From IMG/VR virus record IMGVR_UViG_3300034106_003629: 64,000 bases of DNA. One strand, 5' to 3'. The notes below the pieces were generated by a model. It searched no databases, was not told where the DNA came from, and saw only the letters and a program-made list of their open reading frames with translations. Origin of the DNA: an uncultured virus (IMG/VR IMGVR_UViG_3300034106_003629). Taxonomy: Duplodnaviria > Heunggongvirae > Uroviricota > Caudoviricetes. The translations under genes and the position numbers were made by a program. This document shows, one piece after another, positions 1 through 64,000 of the stretch. Numbering within the stretch: position 1 is the stretch's first letter; every line of letters starts with the position of its first letter.

Positions 1-58
1 AGTCTCAACATGAATAATAGGATAAATTGCCATAACTTCTATAATAAAGATAACTTAT

Positions 59-775
59 TTATTGGATGATAATAGATGGGGCATCAATACATTCTGGACA
101 GTTCTCTGGTTCCCAACCAAGTGCTTTAGCAATATCAGGGAACTGACAGATAAAGACGCAACGTGCTGCTTCTGCGATGTCCATATGCTCCTTCTGAGTG
201 CCGTGAGCAGAGCGTAGGTCAATATAATGGATCCATGACCTTACAGAACCCTTCATGTAGATTCTGGTGGGGGTTGCGAGTGGAAGCACAAACCTTGCAC
301 ATTCCTTTGCAACACCTGCATCAAGCATCTTATCGTAAAGGCGTTGTGATTCTTCAAAGTGCTGTTCAATCATTCCCTCAAACTTTTCCCTTACATGTTC
401 ATCCAAATCATTAGTTGAGTTCTGACGATTCTTTTCGTCTTGCCTGCGAAGTTCAGGAACCTCAGGAAGATCAGTAAGTAGTTTTGTATCTGCGTAACGT
501 TGTGAAAATTCCTGATATGTGAAGGACCTATGACGAAGCACTTGAGCTGCGATACCACGAGTCGTATTGATTTCAAGAGTCATATCTGCTTGCTCGAAGA
601 TAGACCAATGATTTTGCTTAATACAATAACGAAGAAGTCCAGCAGCAGTATCAAATTTAAGTTGATTACTTGGATTGCTTACACGAGCATTGTATGTAAT
701 TACTTCCTGTGCAGACTTTCCAGCAAGTTCTCCTGCACCTTGAGTAACAGCAATCAATTTAACAATATTAGACAT
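59..775 (-). CDS. thyX: FAD-dependent thymidylate synthase
   Basis: RHRSFTYQEFSQRY ThyX signature; HWSIFE and ECARFVLP motifs. Confidence 0.97.
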   Translation of the reverse strand: MSNIVKLIAVTQGAGELAGKSAQEVITYNARVSNPSNQLKFDTAAGLLRYCIKQNHWSIFEQADMTLEINTTRGIAAQVLRHRSFTYQEFSQRYADTKLLTDLPEVPELRRQDEKNRQNSTNDLDEHVREKFEGMIEQHFEESQRLYDKMLDAGVAKECARFVLPLATPTRIYMKGSVRSWIHYIDLRSAHGTQKEHMDIAEAARCVFICQFPDIAKALGWEPENCPECIDAPSIIIQ

Positions 776-1345
776 TTAACTCTCCAAATAATTTTTAAAA
801 ATTTCTAAAGCAGAATCCCAGTGTATAAACTGTCCCGCTTGGTTGACTGGAACAAAGCATAACGTCCATCTACCATGCGGTGTGGGATTATTTGTACCGT
901 GCAAAACACCCACGTTAACTAAACTAGGTCGATTTGTATTTGCCTCATAAAGAAGTTCAGAATCTTCCTCATTTGCCCAAAGATTATCATGGTATTCATC
1001 GGTGCTACCCTGATAACCATTCAGTTGCATTCTTTTAGTTTTATCAGACTTCCACCATTGTATCACACCTTCTTCAGGTCCCCAAGACATATTAATCTTG
1101 GCATGATTTGTATAGTGACCATGATCGGTATGAATCGGAATCTTAGAGAATGGTGGGGTATAAAATACTTCTTTAAGATGAAGAGTCAATCCAAGGTCAA
1201 CAAAAAATTCTTCCATTGGATAGAATGGATAATCATTAATATAAAAATGTCTGATTTGATTACCCTGTTCCTTAAATAACGGAAGAGGACCAATAGTGAA
1301 AGGTAAGTTAAGGTATCTATGATAGGTATTAATCGCAGTATCCAT
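776..1345 (-). CDS. Hypothetical protein, probable 2OG-Fe(II)/cupin-like fold (start trimmed to MDTAIN)
   Basis: IHTD...LVNVGVLHG...RWTL pattern (HxD...H...R). Confidence 0.5.
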   Translation of the reverse strand: MDTAINTYHRYLNLPFTIGPLPLFKEQGNQIRHFYINDYPFYPMEEFFVDLGLTLHLKEVFYTPPFSKIPIHTDHGHYTNHAKINMSWGPEEGVIQWWKSDKTKRMQLNGYQGSTDEYHDNLWANEEDSELLYEANTNRPSLVNVGVLHGTNNPTPHGRWTLCFVPVNQAGQFIHWDSALEIFKNYLES

Positions 1346-1493
1346 CGTCATCCTCAAAGACTTCATCGTAATCGGTTATACTATAATCATATTCTTGTAC
1401 ATAACTTTCTGTATCTGAAAGAACTTCAGATTCTATTTCTTCAATAAGTTGTTTAAGAGTATTAATTAATAGCTTTAGCTTTTCTCTATCCAT
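1329..1493 (-). CDS. Small acidic cyanophage hypothetical protein
   Basis: ORF MDREKLKLL..., downstream of a consensus sigma70 promoter. Confidence 0.7.
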   Translation of the reverse strand: MDREKLKLLINTLKQLIEEIESEVLSDTESYVQEYDYSITDYDEVFEDDDGYCD

Positions 1494-1516
1494 TTTTATT
1501 AACCTCAACAAAGGTA

Positions 1517-1556
1517 ATTATAGATAAAAAAAAGAGGGGAGTCAAGTCCCCTCTTT
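1517..1556 (-). terminator. Rho-independent terminator that contains a sigma70 promoter
   Basis: GAGGGGA-CTTGAC-TCCCCTC-T8 hairpin; also reads TTGACT-N17-TATAAT. Confidence 0.8.
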
Positions 1557-1559
1557 ATA

Positions 1560-1661
1560 TTAAGCAATTTGTGGTTGTTTTGCCATATTTAACTGTGCAG
1601 CTTTAAGAAGACTTTCCTTCTTTGCTTTTTTCTTGAGGTAACGAACGAAGTAAGTATTCAT
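1560..1661 (-). CDS. 33-aa basic peptide MNTYFVRYLKKKAKKESLLKAAQLNMAKQPQIA
   Basis: Manual translation; GGAGG SD; ATGA overlap with upstream ORF. Confidence 0.7.
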   Translation of the reverse strand: MNTYFVRYLKKKAKKESLLKAAQLNMAKQPQIA

Positions 1662-1825
1662 TTTACATTACCTCCCTTTGACTTTTCCATAGAGAATTTG
1701 TTTCCATTTTCATCCACCCAGAACATTGTTCCGCGATAGATTTCTACATGAGGTTCTCTTTTCAAAGTTTGATTTGGGCGGTCGTTGGTGTCATATTCGA
1801 CACCACGATATACGACTTTAGACAT
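1658..1825 (-). CDS. DUF4278-family peptide (IF17 N-terminus-like), 55 aa
   Basis: MSKVVYRGVEYD...IYRG (two YRG motifs); AGGAG SD; directly downstream of glutamine riboswitch-like RNA. Confidence 0.8.
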   Translation of the reverse strand: MSKVVYRGVEYDTNDRPNQTLKREPHVEIYRGTMFWVDENGNKFSMEKSKGGNVK

Positions 1826-1856
1826 TAGGGTTCTCCTTAATTTTGAGGCTAAAGAG

Positions 1857-2025
1857 CGTTCCTTCAGTCGGCTTTTGCGTCTATTTTACACTCTTTGGGA
1901 GAGATTTGTTTAATCTCCCAAATTAAATCATTCTTAATCTGTTTAGGAATGTCTTGTTTATTAACTCTCCCAGCAATTAACTGTGCCTGTAAGCATGAAA
2001 GAATGAGTGCTTCCATAGATGAACG
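1857..2025 (-). promoter_or_regulatory. Second glutamine riboswitch-like aptamer with an ORF in its P2 loop
   Basis: CGUUCA-UCUAU...AUAGA-CGCAAAAGCCGACUGAAGGAACG; parallels the upstream aptamer. Confidence 0.6.
1864..2016 (-). CDS. 50-aa ORF MEALILSCLQAQLIAGRVNKQDIPKQIKNDLIWEIKQISPKECKIDAKAD nested in the riboswitch
   Basis: Manual translation, open ATG to TGA. Confidence 0.65.
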   Translation of the reverse strand: MEALILSCLQAQLIAGRVNKQDIPKQIKNDLIWEIKQISPKECKIDAKAD

Positions 2026-2068
2026 TTCCGTTCCGAGTCGGCTTACTTCCGTCCCATAGGGATGAACG
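2024..2068 (-). promoter_or_regulatory. Glutamine riboswitch-like aptamer (glnA / Downstream-peptide class)
   Basis: CGUUCA-UCCC-UAU-GGGA-CGGAAGUAAGCCGACUCGGAAC-GGAACG; P1 CGUUC/GAACG; upstream of DUF4278. Confidence 0.75.
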
Positions 2069-2091
2069 TAAGGTCATTATAGACCTATTGC

Positions 2092-2127
2092 ATTATATAG
2101 GCAAGTCTTTTTGTAAAATGTAATACA
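2092..2127 (-). promoter_or_regulatory. NtcA box (TGTA-N8-TACA, 2112-2127) plus -10 TATAAT (2092-2097)
   Basis: Exact palindromic consensus TGTA-AAATGTAA-TACA. Confidence 0.6.
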
Positions 2128-2129
2128 TT

Positions 2130-2456
2130 TTAATCTCTTTGTCTCCAATCGTCAGGCTTATCTCTATCTTCCGAAAAGAAATCTACAATATCATCAACAC
2201 TTTCAAATCTACGAATACCAAAACGTTCGTGACCCAATCCACCAATGTCAAGTTGATTTAAAAAATCATCCATATCACCCTTCTTCATGTCGGGATTTTC
2301 TGCTGTTCTTCTTGCTTGGCGGAGCATTGTACCTGCGGTCCTATTTGCCTTGGCAAGTTTCTCTGCCCAAATCATATCATCTAAAGTGACTTCTTGATGT
2401 TTAGCAATTTTGTCGCAGATTGCTTCCAAACGAAGTCGATATTGTGTAGAGAGCAT
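2130..2456 (-). CDS. Cyanophage hypothetical protein
   Basis: ORF with GGAG SD; paralog at 39537-39728. Confidence 0.75.
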   Translation of the reverse strand: MLSTQYRLRLEAICDKIAKHQEVTLDDMIWAEKLAKANRTAGTMLRQARRTAENPDMKKGDMDDFLNQLDIGGLGHERFGIRRFESVDDIVDFFSEDRDKPDDWRQRD

Positions 2457-2491
2457 ATGTAGTCTCCATATAGGGTTATTTAGTATTCAAA

Positions 2492-2695
2492 TCAATATGG
2501 AAGAGATTTTAATCCATCCAAAACTTCTTGAAATTTTTCTGCGCGAGTCTTGTGATGTTCAACATTCTTCTCCAGAACATCCACAATGTCATCTAAAATA
2601 GTGTCTGCCGAAGCATCAGTATTAAAATACTGTTGAATTGCTTCAGCAAGGTATCTATGCCTATTCCATTCCATACTATAAGGTTTATATGTCAT
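2492..2695 (-). CDS. Hypothetical protein
   Basis: ORF downstream of TTGACA-N17-TATAAT. Confidence 0.7.
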   Translation of the reverse strand: MTYKPYSMEWNRHRYLAEAIQQYFNTDASADTILDDIVDVLEKNVEHHKTRAEKFQEVLDGLKSLPY

Positions 2696-2717
2696 GATAA
2701 GAAAGATATATTTTTCA

Positions 2718-2746
2718 ATTATAGAAGGAAAAATTTATTTTGTCAA
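2718..2746 (-). promoter_or_regulatory. sigma70-type early promoter
   Basis: TTGACA-N17-TATAAT. Confidence 0.75.
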
Positions 2747-3228
2747 CCAATAGTATCAAAGAAAAAAACTTGGGTGAGTCTACCAGTTTCAACAGAATCT
2801 CCAAACCCAGGAATCATACTTCTATGATATAGAGTTCCGCGATATAATATTAATCTATTATATACGTTACCCATCATTGTCACTAATTTTTTTTCTTCAT
2901 TATAAATTCCTGTTCCAGAATTTATTGGAGCACCTGGAGTTAAAAATAATACTCCTGCCCATTCAACATCATCTTTATGAATCCAAGTGGAATCATCTCT
3001 TAAACAAAGTTGAAATCTAAAACAATCTCTATCTCTCCTAAATTCAATTTTTTTTCCTATTACTGGTTCTATTTTTGCACGCACCATTTCCTGGTAGTCA
3101 TGGTCTGCTGCATCTGTACGACTACCAGGAAATGTTCCAGTATTTTTAAATGGCAAACAAATAACAGAAGACCTTACCAAATCTGGTTTATCTAAAAAAT
3201 TATCAATTATAATAGTATCAATTTTCAT
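2743..3228 (-). CDS. 2OG-Fe(II) oxygenase-like protein (DUF6445-like)
   Basis: IIDNFL...WIHKD...WAGVLFL...YNRLILY...YH...RLTQVFF. Confidence 0.75.
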   Translation of the reverse strand: MKIDTIIIDNFLDKPDLVRSSVICLPFKNTGTFPGSRTDAADHDYQEMVRAKIEPVIGKKIEFRRDRDCFRFQLCLRDDSTWIHKDDVEWAGVLFLTPGAPINSGTGIYNEEKKLVTMMGNVYNRLILYRGTLYHRSMIPGFGDSVETGRLTQVFFFDTIG

Positions 3229-3356
3229 TTATGATTATACTTATCGGGATTCTTCTCTGAATCGTAAATAAAAAATGCAAATGGGAACAATAATGAAATT
3301 CCCAAAATAGTCCCAACTACAATAGGACCAAATGCATCAACAATTTTAGCAATCAT
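3225..3356 (-). CDS. 43-aa single-TM membrane peptide
   Basis: MIAKIVDAFGPIVVGTILGISLLFPFAFFIY...; ATGA overlaps at both ends. Confidence 0.65.
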   Translation of the reverse strand: MIAKIVDAFGPIVVGTILGISLLFPFAFFIYDSEKNPDKYNHK

Positions 3357-3679
3357 CTTTCTATGTAACTAAGTGTATGATTCGTAGCATATAATTGTTC
3401 GATTATCATATCACACCCAATCTTTGGGTTACAATCGCCGCATGTAAATAGATCTACTGCAGCCTCTCCCTTTTCTGGCCAAGTATGAATACTAATATGA
3501 CTTTCAGACAGCAAAGTTAGTACAGTAACTCCTTGAGGATCAAATTTTTTAAAAATTGTATTAACTACAGTAGCGCCGCTAATACTAGCTGCTTCTTCTA
3601 ATAACTTTATTAGGTATTCTTGATCGTCTAACAATACAAAAGAACACCCATACAAATTTAATAAGTAATGTTTCCCCAT
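3353..3679 (-). CDS. speD: S-adenosylmethionine decarboxylase proenzyme
   Basis: FDPQGVT...LLSESHISIHTWPE...DLFTCG. Confidence 0.95.
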   Translation of the reverse strand: MGKHYLLNLYGCSFVLLDDQEYLIKLLEEAASISGATVVNTIFKKFDPQGVTVLTLLSESHISIHTWPEKGEAAVDLFTCGDCNPKIGCDMIIEQLYATNHTLSYIER

Positions 3680-3705
3680 CTCTACTTTAAATATTTGACA
3701 TTTTT

Positions 3706-4419
3706 TTATTTAGAATTGTTGTACAAGACATAATCTTGACTGTATACATCTATAAATTTTTGATGCCTTAAACAATAGTCATTAAAAATCTTACAACATA
3801 ATTCATAGTTTTTAATTTTTAAATACTCACCATCCATTAAATTTTTTTTCTTTATTGGAACTTCGCAACCAATAAAATCAGATATTTTTTGTTCAAAAAA
3901 CTCATCGATTCTAATAAGATTAATGTCAAAGTTTATTTTTGATGGTTGAAAGCAGTAATCTATAAATCTAAACTGTGGCAAAGTATGCCCATCAAATATA
4001 AATTTTTTGTTTCTTAACTCTAATAATATATCTCTAGAGTTTGGTGTAGAAAGATAAACCCCAACCTCGCTAAGAAATTGATTGAATCCAGAAATCCATC
4101 TATCCTTTGGATGCCTAGTAACAACTAAAATTTTATATTCTTTTTTATATTCTTCTGGTATTTCTAAATCAAATTGACTCTGAACATTTGGTACTTGGTA
4201 CACAGGTTCAAAGTCAATTAAATTCTTTAAAGAAGTTGATGCATTTTTTGATATTGGTATGTATAGAATTTTATATCTTTTAGATATGTAAAATGCATCA
4301 AATTCAACTGTCTCTATACCATCTGGTGTATAATCTAAAAAATATTTTTTAGATACACATTTATCTATTTGTTCCCTATACTGGTCCCAATCAAAATTAT
4401 AACAATCAGATGAGTTCAT
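3706..4419 (-). CDS. Sulfotransferase family 2-like protein
   Basis: YIPISKNASTSLK (5'-PSB-like), RHPKDRWISGF (3'-PB-like), DGHTLPQ. Confidence 0.75.
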   Translation of the reverse strand: MNSSDCYNFDWDQYREQIDKCVSKKYFLDYTPDGIETVEFDAFYISKRYKILYIPISKNASTSLKNLIDFEPVYQVPNVQSQFDLEIPEEYKKEYKILVVTRHPKDRWISGFNQFLSEVGVYLSTPNSRDILLELRNKKFIFDGHTLPQFRFIDYCFQPSKINFDINLIRIDEFFEQKISDFIGCEVPIKKKNLMDGEYLKIKNYELCCKIFNDYCLRHQKFIDVYSQDYVLYNNSK

Positions 4420-4621
4420 CCGAATCGCCACCATATTCATCCAGAAGATTTTTTACTACATCTTCTGTACCATCAATAGTTTTTACTTTGTATAAAGAAG
4501 ATCTCATATATTTTTTAATCTTCTTATATTCTTTTAGAAGTTTATTAACTTCATTATCATTAATAACAACTACTGCCTTACCATTTTTAGGTTTATCCGC
4601 GCCAAATCCACTAGACATCAC
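4406..4621 (-). CDS. Hypothetical protein
   Basis: ORF in tightly overlapping gene chain. Confidence 0.65.
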   Translation of the reverse strand: MMSSGFGADKPKNGKAVVVINDNEVNKLLKEYKKIKKYMRSSLYKVKTIDGTEDVVKNLLDEYGGDSDELI

Positions 4622-4902
4622 TCCCCCCTTTTTTTACTCTTAGTTTCTTTTGGAGTTATATTCCAAAGTTTAGGGTTAACTCTTCCTTCCGATTGTTTAT
4701 ACCACTTTAATCCTTCTCTATACAGATCCCAATAATAATCAAAAATGTCTATCTTTTTATTTGCGATAACAATATCATAACAAAGTGAATCATCAATACA
4801 ATAATGCACTAGATATGCATTGTAAGGTAGATTTCTATCATTAGATAATTCAGGATCACAATTTTGTTGAAGAATTTTGATATTCAAGAGCGACCTCCCC
4901 AT
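4618..4902 (-). CDS. Hypothetical protein
   Basis: ORF in tightly overlapping gene chain. Confidence 0.65.
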   Translation of the reverse strand: MGRSLLNIKILQQNCDPELSNDRNLPYNAYLVHYCIDDSLCYDIVIANKKIDIFDYYWDLYREGLKWYKQSEGRVNPKLWNITPKETKSKKRGE

Positions 4903-5453
4903 TGAATATCTGGGTATGCCTCAGCAACAATATCTTTAGTAATCTTATATTTTTCTTGAAGTTTTTTGTCCTTAACAAGAACCATAATCTCAGCTTCTTT
5001 TGGATGAAGTCCTTCAAGCATTTGAATAAACATAGTCTCTCTACGGAGACTTGACAAAGATGGGTTACCACCTTGAAGATAATTATAAAAGTTCTCCCAC
5101 TCATTGCGAATGGAAGTTGCCCTGTTACGGATAAATTCATCTGCATTAGAAAGTCCTTGAACTTTGTTCAATTTTTCTACTGATGCAGATAGAGTATCAT
5201 TAAATGCAGATTGCTCCTCAACTCTTGAGTAAGGAACATCTCCTTGTGGCAATAGTGAGATTGCCGTATCATCAAAATTCCAAATAAGAATTGCAGTAAG
5301 TCCTTCATTTCTATATTTTTGAAGGACTTCTACTTTTTTTACACTAGATCTTTGCTTAGAAACTAATTCTAAAATTTCAAATTGAAAAGAATTTGGTTGC
5401 AATTCAATAGGAGATTCAGTCTTCGTCTCCTTCTTCGTCTTCGTAATAGTCAT
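4884..5453 (-). CDS. Conserved T4-like phage protein (DUF6433-like)
   Basis: RRETMFIQMLEGLHPKEAE motif. Confidence 0.7.
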   Translation of the reverse strand: MTITKTKKETKTESPIELQPNSFQFEILELVSKQRSSVKKVEVLQKYRNEGLTAILIWNFDDTAISLLPQGDVPYSRVEEQSAFNDTLSASVEKLNKVQGLSNADEFIRNRATSIRNEWENFYNYLQGGNPSLSSLRRETMFIQMLEGLHPKEAEIMVLVKDKKLQEKYKITKDIVAEAYPDIQWGGRS

Positions 5454-5646
5454 TTGTGTTTTCAAATCGTACAGCTACTATTTCATCGGGAATAATATTC
5501 CCATTTTCATCAAACATTTCGGGGTGTGTATAAGCAATTGCAGTTCCTTCATAGAAGTGTTGCTTTGCGATCCATCCGATTACTCCACCCAAAAATAAAA
5601 ACATTATTGAGAATAGGGCAGAGAATGTGAGAGTTACTGCTAACAT
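5416..5646 (-). CDS. Small membrane protein with acidic tail
   Basis: N-terminal hydrophobic helix; HPEMFDENG. Confidence 0.7.
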   Translation of the reverse strand: MLAVTLTFSALFSIMFLFLGGVIGWIAKQHFYEGTAIAYTHPEMFDENGNIIPDEIVAVRFENTNDYYEDEEGDED

Positions 5647-5663
5647 TGGACTTCTCCCGAGAG

Positions 5664-5882
5664 TTATAGTTTGTTAATAATACCAAGTGAAATTTCAAAT
5701 CGGAAGTGTATCTCTCGTTTAAGGAGCGAGATTACCTTCCCAAACATTATACCAAATGTTCTAGGTTCTGGTGCCTTCTCCCTCCTGCTACGATGTCGCA
5801 ACATTAACTCAAATCCACGATTAATATCAGAGGATTCAATTTTATTTATTTGACTTTTTCCTTCTTCCTGGTCGTTTGTCAT
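5664..5882 (-). CDS. Hypothetical protein (start uncertain)
   Basis: ORF in gene chain. Confidence 0.5.
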   Translation of the reverse strand: MTNDQEEGKSQINKIESSDINRGFELMLRHRSRREKAPEPRTFGIMFGKVISLLKREIHFRFEISLGIINKL

Positions 5883-6201
5883 GACTATATCTCCAGGCAT
5901 CTTGAAGAATACCATAAAGATATTCTTTTATTTTCCTTGCTTGTGGTTTTGGTATATGACCATACGCCTCACGAAGAAGTTTATGTTCTGGATCTTGACC
6001 TCCTTTTAAATATTCATCTAACTCTAAAATTAGACTGTTAATGCTTTCTGCTGTTTTGCTGTCAATAAATTGCTCAGCATGACGACGCTTTGCATTATTT
6101 GTTTTGAGGTATTGATAGAAATTTAATATAAACTTTCCTTGAAAAGCAAAGTCTACTGCCTTCTCCACGTCGTAATGGAGTGTGACAACTTCTTCTTCCA
6201 T
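5842..6201 (-). CDS. Hypothetical protein
   Basis: GGAG SD before MEEEVV; LREAYGHIPKPQARKIK. Confidence 0.7.
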   Translation of the reverse strand: MEEEVVTLHYDVEKAVDFAFQGKFILNFYQYLKTNNAKRRHAEQFIDSKTAESINSLILELDEYLKGGQDPEHKLLREAYGHIPKPQARKIKEYLYGILQDAWRYSHDKRPGRRKKSNK

Positions 6202-6233
6202 GAAAACGAATGCTCCCATTTGTAAATTATATA

Positions 6234-7853
6234 TCAAAAAGTAAAATTAAACAACTGTTTCGTTTCGTAAAACCAAAGATAATCGAGAGAAGAAGAATTT
6301 AAAGTCCTAAATGCATCTTGTGGGGTTTCGACTAAAGGTTCTCCTGCCAAATTAAAACTGGTATTTAATAGGATACCATGCCCTGTCAAGTTTTTAAATT
6401 CATTTAAAATAGAATGTAAATGCCCAGAATTTACTGTCTGTATTCTACAAGTATTATCGACATGTGTAACTCCTGGAATTAAATTTGTCTTGACAGGAAA
6501 GCAAACTGTCATGTGTGGATTTGGAATCACATTGTCAAAATAGAGATGCGCGTCCTCTTCAAGAACTATAGCAGCAAATGGTCGATACCACTCTCTATTT
6601 TTAATTTTATTAACAATATCTTTAGCATTTGGATTTAGTGCATTAAACAGTATAGAACGGTTCCCCAATGCCCTCTGACCCGCTTCTGCAAGATGATTAT
6701 ATACTGCAACAGACTTATTATTATAAAGTAGTCTTGCCACCTCTTTTTCATCAGCAAATGCACCTTGGTATTGTGATACATCATGGGTTAAACCATGGAA
6801 AAAAGTATCTTTAGATGGTAGTATTCTAGAGTCTCCAGACAATTGTCTATAAGAATACATAGAAGCTCCTATGCTTAATCCACTGTCATCACACATAGGA
6901 TCAAAATAAAATTTAACGTCAGGAAATCTAATGGTCAATTCATAATTGGTAATAATATTCATACCATAACCACCAGTAATACAAACTTTTTTTATTCCAG
7001 TTTTATCTACATGTTTTTTAACCAGATTACAAACTTGTTCTTGACATTGACGTTGAACTTCGTAACAATAGTTTGAAAAAAATTGATAATTATCTTTTGT
7101 TATCTCAACCTTATAGTTTGCATCATCATTAAAATCCAGCATATAATCTAATAATTCTGGATAATTCTTAAAATATTTTTTAATTGCTGCATCTGCCGAT
7201 ATTCTTTTACCAAAAAACTTTAATTTTTCTATCGCAACTCCATAGGAAGACAATCCCATTGCTTTACCACAATCATCAATTGTTTGTCCTATCGCAAGTG
7301 CAGCACTATTGTAAAGATTTCCTATATTAATTTCATCAGTATGATGTTTACAAATATGTCTACATCCATTTACAACTTTATCAAATCTTTTTTGTAAGTT
7401 TGCAGTCCAATATCTTTTATATAGAGGAGTGAATTTACATGGATATTCTGCAACATATACAGAATCACATTCAAAAACTTCTGGGTCAATTGGATATCCA
7501 CCTGCAGAATCAACACATATAATTAAAGACTTTTCAAATCCACTATTATAAAATGCACCAGATGCATGAAATAAATGATGGTGATACTTTGGATTTATGA
7601 ATTTAATTTTAGGATTTGATAATTTAATTAATGAATCTTTTTTATCTTTATCCTCTTGACTTTCTCCAGATGAAAAAATAATATAATCAATATCGTGCAA
7701 AAAATTTTTTGAGATAATATCAAAAATAAATTTGTGCCCACCAGAGTGTTTCTTCTTATTGTACCTCTCTTCCTTAAAGTAATATTCAATTACACCATCC
7801 TTTATGACAGTTGCAGATGCATCATGTCCAGAAAAAATGGTTAGAACTTTCAT
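6234..7853 (-). CDS. Carbamoyltransferase (NodU/CmcH/TobZ family), full length
   Basis: GHDASA, EERY, HHLFHA, GKAMGLSSYG, RALGNRS, REWYRPFA, HVDNTCRIQ, LNTSFN. Confidence 0.93.
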   Translation of the reverse strand: MKVLTIFSGHDASATVIKDGVIEYYFKEERYNKKKHSGGHKFIFDIISKNFLHDIDYIIFSSGESQEDKDKKDSLIKLSNPKIKFINPKYHHHLFHASGAFYNSGFEKSLIICVDSAGGYPIDPEVFECDSVYVAEYPCKFTPLYKRYWTANLQKRFDKVVNGCRHICKHHTDEINIGNLYNSAALAIGQTIDDCGKAMGLSSYGVAIEKLKFFGKRISADAAIKKYFKNYPELLDYMLDFNDDANYKVEITKDNYQFFSNYCYEVQRQCQEQVCNLVKKHVDKTGIKKVCITGGYGMNIITNYELTIRFPDVKFYFDPMCDDSGLSIGASMYSYRQLSGDSRILPSKDTFFHGLTHDVSQYQGAFADEKEVARLLYNNKSVAVYNHLAEAGQRALGNRSILFNALNPNAKDIVNKIKNREWYRPFAAIVLEEDAHLYFDNVIPNPHMTVCFPVKTNLIPGVTHVDNTCRIQTVNSGHLHSILNEFKNLTGHGILLNTSFNLAGEPLVETPQDAFRTLNSSSLDYLWFYETKQLFNFTF

Positions 7854-7876
7854 AATAAATACAAGATATTAGTGTT

Positions 7877-8527
7877 GTGATAATGAATGTAAGAGATATA
7901 TTATTTAAAGTTTATCCTAACCTAATTGAAGTAGATCTTCCCAAGTGGTTAGATAAAGAAGTAAAAGATAATAACTCAATTATAAAATCTTACGTTTGGA
8001 AAACTGATGAATTAAGAAGAATTAGACTCTGCGAATTAAACATAAGGGATAAATTTATCGCAGAGTCTCTTGTTATGTATCCAGACTTTCAATATATCAA
8101 TCCAGTTTTTGGCACTGAGTATGTTTCATGTGCCAATAAAAAGTTTTTTGGCACCATTGATTTTCATCCATTAAAAATGGACAGTGACTACGAGAACAAG
8201 TATATCAAAAAATATCTTGGCGATCAACCAAATAGAACTAAAGAAGATTCAAAAATATACGATTTAAATACTTACTTTTCTAAAAAATTATGGTTAAAAA
8301 CAAATGACCACGATTTTTATGAAGAGTACTTAGACAAATTAGAATTATATTTAAACAGATATAATGATTGCACAAAAAAATGTGAGATGGAACTATCCCA
8401 CATTTATCAAAAAGGTTATGATTATCACTTATCATATACAGACCCAGCTTATGGAATCTTAAAGTCGTATTATGATAAATCTTTTGCTAGAAAATATATC
8501 AATGAATTTTTATTTGATCTTGCTTAA
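7877..8527 (+). CDS. Ferredoxin-dependent bilin reductase family protein (PebA/PebS/PcyA superfamily), divergent
   Basis: LRRIR, MYP...PVFG, IDFHPL, YFS, YD...DPAYGILKSYY...EFLF. Confidence 0.75.
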   Translation: MIMNVRDILFKVYPNLIEVDLPKWLDKEVKDNNSIIKSYVWKTDELRRIRLCELNIRDKFIAESLVMYPDFQYINPVFGTEYVSCANKKFFGTIDFHPLKMDSDYENKYIKKYLGDQPNRTKEDSKIYDLNTYFSKKLWLKTNDHDFYEEYLDKLELYLNRYNDCTKKCEMELSHIYQKGYDYHLSYTDPAYGILKSYYDKSFARKYINEFLFDLA

Positions 8528-8763
8528 TTAATAATATTATTTTCTTTTAAATATCTTGCAGTATCTGTACATCCACCAAGGTGTTTATCATCCATAATTA
8601 CTTGAGGAAAAGTTGATCCTGAACCAAACTCAGCATAAAATTCCTCACGATTAAAATCTCTACCAAGTTTATATACTACATGTTGAAGTTCTGCTACTTT
8701 AAGTAGTTGTTCAATTTTGTTGCAGTATGGGCAACCGTCCTTAGAATATACTGTAAATTTCAT
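8524..8763 (-). CDS. Glutaredoxin
   Basis: CPYC, TFPQV, LGGCTD. Confidence 0.95.
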   Translation of the reverse strand: MKFTVYSKDGCPYCNKIEQLLKVAELQHVVYKLGRDFNREEFYAEFGSGSTFPQVIMDDKHLGGCTDTARYLKENNIIN

Positions 8764-8765
8764 TA

Positions 8766-9422
8766 TTACCTATGAGTTGTTTTTCCTAATGCGACAATGT
8801 TTACATTCGTTGAAGTAGACTTGACAAAAATAATCTCCCCTGCGCCCAACTTAATATCGTCTTGACAGAAAAAGTGTCCAGGTTCTACTCTTTGATTATA
8901 CACCAAATAATGATTGGAGCCAATAGTAGTTCCAATACCAACACTTACTTCAACATAATCTGGAGAAGTGTTTGTAATATACAGATTAGCGTCAGTTTCT
9001 ACCATCGATACTGGTAGATTAAACACAGTCTGACCTGCACCTATTTTTAAACTTGTTGATGGACTGAATGCTGATATAATTCCACAAACAGTGGTTGTTA
9101 AACCAACTTCAGATCCACGAAAACTAAATTTTACACCTGGAGAATCTGCACGTACCACAACAGATTCACCATTCTTTAAAAATATTCCATCAGATATAAA
9201 TCTATCACCAGTTGGTATTAAATGATTATATATAATGTAATCTGATATTGCTAGGTCGTTTATATTAGCGGTTCCCAGAACTGCAACCCTAATTTTTACT
9301 GGAACAGAACTCATATTAACAGCGTAAACTTTACCTTCTACAAAATTCGATGAAGGTGATGTGTAAAGTATATGAGCAAAATTATCTGTGGTTGGGTATG
9401 ATGCTAGAGATCCAAACGCCAT
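8766..9422 (-). CDS. Putative virion protein with two tandem beta-rich repeats
   Basis: Internal duplication (YIIYN...LKNGESVVV / YLVYN...LGAGEIIFV); late-like ATAAATA upstream. Confidence 0.6.
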   Translation of the reverse strand: MAFGSLASYPTTDNFAHILYTSPSSNFVEGKVYAVNMSSVPVKIRVAVLGTANINDLAISDYIIYNHLIPTGDRFISDGIFLKNGESVVVRADSPGVKFSFRGSEVGLTTTVCGIISAFSPSTSLKIGAGQTVFNLPVSMVETDANLYITNTSPDYVEVSVGIGTTIGSNHYLVYNQRVEPGHFFCQDDIKLGAGEIIFVKSTSTNVNIVALGKTTHR

Positions 9423-9473
9423 GGATATACTTTTAGACTTTTTTATGTTATTATTTATTATAATAGGAAAATT

Positions 9474-10286
9474 ATGATCATACTTACTGGTTCGTCAGGA
9501 TTTATTGGAAGTCATTTTGCAAATAAGTTAAATACTGGTGAAGATATACTTTTAATTGATCAAGAAGATTCTTGGCGTCTGTTTAAAGATTTTGATGATT
9601 GGAAAAATGTCAGTCTAATCCTTCATCAAGGGGCAATTTCATCAACTACAGAAAAGGATTTACAAAAACTTTGGCACTATAATGTAGCCTTTTCATGCGC
9701 CCTTTTAAACAAAGCAATTGAATATGAGATTCCAGTGAAGTATGCTTCGTCAGCATCAGTTTATGGCAATCAAAGTATTCATCAAACAAAAGGATCAATC
9801 AATCCTTTAAATCAATATGCCATTTCAAAACTACAGGTTGATTATACAGTCTTAGATAACATAGAAAAATTTCCTCTTGTGCAGGGATTTAGGTACTTTA
9901 ATGTATATGGTGATGGAGAAGACCACAAAGGTAACCAAGCAAGTCCTGTAAGTAAATTTACAAAGGAAGTTAAAGAATCTGGTCAATTGAATCTTTTTGA
10001 AGGTTCTGATCGCTTCCTGAGAGACTTTGTGTGCGTTGATGACGTTGTTAATATTGTTCTCCATAACAACGCTGGAAGCGGCATCTACGACCTTGGAACA
10101 GGGTCTCCAGTATCATTTAAACATGTTGCAGAGTTAGTTGCAAAAAAAGAGAATGGCACTATTAATACCATTCCCTTTCCAGATCATTTAAAAGGCAAAT
10201 ACCAAACATATACATGTGCAGATATGAAGTGGATTGGTAATTATAAATTTAAAAGTATTGAAGAATATATTAATCTCCCAGAATAA
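9474..10286 (+). CDS. hldD: ADP-L-glycero-D-manno-heptose 6-epimerase
   Basis: TGSSGFIGS, HQGAISSTTE, YASSASVYG, PLNQYAISK, FRYFNVYG, RDFV, YQTYTCAD. Confidence 0.9.
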   Translation: MIILTGSSGFIGSHFANKLNTGEDILLIDQEDSWRLFKDFDDWKNVSLILHQGAISSTTEKDLQKLWHYNVAFSCALLNKAIEYEIPVKYASSASVYGNQSIHQTKGSINPLNQYAISKLQVDYTVLDNIEKFPLVQGFRYFNVYGDGEDHKGNQASPVSKFTKEVKESGQLNLFEGSDRFLRDFVCVDDVVNIVLHNNAGSGIYDLGTGSPVSFKHVAELVAKKENGTINTIPFPDHLKGKYQTYTCADMKWIGNYKFKSIEEYINLPE

Positions 10287-10623
10287 TCCTGTAACTATCT
10301 TCTTCAAAATGCTCCGTAGAAAATTCAAATAATTCAGAATCTTCTAGAGCAATCATCTGATGCTTAAGACCCACAGAAACATGAAATGCATCTCCTGGTT
10401 CTAATATTTTCATGTTTGCTTTTGCTAAATCATCATCCCATCCATACCACAAATATATTTTGCCACTCTGTAAATAAAATGTTTCTTCTTTAATCTTATG
10501 ATAATGCCAAGAACATCTCTTATTTCTTTCAAAAAATAAAAGTTTACCACAATACCTTTCATTATTGACTATCCATTTTTCATATCCCCATCCTTTGGGG
10601 ACAAACTTATTTAAAGAAGTCAT
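10270..10623 (-). CDS. Cupin sugar-phosphate isomerase-like protein
   Basis: KGWGYE, SWHYHKIKEETF, LEPGD...HQM. Confidence 0.8.
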   Translation of the reverse strand: MTSLNKFVPKGWGYEKWIVNNERYCGKLLFFERNKRCSWHYHKIKEETFYLQSGKIYLWYGWDDDLAKANMKILEPGDAFHVSVGLKHQMIALEDSELFEFSTEHFEEDSYRIILGD

Positions 10624-10939
10624 CTGAATTTATTGCTTTATCATCTATATAGTAGTCCGCAGATGGCTTACCCATAATAAGATAATGATATTTGCATCCC
10701 CAAATTCTTAATTGAAGTTCAGTAAAGTCTTTCCACCTTGCAGAAGCAAGTTTAGCGTCATCTTGATATGTTCCCATACCTCTTGCAGTAAAATATTTGA
10801 TTATATGACCTTCATCATATAATTTGTTTATCCTTTCAATATTTTCTATTATAGGAACAGATGACTCATATTTACAAGTTTTGCATATCCCATTTTGTTT
10901 AGCAATTACACCATCAATATCAATACAATATGTTTTCAT
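10607..10939 (-). CDS. Small HAD-family phosphatase
   Basis: DIDG, FTARG, GKP...YIDDK. Confidence 0.85.
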   Translation of the reverse strand: MKTYCIDIDGVIAKQNGICKTCKYESSVPIIENIERINKLYDEGHIIKYFTARGMGTYQDDAKLASARWKDFTELQLRIWGCKYHYLIMGKPSADYYIDDKAINSDDFFK

Positions 10940-10958
10940 TTTAATATACCTCCAAGTA

Positions 10959-12035
10959 TTATATGTTTGAGTGATATGTAAATTGAGCATATCCAAGAGA
11001 TGTCCCTTCATCTCCACACATTGGTTCTATGTATAATTCAACATCTTTTGGAAGAATATTTAGATATTCGTAGTTAGCAACACAATTTAAAGCACACCCA
11101 CCACTCAAGACTATTTTTTTTATTCCAGTAAACTGATAAGATTTTAAAATTAAATTTGACATATATGATTCAAAATCCTTTTGCATTCTATATGCTAAAT
11201 TTGCTGCTATTTTAAATTTATTTTTATTGTTCATCCATATACTAGCATCATTTGCACCAAAGTCAATATAATCATATGGAATTAGATTGGCACCAAATGT
11301 AGACTTATAGAATAATTTAGAATTTATTGTGCCATCTAAATTTAAAAAAGATTTAATATTGGGATCATATTCACCATATGACGATAATCCCATCAATTTT
11401 CCAGAATTTTGAGATCCAAGACCAAGATGAGATGCAACTGCAGGATATGCCATGCCAATACCCATATCCCACTCACCATGATGCTCGGAATTATTCTTTG
11501 ATATAGTACTATATTTTAAACTAGTACCACAATGTATTAAATTAAATTTATCTGGATACTCTACAATATATACAGATTCAAATTCATGGTCGTCCAAATT
11601 ACCAAATCCAGTTGTAGTTTCATTTCCAAGACCATCAACTACAATTACTACAGCTTTATCAAATCCAGAATTATAAAATCCAGTGCAGGCATGTAAAATA
11701 TGATGCTTATCAGATATAGACATCATATTAGTCAATTGATTTAAATTATTATAACCAATTTTGTTGGTCATAACTTTTGTAATAACGTTCCTATAAAATG
11801 CCCACATATCGTCAACAATATGTTGATACTTTTTTGAATAGTAGGATAGAGAACAAAAACAATAATTATCATATTCAAAAAATTTATGGGATAAAAATTC
11901 AAATACTTTTGAAGGCCACCCATCTTTTTTTATCCTACTAAGTCTCTCTTCACTTAAATGTGTATCAATTTTTCCAGTACCATCAACTATAGTAATTGAA
12001 GCATCATGACTCAGATTAATTCCAATGTAATTCAT
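10959..12035 (-). CDS. Carbamoyltransferase N-terminal (Kae1-like) domain only
   Basis: HDAS, EERLSR, HHILHA, VDGLG, GKLMGLSSYG, SGGCALN, GDEG; stops before the C-terminal domain. Confidence 0.85.
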   Translation of the reverse strand: MNYIGINLSHDASITIVDGTGKIDTHLSEERLSRIKKDGWPSKVFEFLSHKFFEYDNYCFCSLSYYSKKYQHIVDDMWAFYRNVITKVMTNKIGYNNLNQLTNMMSISDKHHILHACTGFYNSGFDKAVVIVVDGLGNETTTGFGNLDDHEFESVYIVEYPDKFNLIHCGTSLKYSTISKNNSEHHGEWDMGIGMAYPAVASHLGLGSQNSGKLMGLSSYGEYDPNIKSFLNLDGTINSKLFYKSTFGANLIPYDYIDFGANDASIWMNNKNKFKIAANLAYRMQKDFESYMSNLILKSYQFTGIKKIVLSGGCALNCVANYEYLNILPKDVELYIEPMCGDEGTSLGYAQFTYHSNI

Positions 12036-12805
12036 AATCCCTCAATATCAGATTCAGTAAGAACGTAGCATCCATAATTTTGAACTGCTATTGCAGATGC
12101 TTTGTTTGCAATAACAATAGCAGAAGTAATATCTTGATATCTCAAATAAGCATAAGTCAATGCAGATAAAAAAGTATCTCCAGCACCAACTACATCAAAT
12201 ACATTTACTTTTTCCGTAAAATAAAGGTTATCCATATATGATGCTCCATTTTCACCAAGAGTGATAATAAGATTTTCTTTATCTGGTTTTTTTAAAAGTC
12301 TACTATATTCCTTTTGATTAATTTTAAAAAATACATTTGGATAACTAAACAACGAGGTTTTTTTAGTATCAATAAAAACTGGTCCAGAAAAATTTTGGCA
12401 AAAAACCTCCAGATCATTAGTTGTTAAATACCCCTTATCATAATCAGATATTACAACAGCATCATATTGCATGTGAAGAAATGCAGATTTAACTTCAGAT
12501 ACTCTAAGTGGATCAACTTTATCTTCATCATCAATCCTAAGTAATTGTTGATTGCTATTTTTATCTACTATTCGCCTTTTAATAATACGATTTTTATTTG
12601 TAATATGATTTACAAATACTCCAAAAGATTCTAAATTTTTTTTGACATTTGCAGACATACCTAAAGAGGTTTCTGTTCTCTCATAACTTAGAACAGGAAC
12701 AGGAGCTTCTGGACTAATTCTATCTACTGTTCCATAAACATATTCATCCTCACAGGTTTCCCCGATCAATAATACTTTGAATTGTTTTTGTTGTTGAATA
12801 TCCAT
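12032..12805 (-). CDS. hldA: Heptose-7-phosphate kinase (HldA / RfaE domain I, PfkB family)
   Basis: RISPEAPVPV, QQLLRID, SDYDKG, DVVGAGDTF. Confidence 0.9.
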   Translation of the reverse strand: MDIQQQKQFKVLLIGETCEDEYVYGTVDRISPEAPVPVLSYERTETSLGMSANVKKNLESFGVFVNHITNKNRIIKRRIVDKNSNQQLLRIDDEDKVDPLRVSEVKSAFLHMQYDAVVISDYDKGYLTTNDLEVFCQNFSGPVFIDTKKTSLFSYPNVFFKINQKEYSRLLKKPDKENLIITLGENGASYMDNLYFTEKVNVFDVVGAGDTFLSALTYAYLRYQDITSAIVIANKASAIAVQNYGCYVLTESDIEGL

Positions 12806-13163
12806 GAATTCTATCGAAAAATTTTAATTGTTTTGCATATTCGCTTCCGATTACTTTTTTATTTTTATAATCGCTGCCTACAATCATTATATCGGGATTA
12901 AATCCTTTTATCAAATTTTCCAACTCTTCATCAGTAGAAAACAATTCAACTTGGTCAACAGGTTTTAACATCCTTAAAAAGAATCTGCGTTCATCTTGAT
13001 TATGTATTGGTCTGAATTGACCTTTTTTTTCCTTTACTCTTTCATCAGTGTCTATGGCAACGATCAAATAATCACCATAGGACTTTGCAAAGTTTAATAA
13101 TTGCAAGTGTCCCAGGTGTAAAATATCAAAAGTTCCATTAACAAAGATTTTTTTCATAATCAA
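12750..13163 (-). CDS. hldC: Heptose-1-phosphate nucleotidyltransferase (HldC / RfaE domain II)
   Basis: NGTFDILHLGH, KGQFRPI, GSDY, STTKTI. Confidence 0.88.
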   Translation of the reverse strand: MIMKKIFVNGTFDILHLGHLQLLNFAKSYGDYLIVAIDTDERVKEKKGQFRPIHNQDERRFFLRMLKPVDQVELFSTDEELENLIKGFNPDIMIVGSDYKNKKVIGSEYAKQLKFFDRIHGYSTTKTIQSIIDRGNL

Positions 13164-14965
13164 TCAGTATTTTTTACTACAATTAACCTATTATATTCTG
13201 GAAGATATAGGTATTCAATTTTAGAATTTGCAAGTGTGCGAAGAGCATCATCTAAAGTTTCAACCAAAGGTTCTCCACCTAAATTAAATGATGTATTAAA
13301 AATTATTGGGCATCCAGTTTGATTATAAAATTCATTAATTAATCCATAATAATGGAGATTAACATCTTCAGTAACTGTTTGGATTCTACAAGTACCATCA
13401 ACATGAATAATTGCAGGTATTTTTTCTTCAATTCCATCCTGACACTTAACAGCATACATCATAAATGGAGTATCTTCCATTCCACGAAGATCAAACCAAT
13501 CATGAACATGCTCTTTAAGAATTGACCCAGCAAATGGGCGGAAGTATTCTCTTCGTTTTACAAGATTTACATGGTCTTTACCATTTAGGTCTCTTGGATC
13601 ATATAGAATAGATCGATTACCCAGTGCTCTAGGTCCCGCTTCCGATTTCCCTTGGAACAAAGCAACAATATTTTTTTCAGTAATTAATTTTACAACATCA
13701 CTATACTGAACTCCTTCAATTATTTTAGTAGCACCATATTTGTTACAGGTGTCTTCAATTTCTTCATCAGAATAATTATATTCTGGACCATAATATAGAT
13801 TAGTAATTCTATTCATAATATTCATATTACCATTTATTTGATGATGAATTAAAAGAGCTGCTCCAATTGCAGTTCCAGCATCATTACTGACAGGTTCAAC
13901 AAAAAGATTTATACCATCTTTTTTAAGTTTATCAAGATACCAGTAATTAGCAACACAATTTAATCCATATCCACCAGAAAGAACAACATTTTTATTACCA
14001 GAAATCTCAACGGCTTTATAAATCAAATCAAGAACCATTTGTTGAGATTCTACCTGAATGGCATATGCCAAATCTCTTCTATTTTGAAGTTTAGTTAAAT
14101 CCTCACAATCTTTGGGGGTGGTTAGAAATTCATATCGACCTTCATTAACAACAGCACCATTCGGATAAGTTGGAACTATAACATTTCTATCAGCAGTTTT
14201 CCAAGACCCACCACCACCATCAGTATAAATTTTTGGTACATTTTTATTTGGTTTTCCGTATGGGAATAAACCCATAGTTTTACCAGCTTCAATAGGTGCC
14301 CATCCACAATACTGAGTTACTGCTTCATATGCCTTTGTAATTCCAGCACTCTCATCAAGAATTAATTCATGAGTACCTTCTTCACCCTCACCGTCGCTGG
14401 GAAATTCTTTAATTTTAGCAGACCCCCAAGGACCTCTTCCCGCTTGGTGTTTATATAATGTTTTAAAATTTGCAGGATACCCACAAGAAAATATTGACTC
14501 CAACTCCCAAGTCATTTCTAATTCATTTTTTCTACCAAAGCTCATCGGGATGAATGTTCCAGCACCATCAACAACTAAAGACACAGCACTATCAAATCCA
14601 GATCTGTAAAAAGCACAGGCAGCATGTAATTTATGATGGGTTCTACTCAAATCAATTACTTGAGGATGATTATATGGATCTTCATTTCTACTAATCAGTC
14701 CAAGCTTTCTTGCAAGTCCCGTATAGATATCATCTCCAGTAAAATCAATTCTTCCAGAATCTCCAAGTGGTTGAGTATGTGCAATTACAAGATAGTCAAG
14801 TTTATCAGTATATTCTAATATCTTTACCATAGAGGCAAGAGGTCCACCATCATACTTATGCCTGGATAATCTCTCTTCTTCTATAGAAATAACCAGTTCA
14901 CCATCTTTAAGTAAACAAATGCCAGAGTTATGCCCTCTGGCAACAGCAGCAATCCATTGTGTCAT
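13160..14965 (-). CDS. Carbamoyltransferase (NodU/CmcH/TobZ family), full length
   Basis: EEERLSR, HHKLHA, GKTMGL, GPRALGNRS, REYFRPFA, HVDGTCRIQ, FNTSFN. Confidence 0.95.
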   Translation of the reverse strand: MTQWIAAVARGHNSGICLLKDGELVISIEEERLSRHKYDGGPLASMVKILEYTDKLDYLVIAHTQPLGDSGRIDFTGDDIYTGLARKLGLISRNEDPYNHPQVIDLSRTHHKLHAACAFYRSGFDSAVSLVVDGAGTFIPMSFGRKNELEMTWELESIFSCGYPANFKTLYKHQAGRGPWGSAKIKEFPSDGEGEEGTHELILDESAGITKAYEAVTQYCGWAPIEAGKTMGLFPYGKPNKNVPKIYTDGGGGSWKTADRNVIVPTYPNGAVVNEGRYEFLTTPKDCEDLTKLQNRRDLAYAIQVESQQMVLDLIYKAVEISGNKNVVLSGGYGLNCVANYWYLDKLKKDGINLFVEPVSNDAGTAIGAALLIHHQINGNMNIMNRITNLYYGPEYNYSDEEIEDTCNKYGATKIIEGVQYSDVVKLITEKNIVALFQGKSEAGPRALGNRSILYDPRDLNGKDHVNLVKRREYFRPFAGSILKEHVHDWFDLRGMEDTPFMMYAVKCQDGIEEKIPAIIHVDGTCRIQTVTEDVNLHYYGLINEFYNQTGCPIIFNTSFNLGGEPLVETLDDALRTLANSKIEYLYLPEYNRLIVVKNTD

Positions 14966-14975
14966 ATATTATTCC

Positions 14976-16100
14976 TCACTTAAGATTTTTTAGAACGTCA
15001 GTTACTTGAGAATTTAAATTTGAATTTGAAGATGTATTTTGAAGTTGATTCAAAAATCCTTTAGATTTTTTAATCATAGGTTTATTATTGCCAGAAGGCA
15101 AGTTTAATGGGGGAGTTGTTGGTTGAGTGTTTCTGGTATTATTATAATTTGTATAGGCAACAGATTTGCCCATTCTTTTACGAACAGATTCAATGACAGT
15201 TTTTATCTGTTCTTTTGTCATTTCCATTGCCTGATCATTATATCTATCAACTTCCTCATCCATAGAAATTCTAATTGGGGCATATTTCCTTCTATCAAAT
15301 CCAATATCAATTATATCAAAATCTTTACTATTTGGATAAGATATATTAATTGGATATGTAGAACCAGTTACAACGGTTGCAGTTTTACCAAATGCCTTTG
15401 CAATATGTTGTCCAACACTATCACACCCCAAGAAATGGTCTGCAGCATTTATAATTCCAGCCCAAAGTCTAATGTCCGTGATTTGGGGTCTGGCAACTTT
15501 ATAATTAGAATTTTCTTCATTCTCTTCTAGTGGAAAATGAACTTCACTCATAATAACAATACCATAATCCTTCTTAAGTTCATTGATAATATCAACAATA
15601 CTTGTTAAAGAAAAACTTCTTGAGGATGGATCAGCAATAAAATCACTTCCTACTTGTTCAATAGATCTACCAAAAGGTTGGACAACTAGTACTTTATCTT
15701 TCCCAGTTACTGTTTTAACTTCTTCTATAGTATTAAATCCAGTAATTGCTTCCATCTTGCTCAAATGTATAGATGGATCTTTAAGTTCTCTTGGTTCATC
15801 AAGATTATTAATGATAATATCAAAAGCTTGAGACAAGCTACATTTTTGATTATAGTAATTCCACTCTCTATAGGGTTCAGGACTTACACAATCTCTAGGT
15901 TTAATATATTCTTCAAAAAGTCCCTTATGCCAATTGTCATAAACTTTATTATGAAGTACGGGATGTCCCTTAAAAAAATCTGTTCCCCCCTCACAAACAA
16001 TTATAAAATCATCATGGGTTTCTGCATATTTTTCAAGTGCAGGGATAGAACAAACAACTCTGCCAGCTCCACCATTAATAAAAAATGCTTTTGATCTCAT
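14976..16100 (-). CDS. GT9 (heptosyltransferase)-like glycosyltransferase
   Basis: GGAGRVVCSIPAL N-terminus; IINAADHFLGCDSVGQHIAKAFGK resembles the GT9 DSG-x-H-A motif. Confidence 0.65.
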   Translation of the reverse strand: MRSKAFFINGGAGRVVCSIPALEKYAETHDDFIIVCEGGTDFFKGHPVLHNKVYDNWHKGLFEEYIKPRDCVSPEPYREWNYYNQKCSLSQAFDIIINNLDEPRELKDPSIHLSKMEAITGFNTIEEVKTVTGKDKVLVVQPFGRSIEQVGSDFIADPSSRSFSLTSIVDIINELKKDYGIVIMSEVHFPLEENEENSNYKVARPQITDIRLWAGIINAADHFLGCDSVGQHIAKAFGKTATVVTGSTYPINISYPNSKDFDIIDIGFDRRKYAPIRISMDEEVDRYNDQAMEMTKEQIKTVIESVRKRMGKSVAYTNYNNTRNTQPTTPPLNLPSGNNKPMIKKSKGFLNQLQNTSSNSNLNSQVTDVLKNLK

Positions 16101-16140
16101 TAGATAACCTCAGTTAAAAATTATTAATCCTGTGTATTTA

Positions 16141-16746
16141 TTACATGAACATGATCTGGACTAATCGATCATGATTTTTAAACATATTTCTATCCATAAT
16201 GGCTCCATGAACCATATTTGCATCATACAATACTGCCTTATTATACTCCATTTTTGAGGCATATTCAATCTTTGTTCTGTCATATTTTTCATCATATGAA
16301 TAAAATTCAGTACCACCAGCACATTCATTTGGGGTATTTAAATACACAACACAAGCCCATTTATTATCTGGACCATCAACATGGGCAATATATTCCCTTC
16401 CATCTTCTATTATTTCTTTATTGTTTGTGACATTAACCATAAACCTCATTCCAGACCAACGATATTCGTGATGTTTTTTTTCAAATTTAATGTGCCATCC
16501 AGAATGACTGCACAATTGTTCAAACACATCCTTCATAAAAAAAGATAATCTCAAATCATCCTCACATACTCTACGACCTATAGAATATGCTAAGAGATCT
16601 TGATTATCTTTTTTTGTATATTTTTTTGATTTTAATGCATACTCACGAACACCATCTGGATTAAGATAAAAATTTTTTATCTCAAATAATTGCTTTCCAT
16701 TAACAACTTTAATTTTTACATTTAAATTTGAATTTAATTCAAACAT
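16141..16746 (-). CDS. 2OG-Fe(II) oxygenase-like protein (DUF6445-like)
   Basis: NFYLNPD, AHVD, WACVVYL, GGTEFY, YNKAVLY...VH, RLVQ. Confidence 0.8.
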   Translation of the reverse strand: MFELNSNLNVKIKVVNGKQLFEIKNFYLNPDGVREYALKSKKYTKKDNQDLLAYSIGRRVCEDDLRLSFFMKDVFEQLCSHSGWHIKFEKKHHEYRWSGMRFMVNVTNNKEIIEDGREYIAHVDGPDNKWACVVYLNTPNECAGGTEFYSYDEKYDRTKIEYASKMEYNKAVLYDANMVHGAIMDRNMFKNHDRLVQIMFM

Positions 16747-17282
16747 TACAATAAAGGAATAGAACCATAATTTTTAGTCGGCATATTAAGTTCATAGCAA
16801 CTTTCTGGCATTACATCAAATCCAATAGTAATTCGTTTACCAGAATATTTTGATTTATTAACTACTCTATGGCGTATATTACCACGTCCAAAATATATAT
16901 TTCCTACTTCATTTTCAATGTTCCAATCTCCAAATTCAGTAGTTGTATCCTGAGGTTCTATTGAAACATACCCATGATAAGGTGCCGAATGATTGTGCCA
17001 ATCTAATACTTGATCATAATCATGATAATTTAACCAAGATTGCATCCAAACTTTATCTTCTTTTATATTTTCTCTGATTATATCATTTAGTTTTTTAAAA
17101 ATATTCCAAAAATGAATGGATGGAGAAGATACACTAAAGATATTATACAAATAATAATTCCAAGTAGTATCTCCAAATCCATCAGAAAGCAAAGATTGGT
17201 GGCAAAAACTTGCCACCTTTATAATCTCTGCTTGATTTTCTTTTATATAATCAAATTTGTATAATTTATAATCTTGATTCAT
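16746..17282 (-). CDS. 2OG-Fe(II) oxygenase-like protein
   Basis: SWLN, WHNH, HRV, RITIGFD. Confidence 0.7.
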   Translation of the reverse strand: MNQDYKLYKFDYIKENQAEIIKVASFCHQSLLSDGFGDTTWNYYLYNIFSVSSPSIHFWNIFKKLNDIIRENIKEDKVWMQSWLNYHDYDQVLDWHNHSAPYHGYVSIEPQDTTTEFGDWNIENEVGNIYFGRGNIRHRVVNKSKYSGKRITIGFDVMPESCYELNMPTKNYGSIPLL

Positions 17283-17300
17283 ATTAAAAATAAAGCAAAA

Positions 17301-18011
17301 TCAAATAGTTAATCCACCATTAGTTGGTTCTTTTATTGCGTCTGGATTTTCTGGGAACATATAGTATGCAATATTAGGAGGAACTCCATTAGATTGCATT
17401 ATTTCTGGAAAATCTCTTAACTTCTGACGATATTCCTTCCAAGCATCCTTCAATGTTTGTGGCATATCTTCAGTAACTCTACCATCTGTTCCTTGTAAGT
17501 GACCATCTCTGTGGCGTCTAATATCATCCCAAGTTAGATCAGTATCTCTGTCCAATAATTTTTGAATTACTGTCCAGGTTTTAATTGTAAGTTCACCATC
17601 AACAACTTTTACGGAGTACTTATCATAAATATCACCAGGCATTAATGGTGTTTGATAGGTAAATTGAGGAAATCCATCAATTTCTGGAGATTGTTCATGT
17701 ACAACTTCTCCAGTATATTGCTCTTCTAATTCATTTATTGGTTGTCCTCTTAATTGACAAATCAAAGGATTTGTTGTGCAGTCAACCTCAAACCATTCTA
17801 CAACATCCTCTGGCATTGGTCTGCCGTCAAGGATATCATCTTCGATCAATGGACCATACTTTTCTGTTCCATCTTCACCAATTTGAAGATAGATTTTATC
17901 TGGACCATCATATGCAGATGTTCTAGTGTTTCCTTCGCTAAATGAATGATCTACCAAAAAATTATTAGGTAATGGTAGTTCATATTCTACGTGAATGATC
18001 TCTGTTGCCAT
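17301..18011 (-). CDS. Tail fibre assembly chaperone-like protein
   Basis: WDDIRRHRD..L..TD...WKEYRQKLRDFP; late promoter upstream. Confidence 0.75.
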   Translation of the reverse strand: MATEIIHVEYELPLPNNFLVDHSFSEGNTRTSAYDGPDKIYLQIGEDGTEKYGPLIEDDILDGRPMPEDVVEWFEVDCTTNPLICQLRGQPINELEEQYTGEVVHEQSPEIDGFPQFTYQTPLMPGDIYDKYSVKVVDGELTIKTWTVIQKLLDRDTDLTWDDIRRHRDGHLQGTDGRVTEDMPQTLKDAWKEYRQKLRDFPEIMQSNGVPPNIAYYMFPENPDAIKEPTNGGLTI

Positions 18012-18049
18012 AATAGTTTCTGTTTTGTTCAGGTTTTCTCCCTCGTTAA

Positions 18050-18057
18050 TATTTATA
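18050..18057 (-). promoter_or_regulatory. T4-type late promoter
   Basis: TATAAATA. Confidence 0.75.
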
Positions 18058-18121
18058 ATAAAAAAAGGTATGGTTTCCCATACCCCAATAAAACTTCCTT
18101 CACACGGATATATTTATTATA

Positions 18122-18910
18122 CTACACAAAAGTAATTTTAACAAGTCCTGGTCCACCAGTTCCACCTTGTCCACAACAAGAAGATCCACAATAATTAGTC
18201 ATTCCATTCTGTCCACCATGTCCATATGGAACAGTCCAACATCCACAACGCATCCAGCAAAAGTTATTAACTTGCATTACATTTGTTCCAATAAATGGTG
18301 CTGCAGATGGAATGCTATACTTTCCGTGACAATGACATGCCCAACCTTTTGGTCTCCAATAAATTGATTGGTGATTTCCCATTCCAAAATCACCTCCCAT
18401 AGCACCAGGAGACATGCAACACCTACCGTTAGTAGAATAACAAGCTAATGACCAATTATTTTCAGCAAATCCATACTCTCCGCCAATAGCACAAAAATTA
18501 CTTAAATTACAACCATTCACAAAGGAAGCACAACCAGCACATGCAGTAGTCTCAAATGAACAACATGGATAAACACCACCAGCACAAATTGTATAAGTCC
18601 AACCTGGACATACATCAATCGTTTTTGTATTATAGTATCCTCCCTGAGCACCAGCGTATATGTGACATCTGCTGCAAGAGCAGGCACCTGATCCATTGCC
18701 ACCAGAACCCCAAAGCTCAAAAGTAACTCTTCTTACGTTAGTGGGAACTGTCCAAAGACAGCAGCATCCACTAGAAGTAGATCCTGGAGCACCATGAAAC
18801 CATTTAACGCACCAAGTATCTAATCCAGTTGGATTAAGTGCAGAAGGAGTTATTGTGTTATCTGGAATTGATGCTCCATCAATTTTTTTGTAACTAGCAT
18901 AAGTTGCCAT
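18122..18910 (-). CDS. Cys/Gly-rich putative tail fibre protein (paralog 3)
   Basis: CCCLWTVP..V..VTFELWGSGG; GQGGTGGPGLVKIT. Confidence 0.7.
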   Translation of the reverse strand: MATYASYKKIDGASIPDNTITPSALNPTGLDTWCVKWFHGAPGSTSSGCCCLWTVPTNVRRVTFELWGSGGNGSGACSCSRCHIYAGAQGGYYNTKTIDVCPGWTYTICAGGVYPCCSFETTACAGCASFVNGCNLSNFCAIGGEYGFAENNWSLACYSTNGRCCMSPGAMGGDFGMGNHQSIYWRPKGWACHCHGKYSIPSAAPFIGTNVMQVNNFCWMRCGCWTVPYGHGGQNGMTNYCGSSCCGQGGTGGPGLVKITFV

Positions 18911-18929
18911 TGTGATTTATTCTCCTTCT

Positions 18930-19724
18930 TTAAAAATAGGTAATTTTAACAAGACCTGGACCACCTGTGCCACCTTGCCCACAGTTACCACCACAGTAAG
19001 TGCTGTGTCCATTCTGACCCCCATTACCATAAGGAACTGTCCAACAACCACAACGAATCCAACATTCTCTAAGAGACATTGTTACGTTTGTGCCGATTAG
19101 GGCTGCTCCACTCGCATACCAGGCATAATTGTAACAATGGCAGAATCCCCTATCATAAACAAACTCTCCTCCACTGAAATTTCCAGATTGCGTGGGCTGA
19201 TACCAATCTCCTCCATCATCTCCAGGTTGTCTGCAGCAATAATTTTCCGAGTTACATAACGCAGGCCAGTTATCATTTGAATAACCATCATGACCACCAA
19301 TGGCACAAAAATTACTCAAATTATACCCATTTACATACGATGAACACCCAAAACATGCGCGACATTCTATTGAATAACATGGATATACACCACCAGCACA
19401 AACAGTATATTGACATCCTGGAGCAGTATTAATGGTTTTTACATTATAATATCCACCAGCAGCACCCATTGCGTGTTGGCATCTATTACATGAGCATGAA
19501 CCTCCACCATTACCACCAGAACCCCACAATTGAATGTGAAGTTTCTTTACTCCAGAAGGAACTGTCCAAAGGCAACAACATCCACTAGAACATGCCCCTG
19601 GATTCCCAAAAAACCATTTAACTCCATATGCAGTGTTGAGTGGCGAGGAAAAGTCAGCAGCATCCACTGAAGCAGTAGTAAGAGATTCTGAACTAATTTT
19701 TTTGTAGCTTGAGTATGTTGCCAT
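18930..19724 (-). CDS. Cys/Gly-rich putative tail fibre protein (paralog 2)
   Basis: Same motif set. Confidence 0.7.
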   Translation of the reverse strand: MATYSSYKKISSESLTTASVDAADFSSPLNTAYGVKWFFGNPGACSSGCCCLWTVPSGVKKLHIQLWGSGGNGGGSCSCNRCQHAMGAAGGYYNVKTINTAPGCQYTVCAGGVYPCYSIECRACFGCSSYVNGYNLSNFCAIGGHDGYSNDNWPALCNSENYCCRQPGDDGGDWYQPTQSGNFSGGEFVYDRGFCHCYNYAWYASGAALIGTNVTMSLRECWIRCGCWTVPYGNGGQNGHSTYCGGNCGQGGTGGPGLVKITYF

Positions 19725-19728
19725 TTTT

Positions 19729-20514
19729 TTAACTGTATGTAATTTTTACAAGACCTGCACCACCAGTTCCACCTTGTCCACAACAAGAAGTTCCACAATA
19801 AGTAGTCGTAGCACCTTGTCCCCCAGTGCCATATGGAACTCTCCAACATCCACAACGCATCCAGCAGAGAGCCATTGCTTGAGATGTTCCACTACCTCCA
19901 GCAAGGAATGGTGCATTAGTTGTACAAGTCCAGTGGTAATTACAATGGCAAAAGATAGATCCACCCCAATGACCTCTGTGATTGCCCATTCCAAAATCCC
20001 CATCAAAAGTTTGTGGGGCGACACAGCAATGCCAGTCGGAATAGCAACCTTCTTGCCAGTTAGTCTCTGCTCTTCCAGTATCACCACCAATGGCACAAAA
20101 ATTACTTAAATTACAACCATTGACATAAGATGAGCATCCATTACATGCGGTACATTCAAATGAACAACATGGATAAACACCAGCAGCACAAATGGTATAA
20201 GTCCAACCTGGAGTTACGCTAATTGTTTTGCTATTATAAAATCCACCGCCAGCACCTTGATAGTGATGACAACGACTACATGAACAAGCACCGTGTCCGT
20301 TACCACCAGCACCCCAAAGTTCAAAGGTAACTCTTTTTACTCCAGAAGGAACCGTCCAGAGACAGCAACATCCAGGAGAACACATATTTGGTTGACCAAA
20401 TACATGGAAGACATTGTAAGCATATCCAGCACCAGATTGAAGAGCTGATGTTGCAACAGTTCCATCAACAATTTGACCAGATACTATTTTTTTGTAACTT
20501 CCGTATGATGCCAT
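19729..20514 (-). CDS. Cys/Gly-rich putative tail fibre protein (paralog 1)
   Basis: Same motif set; late promoter upstream. Confidence 0.7.
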   Translation of the reverse strand: MASYGSYKKIVSGQIVDGTVATSALQSGAGYAYNVFHVFGQPNMCSPGCCCLWTVPSGVKRVTFELWGAGGNGHGACSCSRCHHYQGAGGGFYNSKTISVTPGWTYTICAAGVYPCCSFECTACNGCSSYVNGCNLSNFCAIGGDTGRAETNWQEGCYSDWHCCVAPQTFDGDFGMGNHRGHWGGSIFCHCNYHWTCTTNAPFLAGGSGTSQAMALCWMRCGCWRVPYGTGGQGATTTYCGTSCCGQGGTGGAGLVKITYS

Positions 20515-20533
20515 TTTTTAAACCATTTGTTAC

Positions 20534-20541
20534 TATTTATA
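20534..20541 (-). promoter_or_regulatory. T4-type late promoter
   Basis: TATAAATA. Confidence 0.75.
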
Positions 20542-20547
20542 TATTGA

Positions 20548-20570
20548 CAAAGGGGGGCATAGTGCCCCCC
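20548..20570 (-). terminator. Terminator hairpin
   Basis: GGGGGGCA-CTA-TGCCCCCC-TTT. Confidence 0.65.
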
Positions 20571-20577
20571 AGAAGCA

Positions 20578-23500
20578 TTAGACGGTGAAGATTCTCCATC
20601 CAAAAGTATTTCCAGAGAAGACTAATTCAAATGCAGCTCCTTCTGTAGAAACTGTCAGGTCTGCAGCATCACCTTGAATTAACTTACCGTTTCTTCCAAC
20701 AGTAAGATTGTTTGTGTCAAATGTTTTAGCAACATCATAAACTCTAATCTTATCACCAACTGCAGGTGATGCTGGGAGAGTAAGAGTAACAGCTCCTCCA
20801 TTAGTATTTACAAAATACTGTCCCCAAGATACCGCAGTAAGATTACCAGTTACGTCAGTTGGAGTTACTTCACCTGTAGGAATCCAAGAAGTTCCATTAT
20901 AATACTCCATAGTCTTCAGAGTACTATTGTATCTGAACTGTCCTTCGATTAGAGATACAGGTCTCTCAGCAGTTGTTCCTTTAGGTGGAACCATTGCCTC
21001 AACACCCATCTTATCTCTAAGTAAGAATCCACGAACTGCAAATTCAGTTGGACAAGCGGTATTAGAGTTACCGCTCATAGTTTCGTCAGATGAGAATTCA
21101 TTAATTGCTTCACCAATCTGACCACCCAGCGAACCCAGTCTCAGTTCTGTCAGACCTGACAGGTTGAATGCGTTAGCATCCAGGGTTGCAGCACCAGTTA
21201 ACTGGTTAACAGAGAAGAATTGACCAACACGGAAGTTACCACCTTGGTCAGTGGAGACGAAGAATACTCTACCAGGACCAAAGTTATTGGTCTCTCTACC
21301 CTGCTGTACGTTTGCTTCATTAACATTTGGATAGTTGGTCTCAGTCTTGTTACCAACACCAATTGAGAGGAAGTCGTGACCAGTCAGACGAGCGTTAGAG
21401 AATCTTGTTCTAACTTCAGTAAATGATCCACCATCAGTACTAGTAGTACCAACTCCTGCACGAGTGTCAAATGTCTGAACAGTCTTCTCAGGTGAGAACG
21501 TTACAGTTACTCTACCCGAATACGTAACAGGTGGAAGACCAACAGATCCTCTGTGCTGTACATAAGAAGTTGTAAATCCAGTTACGTTATTAACAATATA
21601 GAATCTTGGTAGACCATTAACCAAATCACTACCTACTCCTACTTGAGTAGTAGTAAATCCAATAGCATCACCAACTATAGGAAGATTACTACCATCAGCA
21701 AGATCAAGTTCAACCAGAACACCCTTTTGTCCACCTACAGCATTTGCAGCAGTTGCAACTCTAATAGCACCAGTTGTTCCAGCACCAATGAAGCTAATCC
21801 ACTCACCAGGAATAAAACTTGTAGTACCAATACCTGCACTTGGTGAACCATATCCAGGATAATACTTAAAGTAAATTGCATCAGCAGAGATTTGATCGTT
21901 AATAAAGGTTGCGTATGCACCCGAAGTTTCACCTCTCATGGTCATACCAACACCAACAGTACCACTGACTGTACCAACAACAGTAGAAAGTTTGTCACCA
22001 AATACTCTTAATGTTCTTGCAGTCTCAGCAGTAGAGAATCCAGAAGCAATAACACCATAATCACCATAAGAGTTGTTACCACCAACGGAACGAATTCTTG
22101 AACCGCCACCAGCATAATAACCCCAACGGCAATAGTAGGTGAAGGAAGAAACGATTTCAGAACCCGCATCATTATCAAGAATAAATCCAGCACCATCACT
22201 AAGAACGTTAGTGAAGGCATCAAATACCATTGTCTTAAATCCTGATGCATGGACATTGCCATCAATGAATACACCAACACCAGCACCACCTGAACCACCA
22301 TCAGTTGGAGGATTACCGAATGCAGTACAATCCTTAACGTAAGGAGACTTATTCAGAATTGGTGAGTTGGGGTTGAATGCAAAATAAACACCACAAGCAG
22401 TTGAACCAATACCAGTTCTTACGGTTGTTGCGGCCAACTCGTATGGTCTATTTGGGTCATAATCAAATCCAACTAAACCATCAACGTTTAGACCCTGAAC
22501 GGTTGTAGCATCAGACAACCTAAACATTGTCTGACGATTATTTGGAGTAAGACCATCAGTAGATAATCCAGAAGCAGGACGAATCTTAGAAGATCTAAGG
22601 GTAGAACCTACAAGTGAAGTGAATGGTGGAACTGTAATTGGAAGTTGCTCCACAAATTCAGATGCTGAAAGCTTAACAACAGCAGGTGAGAGGTTAATTA
22701 CTTGACCACCACTTACATAATCATGATCAATTGTTGAAATACCAGCGTTAACTGTGAATGTATTATTGTTAACAACATCGATGACATTATAATATGAGGT
22801 AAGAACACTTCTTGGGAATACCGTTGTATCAACACCAACAAAACATGTACCACCAGATACATAAATGTGATTAATTGTTGATACACCAACGTTCATTGAG
22901 AATGAAGTTGGACTGATAACATTAGTAACTACATAGTCATATCCAAGTGCTCTTGTTCCATCAGGGAAGATTGTAGTAGTAATACCAGAACCACCAGTAC
23001 AAGTAAATTCAAGATTTCTCAGTCTAATCTTTGTTCCATTCGTAATTCCAGTTGCACCAGCACCAATTGTTACTGTACCAACACCAGAAGATGCATCATA
23101 CTGGAATCCAGTAACGTTATAAGATCTACCACCACTCAAACACTCAAACTGAATATCTGCAAGTCTAACAGTAATATTTGGATAGAGAATACCGTGAGAT
23201 GGTGCAGTAATAGTTGTGAGTCCTGTAATATGATCATAAACAACATTTGTAATATTGGTAATAGCACTTGCATTATCACATGCATACTTCAGAGTTCTAA
23301 ATGACATATCTGGAGTACTGCCATTATAAGTATCAGAACCAAGTTCTGGGTCAACATAGTAAATACGAGTAGAATCGCCAATGGTCATCCAGGTTGGAAC
23401 TCTATCTGTACCAACACCTAAAGATTGGAAGGTCATACCAATTCCAAGTCTTGCAGGAGCAGATGCATCTCTAATGAGAACATCACCCTTAGTTGTTAGA

Positions 23501-24396
23501 AGGGCGTTAGAATCTCCGATTGATAATGCACCCCAAATGGCAGCGTTAGTTCCTGGAGTAATATTTCTATATGAAGTGGATCCAATACCAACGTAGGAAG
23601 ATGATGCATATTCAACAACATCATTTTTGTAATACTCAGTTGCAGTTGAATATGTACCAGCGTATCTTAATCCACTATTAAATAGAACCCAAGCAGTTTG
23701 TGCAATTCCAACAACTGTAGATCCAATACCAGTCGTTAGACCTTTAGTTGGATGTACATTAAATGTAGATGTTGCTGATAATCTATAAGTATCTCCACCA
23801 ACAGTTACTAATTCTCCTTGATAATATGTTCTTGCAGCCTCATAAGTTGTCAAACCAACTGCATTAATACCTTCAGATAATAGTTCCCACTCAGTTAATA
23901 GTTTTAGAGATGGTTGTTGTCCTTGAGTGGTAGTTGTAATTGCAACATATGAATTTCCAGAAAATATAACAACATCACCAGTTTCATATGAAGTTCCAGC
24001 ATCCCAACTACCTTCTCCAGTAAATCCTGAGACATAAGATACAACGTTTGGATTTGCTGGACCAGTAGTTCCAATTCCAGCAAACACCAACCCCGCAGTT
24101 GTTCCAATACCAGCAGTTACACGGTATTGTGTGTTACCAAAAAGAACAACGTCGTTCTTTTTATAGAACGTTCCGCCACTATATAAACCTACATTTCTGA
24201 TTCCCTCAACATGTAAGGACCAGTATGATTCGTCAGTAGCATACCAATTAACTTCACTTGCCGTTGAAGTATGATTGGTAGTACAGACGTAGGTATTAGC
24301 ACCAAATTTTACGATATCATCAATGACGTAAGCGGTGCTAGGAGCCCAATTGCTTCTCCAATTGAATTTTAGTCTTCCTAATCTAAAATCAGCCAT
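20578..24396 (-). CDS. Large tail fibre / virion structural protein, 1272 aa
   Basis: N-terminal W....Y..DDIV repeats, GIGTT motifs, PKGTTAERP...GQFRYN, C-terminal VNT.GG..TLTLPASP.VGD domain. Confidence 0.8.
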   Translation of the reverse strand: MADFRLGRLKFNWRSNWAPSTAYVIDDIVKFGANTYVCTTNHTSTASEVNWYATDESYWSLHVEGIRNVGLYSGGTFYKKNDVVLFGNTQYRVTAGIGTTAGLVFAGIGTTGPANPNVVSYVSGFTGEGSWDAGTSYETGDVVIFSGNSYVAITTTTQGQQPSLKLLTEWELLSEGINAVGLTTYEAARTYYQGELVTVGGDTYRLSATSTFNVHPTKGLTTGIGSTVVGIAQTAWVLFNSGLRYAGTYSTATEYYKNDVVEYASSSYVGIGSTSYRNITPGTNAAIWGALSIGDSNALLTTKGDVLIRDASAPARLGIGMTFQSLGVGTDRVPTWMTIGDSTRIYYVDPELGSDTYNGSTPDMSFRTLKYACDNASAITNITNVVYDHITGLTTITAPSHGILYPNITVRLADIQFECLSGGRSYNVTGFQYDASSGVGTVTIGAGATGITNGTKIRLRNLEFTCTGGSGITTTIFPDGTRALGYDYVVTNVISPTSFSMNVGVSTINHIYVSGGTCFVGVDTTVFPRSVLTSYYNVIDVVNNNTFTVNAGISTIDHDYVSGGQVINLSPAVVKLSASEFVEQLPITVPPFTSLVGSTLRSSKIRPASGLSTDGLTPNNRQTMFRLSDATTVQGLNVDGLVGFDYDPNRPYELAATTVRTGIGSTACGVYFAFNPNSPILNKSPYVKDCTAFGNPPTDGGSGGAGVGVFIDGNVHASGFKTMVFDAFTNVLSDGAGFILDNDAGSEIVSSFTYYCRWGYYAGGGSRIRSVGGNNSYGDYGVIASGFSTAETARTLRVFGDKLSTVVGTVSGTVGVGMTMRGETSGAYATFINDQISADAIYFKYYPGYGSPSAGIGTTSFIPGEWISFIGAGTTGAIRVATAANAVGGQKGVLVELDLADGSNLPIVGDAIGFTTTQVGVGSDLVNGLPRFYIVNNVTGFTTSYVQHRGSVGLPPVTYSGRVTVTFSPEKTVQTFDTRAGVGTTSTDGGSFTEVRTRFSNARLTGHDFLSIGVGNKTETNYPNVNEANVQQGRETNNFGPGRVFFVSTDQGGNFRVGQFFSVNQLTGAATLDANAFNLSGLTELRLGSLGGQIGEAINEFSSDETMSGNSNTACPTEFAVRGFLLRDKMGVEAMVPPKGTTAERPVSLIEGQFRYNSTLKTMEYYNGTSWIPTGEVTPTDVTGNLTAVSWGQYFVNTNGGAVTLTLPASPAVGDKIRVYDVAKTFDTNNLTVGRNGKLIQGDAADLTVSTEGAAFELVFSGNTFGWRIFTV

Positions 24397-24414
24397 CGTT
24401 TTTAAATTCCTTTT

Positions 24415-24771
24415 TTACTTAGGTCCTTGAGTTGCATGATCATAACTGCCATTAATTCTGGCAACTAAATATCCATCATCATCAATAAAATAGTTTAGAT
24501 TTCTAAAATCAAACCTATACTGTTGGTATTTATCATGCGGATGATTCTTATAAGATTTCTCTTCTGTAGTTTCATCAACATAATCAACACCATCTAGGAA
24601 CCCTGGATATTGAGTTCCATCTGTTCTATGAAAATCTCCAATTTCTGTGCTTCCCGCACCAACCTTAGTATAACGTAACATACCGTCCTCATCTCTACGA
24701 AGAGCATGGACAATAAAATCATTTGATTGTGCCACCGATTTGGTGGAATTATCCATTCTGCTTAGATTCAT
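24415..24771 (-). CDS. Putative virion protein
   Basis: HALRRDEDGML...YQQYRFD...YFIDDDGYLV; within structural operon. Confidence 0.65.
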   Translation of the reverse strand: MNLSRMDNSTKSVAQSNDFIVHALRRDEDGMLRYTKVGAGSTEIGDFHRTDGTQYPGFLDGVDYVDETTEEKSYKNHPHDKYQQYRFDFRNLNYFIDDDGYLVARINGSYDHATQGPK

Positions 24772-25226
24772 GTGAACAGTCTCCAGTAAGTTCCTTCCCA
24801 AATTAACTCAACATACGCACCAGCCAAATCACAGTTTAAAAATGTATCAATGAACCCAGTGCCGTCCTTAATTAAGTCACTGCCTTGAGCATTTACTGTA
24901 AGATTATTTAGATTCCAAGTGTATTTGGAGTCTGCTATATGAATAGTATCTCCAACAAATCGGAGAGTGGGTAAGTATACCGAAAAAGGACCGCTTGATG
25001 TATCAGAAAAATATTTAATATTTGTTCTTAATGTATCTCCATTATTACTAGAATTAAGAGTTGTTAATCTAGATTTTTGGATTTCAGTGCCAGATAACGT
25101 AAGTCCATCATGAACTCTAATTGTACCTTTATCAGTATCGAATGTGACTTCAGCTAATGCACCAGTAAATGACGAATGTTCAAGCTCTGTCCCTTTACGT
25201 AATTGTACCCGTTTGGTATTAGACAT
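24768..25226 (-). CDS. Tail fibre-associated protein with Mtd N-terminal-like domain
   Basis: VQLRKGT...FTGALAEVTFDTDKGTIRVHDG. Confidence 0.75.
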   Translation of the reverse strand: MSNTKRVQLRKGTELEHSSFTGALAEVTFDTDKGTIRVHDGLTLSGTEIQKSRLTTLNSSNNGDTLRTNIKYFSDTSSGPFSVYLPTLRFVGDTIHIADSKYTWNLNNLTVNAQGSDLIKDGTGFIDTFLNCDLAGAYVELIWEGTYWRLFT

Positions 25227-25266
25227 TAAAGAGATGTTAATAATGCACTTATCTTTATTTATCAGT

Positions 25267-28200
25267 TTAAATAACTACGATTCTAGTAGGTTGTGGTCTT
25301 TCAAATTCAACGTATCTTGACTTAGTATTTGCTGGCAGAATATCAATGAGACCTTCAGCAATATGAGGTGCAGGAGTAAAGGATTCTGCCTTAGTTCCAC
25401 TAAACTTAACAACTGGTCCTTGTGGGAATGTTCTGAGGCGGAAGACAGTAATACCTCTGGAAATATCTCCTGGAATTCCTGGGTTGCTGAGACCAACTCT
25501 GATTTGTCCAACACCAACATTGGAACCAATAAATCTGACAATTGGGGTTCCAGTAACCGTGAAGAGAGTATACTTGACTTCTGTATTTGATTTGCTTTCG
25601 GATGCACCAACAAATCCAAAGATACTGCCAGATCCAGTTTGTGGAACAGTGATAGAATCTTTGCCTGTTCCGCGAACAGTAAATAGGTTCTGAAGATTTG
25701 GTGGAATAACAACTCTGGATTCTGTTGTGCTTGAGAATCCAAAGAGTCCACCAGAACCAAGATGTGCGAATGTAGATCTCTCGACCAGAGACCCATTGAT
25801 ATCCAGACCAGGAGTTCCAGATCCAACTTCCGAATTTGTTTCTCTTTCTTGTAATTTACCAGTAATTTTGAAGAGAAGTGTTTCGTCTGGTGGATTAACA
25901 ACTCTAGATTCTGTTGTGCTAGAGAATCCAAAGAGAGATCCTGTTCCAACATGAGGAGCAGGGGATACTCTTTCAGAAAGTTTTCCAGAGAATTTAAATA
26001 GAGTTGTGAATGTCTCAGATACAACTTTTGTCTCGGTAAAGGAGACATATGTAAATAGTGATCCTCTTCCAACTTCACTATTAACATCCTTCTCTTTAGC
26101 ATTACCAGTGAATGTGAATAGAGTTGTTTTATCTGGTGGATTAACAACTCTAGATTCTGTTGCACTAGAGAATCCAAAGAGAGATCCACTACCAGTATAA
26201 TTACCTTTGGTAAGAGACTCTGTTGCATTACCATGAATTTCAACTGGTTGTAATCCAACAGGATTTCCACTAAGACTAAATCTAACAAGATTCCCATTAT
26301 CACCATAGAATCTTGCCTGTACAAACTTCTCTTCAGAGAATGTAAGCAATGGAGTGTCAACTCCACCAACGACATTAAATAGAGTGAAGTTGTCTGGTGG
26401 ATTTGAACCAACTGCCTCTGCTGCACCAACATAACCAAATAGTGATCCAGACCCAGCAGGAATCCATGGAGTAAATGATTCTGGTGAAATTCTGACACCA
26501 GAAGACCGAATGAATATTTCTCCAGATCCCAAATGTTTTGGAAGAACATATACTGAAGCATTGCCAAGAATTCTAAGTTGAGATTCATTGGTTGTTTGCC
26601 AAGCAAATCTTGCTTTAATATTAGTAGCAGAACCAGAGAAATTAAATAGAACCTTTTTACTGGATTCAGATACTGCCTTTGTTTCGGTAAAGGAGACGTA
26701 ACTGAAGAGTGAACCAGATCCAATTTCAGTAGTTGGAGTTGTGGATTCAAATCCTCTACCAGAAATATTAATCGTACCTTCAGCAATAAAGATACGGGTA
26801 CGTGATGGGTCAGTCTCGGAGAACTTAAAGAGAGAACCAGAACCATTCCAAGCAGCAGTAAACTTAAGATCAGATACTTGTTCGTTAATTCCACTAAGAA
26901 CAAGTCCACCACTAATATTAAATAGAGGATCTACTTTACCTGGAGTAAATGCAGTTGTCTCGGTAAAGGAGACATAACTGAAGAGTGAACCAGTTCCAAT
27001 CTCAGTTGCAGGAGTTGTAGACTCTGCTGCATTTCCAGCAAACCTGAATATACCAACTGATTCTGATTCAACACCAATAGATTCTGCTGCTCCAGTGAAT
27101 CCAAATATACGTCCACTACCAACATACACATTGGTACGAGATTCATCAACACCATTATGGAACTTAAATTTACCTTGAGGTTCAAGGCAATCATCTGGGT
27201 AGAGATTACCATAATCTTCATGGTTGTATTGATAGTATTCACCAATTGCACCATAATCTATTAAATCATAAGATATATCAGAAATGAATCCATAATCATC
27301 ACCATCACATGCACCAAATCCAGAGTCTTCATTATAAGAGAAAGTAATTGATTCTCCAGCACCATCAAATCCAAATAGTGTGCCACTTCCAACTTCAACA
27401 AATGTAGATTTCTCTTCTAACTTACCTGTAATATTAAAGAGTTCGCCAAATCCATCTCTAACAAGTCTTGTCTCAGTTGTGCTTGAATAACCAAAGAGAG
27501 TTCCAGATGCATCATAGTTACCCTTACCAAATTTCTCAACAAGTTCACCTGCAAAGGAGAAGATACGTTGTTGAGAATAATCAATTGGTGGTTGAACAAG
27601 AGTTGTCTCTGTTGAAGCATCAAATCCAAATAGAGATCCTGTTCCAACTTCAGAATTGGTTCTACTATCAGTTGTCGAGGATGTGATATTAATAAGATCA
27701 CCTTTGGAGGTGAACTTAGGAAGAACATAAATCTTGGCACTACCACGAAGCAGAAGATGAGTTTCTTCAAGATTACCAATAAAGGTTCTGGATCTTGGGG
27801 TGCTAGTAAAGCTATAGAATCTTGCAAGACCAAATGGTGTTCTAGTCTCTCTAGGATCAAGAATACCAAAATCTTCAACTTCCCATGGGAATTCTAAATC
27901 TTGATTACCAATGAATCCATAATCTTCAGATAGGGTTACAGTATCTGTAATGTAACCATAGTCAATTCCTTCAACATTAACAATTGAAGATTCATTATAA
28001 GCATATGCCCTTCTATTAATTTCAACGTTGCGGAAGGTGAATACTCTATCAACTTGATTAAAGATGACGGTGTAAACTGCACCACCTCTAACCAAAATAT
28101 CATTTTCACTAACTCCAACTTCACTACGACCAGCTTTAAATGTTGTGGTACTATTAATACTAAAGAGTTTGGCAGTTGCAGATTCACTAACAATTGAAGT

Positions 28201-29232
28201 TTCTGTAGCACTACTTAATCCAAATAGAGATCCTCCACGGAATCTTGGTGGATAGAAGTCCCATCCACCATCCGCCTTATAGTGCATCCTGATTTGGACA
28301 CGAGGCGTACCTTCAAGACTAATTTTACCAACACCATTAATTTTTGGTGTTGAATAATCTTTTGCAGTTCCGAGCAGTCTTGGTTGTTTGTTACCAACCG
28401 ATCCTTCATAATTTGCGAATATAAATTTCTCTTCTGCACTACCAGCAAATCTAGATCTACCATAGACTTTGGTGGTAGTATTCTCTGTAATAAGGCCCCA
28501 ATCCTCAATATTGGAGTAATCCCATACAGGAATATCCTGAAGATCTGTAATTAAACCATAATCTTCACTTCTAAGAACTGGCTCTGTAAGGAATCCCCAA
28601 TCATCAGAACCAAAGTCTATATCATCACTTTGATCGTATTGGTAAGTTCTCTTCTCCTCTGCCTCACCAATAAAGTTAAATACTCTATCTTGTGGATTAA
28701 ATATAACTTGCTCTACACCTTCTCCAGATATTTTTAAATGGAGGGTAGATGCTGGTGGTGTTGCGGATACAACATCTATTCCCTCCGATTCAACTGTAGA
28801 TAGATTTCCTCTACCCAACCAGGAAGAGGAAATCTTATTATATGCTTCCCCCTGGAAGTCAAAGACCCTATTAATTGGACTGAAGAATACTGTTGTTATT
28901 GCTCTTCCATACAATGCAAATTCAACACCGCCAACACTTATCCTTGTGGTGCTATCATTTGCTGCTAAGTGAATACCAAATTTACCCATTGGTACTCTTG
29001 CAGTATCCAATGTAATAGTTCCAAAGTCTTGAATTTGATAGTATTGTTCAATAGTAGCAGTAATTTCTCCGTAATCTTCTGCTTCTATTACAGCATCAAC
29101 AATACTACCATAATCAAGTTCTTCATAATTAACAATAGAAAATTGGCTATACGAGTACACCGCCCTCTGGGAACTCAGTTTATTCCCTAAAGAGCGCAGG
29201 CTTCCTATTCCCTCGTATTGGAATAATGCCAT
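25267..29232 (-). CDS. 1321-aa repetitive putative virion protein
   Basis: ~40-aa repeats E.G(S/T)GSLF.F...TE and acidic EDYG clusters. Confidence 0.75.
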   Translation of the reverse strand: MALFQYEGIGSLRSLGNKLSSQRAVYSYSQFSIVNYEELDYGSIVDAVIEAEDYGEITATIEQYYQIQDFGTITLDTARVPMGKFGIHLAANDSTTRISVGGVEFALYGRAITTVFFSPINRVFDFQGEAYNKISSSWLGRGNLSTVESEGIDVVSATPPASTLHLKISGEGVEQVIFNPQDRVFNFIGEAEEKRTYQYDQSDDIDFGSDDWGFLTEPVLRSEDYGLITDLQDIPVWDYSNIEDWGLITENTTTKVYGRSRFAGSAEEKFIFANYEGSVGNKQPRLLGTAKDYSTPKINGVGKISLEGTPRVQIRMHYKADGGWDFYPPRFRGGSLFGLSSATETSIVSESATAKLFSINSTTTFKAGRSEVGVSENDILVRGGAVYTVIFNQVDRVFTFRNVEINRRAYAYNESSIVNVEGIDYGYITDTVTLSEDYGFIGNQDLEFPWEVEDFGILDPRETRTPFGLARFYSFTSTPRSRTFIGNLEETHLLLRGSAKIYVLPKFTSKGDLINITSSTTDSRTNSEVGTGSLFGFDASTETTLVQPPIDYSQQRIFSFAGELVEKFGKGNYDASGTLFGYSSTTETRLVRDGFGELFNITGKLEEKSTFVEVGSGTLFGFDGAGESITFSYNEDSGFGACDGDDYGFISDISYDLIDYGAIGEYYQYNHEDYGNLYPDDCLEPQGKFKFHNGVDESRTNVYVGSGRIFGFTGAAESIGVESESVGIFRFAGNAAESTTPATEIGTGSLFSYVSFTETTAFTPGKVDPLFNISGGLVLSGINEQVSDLKFTAAWNGSGSLFKFSETDPSRTRIFIAEGTINISGRGFESTTPTTEIGSGSLFSYVSFTETKAVSESSKKVLFNFSGSATNIKARFAWQTTNESQLRILGNASVYVLPKHLGSGEIFIRSSGVRISPESFTPWIPAGSGSLFGYVGAAEAVGSNPPDNFTLFNVVGGVDTPLLTFSEEKFVQARFYGDNGNLVRFSLSGNPVGLQPVEIHGNATESLTKGNYTGSGSLFGFSSATESRVVNPPDKTTLFTFTGNAKEKDVNSEVGRGSLFTYVSFTETKVVSETFTTLFKFSGKLSERVSPAPHVGTGSLFGFSSTTESRVVNPPDETLLFKITGKLQERETNSEVGSGTPGLDINGSLVERSTFAHLGSGGLFGFSSTTESRVVIPPNLQNLFTVRGTGKDSITVPQTGSGSIFGFVGASESKSNTEVKYTLFTVTGTPIVRFIGSNVGVGQIRVGLSNPGIPGDISRGITVFRLRTFPQGPVVKFSGTKAESFTPAPHIAEGLIDILPANTKSRYVEFERPQPTRIVVI

Positions 29233-29348
29233 ACTCTTACTTTTATTTTATTTATTGTGAAGACTGTATAACAATTCTTATCTCTTAAAAAAATAGGAGG
29301 GATCGCCAAAAGCAACCCCCCCATAATAAAGTATAGACCTTGAATAAA

Positions 29349-30734
29349 TCAGTCGAGGCTGACGTTCAGAGTAACTTTGATTTGGTCACCATTGTTCTGA
29401 ATGTTGTAAGGACCATTTGTAAATCTCTCAGCAAAGAAGATGCTGCTGTAGAGAGTTGCACTTCCAATACCAGTCAGAGCAGGTACAGTGCTGAATGTGC
29501 TTGTGCTTGGTACTTGGTGAATGGTATAGGTTCCAGAAGTTGTGGTGGTGTTAGCAGCACCAGCAGCAATGTAAACAATATCACCTTCTACCAATCCATG
29601 GGTAGTTCCAGCAGTGCTAACTTGAGCATAGTTGAAGTATACTGTGTTACCAGTTGCAGACTGAATGTTGTTTAACAGAGTGCTGCTTAGATATACAATT
29701 CCAGTTCTCTCATCAATACCAGTAATAGTTGTACCTGCAGGGATAGCAGCAGTCTCACCAGCAAGGTTGCCGTGAGTAACACCCATACCTACACAGATAT
29801 TTTCTGTGATTTCTTGGAAGAATGTAGCAACACCAGATACTGCACCAGTATTCTTTCTATCAAGAACGATTGTGGTGGTATTCATAATACCAACAACTCT
29901 TGCTCCATCAGCAATGTTAGTACCAATTACTCTTTGTCTGGTATTAATGCCGACATTGCTAGATACAGTTAGAGTAAATTCCGAACCAACACCAGATACA
30001 GTTGGAGTGTAGCTAAATGGGAACAAAGTTACATAAGTCTGTCCAATAGTACCACTAGTCTGAGACTTAGCAATAGTAGTTGCAGTACTAACATTAACTG
30101 CATGAAGAACACCATTCAGGGAGATTGGAAGATTGTTCGATCTTACCAAGTAGTATCCGTAAATATTGTTAGCAGCAGAAGTGAATGTAAATGTCTGCTC
30201 AGGATATGATGCAGTGGTTGTACCAACACCAAATGTTAATGATTGGTTAGAGAAGGTAGAGGCGTTCTTAACAGTAAGAACAAGAGTGTTGCCATCAATA
30301 GCAGCAACAACTGCATTGGTTCCAACTCCACCACCACTTACATAATGACCAACCGCAATATTGGAAACAGATGCTACGGTAATTGTATATTCGTTAATAT
30401 TACCACTTCCAGTTGTAGTGGCAATTGCAGATAGAATGGTTCTTACATTCCACTGACTTCCATTTAAAAGAATTCCATACTGTCTGGTATAATCTTCGTC
30501 ATTTCTTGCGTTGATAACTGGAGGATATCCAGTTGAAGGTGCAGTACCATATCCTACCAGTCCAGTAGAATCATATGGTTCAAAATACTTGGTTTGTGAT
30601 GGAACGTCAGTCTCAACTGGAACTGTATTTGAAGTGTACAGTTTAAGAATTAAGTTCCTTGGAATATTGCGATTTGAATTAACAAGGTATCTTAGCGACT
30701 GAAGTTCACCTGCGTCGGATACTAATAAAGCCAT
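29349..30734 (-). CDS. Putative virion structural protein
   Basis: LILKLY, ASYPEQTFTF, IYGYY, AERF..GPYNIQNNGDQIKVT; late promoter upstream. Confidence 0.7.
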   Translation of the reverse strand: MALLVSDAGELQSLRYLVNSNRNIPRNLILKLYTSNTVPVETDVPSQTKYFEPYDSTGLVGYGTAPSTGYPPVINARNDEDYTRQYGILLNGSQWNVRTILSAIATTTGSGNINEYTITVASVSNIAVGHYVSGGGVGTNAVVAAIDGNTLVLTVKNASTFSNQSLTFGVGTTTASYPEQTFTFTSAANNIYGYYLVRSNNLPISLNGVLHAVNVSTATTIAKSQTSGTIGQTYVTLFPFSYTPTVSGVGSEFTLTVSSNVGINTRQRVIGTNIADGARVVGIMNTTTIVLDRKNTGAVSGVATFFQEITENICVGMGVTHGNLAGETAAIPAGTTITGIDERTGIVYLSSTLLNNIQSATGNTVYFNYAQVSTAGTTHGLVEGDIVYIAAGAANTTTTSGTYTIHQVPSTSTFSTVPALTGIGSATLYSSIFFAERFTNGPYNIQNNGDQIKVTLNVSLD

Positions 30735-30775
30735 GTGAGCGGACTCCGTTTAATTGACATTTGCTTCCTATCAGT

Positions 30776-30783
30776 TATTTATA
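30776..30783 (-). promoter_or_regulatory. T4-type late promoter
   Basis: TATAAATA. Confidence 0.75.
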
Positions 30784-30802
30784 CAAAAGTATACTTTTTA
30801 TT

Positions 30803-31567
30803 TTAGATGTTTAACCTTAAAAATAAAGAGCATTTTGTAATTCCTGTACATGAAATAACTCTAAAATCAAGTATATCTCCAGCAACAACATCAGTTGCCC
30901 ATGTTGAAAGAGATTCATCTCTATTTTTTGATTGATTAATCAACCTAGGATATTCACTTCCAACAATTGAGGTTAAATTGTCTGGATATGTATTGTATTG
31001 GTCTTTTCTAATGTCTATAACAATAGACCCTGTTTCTTCAGATACTATTGTCCACGACTCAATTCTTCCAGATACATCCAATCCAAGAGATCCTTTTACT
31101 CCTGGAGTAATATCAAATGATCCATTATCCAAAACAAAATTAATTGTCCTAGTAAGATCAGCAACTGTTCTAAGAGCAACTCCCCAAAATTCATTAGACC
31201 CACCAACATTTGCTGCTGGAGGATTGGTAAAAATTATGGTGCTTCCAGAAACATTATAGTCTATTCCTGGACTTAGAATAGTATCATTTAAAGATATAAT
31301 TAATTGTTGAGCATTAATTGGGGTATATGATTCACCATTTACAGTTAAATTAAATGTATTTCTTGACCCATTAAATTCTGATGATATATCATCTAGAATA
31401 AGATTTGTATACTGAACACTTTTTGAAGGTATCTCAAAATTAACCCCAATCCTGTAATCGGGACTTCCAATACTCGCATCTTGTCCATTATCTAGAGTAA
31501 TTATATAATCTTCTCTAGCAATACTTATTCCTTGGTCTTCATCTAAAGTAATTGTATAATCAGACAT
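30803..31567 (-). CDS. Putative virion structural protein
   Basis: LDDIS..FNG..F.L...Q LIISLN...PG.DY.VSGSTIIF..PP domain. Confidence 0.7.
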   Translation of the reverse strand: MSDYTITLDEDQGISIAREDYIITLDNGQDASIGSPDYRIGVNFEIPSKSVQYTNLILDDISSEFNGSRNTFNLTVNGESYTPINAQQLIISLNDTILSPGIDYNVSGSTIIFTNPPAANVGGSNEFWGVALRTVADLTRTINFVLDNGSFDITPGVKGSLGLDVSGRIESWTIVSEETGSIVIDIRKDQYNTYPDNLTSIVGSEYPRLINQSKNRDESLSTWATDVVAGDILDFRVISCTGITKCSLFLRLNI

Positions 31568-31902
31568 TAGAAACTAACTCCTGGATGAACTAATACCATA
31601 CCAGCAATTACTTTTGTTTTTGTTCCATTAGAAGATTCAATAAACACATCATATACGTACCTACCTTCTGGAATAGTTGCAGTTATTGCATCTGACATAC
31701 CAATGGAAATCTTACCCTGTACTCTATCAACAAAGGTAATACTAAAAGAGTAACTTCTAGTAGAGGTATGATGTTTTCTCATTTCACTAGAAGCAGTATA
31801 ACCCAACAAGTTAAGTGGGGTTAAATCTTTATTCCTTACTGTAAAATTTACATTAAAATCTGCCCCTTGTTCTAGAGTAAGGTTCAAAGGTACTGCTGCC
31901 AT
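31567..31902 (-). CDS. Putative virion protein
   Basis: NLTLEQGADF...GRYVYDV...G.VLV.PGV. Confidence 0.7.
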   Translation of the reverse strand: MAAVPLNLTLEQGADFNVNFTVRNKDLTPLNLLGYTASSEMRKHHTSTRSYSFSITFVDRVQGKISIGMSDAITATIPEGRYVYDVFIESSNGTKTKVIAGMVLVHPGVSF

Positions 31903-31930
31903 TTATATTACCTTTAGGGTCTCAATATAT

Positions 31931-32095
31931 TTATCTAGCATACTCATCAAGTTTATCTAATACCTTATTTAAATAATGATGAGCTAACCACTTTGGGTCG
32001 TATCCAGATTTATTCATCCATTCCTTATCTAACTCTAATTTTAATTTAAGAATCTCACATTTTATAATGTCTTTAGTTACGTTTCCTCTAGGCAT
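31931..32095 (-). CDS. Small hypothetical protein (MPRG...)
   Basis: GGAG SD; ORF. Confidence 0.65.
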   Translation of the reverse strand: MPRGNVTKDIIKCEILKLKLELDKEWMNKSGYDPKWLAHHYLNKVLDKLDEYAR

Positions 32096-32291
32096 AAGCG
32101 TTATTAACTCCCCAATATGCAAATAGTAAAATTAAAGAAAAAATAATAAAAAAAGAAATCCAAGTTGACTGTGTTGGCATAATCAATTCATTGCTGCTCT
32201 CTATTTTATACATTAATGTTCTTTACAACATGATTTGTGTTTTGATTTCAAAATTAATGTTATAATTATAGAATATATTTAATTATATCCG

Positions 32292-32909
32292 ATGACGCTA
32301 TTTGTTAAAGACAACATTAAAGCATTTCATGTCCATATTCCAAGGACTGGTGGGAGATTTATAACTCAAACACTCGTTCACAATAACTATGAAGTCTTGC
32401 ATTGTAGCGACGATTTACATTTATATGGAATAGAGTGTTTTCATTTACATTATCCATTATATGAATACCTAGAGGATGTTGCAGAATCCATTCAGTTTGC
32501 AGTAATAAGAAATCCAATAGATAGGTTTAAATCAGAATTTTCTAATGTTGCTATTAAAAGAGGATATGGTAAAGAAGATTTAGATCAATTAGAAGATTAT
32601 GATGGGTTTTGTTATTGGATTGAATATGAGCGTATGACTAGTCATTATGCTAAAAATTGGTTTAGACCACAACATGAATTCATTGGTCCAAACACTTTAA
32701 TATGGAGATTTGAAAATGGTCTAACAAAAAATTTTAGATCTTGGTATTATGAATTAACTAGAGATGTTCTAGAAGATAAAGAATATTCTTATTGGGGAGA
32801 CGAAGATACAGAATTAAATCCGAAAAGAAAAGAATATTCAATGACAAAAAATATTGTGAAGAATATAGAAGAATATTACAAAAAAGATTTTGAAGTATTT
32901 AGTTATTAG
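32292..32909 (+). CDS. Sulfotransferase family 2-like protein
   Basis: HVHIPRTGG, IRNPIDRFKS, FRPQ..F, Y.KDFEVFSY. Confidence 0.8.
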   Translation: MTLFVKDNIKAFHVHIPRTGGRFITQTLVHNNYEVLHCSDDLHLYGIECFHLHYPLYEYLEDVAESIQFAVIRNPIDRFKSEFSNVAIKRGYGKEDLDQLEDYDGFCYWIEYERMTSHYAKNWFRPQHEFIGPNTLIWRFENGLTKNFRSWYYELTRDVLEDKEYSYWGDEDTELNPKRKEYSMTKNIVKNIEEYYKKDFEVFSY

Positions 32910-33006
32910 TTTTTTTCTTGGGTTCTTTTTTTGATGGTCGATACAATTGGGGCCAAGTGTCTCTAACAATTTCTGCTAGTTTATAAGGGGTTTCTGAACT
33001 AATCAT
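32899..33006 (-). CDS. 35-aa peptide MISSETPYKLAEIVRDTWPQLYR...
   Basis: Manual translation; abuts gnd stop. Confidence 0.55.
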   Translation of the reverse strand: MISSETPYKLAEIVRDTWPQLYRPSKKEPKKKTNN

Positions 33007-33007
33007 T

Positions 33008-34042
33008 TTATCTAACGTGGTGTCCTCCAAACATGTAACGCATTCCATTTAGGATTTTTGCTCCGAACGATCCGAGATTGCGTGAGTTAAATCTTTCAAA
33101 TAGGGCAGTAGTAATGACAGGAGCGGGAATCCCCAGATCCACAGCGGCAGAAACAGTCCAACGACCCTCACCGCTGTCGGATACGCCTCCAGAGAACTGT
33201 TTAAGGACACCATCCCTGCGTAACACATCAGCAGTAAGGTCAAGTAACCAAGACCCAACCACGCTACCACGACGCCATAACTCAGCAACCTCAGCAACGT
33301 CAATATCATAGCAGTAACTTTCTGGATCCGCCATAGGGGCAACCTCTGCATCTCCTTCTCTGACATACTGGGCACCTGCATTAGCGTTCTTGATGATGTT
33401 AAATCCTTCTGCGTATGCTTGCATAATACCATACTCAATACCATTATGCACCATCTTTACAAAGTGTCCTGCACCAGGACCACCACAATGCAACCAACCA
33501 TGTTCTGCAGAGGTTATGTCTGAGTCAAATTGAGTCCTGGGGGCAGCGTCAATTCCTGGGGAGAGGGCATCAAAAATGCGCGAACAAGTGGCGACTGCAA
33601 TATTTCCACCCCCAACCATAAGACAGTATCCACGATCCAAACCATAAACACCACCGCTAGTGCCACAATCAATATATTGGATACCCAGTTTTGCCAGACG
33701 TTCTGCTCTCTTCCGACTGTCTTTAAAATTGCTATTGCCATGATCAATAATAATATCTCCTTCACCACAATATCGTAGTAACTCATTGATTGTCTCCTCT
33801 ACGGTTTCTGCGGGCACAACCATCTGAAAAATACCAGGTTGTGTTCCACCAGTTTTTGTTTGTTTAACTACTTGAACAAGATTTTGAATAGTAGTTGTAA
33901 CTCCATTAACAAATCCCTTTTCATAAGCTTCCTGAGCCTTTTCATAATTCCTCCTATAACCCCAAACTTCTATTCCTGCTTTCATCATACGACGGGACAT
34001 TCCTTCTCCCATTCTACCCAATCCAATTAATCCAACTTTCAT
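33008..34042 (-). CDS. gnd: 6-phosphogluconate dehydrogenase
   Basis: GLGRMG, DCGTSGG, GHFVKMVHNGIEY, DSGEGRWT, FGGH. Confidence 0.96.
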   Translation of the reverse strand: MKVGLIGLGRMGEGMSRRMMKAGIEVWGYRRNYEKAQEAYEKGFVNGVTTTIQNLVQVVKQTKTGGTQPGIFQMVVPAETVEETINELLRYCGEGDIIIDHGNSNFKDSRKRAERLAKLGIQYIDCGTSGGVYGLDRGYCLMVGGGNIAVATCSRIFDALSPGIDAAPRTQFDSDITSAEHGWLHCGGPGAGHFVKMVHNGIEYGIMQAYAEGFNIIKNANAGAQYVREGDAEVAPMADPESYCYDIDVAEVAELWRRGSVVGSWLLDLTADVLRRDGVLKQFSGGVSDSGEGRWTVSAAVDLGIPAPVITTALFERFNSRNLGSFGAKILNGMRYMFGGHHVR

Positions 34043-34051
34043 TTTTTACTC

Positions 34052-35383
34052 CTATTTTAATTTGAGTGGATAGTCCCACTTAGTAATCAGTTCTGTTTTT
34101 TGCCAAGGTCCCCAAACACCTTCATTATAAAGATATGGCATTGTCATAATCCTACATTGATCTCCAGTGCATAAAAGATCATCAACAATTCTCCAAGATT
34201 CTAATACCTCATCAGCATGAACAAAGTGCGATTGATCTTCGTTGATTGCATCATAAAAGAGTTTCACATAACCATCAATTGCTTTCTCTACAGGATAATG
34301 ATACTGAAGAATTGCGGGTTCTACCATATCATTTAGTCCAGGAGATTTAATATCAATACGCATATCCAGATGAGGATCTGGTTGCAGTCTCATTACAATT
34401 CTGTCATTACATTCATGTCCCTCAAACAATTGTTGTGGAGGTGACTTGAACTTAATCACAACTTCAACGCAATTTACAGGCATCTTCTTACCTGTCATAA
34501 AGTAAAAAGGAACACCCTTCCATCTCCAGTTATCAATATACAAATCACCCGCAACAAAAGTTGGAGTCTGTGAATCTGGATTTACTCCATCTTCACCTTT
34601 GTACCCATCATATTGACCAAGAACTACATTATCACCCAGTCTGGTTGCAGCAAGAACTTTGACTTTCTCTCTGCGAATCTCTTTAGCATCATTCCTACAA
34701 GGGGGTTCCATTGCAATTAGTGCAAGCACCTGAAGCATATGGTTTTGAAGCATATCTCTGACGGCACCAGCAGTATCATAATACTGGGCACGACCTTCGC
34801 AACCTATTGTTTCAGTTGCAAAGATTTGAACTTCTTCTACAAAGTTCCTGTTCCAAAGTGGCTCCAACAATATATTGCTAAAGCGGGTGGCAAGGATATT
34901 ATTAACAGTATCTTTACCGAGATAATGGTCAATGCGATATACTTGTTTCTCGCGTAGATATCCAGCCACCACAGATTGTAGATAATTAGCAGATTGAAGA
35001 TCGGTGCCAAAAGGTTTTTCAATAATGACTCTTGATTTTTCTGCGTCATCTAACTTACCTGCTTCTTTTAGGTTTGTAATAGCATCAGCATATCTTTCTG
35101 GTGGAACAGAAAGAAAATAAGTTGTGTCTTCATAAGATTCCAATAATTTAAGGGATTCAGAATCACTCAAATCACAAGGAACATATTCAAGTCTCTTAAT
35201 AAACTCTTGAGAATAATTTCCCAATACTTCTATCCAACTCTCTTTAGAGTGATTGGTTCTGGAAGCACCAATAATCTTCAATCCCTTTGGTAAAAGATTT
35301 TTCTTATGAAGAGAATAAAGTGCTGGTATAAGTTTCCTTTTACAAAGGTCTCCAGTTGCTCCAAATATAACTATTGATTTCAT
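34052..35383 (-). CDS. zwf: Glucose-6-phosphate dehydrogenase
   Basis: GATGDL, EKPFG, RIDHYLGK, RDMLQNH. Confidence 0.97.
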   Translation of the reverse strand: MKSIVIFGATGDLCKRKLIPALYSLHKKNLLPKGLKIIGASRTNHSKESWIEVLGNYSQEFIKRLEYVPCDLSDSESLKLLESYEDTTYFLSVPPERYADAITNLKEAGKLDDAEKSRVIIEKPFGTDLQSANYLQSVVAGYLREKQVYRIDHYLGKDTVNNILATRFSNILLEPLWNRNFVEEVQIFATETIGCEGRAQYYDTAGAVRDMLQNHMLQVLALIAMEPPCRNDAKEIRREKVKVLAATRLGDNVVLGQYDGYKGEDGVNPDSQTPTFVAGDLYIDNWRWKGVPFYFMTGKKMPVNCVEVVIKFKSPPQQLFEGHECNDRIVMRLQPDPHLDMRIDIKSPGLNDMVEPAILQYHYPVEKAIDGYVKLFYDAINEDQSHFVHADEVLESWRIVDDLLCTGDQCRIMTMPYLYNEGVWGPWQKTELITKWDYPLKLK

Positions 35384-35880
35384 ACCATCTCCATTGCTCT
35401 TGAGAGTTCAATATAATGATTAATTTCATCGACTGCAATTTCAGCAATCTTTGTATCTTCCTGATGATCCCAGAGATAGTTTAGATATGTCTCTGTGGCG
35501 TGAAACTCAATGCCTGCATTCAAGTGATAAGCAGAGACAGGAGCAATAAAATAATAACCCACCAGAATCCAATAATAGATGAGAACCAGGTGATAAGCAA
35601 TAAAACGATCATACCAACGGTCGGCACCACCACGCCTTTCCATTTCGATGAGGTGTTCGGTTTCATTGAGTGTCTGAGCAAAGTGTTCTTTCATCAAATA
35701 GTAGTGTGATAAATCTCTGAGTCCTAATGATTCTTTAAGATGCAGCACACTCACGAAAGCAAAGTATGGTGCTCTGGCAATTGTTTCCAAAACCCAGAAC
35801 CTTTGTATGGGTAGGTCACGATACAAAAAATCAATGATTGATATTGTGACTAATAGAATTGTATCGTTAAACTTTTTCAT
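35380..35880 (-). CDS. ptox: Plastoquinol terminal oxidase
   Basis: RFWVLETIARAPY, NETEHL, EFHA..TY, DEINH. Confidence 0.93.
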   Translation of the reverse strand: MKKFNDTILLVTISIIDFLYRDLPIQRFWVLETIARAPYFAFVSVLHLKESLGLRDLSHYYLMKEHFAQTLNETEHLIEMERRGGADRWYDRFIAYHLVLIYYWILVGYYFIAPVSAYHLNAGIEFHATETYLNYLWDHQEDTKIAEIAVDEINHYIELSRAMEMV

Positions 35881-36538
35881 CGTTCACACTTTTGAGAACT
35901 TCTTCCCAATCTTTTTGGAACAAATCAAGACCTTTTTCAGTCATAATGTTCTTATACATTGCCCAAAATACTACTGGAGGGATTGTAACCACATCTGCAC
36001 CATTAAGAGCAGATTGTTCTACCTGTCTTACATCACGAAGAGATGCTGCAAGAATTTGTGTAGATGTTCCTGAGTAATCAAATGCCTTACGGATATTTTT
36101 GATAAGTTCAATCCCATCAATTGAGTTATCCATCCAACGTCCAACAAATGGTGAGATGAATGTTGCTCCTGCTTTAGATGCAAGGATTGCTTGAGCGACG
36201 GAGAATACCAGGGTTACATTAACTTGAATTCCTTTATCAGTCAGAAACTTACAAGTCTTAAGTCCTTCTACGGTACAAGGAACTTTAATTGTAACTGCTG
36301 GTGCAATTGTATAAAATTTTTGTGCTTGTGAAAGCATTTCTTCTGAAGTATCTGCAACAACCTCTGCAGAAATACTTTCTAAGTTTTTAAACTCTGTTGC
36401 AATCTCTTGAATAACATTCAAAAGTTGTCTTCCACTTTTTAAAATAAGTGACGGATTTGTAGTGACTCCATCCAATAATCCAGTCTCATATGCTGGACTA
36501 ATCATTGAAACATCTGCAGTATCTAGAAAGATCTTCAT
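35867..36538 (-). CDS. talC: Transaldolase (TalC)
   Basis: FLDTAD, GVTTNPSL, IKVP, NVTLVFS, SPFVGR. Confidence 0.96.
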   Translation of the reverse strand: MKIFLDTADVSMISPAYETGLLDGVTTNPSLILKSGRQLLNVIQEIATEFKNLESISAEVVADTSEEMLSQAQKFYTIAPAVTIKVPCTVEGLKTCKFLTDKGIQVNVTLVFSVAQAILASKAGATFISPFVGRWMDNSIDGIELIKNIRKAFDYSGTSTQILAASLRDVRQVEQSALNGADVVTIPPVVFWAMYKNIMTEKGLDLFQKDWEEVLKSVNDEKV

Positions 36539-36616
36539 AAAAAAGTAAGAACTCATAAGTAATTATACGGAGTTCTTTCTAAGGTGTTAGTTTTTGTTAT
36601 GAATTAAAGACATAAT

Positions 36617-36638
36617 AAAAAAGACCCCGAAGGGTCTT
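36617..36638 (-). terminator. Terminator after psbD
   Basis: GACCC-TTCG-GGGTC-T6. Confidence 0.85.
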
Positions 36639-36644
36639 ATAAAA

Positions 36645-37706
36645 TCAAAGAGCATTTCCTCGCGGTAGAACTTCCTCTGGGAACACAAAGTTCTCATGGG
36701 GTTGATCTACTGGAGCCATCCACGCTCTAAGTCCCTCATTAAGGAGGATATTCTTCGTATAGAACGTTTCAAACTCTGGGTCCTCTGCCGCTCTAATCTC
36801 CTGAGATACAAAGTCGTATGCACGTAGATTGAGAGCAAGACCGATGATGCCAATAGAAGAAGTCCAGAGACCCATAACTGGCACAAAAAGCATAAAGAAG
36901 TGCAACCAACGCTTATTACTAAAAGCAATACCGAAGATCTGAGACCAGAATCGGTTCGCAGTAACCATAGAATACGTCTCTTCCTCTTGAGTTGGTTCAA
37001 ATGCTTTGAAAGTATTCGACTGTTCACTATCTTCATAGAGTGTGTTTTCTACAGTTGCTCCATGAATCGCACAGAGCAGTGCTCCTCCCAGTATACCAGC
37101 AACTCCCATCATATGGAAGGGGTTAAGGGTCCAGTTGTGGAAACCTTGTAGGAACAGAAGGAACCTGAAGATTGCAGCAACACCAAATGAAGGTGCAAAG
37201 AACCAACTGGATTGTCCCAGTGGATACATCAAGAATACAGAAACAAATACTGCAATAGGACCAGAGAATGCGATTGCGTTATATGGACGGATACCTACCA
37301 GACGAGCAATCTCAAACTGACGAAGCATGAATCCAATCAAACTAAAGGCGCCGTGGAGTGCCACAAAAGTCCAGAGTCCCCCAAGTTGGAACCACCTGAC
37401 GATATCCCCTTGAGCCTCAGGACCCCAAAGTAGAAGAAGAGAATGACCCATAGAATCTGCAGGCGTTGACACAGCCGCTGTAAGGAAATTAGCACCCTCA
37501 AGATAACTAGACGCCAACCCGTGGGTGTACCAGCTTGTAACAAACGTCGTGCCAGTAAGCCAACCACCAAGGGCAAGATAAGCAGTGGGAAAAAGTAATA
37601 GTCCAGACCAACCCACAAATACAAAGCGATCTCGTTTAAGCCAGTCATCCAGGACATCGAACCATCCTCTTTGTGAAATTGGTTGTGAAAGTGTTGAAGA
37701 AGTCAT
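36645..37706 (-). CDS. psbD: Photosystem II D2 protein
   Basis: Canonical D2 sequence ending [10 protein letters not shown]. Confidence 0.99.
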
Positions 37707-37726
37707 AACCTCCTATGTATTTCTCA

Positions 37727-37760
37727 TATTTATCTTAACATTCCTTAACAAAGAGGTCAA
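37727..37760 (-). promoter_or_regulatory. Composite psbD promoter (sigma70 + late) with HLR1-like repeat
   Basis: TTGACC-N17-TAAGAT overlapping ATAAATA; TTAACATT-CC-TTAACAAA on + strand. Confidence 0.65.
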
Positions 37761-37773
37761 TGAGTATTAGTGC

Positions 37774-37977
37774 TTATCCAATTACAACGAGAGAATCAAA
37801 TGAGCAATCATATGTTCCTTTACGATTGGTGTCTAAGTATCTAACTTTCATTGCAATTGGAGGAAAATATTCATCATCTTTATCATACATAAAACCTAGA
37901 ATTTCAAATTCTCTTCCGTGCCGTCTTTGAATTGGATTATTAATCCTACAAATATCACCTACTTTAAAAATAAACAT
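37774..37977 (-). CDS. Hypothetical SH3/KOW-like small protein
   Basis: FKVGDICRI start. Confidence 0.55.
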   Translation of the reverse strand: MFIFKVGDICRINNPIQRRHGREFEILGFMYDKDDEYFPPIAMKVRYLDTNRKGTYDCSFDSLVVIG

Positions 37978-37983
37978 AAATTT

Positions 37984-38106
37984 CTATCCCCAATAAATTA
38001 CCCCAAGAGTGAATAAAACAAATACAAGAACTGTGAATACCATCATACCTACACCTGCCCAGATTACCCAATTAGGTACAGGTTCGTGTTGAGTATTATG
38101 AGACAT
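37984..38106 (-). CDS. 40-aa single-TM peptide
   Basis: MSHNTQHEPVPNWVIWAGVGMMVFTVLVFVLFTLGVIYWG. Confidence 0.6.
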   Translation of the reverse strand: MSHNTQHEPVPNWVIWAGVGMMVFTVLVFVLFTLGVIYWG

Positions 38107-38133
38107 AAAAAAAGAGGGTTGTTATACCCTCTT
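38107..38133 (-). terminator. Terminator after psbA
   Basis: GAGGGT-ATAACA-ACCCTC-T7. Confidence 0.8.
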
Positions 38134-38158
38134 AATTATATCAGTTATTCAGTTTTTA

Positions 38159-39241
38159 TCAACCGATTGCAGGTGCGGTGAGAGCAATAGGAGTGCTTTC
38201 AGCAGCAGCAAGGTCAAGTGGGAAGTTGTGAGCATTACGTTCATGCATCACTTCCATACCCAGACCAGCACGGTTCAGAACATCTGCCCAAGTATTGAGC
38301 ACACGACCTTGACTATCAACGATGGACTGGTTGAAGTTGAAACCGTTGAGGTTGAATGCCATGGTGCTAACACCAAGAGCAGTGAACCAGATGCCAACTA
38401 CAGGCCATGCAGCGAGGAAGAAGTGCAGCGAACGTGAGTTATTAAAGGAAGCATATTGGAAGATAAGGCGACCAAAGTAACCGTGGGCAGCAACGATGTT
38501 ATAAGTTTCTTCTTCTTGACCAAACTTGTAACCATAATTCTGGGACTCGTTTTCGGTAGTTTCACGAACCAGCGAGGAAGTAACCAGAGAACCGTGCATA
38601 GCACTGAACAGAGAACCACCAAACACACCAGCAACACCAAGCATATGGAAGGGGTGCATCAGGATGTTGTGCTCTGCCTGGAACACAAGCATATAGTTGA
38701 ACGTACCAGAGATACCCAGAGGCATCGCATCAGAGAAAGAACCTTGACCAAAAGGATAAACCAGGAACACTGCACTCGCAGCAGCGACAGGTGCGCTGTA
38801 AGCAACACAGATCCAAGGACGCATACCCAGACGATAAGAGAGTTCCCACTCACGACCCATGTAGGCGTAGATACCAATCAGGAAGTGGAACACAACCAGT
38901 TGGAACGGACCACCGTTGTAAAGCCACTCATCTAGGGAAGCAGCTTCCCAGATGGGATAAAAGTGCAGTCCAATAGCATTGGACGAAGGAATGACAGCAC
39001 CAGAGATGATGTTGTTTCCGTACATGAGTGAACCAGCAACGGGTTCACGGATACCATCAATGTCCACAGGAGGAGCACCGATGAATGCGATGATGAAACA
39101 AGTTGTAGCAGCAAGCAGGGTGGGAATCATCAGAACACCGAACCAACCAACATAAAGACGGTTATCGGTTGAAGTAACCCAGTTGCAGAACTGTTCCCAA
39201 GTATTCGATTGTTGTTGACGTGAAGCGATTGAAGCAGTCAT
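38159..39241 (-). CDS. psbA: Photosystem II D1 protein (E130, high-light type), intron-free
   Basis: Canonical D1; [22 protein letters not shown]. Confidence 0.99.
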
Positions 39242-39254
39242 TTGTTTAAAAAAA

Positions 39255-39362
39255 GTAGTAAGACCATCAGGGAAATGGTGGTGATACTATGCTCCCCGCA
39301 CCCTCAGCGGGGATATGAGAGACGTTTTTATACTCCCCATAGGTCTCGGTTAGTGGGAGTTA
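39255..39362 (-). ncRNA. Structured psbA leader, PhotoRC-II-like motif
   Basis: CCCCGC/GCGGGG and ACCAU/AUGGU stems, GAGAC/GUCUC pairing; position directly 5' of phage psbA. Confidence 0.65.
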
Positions 39363-39401
39363 CAAACATTAAAGATTTGTTACGTTCCTTAACGTTTGAT
39401 G

Positions 39402-39435
39402 TATTTATATTAACATATCCTCATACTGGTGTCAA
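39402..39435 (-). promoter_or_regulatory. Composite psbA promoter (sigma70 + late)
   Basis: TTGACA-N17-TAATAT overlapping TATAAATA. Confidence 0.75.
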
Positions 39436-39536
39436 GGTCATTTGACGGTTAATTTATTTGGAGACCTTATGGAAAACCGAATACTAATAAAAGAATCTTA
39501 CTAAATAAATAAAAAGAGATTTCTCAAGAAGGACAG

Positions 39537-39728
39537 ATGTTAAACGCACCTACAAGAGCTAGACTTCTAGCAATTTGCAACGACGTAAAAAATAAAAAAA
39601 CAGTTTCTGAAATGAATCTCGTATGGGCGCAAAAAAATGCTATCCATGATGAAGAAGCAACAGAACTATTAAAGGCAGCAGGACAATATATTGAAGCTGC
39701 CGATCAAGAAGATACTACAGAAGTCTGA
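39537..39728 (+). CDS. Small hypothetical protein, paralog of 2130-2456 N-terminus
   Basis: R.RL.AIC...V.....WA.K.A; AAGGA SD; CTAAATA upstream. Confidence 0.7.
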   Translation: MLNAPTRARLLAICNDVKNKKTVSEMNLVWAQKNAIHDEEATELLKAAGQYIEAADQEDTTEV

Positions 39729-39742
39729 TAAATTAAAGACAT

Positions 39743-39774
39743 AAAAATAGGGGGCATATGCCCCCCTTTTTTTT
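39743..39774. terminator. Bidirectional terminator between convergent genes
   Basis: A5-TAGGGGGCATATGCCCCCC-T-run. Confidence 0.75.
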
Positions 39775-40270
39775 ATTTCGTATTCAGATATTTAATTACT
39801 TCTTCTGGAGTAGAATTTACATAAGGATCGTCTTCTGCATTAGAACGCTGTCCAGGTTCTACAGACATCCATTCAATTACACCATCATTAATTACTGCAG
39901 CATAACGCCAAGAACGATTGCCAAATCCAAGATTGTTTTTCGATACAAGCATTCCCATCTCACGAGTAAACTCAGCATTGCCATCAGGAATTAACTTAAC
40001 CTTTTCAATTCCTTGGTCTTTTGCCCAGGCATTCATTACAAATCCATCATTAACAGAAATGCAATAAATCTCATCAATTCCCTTCTCTCGGATTACATCA
40101 TAGTTATCTTCAAATCCAGGAAGTTGATAAGCACTGCAGGTAGGAGTAAATGCTCCAGGGAGTGAGAAAATTACAACTCTCTTATTAGAAAAAATTTCAG
40201 TAGAAGAACGGGTCACAAATTCTCCATTCTCACGAAATACAAAATTAATAGCAGGAACTTGATTATCCAT
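39773..40270 (-). CDS. Peroxiredoxin (Prx5-type)
   Basis: LPGAFTPTCS, SVNDGFVMNAW, RSWRYA. Confidence 0.95.
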   Translation of the reverse strand: MDNQVPAINFVFRENGEFVTRSSTEIFSNKRVVIFSLPGAFTPTCSAYQLPGFEDNYDVIREKGIDEIYCISVNDGFVMNAWAKDQGIEKVKLIPDGNAEFTREMGMLVSKNNLGFGNRSWRYAAVINDGVIEWMSVEPGQRSNAEDDPYVNSTPEEVIKYLNTK

Positions 40271-40282
40271 ATAAATTAAAAA

Positions 40283-40402
40283 TCAAAAAATACCAGGAAT
40301 AATTTGTCCAGTTGTGATGTAAGTGCCAACAGCAATTACAAATCCAAGCATAGCGAGACGAGCATTAAGAATCTCAGCCTCAGGGGTCCATCCAAATTTC
40401 AT
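40283..40402 (-). CDS. hli: High-light inducible protein, 39 aa
   Basis: AEILNARLAMLGF...TGQIIPGIF (manual translation). Confidence 0.93.
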   Translation of the reverse strand: MKFGWTPEAEILNARLAMLGFVIAVGTYITTGQIIPGIF

Positions 40403-40710
40403 TTTGTTTCTCCTTTGTAAGAATGTTGTTGTTTAAGTTCAGTATTGGGTTGAGAAGGAACTACAGGGTTCCTTGATTTATTTTTAATAACAATGAAAGC
40501 ATCGTTCTGATATGTTACGGTTCCAAATGGTTTTGCCCATTTTGGATTTGCATCTGGATGAGTTGCAGTTCCTGTAACTGCAACGCCACCAATTTCTACA
40601 GAGAGTTCATCGTTGGCATCCCATCCAAGTTTTTCAAGGGCAATTGCAAATTGCCCGAGCATACCACCAGTACCCATAACACTTTCTTCTGGTTCAAGAT
40701 TTCCAATCAC
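40399..40710 (-). CDS. Hypothetical protein
   Basis: ATGA-coupled between petF and hli. Confidence 0.7.
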
Positions 40711-40997
40711 AAGTTCTCTTCCTGCTCAGTCAGAATAACACAGTCACTAGTAGGATAGGCAACACAGGTAAGCACCCAACCATCTGCTAGTTGTTCATCA
40801 TCAAGGAACGATTGCTCCTCATTATCCACAGTGCCGCTGATTAGTTTACCAGCGCAAGCAGAGCAAGCACCAGCACGGCAAGATGAAGGAAGATCAACTC
40901 CTGCCTCTTCAGCAGCTTCTAGAATGTATTGGTCTTCGGCACACTGGATAGTGGTTTCGCCATCAGGGGTTTGAAGTGTAACGCTATAAACGGTCAT
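40707..40997 (-). CDS. petF: Plant-type [2Fe-2S] ferredoxin
   Basis: CRAGACSAC...VLTCVAYP. Confidence 0.97.
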
Positions 40998-41083
40998 CAG
41001 TAAGTCTCACAAAGTTTTTCTACGGATGCTGCCAGAAGAACGAAAAAGGCAACACTAGTAATTGTAAAGATAGTTGAAGTCAT
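40997..41083 (-). CDS. 28-aa single-TM peptide
   Basis: [33 protein letters not shown] overlap with petF. Confidence 0.55.
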
Positions 41084-41096
41084 TGTCAATCAATTG

Positions 41097-41291
41097 TCAG
41101 AAGATGCCGAAGAAGAGTTTGCCAGTGCCAACATAAGAAATGAGACCAGCAATAATACCGACCATTGCCCAGCGCCCATTGTACTTCTCCTTTACTTGGT
41201 TGGGAGTATCCATCCCATAGTTTTCGTAGTACATAGTGGGTTCTTTTGCCCACATGTTTTGCTGACCACGATCATTAGTTGTTACAGTCAT
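41097..41291 (-). CDS. hli: High-light inducible protein
   Basis: NMWAKEP; EKYNGRWAMVG...TGKLFFGIF. Confidence 0.92.
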   Translation of the reverse strand: MTVTTNDRGQQNMWAKEPTMYYENYGMDTPNQVKEKYNGRWAMVGIIAGLISYVGTGKLFFGIF

Positions 41292-41318
41292 TGTACATTC
41301 GTTAAGAATTGTTACACA

Positions 41319-41356
41319 ATTATATAGCAAAAATAAAGGGGTGTCAAGCACCCCCT
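41319..41356 (-). promoter_or_regulatory. Terminator hairpin containing the hli sigma70 promoter
   Basis: GGGGTG-CTTGA-CACCCC-TTTATTTTT; TTGACA-N17-TATAAT. Confidence 0.75.
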
Positions 41357-41386
41357 GTATCATATGATACTTATTTTGTCAGATGA

Positions 41387-42865
41387 TCAGAACCTGAAGG
41401 TCGTTTGAATCACACCACCATAGTTAGAAGATGCGTTCTTAAATGCCTGATTGTTAGAGACATAGAAGATTGCAGGAGTTACGCTAATATTATCGCTAAC
41501 TTTGTAACGATAAAACGCTTCCCACATCAGAGCGTCTTTGGTCAGAGTAGTCGCGTTGCCAGGTTGACCGATGGCAAAACCAGAGGCATTGCCCTTAGCA
41601 AACACATCGCTCCACTGAACGCCTGCCATCCAAGTCTGAGAGTTGGTTGCAGCATTAGGAGTTGCAGGACCACTCACATAGTTCCAACCATAAGCGGCAG
41701 AGACCGAAGGAATGATGCCAGACTTCTTGGGTTGCCAGTAAGCATTCAGAGCATAACCATTAGAGGTTTGATTAGCGGCAAGAGTACCACCATTACCAGC
41801 AACACCGTTAAAGGTACGAATACGAGTGCCTTCAGTACCATTACGATAACCGAATGCAATACCATACTGGGGAGCACGATAACCAATCTGTGCCAGAGTG
41901 TTCAGAGCACCAGAGGCATCAAATTCACCTTTGGTAGAATCAGAACCGTTCTGAGCAACATAGTTCAGGTTAGCAACAAAACCTTTCTTACCAGGTTGTG
42001 CCCACTGAGCACCGAAACCAGAACCCGTTGCCTTGTTGTAGACACCAGGAGCACCAGCAACAGCAAAGAAGTCAAGAACATCCGACTTATATGCAGTGGG
42101 AATCCATGCCATCTCAGTGTTACGAACCAGAGCACCAGCAGTCAGGGTCACACCCTTAGCAAGTGCGGGGAAGCTGTAGTACAGACGGTCAAGATTGACT
42201 TGGTTCGCATAAGATTCTGCCTTGTCCAGTTTGAACAGAGAAGAGGAAGAACCGAAGGGTTGACTGGAGAAGTTACCAGAACGCAGACGAGTACGAAGCA
42301 GGTCCTTACCAGTGAACGAAGTGTCAAAGTTCAGACGAAGATCGTAGTTGAATGCAGTATTACCAACATTAGTATTATTAGCAAGACGAGCACCTTCTAC
42401 ACCACCAAGAACAAAAGTTGCTTCACCTTTCAGTTTGGTAGTTGTGGAGAACTGAGTTGCTTGGAGTTGACCAACTTGGGTTTCCAGTTTGGCAACACGA
42501 CCACGAATAACAAGAAGTTCGTCAGCAAACTCTTTTGAGAGGCGAGAAAGTTCATCAGTAACTTCAGTCACACGGTCAAGGCAAGCATTCAGAAGTGCTG
42601 CTGCCTCAAAACGGGTCATTGACTTACCACCAAGATAAGTTCCGTTTTCATAACCAGCAACGCAACCATAACGCTCAACGAGATTATTGAGTGCCTGATA
42701 TGCCCAATCAGTGGGTTTTACATCAGACAGTTGAGTAATGCTTGTGACTTGTTCCGAAGTGGAATATTGGTTGACTGCTGCCATATTAAGGTCTGCGGCA
42801 TTCGCAGCAACAGGAGCAACCATTCCCATAGCAACAGGTGCAAGCATCAGTTGTTTGAGTTTCAT
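41387..42865 (-). CDS. Cyanobacterial Som/iron-uptake-type outer membrane porin (SLH + OprB)
   Basis: Signal peptide; SDV.PTDWAYQAL..LVERYGC; TRFEAAA; FSTTTKL.GE; terminal TTFRF. Confidence 0.92.
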   Translation of the reverse strand: MKLKQLMLAPVAMGMVAPVAANAADLNMAAVNQYSTSEQVTSITQLSDVKPTDWAYQALNNLVERYGCVAGYENGTYLGGKSMTRFEAAALLNACLDRVTEVTDELSRLSKEFADELLVIRGRVAKLETQVGQLQATQFSTTTKLKGEATFVLGGVEGARLANNTNVGNTAFNYDLRLNFDTSFTGKDLLRTRLRSGNFSSQPFGSSSSLFKLDKAESYANQVNLDRLYYSFPALAKGVTLTAGALVRNTEMAWIPTAYKSDVLDFFAVAGAPGVYNKATGSGFGAQWAQPGKKGFVANLNYVAQNGSDSTKGEFDASGALNTLAQIGYRAPQYGIAFGYRNGTEGTRIRTFNGVAGNGGTLAANQTSNGYALNAYWQPKKSGIIPSVSAAYGWNYVSGPATPNAATNSQTWMAGVQWSDVFAKGNASGFAIGQPGNATTLTKDALMWEAFYRYKVSDNISVTPAIFYVSNNQAFKNASSNYGGVIQTTFRF

Positions 42866-42919
42866 AAATTTGTTTTGATATTTTAGAACTAAAAAACGCC
42901 CTGTTTCCAGGACGCAAGC

Positions 42920-42948
42920 ATCATATAACACTTTCTTAAGATTGTCAA
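42920..42948 (-). promoter_or_regulatory. sigma70-type promoter of porin gene
   Basis: TTGACA-N17-TATGAT. Confidence 0.7.
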
Positions 42949-42959
42949 TTAAATTTAGG

Positions 42960-43769
42960 TTAAGACTTTAATCCGCTAGGGTCGCTTACCTTACCAAGGT
43001 AAGGATCATAATCAGTCAAATCTTTCACATCCATAGACGCACCCATTTGCTGCCACCAGGTCATAATTCCATCATGACTTTGACGATGAAATACATCAAC
43101 ATGCTCTGGATGAATGGATGACCCTAATTGTAGTCGATAAAGAAGTAGAGGAATGGAATAGGTGTTACCAGAATTGTAAATGAGGTCATCAGCAACTGGT
43201 CTTGGTTTTACCCCATTATCCAGACGGTACTTATCAACACCTTTGACGTGGTGATAAATCAGTTTTGATGCATGATGTCTAGTAATCATATAACAAGCCG
43301 TGGAGAAATCATTTACAAATCTCCTATGCAACTTAACATGAATGTCTCCTGTTTGAATAATTGCTAGTTGCACTACATCCCAATCATAGGGAAGCATAGA
43401 TGCAAAATCATTCCAAGAAAAATTCCAGTATTGTACTACATCAAGATTACAATCATCTTCCATGATAATTGCATAAGGACTGGTTGAATTATCATACCAA
43501 TGTTTAATTGCTTTTAAATGTGATGTAATACACCCAACCTCTCCCGAAGACATTGATTCTGGATATCTACCTTTAATAATATCACTTAAATCATCATCTC
43601 TACCATCATATGCAGAAATTCTGGTATAATCTTCTATTTCCCAATATTTAAATTGGTCCTCTATATGTTGACGACGATCAGTATCTTCGTCCATATTCAA
43701 GTAATAAATGGGTCCAAACCCATTTAACTTATATGCAGATTTATTTTTATCTAATAAAGTACTATGCAT
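42960..43769 (-). CDS. GT25-family glycosyltransferase
   Basis: YYLN....RR, RISAYDG, GEVGCITSH, IIMEDD. Confidence 0.85.
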   Translation of the reverse strand: MHSTLLDKNKSAYKLNGFGPIYYLNMDEDTDRRQHIEDQFKYWEIEDYTRISAYDGRDDDLSDIIKGRYPESMSSGEVGCITSHLKAIKHWYDNSTSPYAIIMEDDCNLDVVQYWNFSWNDFASMLPYDWDVVQLAIIQTGDIHVKLHRRFVNDFSTACYMITRHHASKLIYHHVKGVDKYRLDNGVKPRPVADDLIYNSGNTYSIPLLLYRLQLGSSIHPEHVDVFHRQSHDGIMTWWQQMGASMDVKDLTDYDPYLGKVSDPSGLKS

Positions 43770-44712
43770 GACGTTCAATTACTTTTTCTACACTAGGGAT
43801 GTAATACTTTTTAAGAACTTCTTTCCAGTCAAACTGTTTTGAATATTCTACAATCTCATTTCTATGAGCAATAGAATATTCTCTGTTTTTAATTATAGCA
43901 TTCTCAACATAATCAATATCGGTAATCTTTTCTTCTGGAATTACTGTAATAAATTCTTTATCAGTATCAAGATTTGCTTTACCCCATTCACAAACAACTA
44001 CTCCAAGTCCAGCAGCAAGTGCTTCCATACAAACAAGAGGATGTGCCTCTCCATCTGAAAGAAGAACAAGATTACCATAATCAGTCAATTGATTATAAAG
44101 AGTCTCTTTTGACCACTCTCCCAAATAGTTTTTACTAGTATTAAATCTGCTATCAGCGAGATTACCAGCAAACCAAAGACTATCAATTGATTGGAATAAA
44201 TGTTGTCTTTTTCTATAATCAATCTTTGCAAGATATAAACTTCTATCGGGATATTCTGGAGTATCTTTAAATGTAAACTTATCAGTATTGACCCCATTAG
44301 GTGTTATGTAAGTATTCTCTTTTGGAATATCAAACATAACATTATATACTTTCTCAATTCCTGGTGAGAGACAAAATACATTTGGTTTAATCCTCATGAA
44401 TTCATTGGCAACATTAATGTAACCATTGAACATTTCTTTACGTTCTAGATATCCAAAATGACTTGTAATTGCATTTGGATATTGAATGTAAGGAACAATA
44501 GGAATAAATTCATCATAATGCACATGAACAAAGTCTGGTACAAATGCATTAATCCCATTGATAATTTGACGATTATCTTTGGTATTAATAATTTGTACTT
44601 CATGACCCAGTTCTTCTAGGGCACATTTAGTATCCCAAACAAGAATCTCAACCGCACCCCAACCAGTTGGAGGGATCGGCATAATTCCAGGACCTATGAG
44701 AGTGATTTTCAT
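43762..44712 (-). CDS. GT4-like (GT-B) glycosyltransferase
   Basis: PIPPTGWGAVE, PNGVN, EAHPLVCMEALAAG. Confidence 0.85.
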   Translation of the reverse strand: MKITLIGPGIMPIPPTGWGAVEILVWDTKCALEELGHEVQIINTKDNRQIINGINAFVPDFVHVHYDEFIPIVPYIQYPNAITSHFGYLERKEMFNGYINVANEFMRIKPNVFCLSPGIEKVYNVMFDIPKENTYITPNGVNTDKFTFKDTPEYPDRSLYLAKIDYRKRQHLFQSIDSLWFAGNLADSRFNTSKNYLGEWSKETLYNQLTDYGNLVLLSDGEAHPLVCMEALAAGLGVVVCEWGKANLDTDKEFITVIPEEKITDIDYVENAIIKNREYSIAHRNEIVEYSKQFDWKEVLKKYYIPSVEKVIERHA

Positions 44713-45167
44713 TTTAATTTTTCGGGGTAATCTGTACAAATACCATAACAATTAGTAACTCTTAGGGTATCCCAAATCATATTATTCCATTCTGGCATAA
44801 CAATAACAGTATTAGATGTATATGATTTACCAGGATACGCCCAGATATATTTTTTACTGGTGAGAGTATAATCATCCTCTTGATGCCAAAAATAATTGTA
44901 TCCAGAGGTATTAACTGACATTTCATGAAGAGTATCTAAGTCTTTACAATGAATCCAAAGACTATCAATTCTTGTTGCTAACCACCACCGAGTTACCAGA
45001 TATTGAGGTTCATCATGACCTAACCATAAAGTATTAGTTGCTTTATGGTATCTTAGATCTATTTCAACATCATAACCCTGTTCTATACATTTGTCAATTT
45101 GTTCTGGACTATTTTCAATTGATGGATTTGGTCCATCAATATTAGCACGATGGGCAATTAGTTTCAT
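44709..45167 (-). CDS. Glycerophosphodiester phosphodiesterase-like protein
   Basis: IAHRA, EN, VEIDL, LGHD, GICTDYP. Confidence 0.75.
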   Translation of the reverse strand: MKLIAHRANIDGPNPSIENSPEQIDKCIEQGYDVEIDLRYHKATNTLWLGHDEPQYLVTRWWLATRIDSLWIHCKDLDTLHEMSVNTSGYNYFWHQEDDYTLTSKKYIWAYPGKSYTSNTVIVMPEWNNMIWDTLRVTNCYGICTDYPEKLK

Positions 45168-45168
45168 A

Positions 45169-45915
45169 TCAACCTCTAATACAAGCAGCATCCATAGGAC
45201 AAGGAGCAAGATCAGAGTGCTCAAACCATTTTAAAAATGATCCCATTTTAAATGCTTCTGGAGATGGTTCCCAAATGTCTTCATAAACATCTTCAATATC
45301 ATCAAATGCATTGAGTGCCCAAGTAAGATACTTAGGTCCAAAAAATTGAATTGTATCTGGAAATCTAGGATGATGTCCTGGTAGATAGAATTTGTATTTG
45401 TCGCAGGTATTAAGATCTGGGAAGTTAAGAAGAACAGTATCATATCTTGCAAGGACAATAAAATCATAGCTGGTATTTGTTTCCTCAGCGTATGATTTGA
45501 CAATATTTGCAACAGATTTAATGGAATACATTTGGGACATTACATTACTGTAATTTTTAGGATTCCAGTGATTACCACTCTCCCCATACAACTCTCTTGC
45601 TGGGTGTTTATTAGTAAACTTTTCATCAATGAATTCTTTTGCTTTTGAGGGTAACTCAAAAGTTTTTGGACTTTCAATACCCAAAATCAATGGTTGATAA
45701 TTATCAGCAATAATTTTAGGTGCATCTTTAGAAACAGGACACTTGTTTATTTTGGACCATGAGGAATAGTCATACTCTTCAGCATCTTCCTCCCACCACA
45801 TATGCCCAAATACATCAGTATCATATCGGTCAAGAATTACTTCTTTGTAAGTATCAATAATTTGTTGGTTGTCAACAAATCTAGGTTGCCCAAAAAATGC
45901 AAGTGCTACTTTCAT
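45169..45915 (-). CDS. Putative glycosyltransferase-like protein (GQPR family)
   Basis: KVALAFFGQPR, DVFGHMW, YDFIVLARYD; paralog of 47288-47992. Confidence 0.6.
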   Translation of the reverse strand: MKVALAFFGQPRFVDNQQIIDTYKEVILDRYDTDVFGHMWWEEDAEEYDYSSWSKINKCPVSKDAPKIIADNYQPLILGIESPKTFELPSKAKEFIDEKFTNKHPARELYGESGNHWNPKNYSNVMSQMYSIKSVANIVKSYAEETNTSYDFIVLARYDTVLLNFPDLNTCDKYKFYLPGHHPRFPDTIQFFGPKYLTWALNAFDDIEDVYEDIWEPSPEAFKMGSFLKWFEHSDLAPCPMDAACIRG

Positions 45916-47288
45916 CAGACTTCTCCTTTATAATGTTCAAGGAAGTAGTTCAGGTCTTCTGGAGTACCAATACCCCACATACCAGACTTATCGATTTCTT
46001 TGATGCGGATTTTTTTACCATCACCAATCGCTTCATTAAATACTGGACAAACATAATATTCATTATTAACACGAATATCTTTGGCAATCATTTGTTCTGC
46101 ATACTTCACATAGTCAGAACCTTTCTTCCAATAGTAGATACCAACAGTGGCATGTTCAGAAATTGGTTTCTTCTCAGCAACCTCCTCAACATAACCCTCT
46201 TCACCAAGTTTAGCATAAGACCACTTAGGATGAGTCGCTGGGAATGTAACAATTCCACCATCAACTTCACCGTTCTGGAATGCATAAAGGGTTTCGTTGC
46301 TATCCCATTCCACAAACTGGTCCGAATTTGCCATTACAAGAGGTTCATCATTATTGATAAACTCCTTTGCAAGAAGAGTGGTGCAGCAAGCACCTTCAGT
46401 TAGACCATCAACTTGAACAATATTGCATCCAGGAGCAATCAAAGGAAGTAGATAGTTCAGATTATACTTTTCATAATGTTCCTTTTGAACAATAAAAGTA
46501 TAATTTGCTTTGATGTTCAGGTTCTCAACAACCACTTGGATCATTGGTTTACCTTTAACTTCAATCAAAGGTTTAGGGAAGGTGTAACCCTGACTAGCAA
46601 ACCTGCTACCAGCACCTGCCATAGGAATAAGAACATTCATTGTTTTACTCTCCCATGCAACTTTTTGTTTTGTACCATTCAGAATTTTTTTAATTCTATC
46701 AATCTTTACCTGATTGAGATCTTTACGATCTTCTACAGGAACTAAATGTGCCTTACTGTCAAGAGCACCTTGACGACCAATATGACTATCTTCGACAATC
46801 ACGGTATCTGCAGGAAGTGCTCCAAGAGCAGTCATACACTTCCAATACATTGCTGGGAATGGTTTGTTGCGAACAACGTCTTCATTAGAGACGTACATAT
46901 CCACAAATTCCAGAAGTCCAAGACGCAATAGAATAATCTTCACAGTATTCCTAATACTATTAGATGCAACAGCAATCTTATATCCTGCATCTACAAGTTG
47001 TTGGAAGTACCCCATCAACTCATAATCCTTTGCAACGCAGTCGTTAAAAATCTTAAGTGTTGCTTCTTGCTTATCTCTCCAAATTGTATCATAAAGATCT
47101 ACAGGAAGACCTTTATTCTTGGTTAAAAGTTCTAGTTTTGCTTTGGTAGGAAGACCATCATAAATGCTAACATGCTCTTCTCTGCTGATAGCATACTCAT
47201 CTCCAAGTGCTTGGTTTAATGCTTCATAATGATAATCTTTACTGTCGATTAAGACTCCATCCAAATCAAAGATAACAAGTTTGGTCAT
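45915..47288 (-). CDS. HAD phosphatase - sugar nucleotidyltransferase fusion
   Basis: FDLDGVL...KP...EDS; then IPMAGAGSRF...PKPLI...NSDQ...EKKP...GTPEDL. Confidence 0.88.
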   Translation of the reverse strand: MTKLVIFDLDGVLIDSKDYHYEALNQALGDEYAISREEHVSIYDGLPTKAKLELLTKNKGLPVDLYDTIWRDKQEATLKIFNDCVAKDYELMGYFQQLVDAGYKIAVASNSIRNTVKIILLRLGLLEFVDMYVSNEDVVRNKPFPAMYWKCMTALGALPADTVIVEDSHIGRQGALDSKAHLVPVEDRKDLNQVKIDRIKKILNGTKQKVAWESKTMNVLIPMAGAGSRFASQGYTFPKPLIEVKGKPMIQVVVENLNIKANYTFIVQKEHYEKYNLNYLLPLIAPGCNIVQVDGLTEGACCTTLLAKEFINNDEPLVMANSDQFVEWDSNETLYAFQNGEVDGGIVTFPATHPKWSYAKLGEEGYVEEVAEKKPISEHATVGIYYWKKGSDYVKYAEQMIAKDIRVNNEYYVCPVFNEAIGDGKKIRIKEIDKSGMWGIGTPEDLNYFLEHYKGEV

Positions 47289-47992
47289 TATTTTTTATCT
47301 CTCCAAAGTACATAGTGCCAGGGGTTTTTAGTGATGGGAAGATTATGCCTCTTTTGTGCATTAAATCCAATCAAACATTCAGGGTTGATTTCTGCACCCA
47401 TCTCACATATTTCAACAAAGTTGTCATATACGTCAAAATATTTATCCATTAACTCGGAAGACCCAAACGCAAAATGGTCGTTAATACCATGTTCCACATG
47501 TGCCCATTCGTTAAGAACATTCACAGTATTCAAATCATAGTTTGAAATGGGACCAATAGGAGTATAGAAGTATTCGTCAGTTCTCAAACGGACAACACAA
47601 TCATACTTGAAATCATTTTCTTCCTCATATTTTTTCTTAAGATTATTTGCTTCACTCAGACTATAAAACATTGAGATAATATTATTGACTGGGTGAGGAA
47701 ATCTAGGGTCTGGATGAATATCTTCTGCTTCAAATTCCTTTGGTTCTTCAAAGACAAGACCTTTAGGTTGCCATTTATCAACCATAAAGTCTTTTAGGTC
47801 TGATTCCCAACGACCACGGTCCTTGTATTGATCCCAAAAATAAGTTCCAACCCATGCCTCATCATACCAAATATGAGCAAATACATCAATCTCACAATCT
47901 GGGTTTGCTTCCCAAAAAGTTTGACGATGATTTTCATAACACTCCTTCAAATGCCTCGGTTGACCCGAGTAAATCATAGCAATTTTAGACAT
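47288..47992 (-). CDS. Putative glycosyltransferase-like protein (GQPR family)
   Basis: SGQPR, DVFAHIW, YDCVVRLRTD, NDHFAFG. Confidence 0.6.
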   Translation of the reverse strand: MSKIAMIYSGQPRHLKECYENHRQTFWEANPDCEIDVFAHIWYDEAWVGTYFWDQYKDRGRWESDLKDFMVDKWQPKGLVFEEPKEFEAEDIHPDPRFPHPVNNIISMFYSLSEANNLKKKYEEENDFKYDCVVRLRTDEYFYTPIGPISNYDLNTVNVLNEWAHVEHGINDHFAFGSSELMDKYFDVYDNFVEICEMGAEINPECLIGFNAQKRHNLPITKNPWHYVLWRDKK

Positions 47993-48704
47993 GATATTTA
48001 CTATTATCTTTTGCTAGGTGTACAATTTTTGGTTCAAAGGTACATGCTTTGGCAAATACCTCTGGATAAGCAAGACTTGGAGATGCTACAAATACGTCTT
48101 CACGATTTTGAATATAAAATTTGTTTAGATGACTCTCATCATGCCAAGTTGCAATAATATTATTTTTATAATCATCATCAATTCTCTGGTCAAGTTCTTT
48201 GATCATATCCATAACATATGGCAATTTACCTCCCCAAAGACATCCCTGAACATAAACAGACAAGTCATCAGATTCTGTAACACAAGCTTTGGATAAAGGC
48301 GTTACGTCAAATGCACCAGGAAGTTCATCATGAGGTTGCATTTTTAAATAATGACATGGATGATGAACACCAATGTATTTCTTGGTATCATCAAGTAAAT
48401 CCTCAATGTTGACAGTATCAACAACTCTCATATCTGCATCCAAGAAAATTAACCAATCACAATCTTGAATATCATCAAAACATTTTTGAATCATTTTGAA
48501 TCTATACAAAGTAATAAATGGCCATTCTAGATGTTCTTGATGATATACAATGGCATTATCTGGAGATTCTGGAATCTCTCCATCCGTAAAAATTATATAC
48601 TTTTTGTCTACATTTGGCAACAAAAACTTTTCACATCCTTCATACCACGCAGGCAAAAAGTTTAAATATTTTTCTGTTCCAATAAAAATAACAGCGACTT
48701 TCAT
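47985..48704 (-). CDS. GT6-family alpha-1,3-Gal/GalNAc transferase (ABO-type)
   Basis: IGTEKYLNF, IFTD, WPFITLYRF, FLDAD, WGG, WHDESHLNK. Confidence 0.92.
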   Translation of the reverse strand: MKVAVIFIGTEKYLNFLPAWYEGCEKFLLPNVDKKYIIFTDGEIPESPDNAIVYHQEHLEWPFITLYRFKMIQKCFDDIQDCDWLIFLDADMRVVDTVNIEDLLDDTKKYIGVHHPCHYLKMQPHDELPGAFDVTPLSKACVTESDDLSVYVQGCLWGGKLPYVMDMIKELDQRIDDDYKNNIIATWHDESHLNKFYIQNREDVFVASPSLAYPEVFAKACTFEPKIVHLAKDNSKYHV

Positions 48705-49507
48705 TAAATTACAATCCAATCAGGGCAATAAAGATCTTTTGTATCTAGGTGTTGATTATCTGGACCAAACCAGTTTTTAGGTGCAATAACTTTTTGACTT
48801 TTTGCCAACCAAGCACCCCACCAAGAGAATGAGGAATTGGCAATGATGTGTGACTTACACATAGTCATAAGACACAAATCGATGTAACTAATATTTCCTT
48901 CTGCAACTAAAAATCTATCGTCCTCAAACAATTTTTGTTCCTTACACCATTTAGGATCATCAGAGAATATAATTACAGTTCGATCATTATCAAAATGACT
49001 TAGTGCCTCTTCATAATAATCCAAACCAAGATTATTATGGTTATGTGCAAGTTGCAAATAATCTGTTCTGCGTATATGCAAAGATACTGGTTCTTCAACA
49101 CTATTCATCATAGATCTTGAAGGTCGAAGATACTGGGGGTTGAATGTAAAATCTTCTCTGATCTGATCTTCAATATTTTTAAAGTATTTTTCGCTTTGAA
49201 AGTATCCTTCCAAATTAACCCATTTGGGACAGTTATTAAAAAGTTCTTCATCAAAAGCAAAGGTGCTTTCTTTTAATGTAGGTCTTGCTCCACAAATATG
49301 CTGAACATTTAAATTTTGCAAATTTTCAAGCACAAATGGATAAAGTAATTGATGGTCACTCCACTCATCATATCCAGATGGGTCATCAGATGGTGGTGGA
49401 ATCATCCAGTTATATCCATTGTTTGCAGCAATTCCTCTCAAAGAGGCATACTGAAACATTTGATTTCCAAGTCTTCCTAGTTTTCCTAGATTATTAAATC
49501 CGATCAT
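48704..49507 (-). CDS. GT11 alpha-1,2-fucosyltransferase
   Basis: GRLGNQMFQYA, GYFQSEKYF, HIRRTDY, FSDD, NSSFSWWGAWL. Confidence 0.95.
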   Translation of the reverse strand: MIGFNNLGKLGRLGNQMFQYASLRGIAANNGYNWMIPPPSDDPSGYDEWSDHQLLYPFVLENLQNLNVQHICGARPTLKESTFAFDEELFNNCPKWVNLEGYFQSEKYFKNIEDQIREDFTFNPQYLRPSRSMMNSVEEPVSLHIRRTDYLQLAHNHNNLGLDYYEEALSHFDNDRTVIIFSDDPKWCKEQKLFEDDRFLVAEGNISYIDLCLMTMCKSHIIANSSFSWWGAWLAKSQKVIAPKNWFGPDNQHLDTKDLYCPDWIVI

Positions 49508-50429
49508 AGTTCTCTTTAAACCATTCATACGTTTGATAAATTCCCTGACGGATTCCAACTTTAGGACTCCAACCAAGAGACTTAAGTTTGTCAACATTCA
49601 TTACCTTTCTTGGAGTACCATTTGGTTTACTAATATCCCAAACAATTTCTCCACGATAATCAATTACTTTAGCAATAATTTCTGTTAATTCTTTAATTGT
49701 AATATCAGATCCAGTACCAATATTGATAATTTCTGAATCATCATATTCATTCATACAAATATAACATGCTTCTGCCATATCATCAATATAAAGAAATTCA
49801 CGAAGAGGAGAACCATCTCCCCAACAAACAAATTGAGAATCTCCATTTAACTTTGCCTCATGCATTCTACGCATGATACCAGGAATTACATGACTAGATT
49901 CTGGATTAAAATTATCATTTACTCCATATAGATTAGTTGGTTGTAAAGAAATTGCATCAAATCCATATTGTTGACGATATGATTGACACATTTTAATTCC
50001 AGCAATCTTAGCAATTGCATATGCATCATTAGTTGGTTCTAAAGGACCAGTCATCAACTGGTCTTCAGTAATTGGAATGTTTGGGTGCTTTGGATAAATG
50101 CAAGAGGACCCAAGAAATACCAACTTTTTAATACCATAATTATACGCCGCATTTATGATATTTGATTGGATCATCAAATTATCATAGATGAATTCTGCTG
50201 GGCGAGTTTTGTTTGCCATAATGCCACCAACTTTAGCAGCAGCAAGGAATACATATTCTGGTTCTTCTGAACAAAAATACCTTTCAGTATCATCCTGATT
50301 AGTAAAATCTATATCATCACGAGTCCCTTCAATAATGTTAGTATATCCTTTGCTTCTTAGATTTCTAACAATTGCTGACCCCACTAGACCACGAGCACCA
50401 GCAACTAAAATTTTAGAATCACTGTCCAT
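49494..50429 (-). CDS. fcl: GDP-L-fucose synthase
   Basis: [39 protein letters not shown]. Confidence 0.95.
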
Positions 50430-51426
50430 AAATGCACATATCCTCAACTAATTCATTAAAAGTAATTTTTGGTTCCCACCCAAGATTTTCCTTTGCTTTT
50501 GTGGGATCTCCCAACAAAGATTCAACTTCAGCAGGTCTAAAATATTTAGGGTCAACTTTAACAACTACTCTATTAGTATTCTTATCAATACCAACTTCAT
50601 CTAGACCACTACCTTCCCATTTAATCTTCATTCCAAAGTAAGGTGCTGCAGTCTCAACAAATGCCCTAACTGAATATTGTTCACCAGTAGCAATCACATA
50701 ATCATCGGGTTCATCTTGTTGAAGCATCATCCACATTGCTTCGACAAAATCTTTGGCATGTCCCCAATCTCTTTTAGCATTTAAATTGCCAAGATATAAA
50801 ACATCCTGCAATCCAGCACTAATTTTAGAAAGACCTCTTGTTATTTTACGGGTAACAAATGTCTCACCACGACGAGGAGATTCATGGTTAAAAAGTATTC
50901 CTGTGCAAGCATACATTCCATAGGATTCTCGATAATTCTTTGTAATCCAATATCCATATAATTTTGCTACCCCATAAGGAGAACGTGGATAAAAGGGAGT
51001 AGTTTCTTTTTGAGGAACCTCTTGCACTAATCCATAAAGTTCACTTGTAGATGCTTGATAAACTCTACAAGTTTTTTCCATTCCCAAAATTCTTACCGCT
51101 TCAAGAATTCTAAGAGTTCCCAATCCATCAACATTACCAGTATACTCAGGCATCTCAAACGATACTTTTACATGACTTTGTGCCGCGAGATTATAAATCT
51201 CATCAGGTTTAGTTTGTTGGAGAATGTGAATAATATTTGCAGAATCGGTCAAATCCCCATAATGTAACTTGAGATGTGGGTGATTAAAAATATGATCAAT
51301 CCTATGTGTATTAATAAGGGATGCTCTACGAATTATTCCATGAACCATGTATCCCTTTTCAATCAATAATTCAGCAAGATAAGAACCATCTTGCCCCGTG
51401 ATTCCTGTAATTAAAGCAGTCTTCAT
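50419..51426 (-). CDS. gmd: GDP-mannose 4,6-dehydratase
   Basis: [44 protein letters not shown]. Confidence 0.97.
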
Positions 51427-51509
51427 AGTAAGTGTATATTCACCAAAAATTATAGCACCTCCAAACAAAAACATCAATAATAAATACTCTTACTGGACTC
51501 ATTATCTTA

Positions 51510-52148
51510 ATGGAAAAAACCGCTCAAATAAAAAAGCACGAAGGGAATTATTTCTACAAAGCATATAATTTTATGCCAGAAGAATCTCTTCCAGAACTAT
51601 ATTCCTCTGCGGTAAAATGGTTAGAGAATACTCGAAAGAGTACACTTGAAGAAGTATTTCCCCCAGAAGCATCTCAGAATTTATTGGGTAACGCGATACA
51701 AGAATCTTTCCTATCTGAGCAAGTTTGGGTAAATTTTTATTCGGAAGCAAAAAAACATATTGCACAATATTGCAAAGTAACAGGAATCAATATACAAAAT
51801 ATTCGTTTACATTCTTCTTGGATTACTAGACTGCACAATTTAGATTTTCCAAGTGTACACTCAAAAAATGAGTTGGAAAAAAGATTAGGGTTGCATAATA
51901 CATTTGGAAATATGCATTCCCATAAAACCAATCCTATAGGAATGGTTTATTATTTAAAAAACCCAGACCCAAAATATGGAACTATAGTAAAAATAACAAA
52001 TAAAAAAATATTTAATAATAACGGAGAAGAAAATACTATTATGATTTTTGACCCTAGACTATATCATACAGCATTATATCCACCAATTAAAGAAACTGAA
52101 GTTTATCCTAGAATTACCATTGTAGTTGATTGTGAGTATATTGATTAA
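51510..52148 (+). CDS. 2OG-Fe(II) oxygenase-like protein
   Basis: SW...MHSH...VYYL...GT...IFD..LYH...RITI. Confidence 0.7.
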   Translation: MEKTAQIKKHEGNYFYKAYNFMPEESLPELYSSAVKWLENTRKSTLEEVFPPEASQNLLGNAIQESFLSEQVWVNFYSEAKKHIAQYCKVTGINIQNIRLHSSWITRLHNLDFPSVHSKNELEKRLGLHNTFGNMHSHKTNPIGMVYYLKNPDPKYGTIVKITNKKIFNNNGEENTIMIFDPRLYHTALYPPIKETEVYPRITIVVDCEYID

Positions 52149-52798
52149 GGTAAAACCCAATCAGGAACTCCAAAGGGAATATTAATATACCAATCAAATA
52201 CAATATTATATTTTATAAAATCACTATTAATTAAAAATTTATTTGAACATGGATATGAACCACCATTAAAAATAACCAACGAATTCTGTTCTCCAGGAAT
52301 AGATTTAATTTTATTTCCTATTTTTATATCCGTTCCCATATGTACATTATCATTTCTTAGATAATATACAGTTCTTATCATATGTTTTTTAAGCCAGTCG
52401 TCATCAACGAGTCCAAAATCATCCTGAAAAATTGAAGATTCAAAATTAATTACACTAAATATGCTATTTGGTTTTGTTGCTGATCTTTCTCCCCAACAAG
52501 AATGGGGAACAATTAAAGATTCATCAACACCAACAACTTTAAAATATTCCAGTACATGATGTTTTACTCTAAGACAAAATATATTCCAACATCTCTCATC
52601 ATAGGGAAAATAAGAACTTGATGATAATGCCAATCCATGGCAGTCAATAATACATTTTGTTACTTCTATTGCATCTGCATGTAGTAAATTATATTTAAAA
52701 TGTTTATCAGAACTTACTTTTAATTCATTCTGCAAATCATCAGAAAAAACATTTTTAACTACATGTACATAATCAGATTTAATAATATTTTTTTCCAT
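52145..52798 (-). CDS. Degenerate paralog of 51510-52148
   Basis: HSCW, VYYL.N....GT, GEQNSLVIF; Fe ligands not evident. Confidence 0.6.
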   Translation of the reverse strand: MEKNIIKSDYVHVVKNVFSDDLQNELKVSSDKHFKYNLLHADAIEVTKCIIDCHGLALSSSSYFPYDERCWNIFCLRVKHHVLEYFKVVGVDESLIVPHSCWGERSATKPNSIFSVINFESSIFQDDFGLVDDDWLKKHMIRTVYYLRNDNVHMGTDIKIGNKIKSIPGEQNSLVIFNGGSYPCSNKFLINSDFIKYNIVFDWYINIPFGVPDWVLP

Positions 52799-53594
52799 AA
52801 TTTGGAGAATGTAATGGTGTCTTTTTCGTAAATTTATTTGCCTTTTTAGGGCACATTGTACAAACTGGTTCCGCAGTTCTTGTGAAAAATTCTAGAATAT
52901 CTATCTCAGAACTAGTTGGTAACAATGGGTTATACTTTAAATAAGGATCCCATTTTGATGATAGATTATTCCCAAATTTTTTCTTTTGTAGTGGTAAGTA
53001 AGCAAGCGCCGCACATTTATATATTTTACCATCCAATAATTGAAAGTTTTCTTGTCCTCCTGGACAATTATTCCAACTCTCAATATAATCATCACTGCAA
53101 ATTGGTTCAATAGAACACCCATATCCAGTATATGTTCTTAACCAATAAGTAGATGCATCATGTATTTTATAATTTACTCCAGATGACTTAATTTTTTGAA
53201 TCGCAATATCAAATAATCTGATGTAATTATGGTCCTGCGAATGTTTAGTTATAGTCAAAATACAATTTGTATCAATCAGTGCTTTTGATAGTCCATCAAT
53301 TCTATCAAATAGCAATCCATTCGATACTAATTCAAATTCTTGGTCATCTTGTATATTCCAAATCTCTTTTGTCATGTAAATAATATCAACGATCTCCTTA
53401 TTGAGAAGAGGTTCTCCACCTAACATTGACAATTCTTTTGGATAAATTTTTTTATTCCAACACAAATACCACTCTTTTAGAGTGGTAAGTGAAATATTTT
53501 CTTTGTACCCATCATTAGTATAATGACCACATCCCTCACAAGTAAAATTGCAAGAATGGGTAACATGCCACTCTAAGTGGGGGATTTTAATCAT
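52779..53594 (-). CDS. Radical SAM protein with C-terminal Cys cluster
   Basis: CNFTCEGC (CxxxCxxC), GGEPLL, SNG, GKIYKC...CTMC. Confidence 0.9.
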   Translation of the reverse strand: MIKIPHLEWHVTHSCNFTCEGCGHYTNDGYKENISLTTLKEWYLCWNKKIYPKELSMLGGEPLLNKEIVDIIYMTKEIWNIQDDQEFELVSNGLLFDRIDGLSKALIDTNCILTITKHSQDHNYIRLFDIAIQKIKSSGVNYKIHDASTYWLRTYTGYGCSIEPICSDDYIESWNNCPGGQENFQLLDGKIYKCAALAYLPLQKKKFGNNLSSKWDPYLKYNPLLPTSSEIDILEFFTRTAEPVCTMCPKKANKFTKKTPLHSPNYGKKYY

Positions 53595-54208
53595 TGGGCA
53601 TCAATACTAGATACATCTCTTTCAGGAGAGAAAGTTCTCATTCCAATATTACCAGCATACCACCCAGTTGCAATATACTTATTAACTGGTGTGGGATTAC
53701 CCCTATGCAGATGAGTAAAAGATCCAGGCCAAATTGCAACTCTACCTAATTTTGGCTTTACTTTTACCCCCTGATATAAAAATTCAGTTTCTCCACCATC
53801 TTCAATATCATTAAAGTACACTGTCCAAGCAAGAGTTCTTTCTTTTGTTATCCATGTTGTATTTTCTGCATGGAAAGAATGATAACCACCACGCCTTGGT
53901 TCCGTTTTTTGAAGAAGAACTGTACAACTATGGTAACTAAATTGTTTTAAATAAGGGTATGAATCAATATATTGATTCATACAGAAGTCAATTCCTCCCA
54001 TCAAATAGTTTGCCTCAGATGGAGAAAATGCACTAAGGCATACTTGCTTATCTGTAACAAAACTATAATTTCTAGAATTAATGAATGAAGTATTATCAAT
54101 ATAATTAATAATAAAATCACAGAATTCTTGATCAAATACATTATCCCAAACACCAATAAAGTTATCTAAAACTGAATTAGTTGGTGTAGATTTTTTGTTT
54201 TCCATAAA
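53591..54208 (-). CDS. 2OG-Fe(II) oxygenase (prolyl hydroxylase-like)
   Basis: YHSFHAE, YFND..GGETEF, THLHRG, KY.ATGW. Confidence 0.88.
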   Translation of the reverse strand, partial: FMENKKSTPTNSVLDNFIGVWDNVFDQEFCDFIINYIDNTSFINSRNYSFVTDKQVCLSAFSPSEANYLMGGIDFCMNQYIDSYPYLKQFSYHSCTVLLQKTEPRRGGYHSFHAENTTWITKERTLAWTVYFNDIEDGGETEFLYQGVKVKPKLGRVAIWPGSFTHLHRGNPTPVNKYIATGWYAGNIGMRTFSPERDVSSIDAQ

Positions 54209-54218
54209 AACCAAAGAA

Positions 54219-54620
54219 GGACGCGCCACCTAGTTTTGACTGAACTAGGAAACAGGCGGGAGAGATTCCCATCCGCACCAGTCGGCATATTTAAAGTCCA
54301 TCCGACGAGGACATAAGGGGTCAGATTGACTCCACCACTTAGTTTTAAGAAACTAAGAAAAGTTGGGTTAACTTTGATATTTCGGAGATACCAAAGAATG
54401 CACATAAAAACAGCACATCCCAAAGTTTAAGTTTGATAGCAAAAGGAATTGTGAGAAGACCTCCAATAACTTTAATCATCAAACCATATTTAAATTCTCC
54501 CCATAACATAGTTTGATAACCAATTATAAGAAGAATGTTTCCAATCCACCGAAGTAAATCAGATTTAGACATAAGGGGTTGCTCCCGACCAGGGCACTTT
54601 TATAGTCATTCCGAGACTAG
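54219..54620 (-). ncRNA. manA-like structured RNA, modular and interrupted by an ORF
   Basis: GUCUCGGAAUGAC...GCCCUGGUCGGGA; two UUUC.UAGUU...AAAACUA.GUGGYG hairpins; GCGG.UGGG/CCCGC; family match recalled, not searched. Confidence 0.55.
54345..54572 (-). CDS. 75-aa three-helix membrane protein
   Basis: Three hydrophobic segments. Confidence 0.65.
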   Translation of the reverse strand: MSKSDLLRWIGNILLIIGYQTMLWGEFKYGLMIKVIGGLLTIPFAIKLKLWDVLFLCAFFGISEISKLTQLFLVS

Positions 54621-54832
54621 GCAACTTCAATTTGCTCAAGATCTTGAACCAGACAATCAATGAGAATATCATAATCATCTAGAGGATCTCCAGAAAAGAC
54701 TACACCTTCATTTTCATAATAACGACGGACTTTTTTAAAGAGTTTTGGGTTTTTTACATCTAGGTAAAAATCACCGTTTGCAGCACCACGAAGAGTTTGC
54801 ACATCTTTTTTAAATTTTTCTGTGAGAGTCAT
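54617..54832 (-). CDS. Cyanophage hypothetical protein (MTLTEKFKKD...)
   Basis: ORF downstream of consensus promoter. Confidence 0.7.
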   Translation of the reverse strand: MTLTEKFKKDVQTLRGAANGDFYLDVKNPKLFKKVRRYYENEGVVFSGDPLDDYDILIDCLVQDLEQIEVA

Positions 54833-54854
54833 TGCTTTGAATGTTGACCTTAAT

Positions 54855-54883
54855 AGTATAAGGGTTTGACAGTTATCTGTCAA
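54855..54883 (-). promoter_or_regulatory. sigma70 promoter with palindromic -35
   Basis: TTGACA-N17-TATACT; TTGACAG-ATAA-CTGTCAA inverted repeat. Confidence 0.75.
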
Positions 54884-54884
54884 G

Positions 54885-54957
54885 TGCTCCTTGCGTGGAT
54901 CGAACACGCCTCAGGCGAATTATGAGTTCGCTGCATTCACCAGATTGCTAAAGGAGC
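54885..54957 (-). tRNA. tRNA-Met/Ile2 (CAT)
   Basis: Cloverleaf; GCGAA-CTCATAA-TTCGC; TTCGAT T-loop. Confidence 0.9.
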
Positions 54958-54959
54958 AA

Positions 54960-55088
54960 GTGGGGATAGTCGAACTTCACCCAATTTGGGCAAAGTCCTC
55001 GGACCCTGCCCAACCATCCCCATACGACGCTACGGAAGATATCCGTAGTAGAAGTTGGCGTCTACTTAGTTAATCGCTAAGGACTACC
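54960..55088 (-). ncRNA. Unassigned structured RNA candidate between two tRNAs
   Basis: Multiple GC-rich stems and a possible pseudoknot (see findings). Confidence 0.55.
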
Positions 55089-55090
55089 AA

Positions 55091-55162
55091 TAGGACTGCT
55101 GAGAATTGAACTCAGTTCACACCGTTATAAGCAGTGGGCCTTAACCAATAGGCGACAGTCCC
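55091..55162 (-). tRNA. tRNA-Ile (TAT)
   Basis: Cloverleaf; CACTG-CTTATAA-CGGTG. Confidence 0.88.
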
Positions 55163-55166
55163 TCGA

Positions 55167-55664
55167 TTAAAAATAGTTAACTATTACAATAGATCTAAAA
55201 AAAGAATCCGTGCAAGTTGTACTACAATGATTTTTACTTGGATCAAAGAATAGTGCTCTATTCTCTATTGATTCTACTTTAGTTCCATCTTCCAAAATAG
55301 TAAATCCATTATTAGTATTCAAATAAACTATCAATCCAAAATGTTCATATGGATAATCTATATGCATCCCATGCTGGACAATTTTATTTGTTTTTGGATA
55401 GACATTTGCTCTTGCTCTAATAATTGCTTTTGGATTTATTTTTTCAAAGATTGGGTTTAAAGATCCAAAGTATTGACTAGAAATATTGTAGTCTGTATAA
55501 AACGTGTGGGTAAAATAAATTCCTTCATCATTGTAAGTATTCTTTGTTGATATTCCATGATTTAAAAACCAAGGAATTGTATTATTTCCCACAATTGTTT
55601 TTTTAAAATGTTCAAAAATTGATGGTTCAATAAAGTTATCAATAATTTTTGTTGACTGGTCCAT
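55167..55664 (-). CDS. 2OG-Fe(II) oxygenase-like protein
   Basis: IIDNF, MHID, YLNTNNG.T, NRALFFD...H, R.IVVNY. Confidence 0.8.
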   Translation of the reverse strand: MDQSTKIIDNFIEPSIFEHFKKTIVGNNTIPWFLNHGISTKNTYNDEGIYFTHTFYTDYNISSQYFGSLNPIFEKINPKAIIRARANVYPKTNKIVQHGMHIDYPYEHFGLIVYLNTNNGFTILEDGTKVESIENRALFFDPSKNHCSTTCTDSFFRSIVIVNYF

Positions 55665-55687
55665 AGTAACAGATGGTCTTATGGTTG

Positions 55688-55888
55688 TCAAGGTGCTTCG
55701 TTGTGGTCAGTGTATATTCGTATCAATTCTTCATCTGCTGGCATGAGCACTGCTTCACCATACTCACTAGTGATGATAAAAGACTTCATTTCCTTTTCAA
55801 CCAAATTCATTAAGTTATCAAAATCTGCTTGAAACTCTTCCACAGTATACCTCTTTAAACTACCAAGTTCCTTTTCGATACTCATCAT
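55688..55888 (-). CDS. Phd/YefM antitoxin-like small protein
   Basis: TVEEFQADFDNLMNLVE...FIIT...AVLMP; GGAGG SD. Confidence 0.55.
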   Translation of the reverse strand: MMSIEKELGSLKRYTVEEFQADFDNLMNLVEKEMKSFIITSEYGEAVLMPADEELIRIYTDHNEAP

Positions 55889-56540
55889 CAACCTCCGCAG
55901 GACAAAGATATTGTACTTTATTATTTTTATATGGGATATAATCCCAATTTTCTGGTCTCCAATGAAAGTACATGTTCCTATAATAATCTCCTTGAAATGG
56001 AGTATATCTAGAGTGAACACATAGACTCTCATATAATAACATGTCACCAGGTTCAAAAACAACCTTGTGTCTAACACCATCATGATCCCAAAAATCTAAA
56101 GGCCAATTTGTATTTTTGGGTTGCTCGTCAATAAAAATTATACAACTAATAATATGAGTTTTTATTTCATCTCGGTGTAAACATAATATTGAGTCTTTTG
56201 GATAACTTCTTATTCCATAACCCGTGCTATATTTTAATTTTTGATGAGACCATTCTTCCAATATTGGTTGAAGAATATCCGCCCATTCTTTTAATTTTTC
56301 TGTGGGAATATGGTTTATATGGGTATAAGGATTTTTAATTCTTTTAGGGTCACCTAAAGGATTTCTAAATGCTATCGAACCAGCCGTAATGTGTTCTCCG
56401 TATTTAGGATCATAATGAGAATTGGTAGAATCTTCTTTTTGTGAGAAGTCGCAAGTATTATAAAAATTCAATATTTCAGAATATAAATTCTCTGGAACCC
56501 TGACCAGTTTAAACGGATTATCTGCAAAACTTGGCCACTT
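55860..56540 (-). CDS. 2OG-Fe(II) oxygenase-like protein
   Basis: YGIRSY...LHRD...WPL...PGDMLLYE...HSR. Confidence 0.8.
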   Translation of the reverse strand, partial: KWPSFADNPFKLVRVPENLYSEILNFYNTCDFSQKEDSTNSHYDPKYGEHITAGSIAFRNPLGDPKRIKNPYTHINHIPTEKLKEWADILQPILEEWSHQKLKYSTGYGIRSYPKDSILCLHRDEIKTHIISCIIFIDEQPKNTNWPLDFWDHDGVRHKVVFEPGDMLLYESLCVHSRYTPFQGDYYRNMYFHWRPENWDYIPYKNNKVQYLCPAEVDDEYRKGTW

Positions 56541-57151
56541 CATTTTAATTTGGGACCATACATCCAAGTAACCAAAGATACTCTTCTTCCTCTTGTTACT
56601 GGAGTAACTCTATGAGGAATTCTTGAATCAAATACAATAACAGATCCTTTTTCTTTTGGTGCCTGTATAATATTGCCATGATAGTCTATGAATTCTAAGT
56701 CACCACCATCATATTCAGAAGGGTCACTAACTAAAACACTTGCACTAAGTTTTCTAGTCCACTTCCCATTTTTTGAAGTTCCATAATCACTATGCCAACC
56801 ATAGTGTCCATTTTCAAGATATACTGAGATTTGTATACTTTCAAGTAAATTCAAATCATATTCCCAATACTTTCTATTAGATAAACCAATATAATAAGAA
56901 ATTACACTACATGCCCAATGGTCTTCAAACCACCAATTGATTTTAGAATTTCTAATTTTTGGGTCTATCCGACCATTATCCTCACCACCAACACCAGCAT
57001 CTTCAAATGGAACTTTAAATTCTTCCATCTCTTTCAATTCTTTGACCATAAGATCTACCAAATCTTCTGGAAGAACTTCTCTATGATAAACTAATGGAGA
57101 ATCTGCAAGAACATGTGGTTCTTGACCGTTTATTTTAATACTTTTATCCAT
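56540..57151 (-). CDS. 2OG-Fe(II) oxygenase (PKHD-type)
   Basis: YGWHSD, RKLS, YDGGDLEF, FDS..PHRVTPVTRGRR.SLV.W. Confidence 0.92.
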   Translation of the reverse strand: MDKSIKINGQEPHVLADSPLVYHREVLPEDLVDLMVKELKEMEEFKVPFEDAGVGGEDNGRIDPKIRNSKINWWFEDHWACSVISYYIGLSNRKYWEYDLNLLESIQISVYLENGHYGWHSDYGTSKNGKWTRKLSASVLVSDPSEYDGGDLEFIDYHGNIIQAPKEKGSVIVFDSRIPHRVTPVTRGRRVSLVTWMYGPKLK

Positions 57152-57178
57152 GAATTAAAAGAACAAATATTGTCCAAG

Positions 57179-57253
57179 TCGGGGTGAAAGGATTTGAACC
57201 TTCGGCCCCTGCTTCCCAAAAGCAGTGCTCTATCCAAACTGAGCTACACCCCG
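57179..57253 (-). tRNA. tRNA-Pro (TGG)
   Basis: Cloverleaf; CTGCT-TTTGGGA-AGCAG; TTGACA-N17-TATAAT at 57272-57300. Confidence 0.95.
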
Positions 57254-57296
57254 TTGACTTGGTATGAGGATATTATACATCCTCATAATTTTGTTG

Positions 57297-57893
57297 TCAA
57301 GCGTTTAAGACTTCCTCTCTTATATATGAAGCAATCAATACCCCTCGACGAGTATCTGACTTATTATAAGCATAATGTTCTGATAATTTTTCATCAAATA
57401 AATTTAAGTCTCCATTTTTAAGAAGACGTTCTTCTCCATTAACAACCAATGCTGAAGGTCCATCGCTTGGAATATCTAAACTAAAATGATACTTTATTAC
57501 ACTTGAATGTAAAAAGTTATCATCAATTCTTTCATCTCCATCAGAATGGGGACTAATTTCAACTCCTGGTTCAAGAATAGAAAATACAGCAAGAACTGGT
57601 TTAATTGATTGACTAAGTAATATTCTTACTGTCTCAGACTGTTGTACTTGAAGAGGTGTCCTTAAAATTTGCTGTCTATTAAAAATTAATGGACACACTT
57701 TCCAGGGAAAATTTGGAGTGTATGTTGGAACAAACCCCAAAAAATTATTATCTAATGAAGTTAAATTGTATGTATGAGAATAATCTATAAAATAATTACA
57801 ATCCCTAAATTCAATATAATCACTTTTAATTTGAGAGTAATTAGATGTAAAAATAGAAGTTTGTATTTTACTCAATTTTGGTTCAATAAACAT
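57297..57893 (-). CDS. Asp/Asn beta-hydroxylase-like (LpxO-like) dioxygenase
   Basis: FSILEPG..ISPHSD, H..LDIP, FDE..EH.AYN, R.VLI. Confidence 0.8.
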   Translation of the reverse strand: MFIEPKLSKIQTSIFTSNYSQIKSDYIEFRDCNYFIDYSHTYNLTSLDNNFLGFVPTYTPNFPWKVCPLIFNRQQILRTPLQVQQSETVRILLSQSIKPVLAVFSILEPGVEISPHSDGDERIDDNFLHSSVIKYHFSLDIPSDGPSALVVNGEERLLKNGDLNLFDEKLSEHYAYNKSDTRRGVLIASYIREEVLNA

Positions 57894-57926
57894 TATTTAA
57901 TATAATAATTTTTATTATTTATGGGG

Positions 57927-58043
57927 TTATAACCCACTACCATTCCTAAACCCATACACGTATCCCACAATAAGACCACACATAAACACAATAAAAATCA
58001 AAACTTGTTTACCAAGAAACTCAATAAGTTCCTGCCATTCCAT
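57927..58043 (-). CDS. 38-aa membrane peptide
   Basis: MEWQELIEFLGKQVLIFIVFMCGLIVGYVYGFRNGSGL. Confidence 0.6.
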   Translation of the reverse strand: MEWQELIEFLGKQVLIFIVFMCGLIVGYVYGFRNGSGL

Positions 58044-58152
58044 AGTCATCATCGTCCTCATAAGTTGATGGTTCTTCAAACAACTCAGACATCTTTTGTT
58101 GTTTAACTAGTTCTTGCAATTCCTTTAAATCTTCTTCTGTAAGCGATATCAT
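58021..58152 (-). CDS. 43-aa acidic peptide
   Basis: MISLTEEDLKELQ...FEEPSTYEDDDD; ATGA-coupled. Confidence 0.6.
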   Translation of the reverse strand: MISLTEEDLKELQELVKQQKMSELFEEPSTYEDDDDYGMAGTY

Positions 58153-58328
58153 TTGTCCTTGAGTAATTCTTCTATTCTTTTACGCATATTTGTGCTATCT
58201 TGTTTCAAATAGTCCCGAAGAGAATATCCTCGGTGACCCTTCATAATACAAGTGCCCTGATAAAACATCGTGGCAGCAAATACTAACAGAAAAACTATTC
58301 CAATTATTTCAAGGTGATATTGAGCCAT
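58149..58328 (-). CDS. 59-aa membrane-anchored protein
   Basis: MAQYHLEIIGIVFLLVFAATMFYQG... Confidence 0.6.
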   Translation of the reverse strand: MAQYHLEIIGIVFLLVFAATMFYQGTCIMKGHRGYSLRDYLKQDSTNMRKRIEELLKDK

Positions 58329-58510
58329 GGTAGTAGAGGTGGTATTACTCCAATAAGTCGAAGAAGACCTTCAGCAAAAAGTGAAAGAACAACCCAACCA
58401 ACACACATTGAAATAACCGAAGCATTACGATTATGTCTTCGTATGGCATCATCAATCATCTCCTGACACTGCTTCTGTGTCACATAATGTTCTGAATTTA
58501 TTTTAGTCAT
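58304..58510 (-). CDS. Small membrane protein
   Basis: EMIDDAIRRHNRNA followed by TM helix. Confidence 0.65.
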   Translation of the reverse strand: MTKINSEHYVTQKQCQEMIDDAIRRHNRNASVISMCVGWVVLSLFAEGLLRLIGVIPPLLPWLNITLK

Positions 58511-58763
58511 TCTGTGGACCACGGAACTCGTCTTGCTCTAATTGGGTCAATCTCCTTTCCCATGTTATCCCACTTGTTGAACCTTTGCATGGATTTATGC
58601 AGGTTTCATCACCAAAGTTATTACATACAAGACCTGCAAGATCATGTGGGTCACCTTCTTTCCCAGTACCAGACCAATAATGCTGCCCATTCAACCAAAT
58701 GGCACCACACTTAGGACATTCCTTCCTATCAATAGACAGGTCGGACAGTTCTTTATTATTCAT
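58503..58763 (-). CDS. Small Cys-containing protein
   Basis: CPKC...LAGLVCN...CINPC. Confidence 0.7.
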   Translation of the reverse strand: MNNKELSDLSIDRKECPKCGAIWLNGQHYWSGTGKEGDPHDLAGLVCNNFGDETCINPCKGSTSGITWERRLTQLEQDEFRGPQND

Positions 58764-58995
58764 TAGGATAATCCTTTAGAAATTTTTCGTAGCTCTTTGT
58801 GTCTTTAATTAGCTGACGCTTTAATTTCCATCCTAAAACTTTCATTTGCATCCGAATAAAAAAGTGACGCAATTCAAGATCCAGATATGTAAAAACTCTC
58901 ATGGTCCCTTCAAGTCCTGCATAGGCAACCATAAGTCCAAGGATTATTATTGTTATATAAAATCCTAGTAAAGGAGTTGTTGTAGATGGGTCCAT
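58756..58995 (-). CDS. Small membrane protein
   Basis: N-terminal TM helix; TTGACA-N17-TACAAT upstream. Confidence 0.7.
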   Translation of the reverse strand: MDPSTTTPLLGFYITIIILGLMVAYAGLEGTMRVFTYLDLELRHFFIRMQMKVLGWKLKRQLIKDTKSYEKFLKDYPNE

Positions 58996-59111
58996 TAAGG
59001 CACAGTGCTACGTGTACTTACAAATTGTATATAGGTAATACAATAATGTCAACGTCTCATTAGTATCTCCTGATACTAAGTTTAATAACAATCAAAAGAA
59101 ATAGTTAAAAA

Positions 59112-59197
59112 CGGAAGCGGTAGGATTTGAACCCACGAACGCTGTTAACGTTGGTTGTTTTCAAGACAACTGCCATAAACCACTCGGCCACGCTTCC
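59112..59197 (-). tRNA. tRNA-Ser (TGA)
   Basis: Long variable arm; GTTGT-CTTGAAA-ACAAC. Confidence 0.95.
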
Positions 59198-59245
59198 AGT
59201 ATTTGATTTCTTATAGTATAATATATCTATATTATTTTGTCAAAC

Positions 59246-59845
59246 ATGAACATAGATGAATATCTTTTAAGTCTAGGATATGACGATAAAGAGACCTTAT
59301 ACGAACCTGGTAAGAAGTTATCTATAAAAATTCCATTTGATTTTAATGGTAAAAGAATTAATATCTGCCCATACATTGTTCCATATTATAGCAAAAAAAG
59401 TTACATAGCAGCAGAATATAATTACTCAGTTTACTACGACAATCCAGAAGTAACCAAACAAAAAATTCTAAATTTAATCAAATACATTAAATATCCAGAA
59501 CCAGGTAGAGTTGGTGATATTGGATGGGAAGCAGAATATCTTGTAGACCCCAGAGAATTTACTGCTGAAGAAAGAGCACGTATTGTTGTATCTAGTTTTA
59601 AAAAATTTAGAACCTTAATTTTAAAAGGTGAATGGTTGGACGGAATCAGAGCACAACCAGGTGATATTGTAGCATCTAAACCAATAGGAATTAAATTTGA
59701 TATGGGATTTAATGAAGAATCGGAAAAAGAAGGAACTCTCCAAAGAAGCATACTTTCAAAAAAAGTATTCAGGTTTGGAGAGTTAAAAGAAGATGGAATG
59801 CAATATTCAATTATTGGAGAAGATTTAGATATGCATCCTATCTAA
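59246..59845 (+). CDS. Hypothetical protein
   Basis: Long ORF with normal composition. Confidence 0.65.
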   Translation: MNIDEYLLSLGYDDKETLYEPGKKLSIKIPFDFNGKRINICPYIVPYYSKKSYIAAEYNYSVYYDNPEVTKQKILNLIKYIKYPEPGRVGDIGWEAEYLVDPREFTAEERARIVVSSFKKFRTLILKGEWLDGIRAQPGDIVASKPIGIKFDMGFNEESEKEGTLQRSILSKKVFRFGELKEDGMQYSIIGEDLDMHPI

Positions 59846-60089
59846 CTTCAAAGTCCAACTTACGGACTTTCCTTTGCCTTCTACTTTCTTGCCAAGAAAT
59901 ATCATCAGAAGATAAGACTCCAATATTTTTATTTGGGGTCTTAGTACTTTCAATAATAATGACTTGACTAAGGTCATTTGCAAAAATAGTATCATTCTTA
60001 ATAGATGTCATATTAGGACATCCACAAGAAATAGTTTTTGCAACATGAGCTTGCAGTTCTTTATTGCAAGATTTACAACGTATTAACAT
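59838..60089 (-). CDS. Small putative Zn-binding protein
   Basis: CKSC...CGC. Confidence 0.7.
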   Translation of the reverse strand: MLIRCKSCNKELQAHVAKTISCGCPNMTSIKNDTIFANDLSQVIIIESTKTPNKNIGVLSSDDISWQESRRQRKVRKLDFEVR

Positions 60090-60116
60090 TTTATCAAACC
60101 ATATATTAAATATGTA

Positions 60117-60188
60117 TGGGCGAAGAGGGGATCGAACCCCCGACCGACTGGGTGTAAACCAGTAGCTCTACCGCTGAGCTATTCGCCC
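60117..60188 (-). tRNA. tRNA-Val (TAC)
   Basis: Cloverleaf; CTGG-TTTACAC-CCAG. Confidence 0.93.
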
Positions 60189-60190
60189 TT

Positions 60191-60368
60191 AATGAGTAGT
60201 GAGTGCCCACCACTCGCGGAAGACACTTTCCGCAAAAGCTTCACTTTCGTGAAGAGTCAATAGACACGCTATTGACATGTTTTTTGTTACTGGCGGGGGT
60301 GATCAAGTCCCCGACCTAAGCGAACTTAGGATTTAGTAAGGAAGACCCAGACATTTCTAGACCTTCCA
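60191..60368 (-). ncRNA. Unassigned multi-hairpin RNA candidate between tRNA-Asn and tRNA-Val
   Basis: Seven hairpins including UUCG and GAAA tetraloops (see findings). Confidence 0.65.
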
Positions 60369-60369
60369 A

Positions 60370-60441
60370 CTGCCCAGCCTGGGATCGAACCAGGGACCAA
60401 TCGATTAACAGTCGATAGCTCTACCGCTGAGCTACTAGGCA
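60370..60441 (-). tRNA. tRNA-Asn (GTT)
   Basis: Cloverleaf; ATCGA-CTGTTAA-TCGAT; TTGACA-N17-TAACAT upstream. Confidence 0.95.
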
Positions 60442-60512
60442 TTATATTTTTTTATTTAATCACCTATAAATGTTATCACACTTATTTTAAATTGTCAAGT
60501 AGGTTTTTTTAT

Positions 60513-61160
60513 TTAGAGTAAATCATCAATCTTAACTTTTTGATCAAAGCATAAACAATACCTTGGGGTTGACAAAGTATTATAAACCATATGAGTAGTA
60601 TTTCCCCAAAAAAACATAAATTTATTATTTTCAAAATATTCACTAAATACTCCCTTTTGAGTATTCAATGCCAAAAATGCATACTCATCTTTAGATGATT
60701 GAACGTCTAATCCCCACAAACCCCTAATAGTGATGTAATCATCATCAGAAGGATCATTATCTACATGCCAGTCAATTGCTTTACCTGGATAAACAACACT
60801 AATACCAACCCTTTGTCTTAAACCAGACTGATAAGAAACATTAGTTAAAGTTGGTAGATATTCTGCATTATCGCTGTAAATAATATCTCTTTCATAATCT
60901 ATATGAGCCTTGGTTTTGTAAACATGCTCATAGTAATGTCTATTCTGTTCAATATAATTATTATATTCAAGATATAATGCAGCAACTTGCCACCCATCAT
61001 ATGGGTTTGATTTTACAGACGTGTAATAATTATTACCTGCCCAATTTGTCCAAATAAGTTTATCCTTATTTTGATTAAACTCTTCAACAATTGATTGATA
61101 ATTGTCAGAGAGGAGTTTAAGTTCAGGATTTATTTCTTCTAAAGAATAAAATCTTCCCAT
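60513..61160 (-). CDS. Asp/Asn beta-hydroxylase-like dioxygenase
   Basis: SVVYPG..IDWHVD, GLDV, HMVYN...RY.L.FD; paralog of 57297-57893. Confidence 0.7.
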   Translation of the reverse strand: MGRFYSLEEINPELKLLSDNYQSIVEEFNQNKDKLIWTNWAGNNYYTSVKSNPYDGWQVAALYLEYNNYIEQNRHYYEHVYKTKAHIDYERDIIYSDNAEYLPTLTNVSYQSGLRQRVGISVVYPGKAIDWHVDNDPSDDDYITIRGLWGLDVQSSKDEYAFLALNTQKGVFSEYFENNKFMFFWGNTTHMVYNTLSTPRYCLCFDQKVKIDDLL

Positions 61161-61221
61161 AATAGTATGAAATATCAGTAATGGATCTGGTGATATATGT
61201 AACATACTCAATTATTAGTTA

Positions 61222-61294
61222 TGGAGAATAGCGGACTCGAACCGCTGACATCCTGCTTGCAAAGCAGGCGCTCTACCAACTGAGCTAATTCCCC
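61222..61294 (-). tRNA. tRNA-Ala (TGC)
   Basis: Cloverleaf; G3:U70; CCTGC-TTTGCAA-GCAGG. Confidence 0.96.
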
Positions 61295-61371
<77 letters not shown>

Positions 61372-61410
61372 ATAAGACAATTATACCAGTGATGGATTTA
61401 ATTGTCAAGG

Positions 61411-61492
61411 TGGGCAGGGAGGGATTTGAACCCCCGTAGGCAGAGCCAGCGGATTTACAGTCCGCCTCCATTAACCACTCGGACACCTACCC
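61411..61492 (-). tRNA. tRNA-Tyr (GTA)
   Basis: Long variable arm; GCGGA-CTGTAAA-TCCGC. Confidence 0.96.
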
Positions 61493-61580
61493 ATGTGGAC
61501 ACTGACCTGATGGTTACTCTTTCTGCGGAGGGAGGCGTCAGTTTTTTATATCCAAGCAAGCACCTTGCTGGAGTCCATGT
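61493..61580 (-). ncRNA. Unassigned structured RNA candidate 5' of tRNA-Tyr
   Basis: Three-stem fold; TTGACG-N17-TATCAT promoter immediately upstream. Confidence 0.45.
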
Positions 61581-61590
61581 GGTAATGATA

Positions 61591-61992
61591 TCACTGTTTG
61601 GGGCAGTCGTCAACCCAGGGAGCACACAATCTCATTTCACCTCCAAGAACTGATTGGGCATAAGACCCATCTGGTGGTTTCTCTGAGTATCGTGGTTTAG
61701 GCATTCTAACCTTTCCATCGTCCCCTGTCAAGCGTTCATACTCTGCAATTGCTGCATCAACATCACGCTTAATTCTTCTTTCAAGTTTCTTATCATCCTT
61801 AATCACAAACTCATTAAGTATTGTGCCTGGAAAATATTTTCTTTGAATTTCGTCCAGTAAGTCCCAAAGACCAGTCTCAGAAACTCCTGTGCATTGTGAA
61901 AGTGCTGCAATAATAGAAGATAATACTATACCGATTATTGCGTATTGTTTTATGTCTGGTTTTTTCTTACCAAGATTAAAATTAACCCTCAT
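61591..61992 (-). CDS. Membrane-anchored hypothetical protein
   Basis: TM helix followed by coiled region. Confidence 0.7.
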   Translation of the reverse strand: MRVNFNLGKKKPDIKQYAIIGIVLSSIIAALSQCTGVSETGLWDLLDEIQRKYFPGTILNEFVIKDDKKLERRIKRDVDAAIAEYERLTGDDGKVRMPKPRYSEKPPDGSYAQSVLGGEMRLCAPWVDDCPKQ

Positions 61993-62167
61993 TACATTCA
62001 AGATATTTTTGTATCACTTCATTATTTTTCTTTTGAACTTTCAAAAGTTCATCATAATCCATACCCAAGTAAGAGGCAAAACCTTTTAGATCTTCATGCC
62101 CAAAAGTATTTAAATTGGAAGTTATAGATTTGTCTTGTGTCATAACTTTTATTTAAATTAAATTACT

Positions 62168-62194
62168 AAAAAAGGGAGTTCTGTAGAACTCCCC
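62168..62194 (-). terminator. Terminator
   Basis: GGGAGTTCT-AC-AGAACTCCC-T5. Confidence 0.8.
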
Positions 62195-62211
62195 AATATT
62201 TATTCAGTTTG

Positions 62212-62859
62212 TTAAACTTCTACCGTGATCAGTTTAGAAGCATAATCATGAGCATACGAAGTGCGAGCACCATGATGCCCCCAACCAATCCAACTATACG
62301 CATAGTCCATGTAACGATTGATGGACTTACCAGGAGTTTTCATCCTGTCCTCAATTCGTTGCCATTGAACCTCAGTCGTTAGATAACGAAGTTGCGTGTG
62401 AAGTGCTGATGGAGAACCACCATACCTCTTAGCAAAATCACCCAATCCATAATAACGATCGGCAGATGTCCATTGAATCAGTCCGTAACCGCGTCCGCAG
62501 TTACTCCAACTGGTTCTACTACCACCTTCGCAAATGTTAGGAATAAAAGTTGATTCCTGACGAATATTGCCCATGATGGTAGCAAGGGCGTTTCTGTCTT
62601 TAATACCACGCTCCTGGAAAAATACCAGGGTAGCATTCTCATGTTCATTACACCCTTTACAAATAAGCCTTTTCTCTTTTGGCTTTGGTAGTGCAACCTC
62701 GCGGATTGCTGTCTTCTTTTCATCTACAAGATTCATTTTAATTGTCTCTTCCACTGGAGGTGGGGGACCTTGCATCTTGTAGTTGACGAATGGCAGTGAT
62801 GCCGTACTGGTTGTAACCGATGCCAGAAGGGGCAGGGCTACTGTAAAGAAATTTTGCAT
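62212..62859 (-). CDS. Secreted phage-tail-lysozyme-like muralytic enzyme
   Basis: Signal peptide; ATIMGNIRQES; GYGLIQWT. Confidence 0.8.
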   Translation of the reverse strand: MQNFFTVALPLLASVTTSTASLPFVNYKMQGPPPPVEETIKMNLVDEKKTAIREVALPKPKEKRLICKGCNEHENATLVFFQERGIKDRNALATIMGNIRQESTFIPNICEGGSRTSWSNCGRGYGLIQWTSADRYYGLGDFAKRYGGSPSALHTQLRYLTTEVQWQRIEDRMKTPGKSINRYMDYAYSWIGWGHHGARTSYAHDYASKLITVEV

Positions 62860-63077
62860 TTAAATTGATAGAACTCTACATCCGTATAGAAAGGGGGTAC
62901 ACCCTCTTTTCAAAGGGCACTTTCCACGGCTCTAAATGTCACTTCAAGGACTCATTATGACAAAACCCACCTTTTGAGTGGGTTCCCTGCATAATAAGTT
63001 ATTATTTAGATTTTGTCAAGAATTCAATTTAAAACAAATACCACCTAAATAACAGTAGTGTTTACTACTTAAGAAAA

Positions 63078-63539
63078 ATGAAAAGACTTCTTCTAGTTTT
63101 TTCGTTATTCTTCATTACTCCTGCAAGTGCTGCTGAAATTACATCAAGAATTACTGATTCTGTTCAACTAAATGTTCAGGGTGCTGCGGTACAATCAACT
63201 CGAATTGGAGCATCTTATTCTGCTTCAGGTACAAATATTCAATCAACCTCCTTTGGTGGAGTGAATGGTGCTGGAACTTATGATATCAATACAGCAGGTC
63301 AAGCATTCAGTTTCTCAGAATCTTTCAATGCTGCTGATACGCCAGTCACCACTCAGTCGGTCAGTGGTGGAGTTATTGCTTCTCCCAACCTTTATGGGGA
63401 TTCTGTTACTCAGTTAGCAGGAGACAAAGGTTCTCTCGCTGGTACATTATCACCTACTGGTGTTCCTACAGTCACTGCTGGTGGTCCTGGAACCACCGCA
63501 ACTGCACAACGTAGTATTGAGTTAAGCGTATTCAAATGA
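63078..63539 (+). CDS. Secreted/periplasmic hypothetical protein
   Basis: Signal peptide (ASA-A); AGQAFSFSES; CTAAATA late-type promoter upstream. Confidence 0.75.
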   Translation: MKRLLLVFSLFFITPASAAEITSRITDSVQLNVQGAAVQSTRIGASYSASGTNIQSTSFGGVNGAGTYDINTAGQAFSFSESFNAADTPVTTQSVSGGVIASPNLYGDSVTQLAGDKGSLAGTLSPTGVPTVTAGGPGTTATAQRSIELSVFK

Positions 63540-63901
63540 GACATCTAACTCCCGTCTTGCTTTTAGCAGCGGGAGTCATTTGTACTCCTGCTATGGCTAA
63601 TACTGTTGTGCCTAATTTTACTAGAGGTACAATCAACGCAACAACTGAATCAACTACAAAAGTTATAGAAACAATTCGCCAAGTTGAATATGCAACTGGC
63701 ACATCTTATACTGTGACTGGAACTAATATTAACATTCCTGGCACTCCTCAACAAGGAGCAAACTACAGTATTATGAATCAAGGTGCTCCCTTCCAGTTTA
63801 GTGAGACTTATCTCGGTCCTGGAGTGGCAAAGGAAACATGGATAGATCGCACCACAGAAACCCAATCAACAACTACATCAATATCAGTCTTTACGCAGTA
63901 G
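63536..63901 (+). CDS. Secreted hypothetical protein
   Basis: Signal peptide (AMA); VVPNFT.G; GAPFQFSET. Confidence 0.75.
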   Translation: MRHLTPVLLLAAGVICTPAMANTVVPNFTRGTINATTESTTKVIETIRQVEYATGTSYTVTGTNINIPGTPQQGANYSIMNQGAPFQFSETYLGPGVAKETWIDRTTETQSTTTSISVFTQ

Positions 63902-64000
63902 CAACCATTTTAGTATTAACACTTGCAGGTTCTACCAGAAGTAAAGCACAACAAGCACCTTCTAATACAAATATTGCAGGACCTTCAGCATCTGCTACTG
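63838..64000 (+). CDS. Secreted hypothetical protein, partial (runs off window; start uncertain)
   Basis: Open frame with hydrophobic signal-like segment then QQAPSNTNIAGPSASAT. Confidence 0.55.
   Translation, partial: MDRSHHRNPINNYINISLYAVATILVLTLAGSTRSKAQQAPSNTNIAGPSASAT

Follow-up and report, generated by a model that had tools for sequence, protein, structure and literature searches.

Several structured RNAs have been described from phages, often in the vicinity of tRNA genes. In the tRNA cluster of phage T4, the small stable non-coding RNAs rnaC (species 1, 139 nt) and rnaD (species 2, 119 nt) adjoin a homing endonuclease gene; their expression has been observed by Northern blot (PMC9697503), and their function is still given as unknown (PMC9697503; PMC12685909). 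The cyanophage RNA manA (RF01745), which is about 190 nt long and forms one multi-stem fold, has been put forward as a possible riboswitch (PMC2864571). GOLLD and ROOL, which belong to phages or prophages and frequently lie near tRNA islands, are integrated folds of 650-800 nt or more for which oligomers have been shown, and the symmetric kissing loops of OLE and GOLLD covary between palindromes (bioRxiv 2024.12.08.627333). A much shorter case is the abiF RNA (RF03085)/RCd22 antitoxin, a protein-binding trans motif; abiF motifs neutralise the AbiF toxin by direct binding, in cis as well as in trans (PMC12373285). Finally, the ncRNA arrays of UG27 reverse transcriptases gain and lose units, which are described as having one common fold and as templating cDNA beside the RT gene (bioRxiv 2026.09.22.753630).

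Here, we describe an uncatalogued non-coding RNA of T4-like cyanophages, which is composed of independent, swappable folded modules arranged in a nearly fixed order. It was found in a stretch of 64,000 nucleotides (the window) from the uncultured virus IMGVR_UViG_3300034106_003629, whose record is linear, 125,801 bases long and 61% complete. Nine tRNAs were called in the window, the best-ranked tRNA matches are in Synechococcus phages, and genes for a 2OG-Fe(II) oxygenase and a lysozyme occur among the neighbouring ORFs scanned; the source virus appears to be a T4-like cyanophage. The array occupies the whole gap between tRNA-Asn and tRNA-Val (Table 1). As a kind it is like rnaC and rnaD, being structured, non-coding, of comparable size and located in a tRNA cluster, but those are described as two fixed RNAs, whereas the array is combinatorial. 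It shares with manA the setting of a T4-like cyanophage beside tRNA genes, and manA fills the same slot in loci L377, L397 and L440; however, manA is one fold and the array a string of separable modules. Compared with GOLLD and ROOL, the array is short (181 nt) and modular. In contrast to the UG27 units, its modules have different folds and lie between tRNAs, and no RT gene was detected among the 18 neighbouring ORFs scanned.

Table 1. The array and its surroundings in the window (positions counted from the first letter of the window).
Feature	Position	Strand	Remarks
Sigma-70-type promoter-like site	60470..60498	-	10/12 consensus, 17-nt spacer, extended -10; consensus match only; would drive tRNA-Asn, array and tRNA-Val
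tRNA-Asn(GTT)	60370..60441	-	3' processing would make the 5' end of the array
Whole cassette array, 181 nt, architecture A-B-K-L-D	60189..60369	-	From folding and spacer survey; identical copies in 7/29 IMG/VR loci
Module A, 5' hairpin of 12-13 bp with 4-nt loop	60340..60367	-	101/131 spacers; dispensable in some; apex recurs grafted onto other stems
Module B, A-rich strand, hairpin with freely variable loop (60330-60315) and G/C hairpin (60313-60294)	60294..60335	-	62/131 spacers
Self-complementary hexamer in the second loop of B	60300..60305	-	Homologs have GAUC or GGCC at the centre; candidate for a kissing loop, symmetric and intermolecular
A-rich single-stranded linker	60277..60286	-	From folding
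Module K, 8-bp hairpin	60256..60276	-	Rare, 2/131 spacers; no variation to test
Module L, 6-bp hairpin with GAAA tetraloop	60239..60254	-	Rare, 2/131 spacers; only together with K
Module D, abutting 6-bp and 8-bp hairpins without linker	60194..60233	-	79/131 spacers; complementary 6-nt loops at 60227-60222 and 60207-60202
tRNA-Val(TAC)	60117..60188	-	5' processing would make the 3' end of the array; downstream tRNA differs in homologs

A preliminary description of this DNA, made from the letters alone, had placed a seven-hairpin RNA at 60191..60368. The sequence and coordinates are as described, with 60189-60369 (minus strand) as the exact bounds of the spacer, and all seven hairpins are present in the minimum free energy structure, with pair probabilities of 0.75-1.0 except for the loop-closing G-U of the last hairpin (0.61). 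The energy of this structure is -64 kcal/mol, compared with a mean of -44.1 (sd 4.2) for shuffled sequences (z = -4.69), and 0 of 200 shuffles were as stable. The three-way junction closed by UUACU/AGUAA, which was part of the same description, is not sustained, having a pair probability of 0.21-0.29, being missing from the centroid and showing 52% paired cells across 36 homologs. UGUCU, reported at three hairpin tips, does occur three times against 0.21 expected, but the copy in the first hairpin lies partly in the loop and partly in the stem and is kept in only 25 of 46 homologs; it was therefore dropped as a shared tip motif. No ORF of at least 50 aa lies in the spacer, as had been noted, and seven ORFs of 21-38 aa overlap it. 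Since only these short frames are present and the modules are freely gained and lost, a small peptide is unlikely. As for the strand, which had been considered fixed by tetraloops and G-U pairs, conserved G-U pairs do speak for it, but the plus strand folds too (-57.9); the assignment to the minus strand rests on the flanking tRNAs, the upstream promoter-like site and the conserved G-U pairs.

An exact scan for hairpin 6 gave 29 IMG/VR loci, 25 of which have a called tRNA-Asn upstream, while degenerate scans gave 90 matches for the last two hairpins, at least 119 for the first hairpin and 70 for hairpins 2-3. The survey comprises 131 distinct spacers that run from one tRNA to the next and contain one module or more; they are 48-410 nt in length and represent 37 architectures. 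A few spacer rows are mis-bounded, where ARAGORN took a module for a tRNA or overlooked a real one, and L380 is probably spurious. Consequently, the window does not hold a single seven-hairpin RNA, as first thought, and its A-B-K-L-D arrangement is one of 37 module combinations, with hairpins 4 and 5 found in only 2 of the 131 spacers. Besides the modules of Table 1, C occurs in 53 spacers, J in 29, E in 27, M in 17, F in 16, H in 13, G in 9 and N in 1, and all such frequencies are biased, because they come from fuzzy motif matching on loci picked by search patterns. The order of the modules is fixed save for one spacer, in which the apex of A is grafted into E. Modules F and M are found on their own between other tRNAs as well, and GC-rich phages, with loci up to 54-63% GC, show a different module order with the loop motifs retained; the modules are therefore regarded as separate units. 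Two cultured phages carry the array, namely S-SRM01 (A, H, C, D) and S-PM2 (A, B, C, behind tRNA-Thr). Apart from three chance matches, a BLAST search of the element against 50,697 phage records returned nothing but a 29-nt piece in S-SRM01.

The longest arrays, about 500-720 nt, are those of L536 (1133-1853; about 720 nt, from tRNA-Asn to tRNA-Thr) and L535 (minus strand, ~1100-1730), many-module arrays of GC-rich phages with a cyanobacterial-type permuted tmRNA, and several of their modules were not seen in AT-rich phages. By eye, module F (L008:876-1185 and others) contains a T-loop-like hairpin with a 7-bp stem immediately behind it and resembles a permuted tRNA mimic; it can stand alone between tRNA-Gly and tRNA-Leu. 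In some phages, an HNH-like ORF (recognised by eye, with no Pfam call; L096:2-556) lies just upstream of a promoter-like site and module A.

The folds of modules A, B and D are very probably real and conserved. In module A, pairs 1-12 are each paired in 41-46 of 46 distinct sequences, and several G-U pairs are fixed. Both hairpins of module B are about 99% paired in 36 sequences, with a number of doubly changed pairs not above that of shuffles (435/500). The stems of module D are 98.9% paired in 45 distinct sequences, and 4 of 6 and 7 of 8 pairs show double changes, part of this variation being set by the search pattern, although loci anchored on A add independent stem variants; 0 of 500 shuffles reach the stem score, and slid controls fall to 32-52% paired. 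The stems of A, B and D covary, that is, selection acts at the RNA level. For modules K and L, which show no variation, the predicted hairpins depend on folding energy.

An Rfam/Infernal search of the element found no family at the gathering score or at E-values up to 10, the sole overlapping match being the tRNA-driven SpF41 (22.8 vs. 52 bits); likewise, no family was obtained for the array in 20 homolog loci or for the post-Asn spacers of S-SCSM2R, S-H34, S-8S55 and S-PM2. It should be noted that the marine phages S-SCSM2R, S-H34 and S-8S55 have other structured-looking spacers behind tRNA-Asn (L312:1566-1692, L313:1568-1665 and L314:1566-1718, respectively). Homology to rnaC and rnaD was rejected, as the local scores of 16 and 13 are reached by 41% and 91% of shuffles and the module D model finds nothing there. 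The manA model (gathering score 55.2) has no match in the window (E up to 10) or in 20 homolog loci (E up to 1), while positive controls score 62-120 bits. Membership among the ornate RNAs GOLLD, ROOL and OLE was discarded in view of the lack of model matches in the window and the 20 loci and of a length of 181 nt rather than several hundred in one fold. The abiF model has no match either, and A, B, K, L and D share no fold with abiF. CfrI of S-PM2, an antisense RNA to psbA and a homing endonuclease gene (PMC2984593; PMC5931967), is ruled out, the S-PM2 homolog of the array standing behind tRNA-Thr near cpeT. A Y RNA/YrlA acting with Ro60 was set aside as well, with PF05731 in 0 of 5 phage records (controls detected) and no YrlA match in the element. 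Our literature search found no description of the array. The S-CREM1 paper reports only Rfam families (PMC9964418), and single modules may sit among the anonymous members of the 8,495 candidate RNAs predicted from IMG/VR by Fremin et al. 2023 (PMC10690425). The earlier suggestion that a phage tRNA precursor contains a non-coding RNA not described before is thus upheld by the missing Rfam family, the covarying stems and the conserved position, 114 of the 131 spacers standing behind tRNA-Asn(GTT).

What might such an RNA do? The array is probably released as a transcript. It would be co-transcribed with the tRNA operon, and the host enzymes that mature the flanking tRNAs would cut it out, leaving a stable RNA with a 5' hairpin. 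In five loci without tRNA-Asn directly upstream, a promoter-like site ends 6-7 nt ahead of module A, so the same 5' end would be kept there, but this promoter could serve the downstream tRNAs equally well. The sequence-conserved loop of each module may then bind in trans to a protein of the host, most likely one involved in defence or RNA handling; this is the least certain step. The array would thus be a variable decoy cassette, which the palindromic loop of module B may dimerise. As a tentative best guess, we favour this picture of a tRNA-precursor-derived RNA carrying swappable protein-binding decoys, which takes up the protein sponge named second in the preliminary description. It is placed ahead of, in this order, cis elements of the tRNA precursor, an RNA-only oligomer, free aptamers and neutral relics; decoys and oligomers are not mutually exclusive. 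Accessory counter-defence cargo would be expected to look like this, with modules freely gained and lost while their loops stay conserved. On the other hand, among 119 viral tRNA-Asn genes picked on the tRNA alone, 30 are followed by the array, 6 by a manA-like RNA and 5 by a third RNA type; the remaining 78 are followed by none of these three scored types, so the array is dispensable.

Binding in trans is favoured because of the company the array keeps, namely manA in its slot, abiF in its clusters and arrays, trans toxin binding and the turnover of modules. manA was detected above the gathering score in all three loci tested of this kind (62-66 bits), where it takes up all of the space from tRNA-Asn to the following tRNA (L377:298-479, L397:549-730, L440:94-280). 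Since no protein gene follows manA in these slots, a cis-regulatory role does not fit there. abiF-motif RNAs occur in the same clusters (L001, 2227-2263; L006; L008; L024; L027) and, as a module, inside the long arrays of L535 (1207-1258, 37.5 bits) and L536 (1802-1849, 32.5 bits; gathering score 37). An Abi_2 gene was sought in five phage records that contain abiF RNA, of which one is a complete genome and four are partial, and none was detected; in the host family, by contrast, 16 of 301 genomes gave an Abi_2 match, and a sub-threshold abiF-like RNA lies upstream in 3 of 10 of those host loci. Possibly, therefore, the abiF RNAs of cyanophage tRNA clusters are orphan antitoxin decoys. For the array of the window the antitoxin link is by association only, because no abiF RNA was found in its own genome, which is 61% complete and in which the search controls gave no signal either.

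Mimicry of a host RNA by homology was also considered and rejected, as neither B nor D turned up as a host sequence. The D pattern has 0 matches in GTDB genomes, and the B pattern has two, both short phage-like tRNA scraps. One of them is S-PM2 sequence in a Clostridium assembly; this contig of 413 bases (L445:1-413) combines S-PM2 tRNA-cluster sequence with adapter-like sequence and is apparently a contaminant. In 151 host-family genomes, strong matches of the B model are confined to two small phage-like contigs, both from one genome, besides five weak candidate matches of 19-21 bits, and the D model gives one weak match, in which the loops are unmatched.

Public sequence data were searched for traces of expression. 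In 24 runs, at most 0.13 of the words were present. Four RNA-library datasets consist of assembled contigs only, which give no ends, strand or level; one 151-nt contig covers 60197-60341, and in another RNA run module B is covered, with loose ends matching modules E and F. These contigs are sequence of relatives in RNA libraries, not proof of transcription, ends or level.

Alternatively, the modules could be cis elements of the tRNA precursor, which guide or protect processing, stabilise the transcript or aid read-through, the excised spacer then being degraded; the D loops may in that case pair within one molecule to give a compact fold. The tie to tRNA genes, above all tRNA-Asn, is in line with this, as are the start of module A 1-3 nt from the tRNA end, the end of D, often few nt from the next tRNA, and the promoter-like site directly upstream. 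However, many viral tRNA-Asn genes adjoin the next tRNA at 1-7 nt, arrays of the length seen in L536, with their many modules, go beyond processing needs, and the downstream tRNA varies freely. We consider a purely cis-acting role rather unlikely.

Similarly unlikely, and ranked next, is an RNA-only oligomer or scaffold, in which the D loops pair head to tail and the B palindrome bridges the pairs into rings or filaments, like a small GOLLD, ROOL or OLE. The loops of the last two hairpins are indeed complementary, as first pointed out, forming six pairs with one U-G; for two given hexamers of this base composition, the chance of such complementarity is about 0.001-0.003. When the D loops were left free in the search (90 matches), loop 1 was the hexamer of the window in 86, and in loop 2 only the second base varied (G 67, A 10, U 8, C 5). 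Across 45 sequences, the loop-loop helix is 96.7% paired and 3 of 6 positions never vary; one pair appears as U-G in 29, U-A in 7 and C-G in 2. However, that pair is broken in 7 sequences and another in 2, and the check for loop-loop covariation found double changes in 0 of 6 pairs in the 45 distinct sequences, with mismatches at two of the six. A metagenome scan for D loop 2 altered at the fourth base gave nine matches, all chance-like, with neither tRNA context nor intact stems. Therefore, the complementarity of the D loops is conserved but tolerates mismatches, the pairing between them is putative, and their fixed sequence would fit a protein-binding surface equally well. The abutting, linker-free hairpins could stack, so that the loops would lie at opposite ends, favouring pairing between molecules; they could instead turn back, with the loops pairing partly within one molecule.

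In the phi29-type pRNA, loop-loop complementarity is able to link molecules, and a pRNA-like role had been suggested for the D hairpins. Packaging in T4-like phages is not known to require an RNA. With no compensation in the D loops, no Rfam match and module D absent from 52 of the 131 arrays, this suggestion is left without support.

A better candidate for intermolecular pairing than the D loops, judging from its base changes, is the palindrome in the second loop of module B (60305-60300), which the preliminary description had not mentioned. Adjacent bases cannot pair inside one loop. In 41 distinct sequences (two chance matches dropped), the centre of this loop is GAUC in 24, GGCC in 16 and GUUC in 1. 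Requiring a change at the second base gave 70 matches (66 GGCC, 1 GUUC, 3 chance), and requiring one at the third base gave 76, of which 71 are GGCC (including L497, which is not in an array) and 5 lie outside any array context; the scan for a change at the first base gave four matches, none in an array. No half-switched state between GAUC and GGCC was seen in these targeted scans. The switch resembles that reported for OLE, whose intermolecular L9.3 loop is backed by the same exchange of GGCC and GAUC (bioRxiv 2024.12.08.627333). On the other hand, the bases next to GGCC are identical in all loops of this type, so that a single event may account for the switch, the outer pair of the palindrome fails in 9 of 36 sequences, and a 6-nt self-complementary loop arises in 31% of loop shuffles. 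Besides, the absence of D noted above and that of B from 69 of the 131 spacers are hard to square with one conserved assembly.

A bolder combination, which we regard as improbable, is an all-RNA counter-defence island, that is, an exchangeable array of a dozen or more folded decoys, one of them an orphan abiF antitoxin, freed from the tRNA precursor, with the B palindromes and D loops linking copies into a multivalent sponge against host defence proteins. If this were true, manA in the slot would also be a trans-acting RNA and not a riboswitch.

Free aptamers, whose modules would sequester small molecules or ions by binding them while infection proceeds, are very unlikely: the larger modules E, F, G and H are, by eye, multi-stem folds with conserved junctions, and a riboswitch candidate, manA (PMC2864571), occupies the same slot without a downstream gene, but the modules of the window are mostly simple hairpins with conserved loops and have no Rfam riboswitch match. 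Least probable of all, and disfavoured by covariation, are neutral relics, hairpins left behind as recombination and homing endonucleases reshaped the tRNA cluster; the mosaic nature of the region and the HNH-like ORF upstream of module A in some loci would agree with this, but compensatory changes and conserved G-U pairs are explained by RNA pairing alone, and the loop motifs survive in the phages of high GC content.

The function of the small RNAs in phage tRNA clusters is unknown even in T4, and the array family offers a tractable handle, with short modules, natural presence and absence variation, the cultured carriers S-PM2 and S-SRM01 and, in abiF, a neighbouring RNA whose biochemistry is known. 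Should the modules be decoys, the tRNA clusters of phages would contain a reshuffled arsenal of RNAs, on a par with the clusters of anti-defence proteins; if B and D self-pair, the array would be a very small natural oligomerising RNA. The enclosure of manA by tRNAs likewise casts doubt on its label as a cis-regulator in these phages.

Several minor observations were made on the tRNA clusters and the window. The array is often followed by atypical tRNA-like genes, called His(ATG) or Leu(CAA), whose Rfam scores do not exceed about 32 bits or are missing altogether (L002:799-872, L004:369-441 and similar). At 54884-54957 of the window, ARAGORN calls a tRNA-Met that Rfam does not report at the gathering score and that may be degenerate. 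Finally, PhotoRC-II and wcaG RNAs were identified by Rfam above the gathering score at 39279-39372 and 54215-54314 of the window, respectively.
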